Positions 1 to 20,000 of a DNA stretch of 20,000 nucleotides are shown here, piece after piece; positions within the stretch are counted from its first letter, which is position 1; each line of letters begins with the position of its first letter. The position numbers and the translations under genes were made by a program. The DNA lies in assembly GCA_964535955.1 (NCBI GenBank), contig CAZHVK010000006.1, positions 60,179-80,178 on the forward strand, written 5' to 3'. The stretch is from an uncultured Methanosarcinales archaeon (GTDB taxonomy: Archaea; Nanobdellota; Nanobdellia; Woesearchaeales; CAXGTL01). The notes under the pieces are model-generated. The model made no database searches, had not been told where the DNA came from, and saw only the letters and a list, made by a program, of their open reading frames with translations.

Positions 1-2
1 AA

Positions 3-704
3 GCAGGAATATTTGCATGGGAAAAAACAAAAGCAGCAAATCAAAAATTAAAAAGTCAAGGTCTAGAACAAATAGAACCAGTCTATATTTCTCCTGAAAA
101 TCTTTTTCAACAAAGTTTTGGTTCACATCCTGAAGAACTTAAAACAATAGTACAAAAATCAAGAAAAGAAATGGTAAATAGATTAGTAGAAGGACCAAAA
201 AAAATGAATAGGGATGAAGCAGTAAAATTAGCAGAAAAACATATTGTAGGAACATTTGATATTGGACATGCACATATGTGGAAAAAATATTATGGTGGCA
301 AAGATGAAGATTTTAACAAATGGCTAATCAACCAAGCAAAAGACTTAATAAAACAAGGGATTATTAAACACATCCACATAAGTGACAACCTTGGTTATCA
401 TGACGAACATCTAAAGATTGGTGATGGAACAGCACCAATCAAAGAATTAATAAGAGAAGTTGAAAAAGCAGGATTAAAAGAAGTTATTATTGAACCTGGT
501 TCAACAAATGTCCAGACTATCTGGCCAGATTCAATGAAAGAACTAGGTTCACCAATATATGCTGCGAGCTCTGGTTATCACAGAGGTTTTGACCAAGTGC
601 ACCAATCATTTGCAGGATATGGAAATCCAACTTATTTCTTAGTAGGTCCAACAGTACCAGATGAAGAACAATGGAAACTCTGGAGTGGTGTTCTGTTAGA
701 GTAA
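3..704 (+). CDS. Xylose isomerase-like / AP-endonuclease-2 TIM-barrel metalloprotein, 5'-truncated by the window edge
   Basis: The frame is open from position 3 (AGIFAWEK...ISPENLF...GSHPEEL) into the 171..704 ORF. Metal-ligand motifs E-N, DIGH, HIHISDN, DEHLxxGDG and IIE are present. Confidence 0.8.
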   Translation, partial: AGIFAWEKTKAANQKLKSQGLEQIEPVYISPENLFQQSFGSHPEELKTIVQKSRKEMVNRLVEGPKKMNRDEAVKLAEKHIVGTFDIGHAHMWKKYYGGKDEDFNKWLINQAKDLIKQGIIKHIHISDNLGYHDEHLKIGDGTAPIKELIREVEKAGLKEVIIEPGSTNVQTIWPDSMKELGSPIYAASSGYHRGFDQVHQSFAGYGNPTYFLVGPTVPDEEQWKLWSGVLLE

Positions 705-835
705 TCAAAAGAATAAGTCTAATATACTACTATATACTTTAAAAACCTATATTACAGTTAAATAATCTTTATATATAGAAAAGTATTTTCTTATATATAT
801 TTTGATATTATATGTAAAATTTCGAGGTGGTAGGA

Positions 836-1774
836 TTGAAACTAAAAAAGTGGATTACAAATCTAATTATTGCTATTATTCTAATCTGGTTGATCTTTTT
901 TGTTGATTGGGGATGTGAAGATAAACTAGACACAATAGAAGAAAACCAAACAGAGGTAACAGGTGGTGCTACACAAGAGCTTGACCAAGAAACAACACAA
1001 GAAAGTCAAAAATGTGAAGAAAAAGATTGCCCTGAATGCGAAGAATGTGAAGACAAAGATTGTCCATCATGTCCAAGCTGTCCTTCATGCCCTGCAACAA
1101 AAACAGTTATTGAAGGTGCTGATGAACTTGCATCAAAATCCTTAGTTGATTTATCAGTCTATGATGATAGAATAATAAATGCAGATGATCAGAACTTTAC
1201 TTATTGGTTACACAACACAAAAGACTATCAAATTAATAATATACATGGAAAATTATTAGTTGAGATTGATGATGATAATGAAGAAATCTTTTTATCAGAT
1301 GTTGGTTTATTAAGCAAAAATCAAAACACATCATTCAAGATACCAGTTAGTCTAGCACCAAGAGATGAAGAATATGAAGCACAACTAACAATATTTTCAG
1401 CAAATAACCAAGGTAAAGAATTTGATGTAGAGTTTAAAGTTTACAATAAAAACCCAGACATAGAAGAATCAGAAGCATTCTGGCTTAACAGTATCATCGG
1501 TTTTTCAGGATATGGATTAACAGATGAAAAAGTAAATCTAACATTGATTAATAATAAAAACTCAGAAATTGCAGTACAATATATAATATTAGATGATGAA
1601 GAATGGTTCTTGAATGAAACAATAGCATCTGGTCAAGAATTTGAATTCCTAAAAGACAAAAAACTTTGCACAGAAAACGAGATATACAGATTACCAATAT
1701 ACATTAACTACACATCAGGTGGGTTTGAATTCGAGATATCAGAAGAACAGAGATTAGTTGGTTATTGTAGGTAA
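836..1774 (+). CDS. Membrane-anchored or secreted acidic protein with a Cys-Pro repeat linker and probable Ig-like beta domains
   Basis: N-terminal hydrophobic helix, then CEEKDCPECEECEDKDCPSCPSCPSCP, and several N-x-S/T sequons. SD GAGGTG at 824-829 favours the TTG at 836 over the GTG at 827. Confidence 0.7.
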   Translation: MKLKKWITNLIIAIILIWLIFFVDWGCEDKLDTIEENQTEVTGGATQELDQETTQESQKCEEKDCPECEECEDKDCPSCPSCPSCPATKTVIEGADELASKSLVDLSVYDDRIINADDQNFTYWLHNTKDYQINNIHGKLLVEIDDDNEEIFLSDVGLLSKNQNTSFKIPVSLAPRDEEYEAQLTIFSANNQGKEFDVEFKVYNKNPDIEESEAFWLNSIIGFSGYGLTDEKVNLTLINNKNSEIAVQYIILDDEEWFLNETIASGQEFEFLKDKKLCTENEIYRLPIYINYTSGGFEFEISEEQRLVGYCR

Positions 1775-1775
1775 G

Positions 1776-1835
1776 TAGGTTTAAATTACCTATTTTTATT
1801 TTTTTATTATGTTTTGATTTTTTATTTTTTTATTT
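1776..1835 (+). terminator. Short hairpin followed by a long oligo-T tract
   Basis: TAGGT (1776-1780) pairs with ACCTA (1788-1792), followed by T-runs directly after the stop at 1774. Confidence 0.45.
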
Positions 1836-1933
1836 ATCATATGTTGCCGATTTATAAAATTTAAACAGTATGTGCATAGCTCCAACTTTAAACAACAACC
1901 TTTATAAATCCACAAACCAATAACAATAATATC

Positions 1934-2698
1934 ATGAAAAAAGAGGTATCATATTTAGAAATAAAATTCATTAACCTATCTTTAGGTAAAAGAATAAGAT
2001 ATTCTATTATTGCAAGTTTTCTAATAAGTATCATGCTTATGATTATATTTAATTTCCACAACAATCTTTCTTATGCAAGAAAGTTTCTAATAATCAGTAT
2101 AATAATATCCTTTATCATCATATACTTATTCATAAGTTCTAAATTTGCAAGAGCAAATATTTATGAAAAAAAGAAATCAAGGTTTAAAATAATAAAAACA
2201 ATAAGATTTACATTAAAAGACATGCACAAATTACCATGCTATCTGATAATCATATTACTATCATTTTATACTATTTTCCTAATATTTTTTATGTTCATTA
2301 GATTTTCAATATTTAACCTATACTTAGTGTTAATATTTCTGTTCATGACAATAATTTATTACATATTGTTCTTCAGAAATAAATTTGGTTATTATATATG
2401 TAAAAAAGGCCTGATTGTTAAAGGTATTAATCTGCCAAAGCTTTATACATGGAATAGCATAAGTAAATACAAGATAAATAACAAAATATTACAAATATGT
2501 TTTAAAAAAACAAATTACTGTATAACTTTGCCTTATAAAAAGGGTATTGAAAAGTACTTAAAAAAACATATTAAAAAGAATACAAATAAAAAAGCTATAA
2601 AAAAGAAAAAATCAAGAAAAACAAATAGAAAACTAAAAAAGAGAAAACCAAACACAACAAAACACAAAAAAAACATAAAAAAACATAAAAAAACATAA
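1934..2698 (+). CDS. Four-TM membrane protein with a C-terminal PH-like domain and Lys-rich tail
   Basis: Four hydrophobic segments and a GYYICKKGLIVKG...YTWNSISKYKI pattern typical of small PH-like domains. TATA TTTATAAA at 1901-1908 lies 33 nt before the ATG. Confidence 0.65.
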   Translation: MKKEVSYLEIKFINLSLGKRIRYSIIASFLISIMLMIIFNFHNNLSYARKFLIISIIISFIIIYLFISSKFARANIYEKKKSRFKIIKTIRFTLKDMHKLPCYLIIILLSFYTIFLIFFMFIRFSIFNLYLVLIFLFMTIIYYILFFRNKFGYYICKKGLIVKGINLPKLYTWNSISKYKINNKILQICFKKTNYCITLPYKKGIEKYLKKHIKKNTNKKAIKKKKSRKTNRKLKKRKPNTTKHKKNIKKHKKT

Positions 2699-2700
2699 AA
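2671..2700 (+). repeat. 10-bp tandem repeat AAACATAAAA x3 overlapping the stop codon
   Basis: Read directly from the sequence. Confidence 0.85.
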
Positions 2701-2714
2701 AGAATAAAAAAGAA

Positions 2715-3131
2715 TTATTCTGAAATAACAACTCCTCTTACTTGTTCAAATCCTTCCAAACCTTCTGTTATTTGGAATCTTCCTTTCATATCAGACACAA
2801 ATTCAATTTTTACTTCTCTGCCTTCAGGAACTTCTTCATTAATTCCAAATCCTTTTAATCTAAAATTAGTATCTGAGGTCCCAGCATTTCTAATTCTAAA
2901 TAAAACAACATCGCCTTTTTCAAGCTCAATATAAGAAGGATACCATTCATCTTCAAACATAATTATCTTAACTACTTTTTGATCATTTTCCATGTTAAGT
3001 TCGTCAGTATCTGTATCAGAATCAACAATCCTTAATCTTCCACCTGTCTTATTTTCACAACTAGTTAACATAAATATACTAACCAATATAGAAATTACAA
3101 CCAAAAACATTATTATTCTCACAATCTTCAT
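2715..3131 (-). CDS. Cupredoxin-like (EfeO/Cupredoxin_1-type) lipoprotein
   Basis: Signal peptide ending in the lipobox LTSC, and the pattern WYPSYIELEKGDVVLFRIRN...NFRLKGFGINEEVPEG...IEFVSDMKG. SD GGGGG precedes the ATG at 3131. Confidence 0.7.
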   Translation of the reverse strand: MKIVRIIMFLVVISILVSIFMLTSCENKTGGRLRIVDSDTDTDELNMENDQKVVKIIMFEDEWYPSYIELEKGDVVLFRIRNAGTSDTNFRLKGFGINEEVPEGREVKIEFVSDMKGRFQITEGLEGFEQVRGVVISE

Positions 3132-3240
3132 CTTAAAATCCCCCAATTCAATTAATATATAAGTCTAAGAACCTCTTTTACTATGGGGGGTAGGGTTTTG
3201 TCATTTAAATACTTTTCTATTATTTATTGCTTATTTTTTC

Positions 3241-3328
3241 TTTTTTTTTCCTTTGTTTTTACTTTTTTTTTCCTTTGTTTTTACTTTTTTTTTCCTTTGT
3301 TTTTACTTTTTTTTTCCTTTGTTTTTAC
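3241..3328. repeat. 22-bp perfect tandem repeat (T9-CCTTTGTTTTTAC) x4
   Basis: Copies at 3241-3262, 3263-3284, 3285-3306 and 3307-3328. The array contains the stop codon of the 3281..3874 ORF. Confidence 0.9.
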
Positions 3329-3874
3329 TTTTATTTTAGTTTTTACTTTTGTCTTACCCTTGTTCTGTATTTTTTTCTTACTTTTGTTTTTTACTTTACT
3401 CTTAACCAGACTTTTTTTTCTTTTTATCATTGTGTGTTGCTTTTTACCTTTAAAATATTTATGATAAACAATATAAACAATTATTCCAATCAACACCAAT
3501 GCACCAAACACAATTAAAAAATAATTTTCAGCAGTTTCTGAAGGATGTTCTATTGAAAGTTTATCAGAAACAGTCAATCCTACTTCTTGTTTTGGTTGTT
3601 CAAAATTCGTTCTTGACTGTTTTTCTTCTTTTGTTAATCTTTCTATCCCTGAGCATTCAATTTGTTTTCCACAAATACCATGTGATTCTTCATAAAAAAA
3701 ACAACACAATTCAGTACTTTCACAATCAGAATTATCATCACAGAATCCCTGTTTAAAATCAAACATATGCAGACCTGTAATTCCTCCACCTATAAAGAAC
3801 AAACCTATTACTACAATAATTGCAATGATTTCAATATGATGATGATAATGAAGATACTCTCTTTTTTTATTCAT
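3281..3874 (-). CDS. Two-TM membrane protein with a Cys-rich loop and Lys-rich tail
   Basis: TM helix, then a GGITG motif, then CDDNSDCESTELCC...GICGKQIEC, then a second TM. TATA at 3898-3905 lies 31 nt upstream of the ATG. Confidence 0.7.
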   Translation of the reverse strand: MNKKREYLHYHHHIEIIAIIVVIGLFFIGGGITGLHMFDFKQGFCDDNSDCESTELCCFFYEESHGICGKQIECSGIERLTKEEKQSRTNFEQPKQEVGLTVSDKLSIEHPSETAENYFLIVFGALVLIGIIVYIVYHKYFKGKKQHTMIKRKKSLVKSKVKNKSKKKIQNKGKTKVKTKIKVKTKEKKSKNKGKKK

Positions 3875-3935
3875 AATGTGTATTTATAGAATTATAGTAT
3901 ATAAATGTTACTCTTCAATTTATATTATCCTAGTC

Positions 3936-4709
3936 TCATTTTCCAAATTCCTTAGTCCTCTTAACTTCAACACCATTTTCTTCCACCAACTGATCACAAA
4001 GTTCAGTAATCTTTTGCTTATGAGGACCCAATCCTTTCCAATCAATTACTATCAATCTAGATTTGGGCACACTCTTATCAACAGCCTGCAGCAAAAGATC
4101 AATATCTAAATACTCAAGCATATATTTAGGACAACAGTGTCCGATTGCTACATCACTACCTAAGATTACTTTTTTAAAGTTAGGCATTGTATGTAATCCA
4201 CCGATTGCAACAGCACTCACACATTGTCTAGAATTAATTTCATCTGCATTCTTTACCAAATGTTCAACAACCTGAGCAATTATCTTACCAGCCCTAGAAT
4301 CTCTCCATTCTGTTTCAGTTGCGCCAATCTCAATATAAAGAATAGGTTTTTCTAGATAAGGCCCATGATGAGTACACTCTGTAACAACATCATAACCTAT
4401 TGTGTTGAGTTGTTCTAGGTGGAGTAAGGCCTCTTTTAAGAAATTAACAGGCGCAACACACAACTGACAATCACTACCTCCATACTCTGCTTTAGACCAA
4501 TTTCCAGGTGTATGACAAGACAAAGTCTTTACACCACTTCTTCCTTGATGTCTTGTTGCAAATATGAATAAATCAGCATCAATCTCTTTATCAATATTTT
4601 CATGAAATATTGTTTCATCTTCTATTATGTGAACATTATCTAGATGGAGGTGATTAAGAATGTTCATTCCAGCTATGTCTTTTTTTGAGATTATTACGAC
4701 TGTTTTCAT
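3936..4709 (-). CDS. dtdA: D-aminoacyl-tRNA deacylase (archaeal DTD2/GEK1 type)
   Basis: Motifs FATRH, LSCHTPGNW..AEYGG, ECTHHGP, EIG, GGLH, GHCCPKY and DWKG. Confidence 0.93.
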   Translation of the reverse strand: MKTVVIISKKDIAGMNILNHLHLDNVHIIEDETIFHENIDKEIDADLFIFATRHQGRSGVKTLSCHTPGNWSKAEYGGSDCQLCVAPVNFLKEALLHLEQLNTIGYDVVTECTHHGPYLEKPILYIEIGATETEWRDSRAGKIIAQVVEHLVKNADEINSRQCVSAVAIGGLHTMPNFKKVILGSDVAIGHCCPKYMLEYLDIDLLLQAVDKSVPKSRLIVIDWKGLGPHKQKITELCDQLVEENGVEVKRTKEFGK

Positions 4710-4730
4710 ATAAACAAAGAAATAGTAAAC

Positions 4731-5165
4731 TTATTTAAGCTTTTCCACTAAACCATCATCTTTTCTCAAACCAATAGTATACTGAGGATTCTTATAAAAA
4801 GCATTACAATACCCTTTTGCAAATTCTTTTGCAGTAAAATAAAGAATTCCTTGATGCCTTTTAGGGTTTAAACATATTCCAGAATCATCTTCATCATGCA
4901 AAGTATAATTACCTTCACATTTTCTTGACAAAACATCCAAATGTGTTAAATAATCCCAAACTCTATCTTTTAATGTAGGGCCATCATAATCATCCCTATC
5001 TCTAATATTATGAATATGTTCCCAATTGACAACAGCTTTGCCTTTATCAAACTGGACACAGATTTTAAAAAGTGTTTGATCTAATTTCTCAAAAGCAAAA
5101 TCAAACCCACTAAACCTACCCATACCATTAGACACTGCAAAGCCTGGTGTTTTTGTTTGTTCCAT
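4731..5165 (-). CDS. Hypothetical protein
   Basis: Open frame with normal composition from MEQTK at 5165. TATA TTTTTATA at 5188-5195 lies 30 nt upstream. The longer ORF-track start adds only intergenic-looking residues. Confidence 0.65.
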   Translation of the reverse strand: MEQTKTPGFAVSNGMGRFSGFDFAFEKLDQTLFKICVQFDKGKAVVNWEHIHNIRDRDDYDGPTLKDRVWDYLTHLDVLSRKCEGNYTLHDEDDSGICLNPKRHQGILYFTAKEFAKGYCNAFYKNPQYTIGLRKDDGLVEKLK

Positions 5166-5240
5166 AATAAAAAGAAAAACATCAACATATAAAAATATTT
5201 GTGTTATTAAAGATATAAAAAAAACAAGAATCAAATTCCA

Positions 5241-5480
5241 TTATTTTATCCTATCACAAATATATTTAGAAGCAACATCTTCATGTTCAGAATTATCATA
5301 TAACAAGTTAGAAATATAGTCTTCAACATCTTCTAAAGGCCCTTTCACAGGATCCATCACAGGTGTCAATGTATCAGGGATATTAGGAAGTTTATTTGTA
5401 TCTTTTAATCCATATAAATTACCATCACCATCTTTTACAATGATTCCTATTGTATAATCATCTTGTTCTTTGTCAGACAC
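5241..5480 (-). CDS. Small acidic hypothetical protein
   Basis: GTG start preceded by SD AGGTGA; 79 aa. Confidence 0.65.
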   Translation of the reverse strand: MSDKEQDDYTIGIIVKDGDGNLYGLKDTNKLPNIPDTLTPVMDPVKGPLEDVEDYISNLLYDNSEHEDVASKYICDRIK

Positions 5481-5496
5481 TTATTTCACCTATTTT

Positions 5497-5856
5497 TTAT
5501 AACCATTTATGAAGATCAACTAATTCTTTAACATCATTAATAATTTTTTTATTATTTAATAATCTTTCTAATTCCCACTTATCATTTTGTTCTGGTTTTT
5601 TAGTATATCTCTTAAAGCTATAACTCCCAGGACTTTCTAAAGAAGCACAACCATCTGTTAACTGAACATAAATATTAGAATCAATCTTCTGAACATACAA
5701 ATCATGAATAATTGTTCTTGCAACATGTTCTAATTTTTTATGCAATATTCCTGGATGTTTTTCTTTCATAATCAATTCATAACTATAATTCTCAAACTCA
5801 TTATTTTCCATAGAATGCCAAGCATACAGTTCAATGCAAATGTTTGTTTTTGTCAT
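5497..5856 (-). CDS. Hypothetical protein
   Basis: ATG preceded by SD AGGTGA; 119 aa; tightly packed with its neighbours. Confidence 0.7.
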   Translation of the reverse strand: MTKTNICIELYAWHSMENNEFENYSYELIMKEKHPGILHKKLEHVARTIIHDLYVQKIDSNIYVQLTDGCASLESPGSYSFKRYTKKPEQNDKWELERLLNNKKIINDVKELVDLHKWL

Positions 5857-5880
5857 TTTTCACCTTCTAATAAATGGATC

Positions 5881-6171
5881 TCATCTCATTGTCAATATAT
5901 ATAAATGTGCTGATACTCCCACATCTCCCATACCTGAAACCACAACACGATCTATGGTTTTGTCAAATAAAACATAATCTTCCCAAAACCTTTGTTTTTT
6001 TGCAGCACTCCTTACAATATCATACTCACCTCTTCTATAAGTAACACCAAGTATTGGTTTACCAACAGGCTTAACAACATTTGGATATTCAATTAATTTT
6101 CCAGTTTCAACAAACCTATACTTCTTTTTCTCTTCATCAAAAACAATCTCTCTTAATTTTTTATTTGGCAT
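5881..6171 (-). CDS. Hypothetical protein
   Basis: SD GGAGG abuts the thermosome stop; 96 aa. Confidence 0.7.
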   Translation of the reverse strand: MPNKKLREIVFDEEKKKYRFVETGKLIEYPNVVKPVGKPILGVTYRRGEYDIVRSAAKKQRFWEDYVLFDKTIDRVVVSGMGDVGVSAHLYILTMR

Positions 6172-6183
6172 TTTTCATTCCTC

Positions 6184-7821
6184 CTAATACATCCCCTGCC
6201 CTGGCATTCCACCCATTCCACCAGGCATGCCTTGTGGTGCTGCACCTTCTTTTGAACTTCCACCAGCAATAACATCATCAATTCTAAGTATCATTACAGC
6301 AACCTCTGATGCAGACGAAATAGCCTGTGTCTTTATCTTCAAAGGTTCAATCACACCAGCTTGCCAAGCATCAACAACTTTACCAGAAAACACATCAATA
6401 CCAGCCCACTTTTGACCCTGATCATGTGCAGCTTTCATCTCAGTCAGAACATCGATTGGATCAAGTCCAGCATTCTCAGCCAAAGTCACAGGAATTATCT
6501 CAAGAGCCTCTGCAAACTTTTGAACAGCAAGTTGCTCCCTACCACTTAAAGAATCTGCAAACCTTCTTATCTCTTTAGAAACCTCAACTTCTGTTGCACC
6601 TGCTCCTGCAACTATTTTGCCATTCTTCATAGCAGCTGCAAGATCACCAACAGCATCATCAAGTGCTCTTTTAATTTCATCTATGACATGTTCTGTTCCA
6701 CCTCTAACAAGAATAGTAACAGCTTTAGGATTCACACATTGTTTAACATAAGTCATTTCTTCATCACCAACCTTCATCTCTTCAACAATTCCTGCATTAC
6801 CAAGATCTTTTTCACCTAAATCTTCTAGATTAGTAACAATTGTTCCGCCAGTAGCACGAACTAATTTTTCCATATCAGATTTCTTTACTCTACGTACAGC
6901 ATAAATACCTTTTTTAGCTAAAAAGTGTTGAGCTAGATCATCAATTCCTTTTTGACAACAAATAACATTTGCACCACTACCAACAACTTTATCAACCATC
7001 TTACGCAACATTGCTTCTTCTTGATCTAAAAAAGCCTGCATCTGCATTGGATCTGTTATTTGTATCTTTGCATCTATCTCTGTATTTTTAATTTCAAGTG
7101 CAGAATCAATCAAAGCAATCCTTGCATTTTCAATCTTTTTAGGCATACCAACATGCACTCTTTCTTTATCAAGAATTATTCCTTCTACTAATTCAGTATC
7201 TTCTACAGATGCACCTGTCTTTTTCTCGATCTTTATATTATCAATATCAAGATCACCATTATCAAAGACATTTGAAACAGCCTTTACTGCAACATCTGCT
7301 AATTTACCTTTAGCATGTTCAGCACCTTTGCCAGTCATTGCTGTAATTGCAATTTTTTTTAATAAATCAATATTATCTCTAGAAACATCTTGTGCAATTG
7401 AATTCAAAACTTCTAATGCTTTTTCAGAAGCCTGCCTATAACCTTTTGCAAGAACAGTTGGATGAACATTTTTTTCTAAAAGTTCTTCTGCTTTCTTAAG
7501 TAATTCACCAGCTATAACAACAGCTGTTGTTGTTCCATCACCAACTTCATCTTCTTGTGTCTTTGCAACTTCAACAATCATCTTTGCTGTTGGATGTTCT
7601 ATCTGCATTTCTTCTAATATTGTCACACCATCATTAGTAACAGTAACATCATTCAAAGAATCAACTATCATCTTATCCATACCTTTTGGTCCTAATGTTG
7701 TTCTAACTGTTTCAGCTACCAATTTAGCAGCCATTATATTTGTTTTTTGAGCCTGTCTACCTTGAGACCTTTGTGTGTCTTGTGGTAAGATGAATATAGG
7801 CTGTACATTATTATTTGTCAT
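6184..7821 (-). CDS. thsA: Thermosome subunit (group II chaperonin)
   Basis: Motifs [34 protein letters not shown] and LAENAGLD, plus a GGM-rich C-terminal tail. Confidence 0.98.
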
Positions 7822-7946
7822 ATTATCATTCCCCCTTAATTTTAAGTAAAATTAGCCTTAATTAATGTGTTTGGGAATTTCTTCCTATATATAAAGATTG
7901 CTGTTTATCCAATCACTATTTCTTTCAAAACAAAATACAACAAGAA

Positions 7947-8051
7947 CTATCTCTTCATCCTTCTTCTTTTTCTTTCTTTCTTGATCTTCTTACGTTGCCA
8001 CTTCCAACGCATTTGCTTTCTCTTCTTCCATCTTCTAGAGCTTCTTTTCAT
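7947..8051 (-). CDS. rpl41e: Ribosomal protein L41e (eL41/eS32)
   Basis: Manual translation gives MKRSSRRWKKRKQMRWKWQRKKIKKERKRRRMKR* (34 aa) with the MRWKW-KK signature. TATA TTTATAAA at 8076-8083 lies 32 nt upstream. Too short to appear in the ORF track. Confidence 0.9.
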   Translation of the reverse strand: MKRSSRRWKKRKQMRWKWQRKKIKKERKRRRMKR

Positions 8052-8150
8052 TATTATATAAAGAAATAGAATCTATTTATAAAAGTATCGTGAAACAATG
8101 CTTTTATACTTAAAAATCTATTGATTTTTATTGTATAAATATATGTGTTT

Positions 8151-9572
8151 TTACAAAACACTCTCTTCCATAGAACTCTGACTCAACAAATCCTTTGCAG
8201 CAATTATCAATTCAGCTTCATGTTCTGTAGGAACAACAGCACCTGATGCAAACTGGTGCCCACCTGCCTCTCCTTTAACCCTATCAACAATATTCTTCAT
8301 AATCTCTCGCAGATCAAGATTAGGATCTCTTTTTGTTCCAGAAACTCGCAAAGAAATCTTAGTAGTGCCATCATCATTCCTAGCTAAAGACATTATAAAC
8401 ATACCATCAAGAACATCATTTGAATGAGAAATAATAGAAGCCAAAGTTCCAATTATCTGTGGCCTAATATGCTCACCAGCATTAATAATCATATATCCTT
8501 TACCTTTTTTAACAAACAATTCAATATCTTTATGTTCATTATACCATCTTAATGCTTCCATTAACTCAACTTTATAATCCTGCTGACTAATGATTGCCTT
8601 TTTAGTTATATTTTCATCACCTAAACAAGTACCAATACCTAAAGATGCTTTTCCCATTCTGCCGCAAGAATTTAATAATGTTGAAAACTCTCGTGCATCC
8701 CTAGTAGGTGAATATTTCCCACTCTTATTAATAATATAAAGAGGTCCAATAATATCTTCTGGCTTTGTTTCAGACACTCTCCTCATAACAATACCTGTAA
8801 CTAATCTGCTTACTTCTTCTTCAGCAAGATCACCAAGCCTTCTCCATTCATTTCCATTTTTAGGACTAATGTCTAATGTCTGCAAAAATTGTATTGCACC
8901 AGACTCTGAACCAGAGACACCAGGTATAAAGATATCAGTACTATATTGCAGTACCCTGTGCAAAGGTTTTGTATTAGCACCAAAAAATTTCAAACCTTTT
9001 TTCACAGTAATTAAATTATTTCCAACAGCTGTATCTAATATTTCTTTATTTAATTTTTTAAATCCATTCTTTTCCTGAAGATCACCTATTGCACCAACAA
9101 TAGCAACATGTGCTAAAGATTCCACATCTTTATTACATTCTCTTGCAAATAGATAAACAACTCCTGCACCACTTATCTCATCTGTTCCATTTATACCAAA
9201 CTGGTGAGGATTAACATGAAAAATTCCATCTAACAAAATATCAACTTTCTGAGGTTCGTGATGGTCCAGGATAAGAACTTTGTTTCCACCAAAAAGATTA
9301 TTAATATGTTCTAATTGACCACTTCCAAGGTCTGTAAAGATATAATATCCATAATTTTCTTCAGCAATTTCTTTTAGAGCAGGTTTTGTAAGCTGTTGAA
9401 TAATTGAAACAACATATTTTCTATTCTCTATATTCAACAATTTTATTAAAATAGACGCAGCACTAATTCCATCAGCATCTAGATGAGATACAATCCTTAT
9501 TGGTTTTGTTTTATCAAATTTATAAAAAAAACCCTTTGCTTTTTTTACTTTTTCTATAAAATCATCATACAT
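8151..9572 (-). CDS. recJ: RecJ-like DHH/DHHA1 phosphoesterase (rps15-linked archaeal RecJ/GAN family)
   Basis: Motifs HLDADG, FTDLG, LDHH, GAIGD, NSCGR, SLR and GGHxxASG, with known synteny next to rps15. SD AGGTGG favours the ATG at 9572 over the GTG at 9581. Confidence 0.92.
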   Translation of the reverse strand: MYDDFIEKVKKAKGFFYKFDKTKPIRIVSHLDADGISAASILIKLLNIENRKYVVSIIQQLTKPALKEIAEENYGYYIFTDLGSGQLEHINNLFGGNKVLILDHHEPQKVDILLDGIFHVNPHQFGINGTDEISGAGVVYLFARECNKDVESLAHVAIVGAIGDLQEKNGFKKLNKEILDTAVGNNLITVKKGLKFFGANTKPLHRVLQYSTDIFIPGVSGSESGAIQFLQTLDISPKNGNEWRRLGDLAEEEVSRLVTGIVMRRVSETKPEDIIGPLYIINKSGKYSPTRDAREFSTLLNSCGRMGKASLGIGTCLGDENITKKAIISQQDYKVELMEALRWYNEHKDIELFVKKGKGYMIINAGEHIRPQIIGTLASIISHSNDVLDGMFIMSLARNDDGTTKISLRVSGTKRDPNLDLREIMKNIVDRVKGEAGGHQFASGAVVPTEHEAELIIAAKDLLSQSSMEESVL

Positions 9573-9598
9573 AAAATCCACCTAAAATCTAGTAAAGG

Positions 9599-9712
9599 GT
9601 ATGTGCATAGTGCCTGTTAAGGCCAGTGAGCACCAATCCTATCGTAAGACTGTCAGGACTTTCAATACATACTTGTGATAACATTGAAAGTGCGAACGAA
9701 CTATGCACATAC
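9599..9712. other. Inverted-repeat-bounded structured element (ncRNA, MITE or operator pair)
   Basis: Perfect 13-bp inverted repeat GTATGTGCATAGT (9599-9611) / ACTATGCACATAC (9700-9712). It encloses hairpins GCCT/AGGC, TCCT/AGGA and ACTTTCAAT/ATTGAAAGT (9658-9666 / 9683-9691). Confidence 0.55.
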
Positions 9713-9759
9713 GGTAAAAGACATCCTTTAAAAATTTATCTATTGTGTAGGCCACATCC

Positions 9760-9995
9760 AAATAAAGAATAAAGAACAAATCACAAAACCATAAAAACAA
9801 GAAAAAAAGAAAGAATGATGAAAACCAAATAGAAAAACTAATTAAAAAAAACAGAAACAAACAACAAATTAAGTAGAAAATTAAAAAAGAATAAACACAA
9901 AACAAAATAAAAAAAAGAAACTTAAAAAATAAAATAAAAAAAGAAACCAAAAACAAAAATAAATAAAAAACAAATAAAAAAATAAAACAAAAACT
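9760..9995 (-). terminator. Long low-complexity T-rich tract (on the minus strand) after rps15; probable oligo-U termination region
   Basis: About 235 nt of A-runs on the + strand immediately downstream of the rps15 stop. Confidence 0.45.
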
Positions 9996-10006
9996 TTACA
10001 CCAACT

Positions 10007-10462
10007 TCACTCTAAATACATCTTAACTCTTTTTGAATCAAATTTCCATTCAGCTGGTAATTTCTTTGTTTTTATATAATATTTAGCCAATCTCTTGATC
10101 TTTGATTCTGTTAACTGAAGTCCTCGTTTAGCAGTCATATCTTGATGTTTTGTTTCCAAATGTGTTTTTATTGCAATAAACCTTTTAATCAAAGCCATTA
10201 GATCTTCTGGCAGCTTAGGCAGCAGCTTTTTTTCAAACAAAATCTTGCTAATCTTTTTACCAACAACTGCTTTTACATCTGGCACACCATAAGTATCTCG
10301 TAATACTATGCCTATTTGAGAAGCTGTATTACCCTCTCTAGCTAATTTTACTATCAAAAGCTCGATTTCTTTTGGTTTATACCTAATCCAACCATGAACT
10401 TCTTTTTTATCTGGTTTTTTTGAACCTGATTTTCCTTTCTTTCCTGAATGCATTCTTGCCAT
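10007..10462 (-). CDS. rps15: 30S ribosomal protein S15 (uS15, S15P/S13e)
   Basis: MARMHSGKKGKSGS, IGIVLRDTYGVPDV, LPEDL and KRGLQLTESKIKRLAKYY. SD GAGGGTGA. Confidence 0.98.
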   Translation of the reverse strand: MARMHSGKKGKSGSKKPDKKEVHGWIRYKPKEIELLIVKLAREGNTASQIGIVLRDTYGVPDVKAVVGKKISKILFEKKLLPKLPEDLMALIKRFIAIKTHLETKHQDMTAKRGLQLTESKIKRLAKYYIKTKKLPAEWKFDSKRVKMYLE

Positions 10463-10590
10463 TATTGTCTCACCCTCTATCTATAATAATTATAAGAGAT
10501 AATAAAAATATAAAAAGAAAAAATATTATCTCCAGCATACACAAGTTCTAGTTAAATAGCCCATAAAACTTAAACCGTTGTATCCATTGA
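10463..10590 (-). promoter_or_regulatory. Candidate structured 5' leader of rps15
   Basis: TATA TTTATAAA at 10614-10621 predicts a start near 10589. Stems AAGUUUUA/UAGAACUU, AUACA/UGUAU and GAGAUAAUA/UAUUAUCUC (10524-10532 / 10496-10504). Confidence 0.4.
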
Positions 10591-10713
10591 TATTGTTAAG
10601 TGATGTACTCCTATTTATAAATCTATCGTAAAATGTATTATATGCAAAATATTACTCTATGTCATCATATTATGGTAAGATTTATATATATATCACACAT
10701 AAATATACACATT

Positions 10714-11712
10714 ATGACTAAAAAAGAGGGCCATCATGCACATCCACTAGTAAAATACATAGATGAGCAATTAACAAATGGATATTCTGAAGAAATTATT
10801 AAAAAACATCTTAAAAACTTTGGTCACAATTTAAATACTATAGAAAGATCATTTAAAATAGTTAAAAAAACACATTTCAAACTATTAACAAAAATCATAA
10901 TAATCTTATGCATTATTGTATCTTTATTCTTATTATTGTGGGTAACATTATCCACAAATGAAAAATTGATATATGTTTTCATAGGATTCTTACCAACAAT
11001 ACTTTGCTTAACAATTTCAATAATTTTTGCCGAAAAACCAAAAAACAGAAACCTAGACTTTTTATGGAGCCTTCCATTTATATTTGCATTATTATTCTTA
11101 TTTATAGGCCATGCATCAAACATAGACCTATTAAATAGAATGGAGATAAATAAATTAACAATATTAAACTTCATAATTTCCTTTGCATTCATAACAATGC
11201 TTTATTTAACAGGCTCACTACAAAAAGAAGTAATTGAAATAATTCCTGCAAAAAAAACAATAAAAAAACCAAAAAAAGTCAAGATATCAGGAGAAAAAGA
11301 ATTAAAAAAATATTTACAATCAATAGAAGATAAATGTAAAGCTATTAATTTTGCAATTGGACGTGTATACAGCAACAAAAAAACAGGCTCCAAAAAATTA
11401 AGAGACAAAATAAAGATAAACAAAGTCTGGTATAATGAGATAAGTAGTGCATTAAAAAATGGATATGATAAAAACAAAGATAAAACAAAAATACTAAACA
11501 ACATAAACAAAATAAAAGACAGGCTGGAATTATTTCACAAAACAGAGAAACAAGTATTTGGCCATGAACACAATCATCTTAAAAATTTAAAAAGAGATGA
11601 ACAAGGAAATGATAAAATTCTTCATATTTTAATAAAAAATGATAAAGACCCTATAAAATCATACTATGATGGTGCTTTAGAATTTTGTAAAAAGATTGCA
11701 AAAAGTTTATAA
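10714..11712 (+). CDS. Hypothetical four-TM membrane protein with soluble N- and C-terminal domains
   Basis: TATA at 10681-10688 lies 33 nt before the ATG at 10714 (MTKKEG). N-terminal YIDEQLTNGYSEEIIKKHLKNFGH helical module, four TM segments and a basic C-terminal domain. Confidence 0.75.
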   Translation: MTKKEGHHAHPLVKYIDEQLTNGYSEEIIKKHLKNFGHNLNTIERSFKIVKKTHFKLLTKIIIILCIIVSLFLLLWVTLSTNEKLIYVFIGFLPTILCLTISIIFAEKPKNRNLDFLWSLPFIFALLFLFIGHASNIDLLNRMEINKLTILNFIISFAFITMLYLTGSLQKEVIEIIPAKKTIKKPKKVKISGEKELKKYLQSIEDKCKAINFAIGRVYSNKKTGSKKLRDKIKINKVWYNEISSALKNGYDKNKDKTKILNNINKIKDRLELFHKTEKQVFGHEHNHLKNLKRDEQGNDKILHILIKNDKDPIKSYYDGALEFCKKIAKSL

Positions 11713-11774
11713 AAAAATAGATCCTAAAAGAGAACATATCATAAGATATATTATCAAAATAATAAAATAAGAAA

Positions 11775-14396
11775 ATGTCTTACAAACATGAACTCAAACC
11801 TAATAAAGCAGCTTTTATTTTTTCTAATTTTGTAAAGAGGGCTATTAGTTTAATAATATACATAGTTCTTCTTTTCTTTATATTTGGAGCATCAATCTCA
11901 GGATTACTAGCAATCCCAATCTTATTAATCAGTTGTCTGTTTTTAGCAGGATTTTATTTATTTTATATAATCATAAGATACAAAAAAGAAAAATACATTT
12001 TTCTAGAAAACAAGATCATTCACAAATCAGGAACAATATTCTCTGACAAAGAAACAGAATTAGTTATTAAAAACATAACACATGTTTCTATGAGCCTCCC
12101 ATTTATTGAGAACAAATTATTTCAAACAGGGAACATTGCAATAGAATCAGCAGGAAGTGCTGTAGCAGAAGTATATTTATCATCTATAGAAAATCCTAAA
12201 AAATTCTATGAATATGTAGAAGGATTAATGAAACATAATGGATTTAAACTAAAAAAACCAAAATTAATACAACAAGAACAACCAAACAGCTTAGGAGTGT
12301 TTTTTGAAGTATTTAAAAATGCAATTATGATAATATTTTTTATCTTTATATATATTTTTTCATTTCTTGAAGATCAAAAAAACCCTATTGACCTTGTAAC
12401 ATCAAATCTGAACATTGTTGTTATTGGAGCAGGATTAATCTTAATTTGGCTGTTCTTTAGAGGCATATTTAATTTCCTTGATTTAAAAAACAGAACATAC
12501 AATATTTACTCAGACACAATCACATATAATGAAGGTTTTCTTACAAAGAACTTCTCCTTCATACCAATTGAAAACCTTGCAGATGCTGCCATAACCCAGA
12601 CAATGATTGACAGAATCTTTGGTTTATATGATGTAAAGATAAGCTGTCCAGGTGTTGGCAACCAAATCCTATTTAAGAACATGGAAAATGGTCAAGAATT
12701 AGAAAAAAATATTGACAACCTGATCTCCAAAAGCAAATCATTAATAGGAAGAAAAACACAAACAAAAGCAGAAAAAACAAGACAAGGAAAACAAACAAAA
12801 CAAGAAAAACAAGAAAAAATCACTAAACAAGCAGCTTATCACAAAAATCTAAAAAAAGATACTAAGTTTACAGCAGAATATAGAATTAATGGAAAAAGAT
12901 TATTAATTCCATTAACAGCATATTTTGTAATATTCTTTTTATTTATTCTTATTCCAATTACTATTTTGTATTTTGTATTTATGTCAACAGATTCATTTGC
13001 AATATTCTCAGCTTTAGCATACACAATTCCAACTTTTATTACTATGATACTTATTACAGTACCATTAATATTTATATGGGCAATAACTTTTATAGCAAAC
13101 ATTATTAAAATCAGAGCAACAAAATACCTTGTAAAACCCAACAGTTTTGAAGAACAATACAAATTCTTAAAAACCAAGAACAAAGAATTCAACATAGACA
13201 AGATAACAGGCATTGTGTTTAAAGAAAGTTTCATAGATAAATGGTTTAACACATGCAGTATTCATTTTTGGTCAATTGGTTCTCATGAAAGTATAAATTT
13301 CATAAGCATAGACAAATCAAAAGGTTTATACAAAAAGATATTAGATAAATTTGGAATAAAACAAAATCAACAGCAGAATCAACAACAAAAAATTAAACAA
13401 CAGAAAAATAAACAGCAAACAATCTATAAAATGGATTCTAATTTTGATGTACTGACAATGTTTAAAGCAACATTGCCTTTTACACTTTTAATTTTCCTCA
13501 CAATATTATTTTTTATATCATCTGCATTTTTGCACTCATTAATGTTAATATTTCCATTCTTAATCATTCTAACATGCCTTGCCCTAATTATATACAGAAT
13601 CTATTATTATAAAAGATCAAAAATGGATTTTTACAAAGATTATGTTTATTTTACAAGAGGAATATTTTTTAAAGACTATTTCTATGTTTTATATGATAAT
13701 ATCAAAGACATTACCACAGTCAAATACCCTTTCTCAAACTTAGGCTCTGTTAGATTCAATGTAGCAGGAGAAAAAATGGTCCAGCAGCAGCAAAGAAGAG
13801 GTTTATTCCAAAAAAAACAACAAACAGTTCTTGCATCTTATTACTTTAAAATAAATTATATTGATGATATTGATAATAAAGATGAACTGATTGATCTAAT
13901 ATTTTATAAAAGGCCTGGCAAAGAAAAGATTGCACAAATAGAAAAACATATAACAGACTATGCACCAAAACCAATCCTTACTGCAAAGCCAGACATAATA
14001 ACAACTCTATTATCTAGTTTTTCTGTGATCATAGTGTTGGGTTTTTCTTTTATGATACCACTTGTCATGTTAATGATCTTTGTGCCCTTATTCATTATTC
14101 CAATACTAGCAGTATTTCTTCTTATAGCATTGTGGCTAATTTGGGCTATCAAAGTCAGATCATACATTATCCAATCTTATAGAGTATTAGCAAAATCAGG
14201 AATATTCTACAAAAGACAAACATCCATAGTATTCAATAAAATTGACCATATTAATTATTATCAAGGAATGCTTAACAAGATGTTTAATAATGGCACAATC
14301 ACAGTAAACACAACAGGCAGTAGTTTACCAGAATTAACAATAATGAATATTCCTAATTATAAGAAATTCCATGATGTTTTGAAAAAGTATTATTGA
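11775..14396 (+). CDS. YdbS/YdbT-like membrane protein with five bacterial PH (bPH_2/DUF304-like) domains
   Basis: Five repeats of a TM hairpin plus a Y....i....G.f......i....I..i......f.....G.i.i.taG pattern, e.g. KSGIFYKRQTSIVFNKIDHINYYQGMLNKMFNNGTITVNTTGS. Confidence 0.82.
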   Translation: MSYKHELKPNKAAFIFSNFVKRAISLIIYIVLLFFIFGASISGLLAIPILLISCLFLAGFYLFYIIIRYKKEKYIFLENKIIHKSGTIFSDKETELVIKNITHVSMSLPFIENKLFQTGNIAIESAGSAVAEVYLSSIENPKKFYEYVEGLMKHNGFKLKKPKLIQQEQPNSLGVFFEVFKNAIMIIFFIFIYIFSFLEDQKNPIDLVTSNLNIVVIGAGLILIWLFFRGIFNFLDLKNRTYNIYSDTITYNEGFLTKNFSFIPIENLADAAITQTMIDRIFGLYDVKISCPGVGNQILFKNMENGQELEKNIDNLISKSKSLIGRKTQTKAEKTRQGKQTKQEKQEKITKQAAYHKNLKKDTKFTAEYRINGKRLLIPLTAYFVIFFLFILIPITILYFVFMSTDSFAIFSALAYTIPTFITMILITVPLIFIWAITFIANIIKIRATKYLVKPNSFEEQYKFLKTKNKEFNIDKITGIVFKESFIDKWFNTCSIHFWSIGSHESINFISIDKSKGLYKKILDKFGIKQNQQQNQQQKIKQQKNKQQTIYKMDSNFDVLTMFKATLPFTLLIFLTILFFISSAFLHSLMLIFPFLIILTCLALIIYRIYYYKRSKMDFYKDYVYFTRGIFFKDYFYVLYDNIKDITTVKYPFSNLGSVRFNVAGEKMVQQQQRRGLFQKKQQTVLASYYFKINYIDDIDNKDELIDLIFYKRPGKEKIAQIEKHITDYAPKPILTAKPDIITTLLSSFSVIIVLGFSFMIPLVMLMIFVPLFIIPILAVFLLIALWLIWAIKVRSYIIQSYRVLAKSGIFYKRQTSIVFNKIDHINYYQGMLNKMFNNGTITVNTTGSSLPELTIMNIPNYKKFHDVLKKYY

Positions 14397-14413
14397 TCCT
14401 CCTAACTATGTCT

Positions 14414-15739
14414 TTACTCTTTCAACACACCATAACCAATCAATCTAAACCTTTGCCCAATCAATCTAGAAATAGTAATCCTAGCACCATAACCAACACA
14501 AATAGGCCTTTTCAAAGCACAAACAACCAACTTCTTCTTAATATTCATAACAACGCCAACTGTTGCTGCACTATTTACATTCAGCATCAAAGTTTCATGT
14601 AATTTAATAGGTTTAACTTCTAAATCTTCTTTACTACCAACAACCCTATCAAGCAAATGTACTTCTAATTTAAATTCATTCAAAACCAAAGGCAATTTAC
14701 CAACACGACCAGCAACATTTCCTGTTAAAGAATCAGACTTAACAATACTAGGATCTAAACCAGTCAACACACCTATAGAACCACCTGGTACAACTTGTTT
14801 AACACTCTCATTACCAGTCTTAAGACCAGTAATCTTTGCTGTGATAGATTTCCATTTTTGTTGATTCCTTTCTTGATAAACCATGCCAGGCTTTATCTCA
14901 ATTTCATCTCCAACTGCAAACTTTCCCCTGAACAATGCTCCACCAAGTACACCACCAACCATTTTCAAAGGATTACTTCCAGGCTTATTTATGTCAAAAC
15001 TTCTAGCAATAAACATTAATGGATCTTTATCAAGTTTTCTTTCAGGAGTTGGTATGTGTTTTTCAATAGTTTCAATCAAAACATCCACATTAGCTCCTTG
15101 CTGCGCACTAATAGGAACAATTACAGCATTTTCATAAATAGTTCCTTTAACAAACTCTTTTATTTCTTTATAACTTTCAAGAGCTCTTTCCTTAGAAACA
15201 ATATCAATTTTATTTTGAACAATAATAATTTTTTTCAATCCCATTATTTCAAGTGCCATTAAATGCTCTCTTGTTTGAGGTTGAGGACATTTTTCATTTG
15301 CTGCAATAAGTAGTAAAGCTCCATCCATAATAGTTGCTCCAGACAACATTGTAGCCATTAATGATTCATGTCCTGGTGCATCTACAAAACTAATTTTTCT
15401 TAGAAATTGACATTTACTTTTACATTTAGGACAAATATCTTTAGTAGTAAAACCAGGTTTACATTTAGGACATTTATAAAAAGAAGTATTAGCATAGCCT
15501 AATCTTATAGTAATGCCTCTTTTAAGTTCTTCAGAATGAGTATCTGTCCATTTACCAGACAATCTTTCAGTTAGAGTAGTTTTACCATGATCTACATGAC
15601 CAACTAAACCTAGATTTATTTCTGGCTGAAAAGATTTTTCTGATACCTTCTCTGATACCTTCTCTGATACCTTCTCTGATACCTTCTCTGATCCTTTTGT
15701 TGATTCTTTTGTTAGCTTGCTTGCTTTTTTCTTTCCCAT
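14414..15739 (-). CDS. eif2g: Translation initiation factor 2 gamma subunit (aIF2-gamma)
   Basis: QPEINLGLVGHVDHGKTT, RGITIRLGYA, Zn-knuckle CPKC..CPKC, DAPGHE, QNKID, PISA and RSFDINKPG. Confidence 0.98.
   Translation of the reverse strand: MGKKKASKLTKESTKGSEKVSEKVSEKVSEKVSEKSFQPEINLGLVGHVDHGKTTLTERLSGKWTDTHSEELKRGITIRLGYANTSFYKCPKCKPGFTTKDICPKCKSKCQFLRKISFVDAPGHESLMATMLSGATIMDGALLLIAANEKCPQPQTREHLMALEIMGLKKIIIVQNKIDIVSKERALESYKEIKEFVKGTIYENAVIVPISAQQGANVDVLIETIEKHIPTPERKLDKDPLMFIARSFDINKPGSNPLKMVGGVLGGALFRGKFAVGDEIEIKPGMVYQERNQQKWKSITAKITGLKTGNESVKQVVPGGSIGVLTGLDPSIVKSDSLTGNVAGRVGKLPLVLNEFKLEVHLLDRVVGSKEDLEVKPIKLHETLMLNVNSAATVGVVMNIKKKLVVCALKRPICVGYGARITISRLIGQRFRLIGYGVLKE
15639..15692. 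repeat. 12-bp in-frame tandem repeat TCTGATACCTTC x4.5 encoding (SEKV)n in the aIF2-gamma N-terminus
   Basis: Read directly from the sequence and the translation. Confidence 0.9.
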
Positions 15740-15843
15740 TTATATATAAAAGAAAAATTGATTCTTTATAAAGTTAACCCTACATTAACTCCATTGATAC
15801 TAATATATCTAGAAAAACATCTTAGTGATTAGTCTTAAAAAAC

Positions 15844-15996
15844 TTACCATTCATCTGTTTCTTCTTCTTTAAAATCAACACCATTGAAACTACTATGGCA
15901 AGTAGGGCAAATTTGACTATCATCTAACAAAGTGTCGCAAAAAGAGCATTCTTCAAATTTTTTTTTAATATTTCCCACCCCCAAAAAGCCAAACAT
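15844..15996 (-). CDS. Small zinc-ribbon (CxxC...CPxC) protein, about 50 aa
   Basis: MFGFLGVG...CSFCDTLLDDSQICPTCHSSF...EEETDEW. TATA at 16021-16028 lies 32 nt before the ATG at 15996. Confidence 0.65.
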   Translation of the reverse strand: MFGFLGVGNIKKKFEECSFCDTLLDDSQICPTCHSSFNGVDFKEEETDEW

Positions 15997-16118
15997 AACT
16001 GTAAACATTACATACAGGCATATATAAACATATATTAAATTAGATATATAAATGTTTTTTATATGGTATATATACATTATATGTCTACACTAGAATAATA
16101 AAAATATTGGTTAATTAA

Positions 16119-16890
16119 TTATTTTTTCTCTGGCTCTTTTGCTTCTTTCTTTGCTTCTGCTTTTGCTTCTTTCTTTGCTTCTGCTTTTGATTCTTTCTTT
16201 ACTTCNNNNNNNNNNNNNNNNNNNNNNNNNNNNNNNNNNNNNNNNNNNNNNNNNNNNNNNNNNNNNNNNNNNNNNNNNNNNNNNNNNNNNNNNNNNNNNN
16301 NNNNNTGCTTTTGCTTCTTTTTTAACTTCAGCTTTCTCTGTTTTTTCTTCTTCTGTTTTTTTCTTCTTTACTTCTGCTTTTGCTTCTTTCTTTACTTCTG
16401 CTTTTGATTCTTTCTTTACTTCTGCTTTTGCTTCTTTTTTAACTTCAGCTTTCTCTGTTTTTTCTTCTTCTGTTTTTCCTTCTTCAAACAAATTTTCTTT
16501 ACCAATTTTCAAAATTTTAAGATTAATTTGAGAAATTTTATCATGAATTATTTCACCACAAACAGTCTTTTTTCTTCTAAGACCTTTTCTTTTAGGCTTA
16601 TCTTTTTTCTTTTTCTTTGTACGCCCCTTTGTTTTTCCTCTAAAACCAATTGATTTAAAAGTCAATATTTTCTTTCTCTTTATACCAGGAACTCCTTTTC
16701 TCATAGGAAAACCACAATAATCAGAACCACCAGTTACTACAAACTCATAACCAGAAAAACCAAAATCTTCTCCTACAATCTTTTCCCCTACCTTTTTATG
16801 AAGAAAAAAGCTAGCATCCTTATCTTTAACTTCTTTTTGTACTGTTTTACCTGATTTCGGGTCTGATATAATTAATTTAAAATCCACCAT
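16119..16890 (-). CDS. rps6e: 30S ribosomal protein S6e with a long repetitive K/E/A-rich C-terminal extension (spans an assembly gap)
   Basis: MVDFKLIISDPKSGKT, VTGGSDYCGFPMR, GLRRKKTVCG and ISQINLKI. TATA at 16916-16923 lies 33 nt before the ATG at 16890. Beyond the 100-N gap the repeat frame reads EVKKESKAEAKKEAKAEAKKEAKEPEKK* with the stop at 16119-16121, so the ORF-track frame after the gap is probably wrong. Confidence 0.93.
16135..16480. repeat. Imperfect 24-bp coding tandem repeats (KAEVKKEA/S) plus a duplicated KTEEEKTEKAEVKK block
   Basis: Repeated TTCTGCTTTTG(C/A)TTCTTTCTTT(A/G)C units on both sides of the N gap at 16206-16305. Confidence 0.85.
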
Positions 16891-16990
16891 CTTATATAGT
16901 AGTTTTAAACGTGTATTTATAAATATGTCGGAAATTTTTATGAAAGAAACCAAAAAATCTCAGCTTATATTAAAAATAAACCAATCAACC

Positions 16991-17027
16991 CCAAAAAGAG
17001 GAGCTGAATGGCTTAACCTCTTTTGGT
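16991..17027 (-). ncRNA. Candidate small hairpin RNA or leader beginning at a predicted transcription start
   Basis: CCAAAAGAGG-UUA-AGC-CAUUCA-GCU-CCUCUUUUUGG. TATA TTTATATA at 17050-17057 puts the start at about 17026, which is the hairpin 5' end. No ORF follows. Confidence 0.35.
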
Positions 17028-17207
17028 AATATTACAAAAAGAATACTTCTATATAAACATTTAGATAGTAAAACCAGAATATTCTATAATAAAAAAGAGA
17101 ATAAATATATAAGATAATCATATAAAAAAGAACCACTAACAACAATAAGGAGAAGAAAAATAAAGACAAAAATAATAAGAATAATACAACTAAAAACAAT
17201 CATAACA

Positions 17208-17627
17208 TTATGTAAGAATATAACTAATCAAATTAAAATCCCAAATACCTTTTACAGCCCAGACTACAAGATAAACAAAAATAATAGAAATAAGTATAGA
17301 ACTAGAGATTGCTAAAATAAATTTCCAATAAGAAATACCACCACCAATCCTTTTTCCAGACTTAGCTTTTTTCTTAGCTCTCTTAGAAACTTTCTTTTTA
17401 ACTTCTTTTTTTTCTTCTTCTTCAGATTCATCATCATCATCTTTATCTTTATCTTTCTTTTTTTTCTTCTTTTTTTCTTCATCTTCAACATCCTTTTCAA
17501 TCTCTTTTGTATCTTTTCTTTTCTTCCACCATTTTTGAACGATTTTCTTATTAAATAAGTGAAATATTAAAATAATTAAACCTAGAACAACAATGCATGA
17601 TATAAATATAATCAAACCTAAATCCAT
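17208..17627 (-). CDS. Two-TM membrane protein with a highly charged central loop
   Basis: Hydrophobic termini around a K/D/E-rich middle. SD AGAGG. Confidence 0.7.
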   Translation of the reverse strand: MDLGLIIFISCIVVLGLIILIFHLFNKKIVQKWWKKRKDTKEIEKDVEDEEKKKKKKKDKDKDDDDESEEEEKKEVKKKVSKRAKKKAKSGKRIGGGISYWKFILAISSSILISIIFVYLVVWAVKGIWDFNLISYILT

Positions 17628-17713
17628 GTTTTTGCCTCTTTTTTATTTTATTACTATATATTTAGAAATAAGTAGTATTTAAATGTTGTGGGTTTTTTAA
17701 AGAAAAAAACAAT

Positions 17714-18211
17714 TCATATCAAAAAATACATAACAACAGGTATCAACAAACAACCCATTGCATGACTACGACTCACACCCAAAAGTGGAGGCAACATTCC
17801 AATAAAAGTAGCAACTACTAAAACCAAAATACCATAAAAACCTGCGAATAATAAAACCATTCCACTAACTAAACCAATTATCGAATAACAAAGTACCTTA
17901 TAATTAATCTTTGGAATTACTTTAGCAAACACTTTTGTTATTTGCAAAGCTAAAAATGTTGCAATGCAGCCTGCAATCAAAGCACACAATAAAAAAACAA
18001 TCATCTCAGTAATAGTAATTGTTTTCACAATCTCCATAACTGCAATTATTGCTCCGTTTCTTGCTTTTTCAAGAGCATAAAGAGTAACAATAGAAAATAA
18101 AAAGTTCACAGTGTTTATTCCACCGATCAATATCATGAATGCATGAGCACCAATGTCTCCAACTAAATTCATTGCAATGATTGCAGCATGTGCTGAACCA
18201 AGTCCAGGCAA
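17714..18211 (-). pseudogene. 3' fragment of an archaeal TctA/DUF112-family (tripartite tricarboxylate transporter-like) membrane gene, interrupted by an integrated element
   Basis: The fragment begins at an internal conserved motif, LPGLGSAHAA...LIGGINTVNF...ARNG...GVSRSHAMGCLLIP, seen in roughly 400-aa archaeal homologues. The frame upstream reaches TGA at 18245-18247 with no N-terminal half. Confidence 0.72.
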
Positions 18212-18252
18212 GTGCCACCCTAAAAATATCAGTTTTTCTAAATTTCAAAAAA

Positions 18253-18296
18253 GCGCTACAAATGCGCTACAAAATTTATATAGGCGTTTGTACTGC
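18253..18296 (+). promoter_or_regulatory. Element promoter: TATA box flanked by GCGCTACAAA repeats
   Basis: GCGCTACAAA at 18253-18262 and 18264-18273, TTTATATA at 18275-18282, and an inverted 8/10 copy TTTGTACTGC at 18287-18296. SD GAGGTGA at 18304-18310. Confidence 0.6.
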
Positions 18297-18316
18297 TAAA
18301 AATGAGGTGAGAAAAA

Positions 18317-18745
18317 TTGATAAACATTCCAAAGCTTGAGAAACACAAGATAGAGACAGCAAAAAATCAGTCAACAGACTTTTTTGTTAAGAGAAAAATA
18401 GTTGAAGAACTCATCAACAAGACTTTTTCCAAGATGAGTGGTGATGAAATCCTTACAATTTTATGCAGATTAGAGAATTATTGGGTTAATAACAGAAAGC
18501 ATCAGCTAACTGTAAGGGAAAGTATCTTCTATAATATGCTTATTGAGAATGATTTTATCCCATGCACAGTATATAGATGGTTCTACAAGACAATTATTCC
18601 TAGTGATGTGTCTGAAAGGATTAAAAAACATAGAATAAGCAAAAAACAGTTTGAAAGGATGAAAGATAATATGGCTAAGTGGCAAAGAGTTAACCAAGAG
18701 TTCAAATTAGTTGAACAAGGCAAAGAGATTATAAGGGGGTTATGA
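18317..18745 (+). CDS. Small ParB-HTH-like protein, paralogue A
   Basis: TTG start with SD GAGGTGA. YNMLIENDFIPCTVYRWFYKTIIPSDVSERIKKHRISKKQ aligns with the next ORF and resembles the ParB/Spo0J HTH region. Confidence 0.7.
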   Translation: MINIPKLEKHKIETAKNQSTDFFVKRKIVEELINKTFSKMSGDEILTILCRLENYWVNNRKHQLTVRESIFYNMLIENDFIPCTVYRWFYKTIIPSDVSERIKKHRISKKQFERMKDNMAKWQRVNQEFKLVEQGKEIIRGL

Positions 18746-19155
18746 AAATGGATGATAAATCATTTGCAATACTTAAAAATCCTGTAGCAAGTTATGTTGA
18801 TAAGATTAAAATAGTCAGAGAAATGATATTAAAAGAGATGCCTCAACTAGAAAAAGAAAATCTTAGAGGAATGTTCTCCCATATTGCACATTATCATTAC
18901 AAAAAATCTTTAATAGTAACTGAAACTGAGATGCAACTCTATGATCTGTTATTAAAGAATCAGTTAAATCCAAACACAGTATATAAATGGCTTCTCTTAT
19001 CAAAGATGAGTACGGATTTGAAAAGATCAGTGAATCAAGGTAAATTGACCCAGAAACAAGCCTTGAGATTAAATGCTGAAAGAAAACAGAAAAAATCCAT
19101 TAATGTTGGGTTACAAATAATAAATGAAGCACGAAATATAATGCTTGAATTGTGA
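18742..19155 (+). CDS. Small ParB-HTH-like protein, paralogue B
   Basis: ATGA overlap with the previous stop. YDLLLKNQLNPNTVYKWLLLSKMSTDLKRSVNQGKLTQKQA. Confidence 0.75.
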   Translation: MKMDDKSFAILKNPVASYVDKIKIVREMILKEMPQLEKENLRGMFSHIAHYHYKKSLIVTETEMQLYDLLLKNQLNPNTVYKWLLLSKMSTDLKRSVNQGKLTQKQALRLNAERKQKKSINVGLQIINEARNIMLEL

Positions 19156-19165
19156 GGTGGAAACA

Positions 19166-19969
19166 ATGTATAATACAAGTTCAGTTCATTATGGCTCAAT
19201 GAGCAAAAGACAAAAGATTCCAAATACTTTCAACAAACAACAACTTGCAAAATTAATCAACGTAATAGACAATCCAAAGATAATGATTGCTGTATTGCTT
19301 GGATTCTTTTGTGGTTTAAGATTAGATGAAGTCTCAAGCCTTAAGATAGAGAACATTGATTTTGAAAGAAGAAGGCTTAAGGTTGTTGATAGTAAGAATA
19401 CTAATAGAAGGTTTAATGAATATGGTAAAGATAGATATGTGCCAATTCCTAAACAACTGATGCCTATATTAGAGAAATGGAAAGAGCTTATAGGGAATAA
19501 AAAATATTTATTACCATCCATTATGAAACCAGGCTCACATATAGGCAAAAAAAGTCTTTATCAAAGTTATCATGAATATTTAGATAAAGCAGGACTTTTG
19601 ATAAAAAATGGAGAAGATTCACTAGGAAGACCAAGATACAAATATTATTTTCACACTTTGAGACATAGCTATGCNNNNNNNNNNGAAGAACAGGGTGTAG
19701 CAATAGAAAAGATATCAAAGTTACTTGGTCATGCAGATATTGGGACAACAATGATCTATACACACATAAGTGATACAAAAGCACAGCAAAGTGTAGATGA
19801 GGCATTTAGTTCGCCATTTGGGCTTAAGAAAAATGTGATGCCTCAGAGTAATAATGTGAAGTCACCTGAGGAAATATTAGGTGTGAGATTAGCAAATGGT
19901 GAAATATCACCGAAAGAATTTCATCAAAGAATGAACTTATTAAGGGGTAATCAAAATTACATAGGATGA
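19166..19969 (+). CDS. Tyrosine recombinase/integrase: catalytic domain only, plus a C-terminal SHOCT-like motif
   Basis: Catalytic residues R (CGLRLDE), K (DSK/GKDR), HxLR (HTLRHSY), H (LLGH) and Y (TTMIY). SD GAGGTGG precedes the ATG at 19166. Tail SPEEILGVRLANGEISPKEFHQRMNLL. The 10-N gap keeps the frame. Confidence 0.92.
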   Translation: MYNTSSVHYGSMSKRQKIPNTFNKQQLAKLINVIDNPKIMIAVLLGFFCGLRLDEVSSLKIENIDFERRRLKVVDSKNTNRRFNEYGKDRYVPIPKQLMPILEKWKELIGNKKYLLPSIMKPGSHIGKKSLYQSYHEYLDKAGLLIKNGEDSLGRPRYKYYFHTLRHSYXXXXEEQGVAIEKISKLLGHADIGTTMIYTHISDTKAQQSVDEAFSSPFGLKKNVMPQSNNVKSPEEILGVRLANGEISPKEFHQRMNLLRGNQNYIG

Positions 19970-20000
19970 ATAATAAAAAGAAATACACCGAAAAAGAGTT
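19966..20000 (+). CDS. Start of a fourth, translationally coupled ORF (MNNKKKYTEKE...), truncated by the window edge
   Basis: ATGA overlap with the integrase stop; frame open to the end of the window. Confidence 0.5.
   Translation, partial: MNNKKKYTEKE

Follow-up and report, generated by a model that had tools for sequence, protein, structure and literature searches.

A catalytic-domain-only tyrosine recombinase and its adjacent helper family in a candidate DPANN integrative element

Genes of the cassette and the recombinase they encode

The window, meaning the whole 20,000-nt stretch of DNA analysed, carries on its forward strand a cassette of two small helper genes (A and B), a tyrosine recombinase gene (Int) and the beginning of an HNH-repeat ORF, located next to part of a TctA-family permease gene on the opposite strand (Table 1). 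The first-pass annotation described Int as tightly coupled to the two ORFs upstream and to the one downstream, and the layout agrees: adjacent genes either overlap or, in the case of B and Int, are separated by 10 nt, with the Int start codon preceded by GAGGTGG. Relative to an 83%-identical locus (L002), A, B and Int have dN/dS values of 0.11, 0.16 and 0.12; all three are therefore real genes, and they are under purifying selection. An Rfam search of the window and nine loci returned no match.

Table 1. Features of the cassette and its left flank, in window coordinates.
Feature	Position	Strand	Description
TctA-family permease gene, 3' part	17714-18211	-	codons ~235-403 of 403; target gene
CCAGGC	18204-18209	+	end of TctA similarity; candidate crossover/core, left attachment site
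CAGTTTTTCTAAA stretch	within 18190-18300		same interval as the junction and the two GCGCTACAAA copies
GCGCTACAAA, two direct copies	18253-18273	+	11 nt apart, adjoining the TATA-like box; candidate A/B binding sites (operator or arm-type)
TTTATATA	18275-18282	+	TATA-box-like; ~35 nt 5' of the A start; putative promoter of an A-B-Int operon
Helper A	18317-18745	+	142 aa; TTG start, 6 nt 3' of GAGGTGA
Helper B	18742-19155	+	137 aa; ATGA overlap with A
Int	19166-19969	+	ATG to stop; 267-aa tyrosine recombinase; catalytic domain and C-terminal tail, without core-binding domain
Masked run of 10 N	19675-19684	.	inside Int, residues 170-173; reading frame intact
SHOCT-like two-helix tail of Int	19865-19933	+	residues 234-256
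HNH-repeat ORF, start	19967-20000	+	ATGA overlap with Int; continues past the window end

As a rule, a tyrosine recombinase is one chain whose two domains clamp DNA between them, and in Xer- and lambda-type enzymes a core-binding and a catalytic domain share that chain. Int does not have this arrangement. The catalytic-domain profile PF00589 matches residues 22-203 (profile positions 3-170 of 172; E=1.2e-21; 77.6 bits against a cut-off of 27.1), and the archaeal XerA model of 263 positions (NCBIfam XerA_Arch, E=3e-29) is aligned over positions 89-261, with a score of 102 bits that falls far under its cut-off of 220. With the catalytic domain beginning at residue 22 and the XerA match only at position 89, the chain has no room for a core-binding domain. 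Likewise, the AlphaFold2 model of Int (pLDDT 86.7) begins its first helix at residue 24, and the structures that Foldseek ranks highest for it are integron integrase 2a3v (E=1.7e-11) and XerA 5hxy (E=7.4e-11), with alignments of about 200-240 columns to chains 270-320 residues long. Six catalytic residues (R52, K77, H163, R166, H189 and Y198) show no variation across 60 aligned family members, the window's Int among them, and the masked residues include none of them. Thus both initial descriptions of Int, as catalytically complete and as having a catalytic domain near its N-terminus with no core-binding domain, are confirmed.

Among the best 87 integrase relatives, 164-355 aa in length, an N-terminal SAM-like Pfam domain is listed in none. 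Of the 120 family integrases listed, 14 have an N-terminal extension of ~75 aa, and integrase ORFs of 356-371 aa, as judged from predicted starts, lie downstream of a helper at L025, L036, L073 and L074 at least. The extension of the 330-355-aa integrases was considered as a fused helper domain and rejected (hhalign probability 4.4%).

The tail of Int is best called SHOCT-like. PF09851 matches weakly at residues 234-256 (E=0.0015; 18.7 bits, under the gathering cut-off of 27), and the model places helices at 234-243 and 249-266. The motif proposed at first reading is recognisable in Int as a sub-cut-off match and is not general in the family: only 12 of 60 members match at E<=0.01, all of them weakly (best E 0.00038), and other members have coiled-coil-looking tails.

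The helper family and its pairing with the integrase

When 80 loci were collected by the integrase alone and searched with a helper profile built from A and B, 79 had a helper-family ORF that adjoins the integrase in the same orientation. The first-pass annotation had named integrases lacking the A/B pair as the observation that would count against it, and for a single helper the opposite is seen. The pair itself is rare: both copies occur only in L001, which is the window's own copy, and in the syntenic L002, so that the predicted order of paralogue A, paralogue B and integrase was not found elsewhere among the 80 loci. Relatives of the HNH-repeat ORF are present in only four (L001, L002, L003 and L024), and the ORF is therefore not part of the conserved module. 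Its full-length form (L001 1811-2194, 127 aa) matches PF18780 in two stretches (E=5.5e-32), and this protein with two homing-endonuclease-associated repeats is cargo or an accessory. Of the three- or four-component module first envisaged, one helper has proved constant, while the second helper and the HNH-repeat ORF have not; the conserved unit is two components, helper and integrase. Around this unit the neighbourhoods differ and the cargo varies, including nucleotidyltransferase/HEPN pairs and NikA-like genes, and ten assemblies carry two to three of the 80 loci each.

One natural fusion, P0247 (375 aa), joins a helper (residues 2-128) to PF00589 (143-313) and a tail similar to that of Int. 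It is one of the 150 helper-family representatives listed and a single cluster representative, for which a frameshift error is possible.

A and B are paralogues, as first proposed, with 21% BLASTP identity over 136 columns (E=3e-12) and one profile that matches both. B is closer to the helpers that other loci carry in single copy, its identities to family members being mostly above those of A; A is the more diverged copy and keeps the C-terminal consensus of the family. The AlphaFold2 model of A is all-helical (pLDDT 76.6), with helices at residues 21-36, 42-57, 66-77, 82-92, 95-103 and 109-141. Searches of Pfam, NCBIfam, PHROGs, PDB and Foldseek returned no match for the family, which comprises 231 representative clusters; for the A model the best Foldseek hits reached E=5.9 in PDB and E=0.63 in BFVD, and PDB searched by sequence was also without a match. 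The first-pass annotation recognised no described family in the module, and for the helpers these libraries agree. The label of HTH protein is tentative: no HTH family matches A or B, the ParB-type PF17762 appears in one of 75 helper-family members (E=0.012) and in one Atlas row at 0.89 rated as a lead only, and a helix-turn-helix is better treated as a candidate feature of an all-helical model.

Descent from a SAM-like core-binding domain was also considered and gained no support. PF13495 is absent from A, B and all 75 helper members at E<=10, and hhalign against Xer and integron-integrase proteins, PF13495 carriers included, gave a probability of 0.4%. In the literature on DPANN/Woesearchaeota and on split recombinases, covered mostly at the level of records, we found no description of a helper-integrase family. 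Judged from its sequences, the helper family appears undescribed and unannotated.

Structure prediction suggests how the two components may meet. Models of Int with B scored 0.78, 0.78 and 0.80, and the best of three controls 0.40; of 157 solved complexes 116 attained the score mark applied, as did 2 of 215 mismatched pairs, counts that are rough guides to runs made, as here, from our own alignments. At least 91% of contacts are common to the Int-B runs, with a partner pLDDT of at least 82. In the modelled interface, residues 119-137 of B face residues 24-44 and 97-108 of Int, placing the C-terminal helix of B on the first helices of the catalytic domain. Conservation follows this surface, with W105 kept in 45 of 45 integrases, L27 in 40 and P37 in 39, and with hydrophobic residues in the helper at B positions 126, 133, 134 and 137, all of which A retains. 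The complex prediction recommended in the first-pass annotation has thus yielded an interface for B, the copy that was modelled, and on the strength of the model the helper is predicted to dock onto Int.

Integration target and readings of the cassette

The TctA gene is cut at the left junction of the cassette. What remains covers positions 251-422 of the 423-position PF01970 profile and, beginning exactly at LPGLGS, lines up with residues 235-400 of a TctA of 402 aa. Against residues 234-403 of P0272, an intact protein of 403 aa, it shows 88% identity; a stop lies in frame 11 codons upstream, and an ATG is lacking. The window, L002 and L003 share the position of the cut, codon ~235, and each has CCAGGC at the junction; relatives that target the 5' end of TctA break after ACAGGC or a close variant. 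A displaced TctA 5' fragment precedes the helper gene in 16 of 67 loci; the background rate is 0.006 per window. The cut part in the window is under strong purifying selection relative to L002 (dN/dS 0.095, dS 1.15), an observation that speaks against a long-fixed disruption.

The window includes the left junction, and both ends of an element are seen in its relative L011, where an exact 30-nt direct repeat lies at 7396 and 11850, one copy in a displaced TctA fragment and the other in codons 11-20 of an intact TctA gene 4.45 kb downstream. No other recombinase ORF was found in the 4.45-kb element between the repeats. As an end marker, repeat length in itself is uninformative, since repeats of 26 and 39 nt turned up in control comparisons as well (L054 and L075); only that of L011, lying in TctA, is informative. 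A tRNA gene was rejected as the general target, with none in the window and only L020 among 60 loci having one within ~100 nt of the helper. TctA is a recurrent integration target.

On balance, we favour reading the cassette as the integration module, and the left end, of a small DPANN-type integrative element, inserted in a TctA gene and using a two-piece recombinase. Int would contribute no more than the catalytic domain with a short helical tail, and a separately translated helper of ~130-150 aa, A or B, would use its amphipathic C-terminal helix to dock on the first helices of that domain, at the point where the core-binding domain joins the chain in ordinary recombinases. The helper would bring DNA binding through a conserved helix-turn-helix-like segment, perhaps with the GCGCTACAAA repeats as A/B sites; A and B would probably be needed for recombination, and the Int tail may help to assemble the recombinase tetramer. 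In the window lineage the helper gene has been duplicated, with the docking helix kept in A and B and the rest differing. Some observations run against this reading. The helper has no detectable homology to core-binding domains and no HTH-family match, some family integrases carry their own N-terminal extension or a long ORF beside the helper, and the cut TctA part is strongly constrained.

If the recombinase is split in this way, a natural and widespread split clamp would show that specificity and catalysis are separable, would open a route into the nearly unstudied mobile elements of DPANN archaea, and would be retargetable by exchange of a 130-aa subunit. Already, the analysis names TctA as a recurrent target and a 231-cluster protein family that lacks annotation. 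We put forward a bolder version only tentatively, as possible but open to real doubt: an obligate two-subunit tyrosine recombinase whose DNA-recognition half is an exchangeable protein of undescribed fold, with A and B aiming one catalytic subunit at two half-sites, and with DPANN elements entering conserved TctA motifs. Were this true, the A/B duplication would lead to a XerC/XerD-like asymmetry from the DNA-binding side.

Of the competing explanations, the one that survives best, though we judge it rather unlikely, is that A and B are solely regulators or directionality factors and that Int binds and cuts DNA alone. The missing domain does not by itself make a helper a requirement, because enzymes of the FimB/FimE type, which also lack an N-terminal domain, are said to work without such a partner. 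The repeats could serve regulation: the two GCGCTACAAA copies stand at the TATA-like box 5' of A (a count of 2 in the window where 0.33 is expected, reached in 9 of 200 shuffles), the pair and its box recur 5' of A in L002 and, in L001, 3.26 kb downstream (3359-3379), and when the helper-upstream and Int-downstream regions of L010, L016 and L018 are compared, the longest repeat they have in common lies within 10 nt beyond the stop codon of Int, again with a TATA-like box after it. A generic tandem-repeat test 5' of the helper hardly exceeded its control (21 of 69 loci, compared with 272 of 1380 control windows, 20%) and is too weak for the window's repeats to be generalised. According to the published account of SNJ2, its small co-transcribed proteins raise integration and are dispensable for excision (PMC5861418). 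Such accessory factors are usually patchy, however, homologues of SNJ2 Orf2/Orf3 being reported in 5 of 38 related elements (PMC5861418), whereas the helper is present at nearly every integrase locus; the P0247 fusion and the conserved docking surface of the model also point to a physical complex. A regulatory role and a complex with Int are mutually compatible.

We consider it improbable that the cassette is a resident excision switch in TctA, kept by the host and selected for host function rather than mobility. Synteny between the window and L002 does run through host genes, the TctA part, A, B, Int and the HNH-repeat gene (protein identity 65-79% for host genes and 77-83% for cassette genes), the cut TctA part is constrained as described above, and intact 403-aa TctA proteins, 88-93% identical, are present in the protein collection. 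Against a switch stand the multi-copy integrase clade in ten assemblies, the differing neighbourhoods and varied cargo, and target-site repeats typical of mobile elements, and no developmental or regulatory signal is known here. It is more improbable still, to the point of being hardly credible, that Int and the helper form an atypical relaxase pair like MpsA/MpsB, nicking a transfer origin rather than integrating: SGI1 MpsA, with a tyrosine-recombinase fold, is described as needing a separate small core-binding-like MpsB (PMC6414798), and NikA-like genes score under cut-off in the L006 and L011 elements, but the repeat-bounded L011 element holds no second recombinase ORF, so the family enzyme must integrate there, and the six catalytic residues are all invariant, the gene order is opposite to mpsA-mpsB and the helper lacks a PF13495 match.

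Comparison with known recombination systems

By sequence and by fold, Int is nearest to XerA and the integron integrases, with which it shares a similar catalytic domain and the same catalytic residues. It differs from them in lacking the core-binding domain, in its extra tail of ~60 aa, and in being multi-copy and linked to mobile elements. FimB and FimE are short tyrosine recombinases without an N-terminal domain that flip a promoter segment with the help of host bending proteins; we know of no dedicated adjacent partner gene for either. Int scores only 21.3 bits with the NCBIfam invertase model NF007370 (cut-off 221) and 16.9 bits with NF007371 (cut-off 222).

The first-pass annotation saw in the cassette an integration module of no described family. 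This remains apt for the helper family, which is new to the libraries searched, but a multi-gene archaeal module (PMC5861418) and a split recombinase fold (PMC6414798) have both been published. In SNJ2, of the haloarchaeal pleolipoviruses, the published accounts describe an integrase, Int-SNJ2, co-transcribed with small upstream genes, orf2 and orf3, that overlap each other and the integrase gene; their products promote integration, and one is a predicted DNA binder (PMC5861418, PMC8371274). The window resembles SNJ2 in having an archaeal tyrosine integrase behind small, overlapping genes on the same strand, here known from gene layout alone. As described, however, the SNJ2 helpers are mutually unrelated (one coiled-coil, the other a MarR-like winged helix), whereas A and B are paralogues without a MarR or other Pfam match, and SNJ2 targets a tRNA gene rather than TctA. 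These distinctions are drawn from the published description of SNJ2.

In SGI1, MpsB is reported as a small helical protein that replaces the N-terminal DNA-binding domain of MpsA and is encoded with it on one bicistronic message (PMC6414798). The likeness lies in a tyrosine-recombinase fold with a separately encoded small helical partner. On the published description, MpsB matches the SAM-like PF13495 whereas A and B match nothing, the gene order is reversed, and MpsA/MpsB is a proposed relaxase for bacterial conjugative mobilisation, while the evidence for Int and its helper points to integration. Finally, Tn554 and the recombinase-in-trio elements also use a multi-gene recombination module, described as several tandem tyrosine recombinases that each have their own core-binding domain (PMC8138268), whereas the module in the window combines one recombinase with non-catalytic helpers.

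An integrase without a core-binding region

Int, the tyrosine recombinase, follows two small helical ORFs, A and B, and precedes an HNH-repeat gene. Every ORF proposed in the first-pass annotation is present in this closely packed cassette, and A and B are paralogues, as claimed there (21% identity, E=3e-12). Likewise, the catalytic residues of Int are complete; R52, K77, H163, R166, H189 and Y198 show no variation across 60 members. The PF00589 match covers residues 22-203 (profile positions 3-170 of 172), and the archaeal XerA model aligned to Int from position 89 on only, in agreement with the proposed lack of an N-terminal core-binding region. An AlphaFold2 model (pLDDT 86.7) is unstructured before residue 24 and ends in a two-helix tail (234-266), and Foldseek aligned it to the catalytic parts of an integron integrase and XerA. 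The suggested SHOCT-like tail scores 18.7 bits, below the Pfam cut-off of 27. The SHOCT paper (PMC3581485) lists PF00589 among the domains co-occurring with SHOCT and reports that the authors' own test gave no support for oligomerisation.

Features of the window around the A-B-Int cassette
Feature	Position	Remarks
873-aa membrane protein	11775-14396	four bacterial PH (bPH_2) domains
aIF2-gamma	14414-15739	SEKV repeats at its start
S6e-like ORF	16111-16953	long repetitive Lys/Glu-rich C-terminal extension
Masked run of 100 N	16206-16305	inside the extension of the S6e-like ORF
Cut TctA 3' part	17714-18211	directly left of A, opposite strand; no ATG, starts at the junction
A	18317-18745	
B	18742-19155	ATGA overlap with A
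Int (267 aa)	19166-19969	ATG 10 nt past B stop, preceded by GAGGTGG
Masked run of 10 N	19675-19684	covers Int residues 170-173 only
HNH-repeat gene	19967-20000 (1811-2194 in L001)	two PF18780 homing-endonuclease-associated repeats, without nuclease domain; three repeats in L003

A word-indexed protein search with Int returned 183 matches (120 listed), and the best 87 of the 183, 164-355 aa long, have no SAM-like N-terminal Pfam domain. Their tails are SHOCT-like or coiled-coil-looking; 12 of 60 members have a SHOCT match at E<=0.01. Fourteen integrases among the matches listed (P0011, P0030, P0033, P0047, P0049, P0054, P0056, P0059, P0061, P0066, P0067, P0069, P0070 and P0071) carry an extra N-terminal segment of ~75 aa. 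By hhalign this segment is unrelated to the A/B, or helper, family, and loci with long integrase ORFs still encode a helper upstream.

The matches listed also include stand-alone relatives of 156-166 aa. Separately, 14 loci (L026, L033, L034, L040, L041, L052, L053, L054, L059, L063, L071, L075, L076 and L078) encode another tyrosine recombinase besides the main integrase. Its ORF is far shorter (169-278 aa), matches the family profile at E of about 1e-11 and lies at most a few kb further downstream, on the opposite strand in 13 loci and on the same strand in L059.

The helper family and its link to Int

The A/B pair first appeared rare because a word search with A retrieved, besides A itself, a single protein (82% identical). 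A genome scan with the integrase alignment, however, gave 354 matching stretches. Of these, 327 proved to be relatives, and 80 loci were retained; the ORFs from all six frames of each locus were then searched with a helper profile seeded from A and B. In 79 of the 80 loci a helper-family ORF sits immediately before the integrase gene. L032, the one locus without it, carries in that position an unrelated ORF of 96 aa (7568-7858), the end of which resembles B's C-terminus. This search for a conserved gene order, of the kind proposed in the first-pass annotation, indicates that homologues regularly occur with a small upstream partner. The conserved A-B pair envisaged there did not survive: the rule is one helper per integrase, and two copies occur only in L001, a 3412-bp contig carrying the window's own copy (99% identical where it overlaps the window's end), and in L002, a syntenic, 83%-identical locus.

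Scanning 1.84 billion representatives by HMMER, with the family alignment as query, recovered 231 proteins at E<=0.001; 180 of them reached E<=1e-10, and lengths were almost always 70-210 aa. Library searches placed PF00589 in Int and found no match for the helper family in Pfam, NCBIfam, PHROGs or PDB sequences; by fold, the model of A (pLDDT 76.6) had no match in PDB or BFVD. In a language-model Atlas, B falls among unnamed archaeal clusters, and a ParB-HTH cluster below threshold is a lead only. In the A model, the best-conserved part of the helper falls on the paired helices 66-77/82-92 and on the one that follows, and we therefore tentatively refer to this segment as HTH-like.

Besides adjacency, three observations connect helper and integrase. 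The natural fusion P0247 (375 aa) joins helper, catalytic domain and SHOCT-like tail in the order of the genes, and, as a single representative, may be a frameshift artefact. A complex model of B with Int (L001 copy) scored 0.78, 0.78 and 0.80, against 0.40 for the best control; solved complexes attain the score mark in 116 of 157 cases and mismatched pairs in 2 of 215, rates that are only rough here because the Int-B model was built on alignments made for this analysis. At least 91% of contacts were common to the runs, with partner pLDDT of at least 82. The modelled interface places B 119-137, the end of a long C-terminal helix, against Int 24-44 and 97-108; its residues are conserved in both families, including invariant Int W105, and A retains the consensus helper C-terminus. 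The model supports binding of B to Int and, with the helper C-terminus adjoining the integrase N-terminus, is consistent with the P0247 fusion. The helper may work like a detached N-terminal domain, a functional reading only, since no similarity was found between the helper family and SAM-like core-binding domains.

The element, its left end and its target

The window is archaeal DNA of low GC content (about 23-38%). Its housekeeping genes encode a thermosome subunit, aIF2-gamma and ribosomal protein S15; the L002 relative of its S6e-like ORF matches Ribosomal_S6e. Relatives of A, B and Int come from Woesearchaeota, Nanoarchaeota/Nanoarchaeia and Pacearchaeota records, while a few name other taxa. 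Ten assemblies hold 2-3 of the 80 loci each, and cargo varies by locus (nucleotidyltransferase/HEPN pairs, NikA-like genes, winged-helix proteins).

At the left junction the permease gene TctA is cut. Its 3' part shares 88% identity with an intact 403-aa protein over residues 234-403 of the latter, and similarity to a 402-aa TctA starts exactly at LPGLGS, residue 235; L002 and L003 show the same cut in position and orientation. In 16 of 67 loci, closer relatives of the window's Int with one helper, a displaced fragment from the 5' end of TctA precedes the helper gene by 100-140 nt; it spans ~20 codons and ends in T-G, and the background for this motif is 0.006 per window. L011 contains an exact 30-nt repeat: one copy sits in the displaced fragment, the other in an intact TctA gene (codons 11-20) lying 4.45 kb to the right. 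The L011 element replaces the 5' end it displaces. The two sides share only ACAGGC in L006, and the junction in the window, L002 and L003 is CCAGGC. Across the window and 60 loci, tRNA genes are not the usual target.

The window and L002 are syntenic across host genes and the cassette as far as the HNH-repeat gene, after which similarity stops. Host and cassette genes have diverged similarly, and purifying selection acts on A, B, Int and the HNH-repeat gene. The cut TctA part (dN/dS 0.095, dS 1.15 versus L002) is as constrained as aIF2-gamma (dN/dS 0.14). Because a dead fragment should drift, this constraint suggests that the insertion is reversible, that the half-gene is expressed, or that a co-diverging element inserted recently and independently in each genome.

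Between junction and A are two exact GCGCTACAAA copies, 11 nt apart and adjoining TTTATATA. The GCGCTACAAA pair and TATA-like box recur in L002 and at L001 3359-3379, several relatives have their own pair of xxxxTACAAA-like repeats preceding a TATA-like box, and L010, L016 and L018 carry a copy directly past the Int stop. As the general tandem-repeat count barely exceeds the control, we consider these repeats candidate helper sites only. The second L001 pair is 33 nt from the contig end, and the start of L001 falls just 56 nt to the left of the TctA junction; these breaks may mark repeat or element boundaries.

More distant loci (L055-L079) feature a nucleotide-conserved leader, 60-150 nt upstream of the helper gene, between a TTTATA box and the helper start, with a TCACT-N-AGTGA-type palindrome just upstream of the box; an Rfam search of 8 such loci found no match. 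In control comparisons, sequence just upstream of the helper gene shares an exact repeat with sequence further left in two loci, L054 (26 nt) and L075 (39 nt).

Relation to known systems

Overall, sequence and models are best read as the putative integrase module of a small DPANN element, built in two pieces and with a helper duplication specific to this lineage. The first-pass interpretation, in which two small proteins assist Int in trans, is retained for the helper's link to Int (adjacency, P0247, complex model) and not for a general two-helper arrangement. Our literature searches found no description of the A/B-Int system. In the broad classification of tyrosine recombinases, simple members comprise a core-binding and a catalytic domain (PMC8138268). 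Haloarchaeal SNJ2 has an integrase operon that includes two small genes, overlapping and upstream, by which integration is promoted (PMC5861418; review PMC8371274), and SGI1 has a tyrosine-recombinase-fold protein that depends on a separately encoded core-binding-domain-like protein (PMC6414798). The A/B-Int system shares the logic of these last two precedents, but differs in its own helper family, the near-universal presence of the helper, a domain missing from the integrase itself, and its target.
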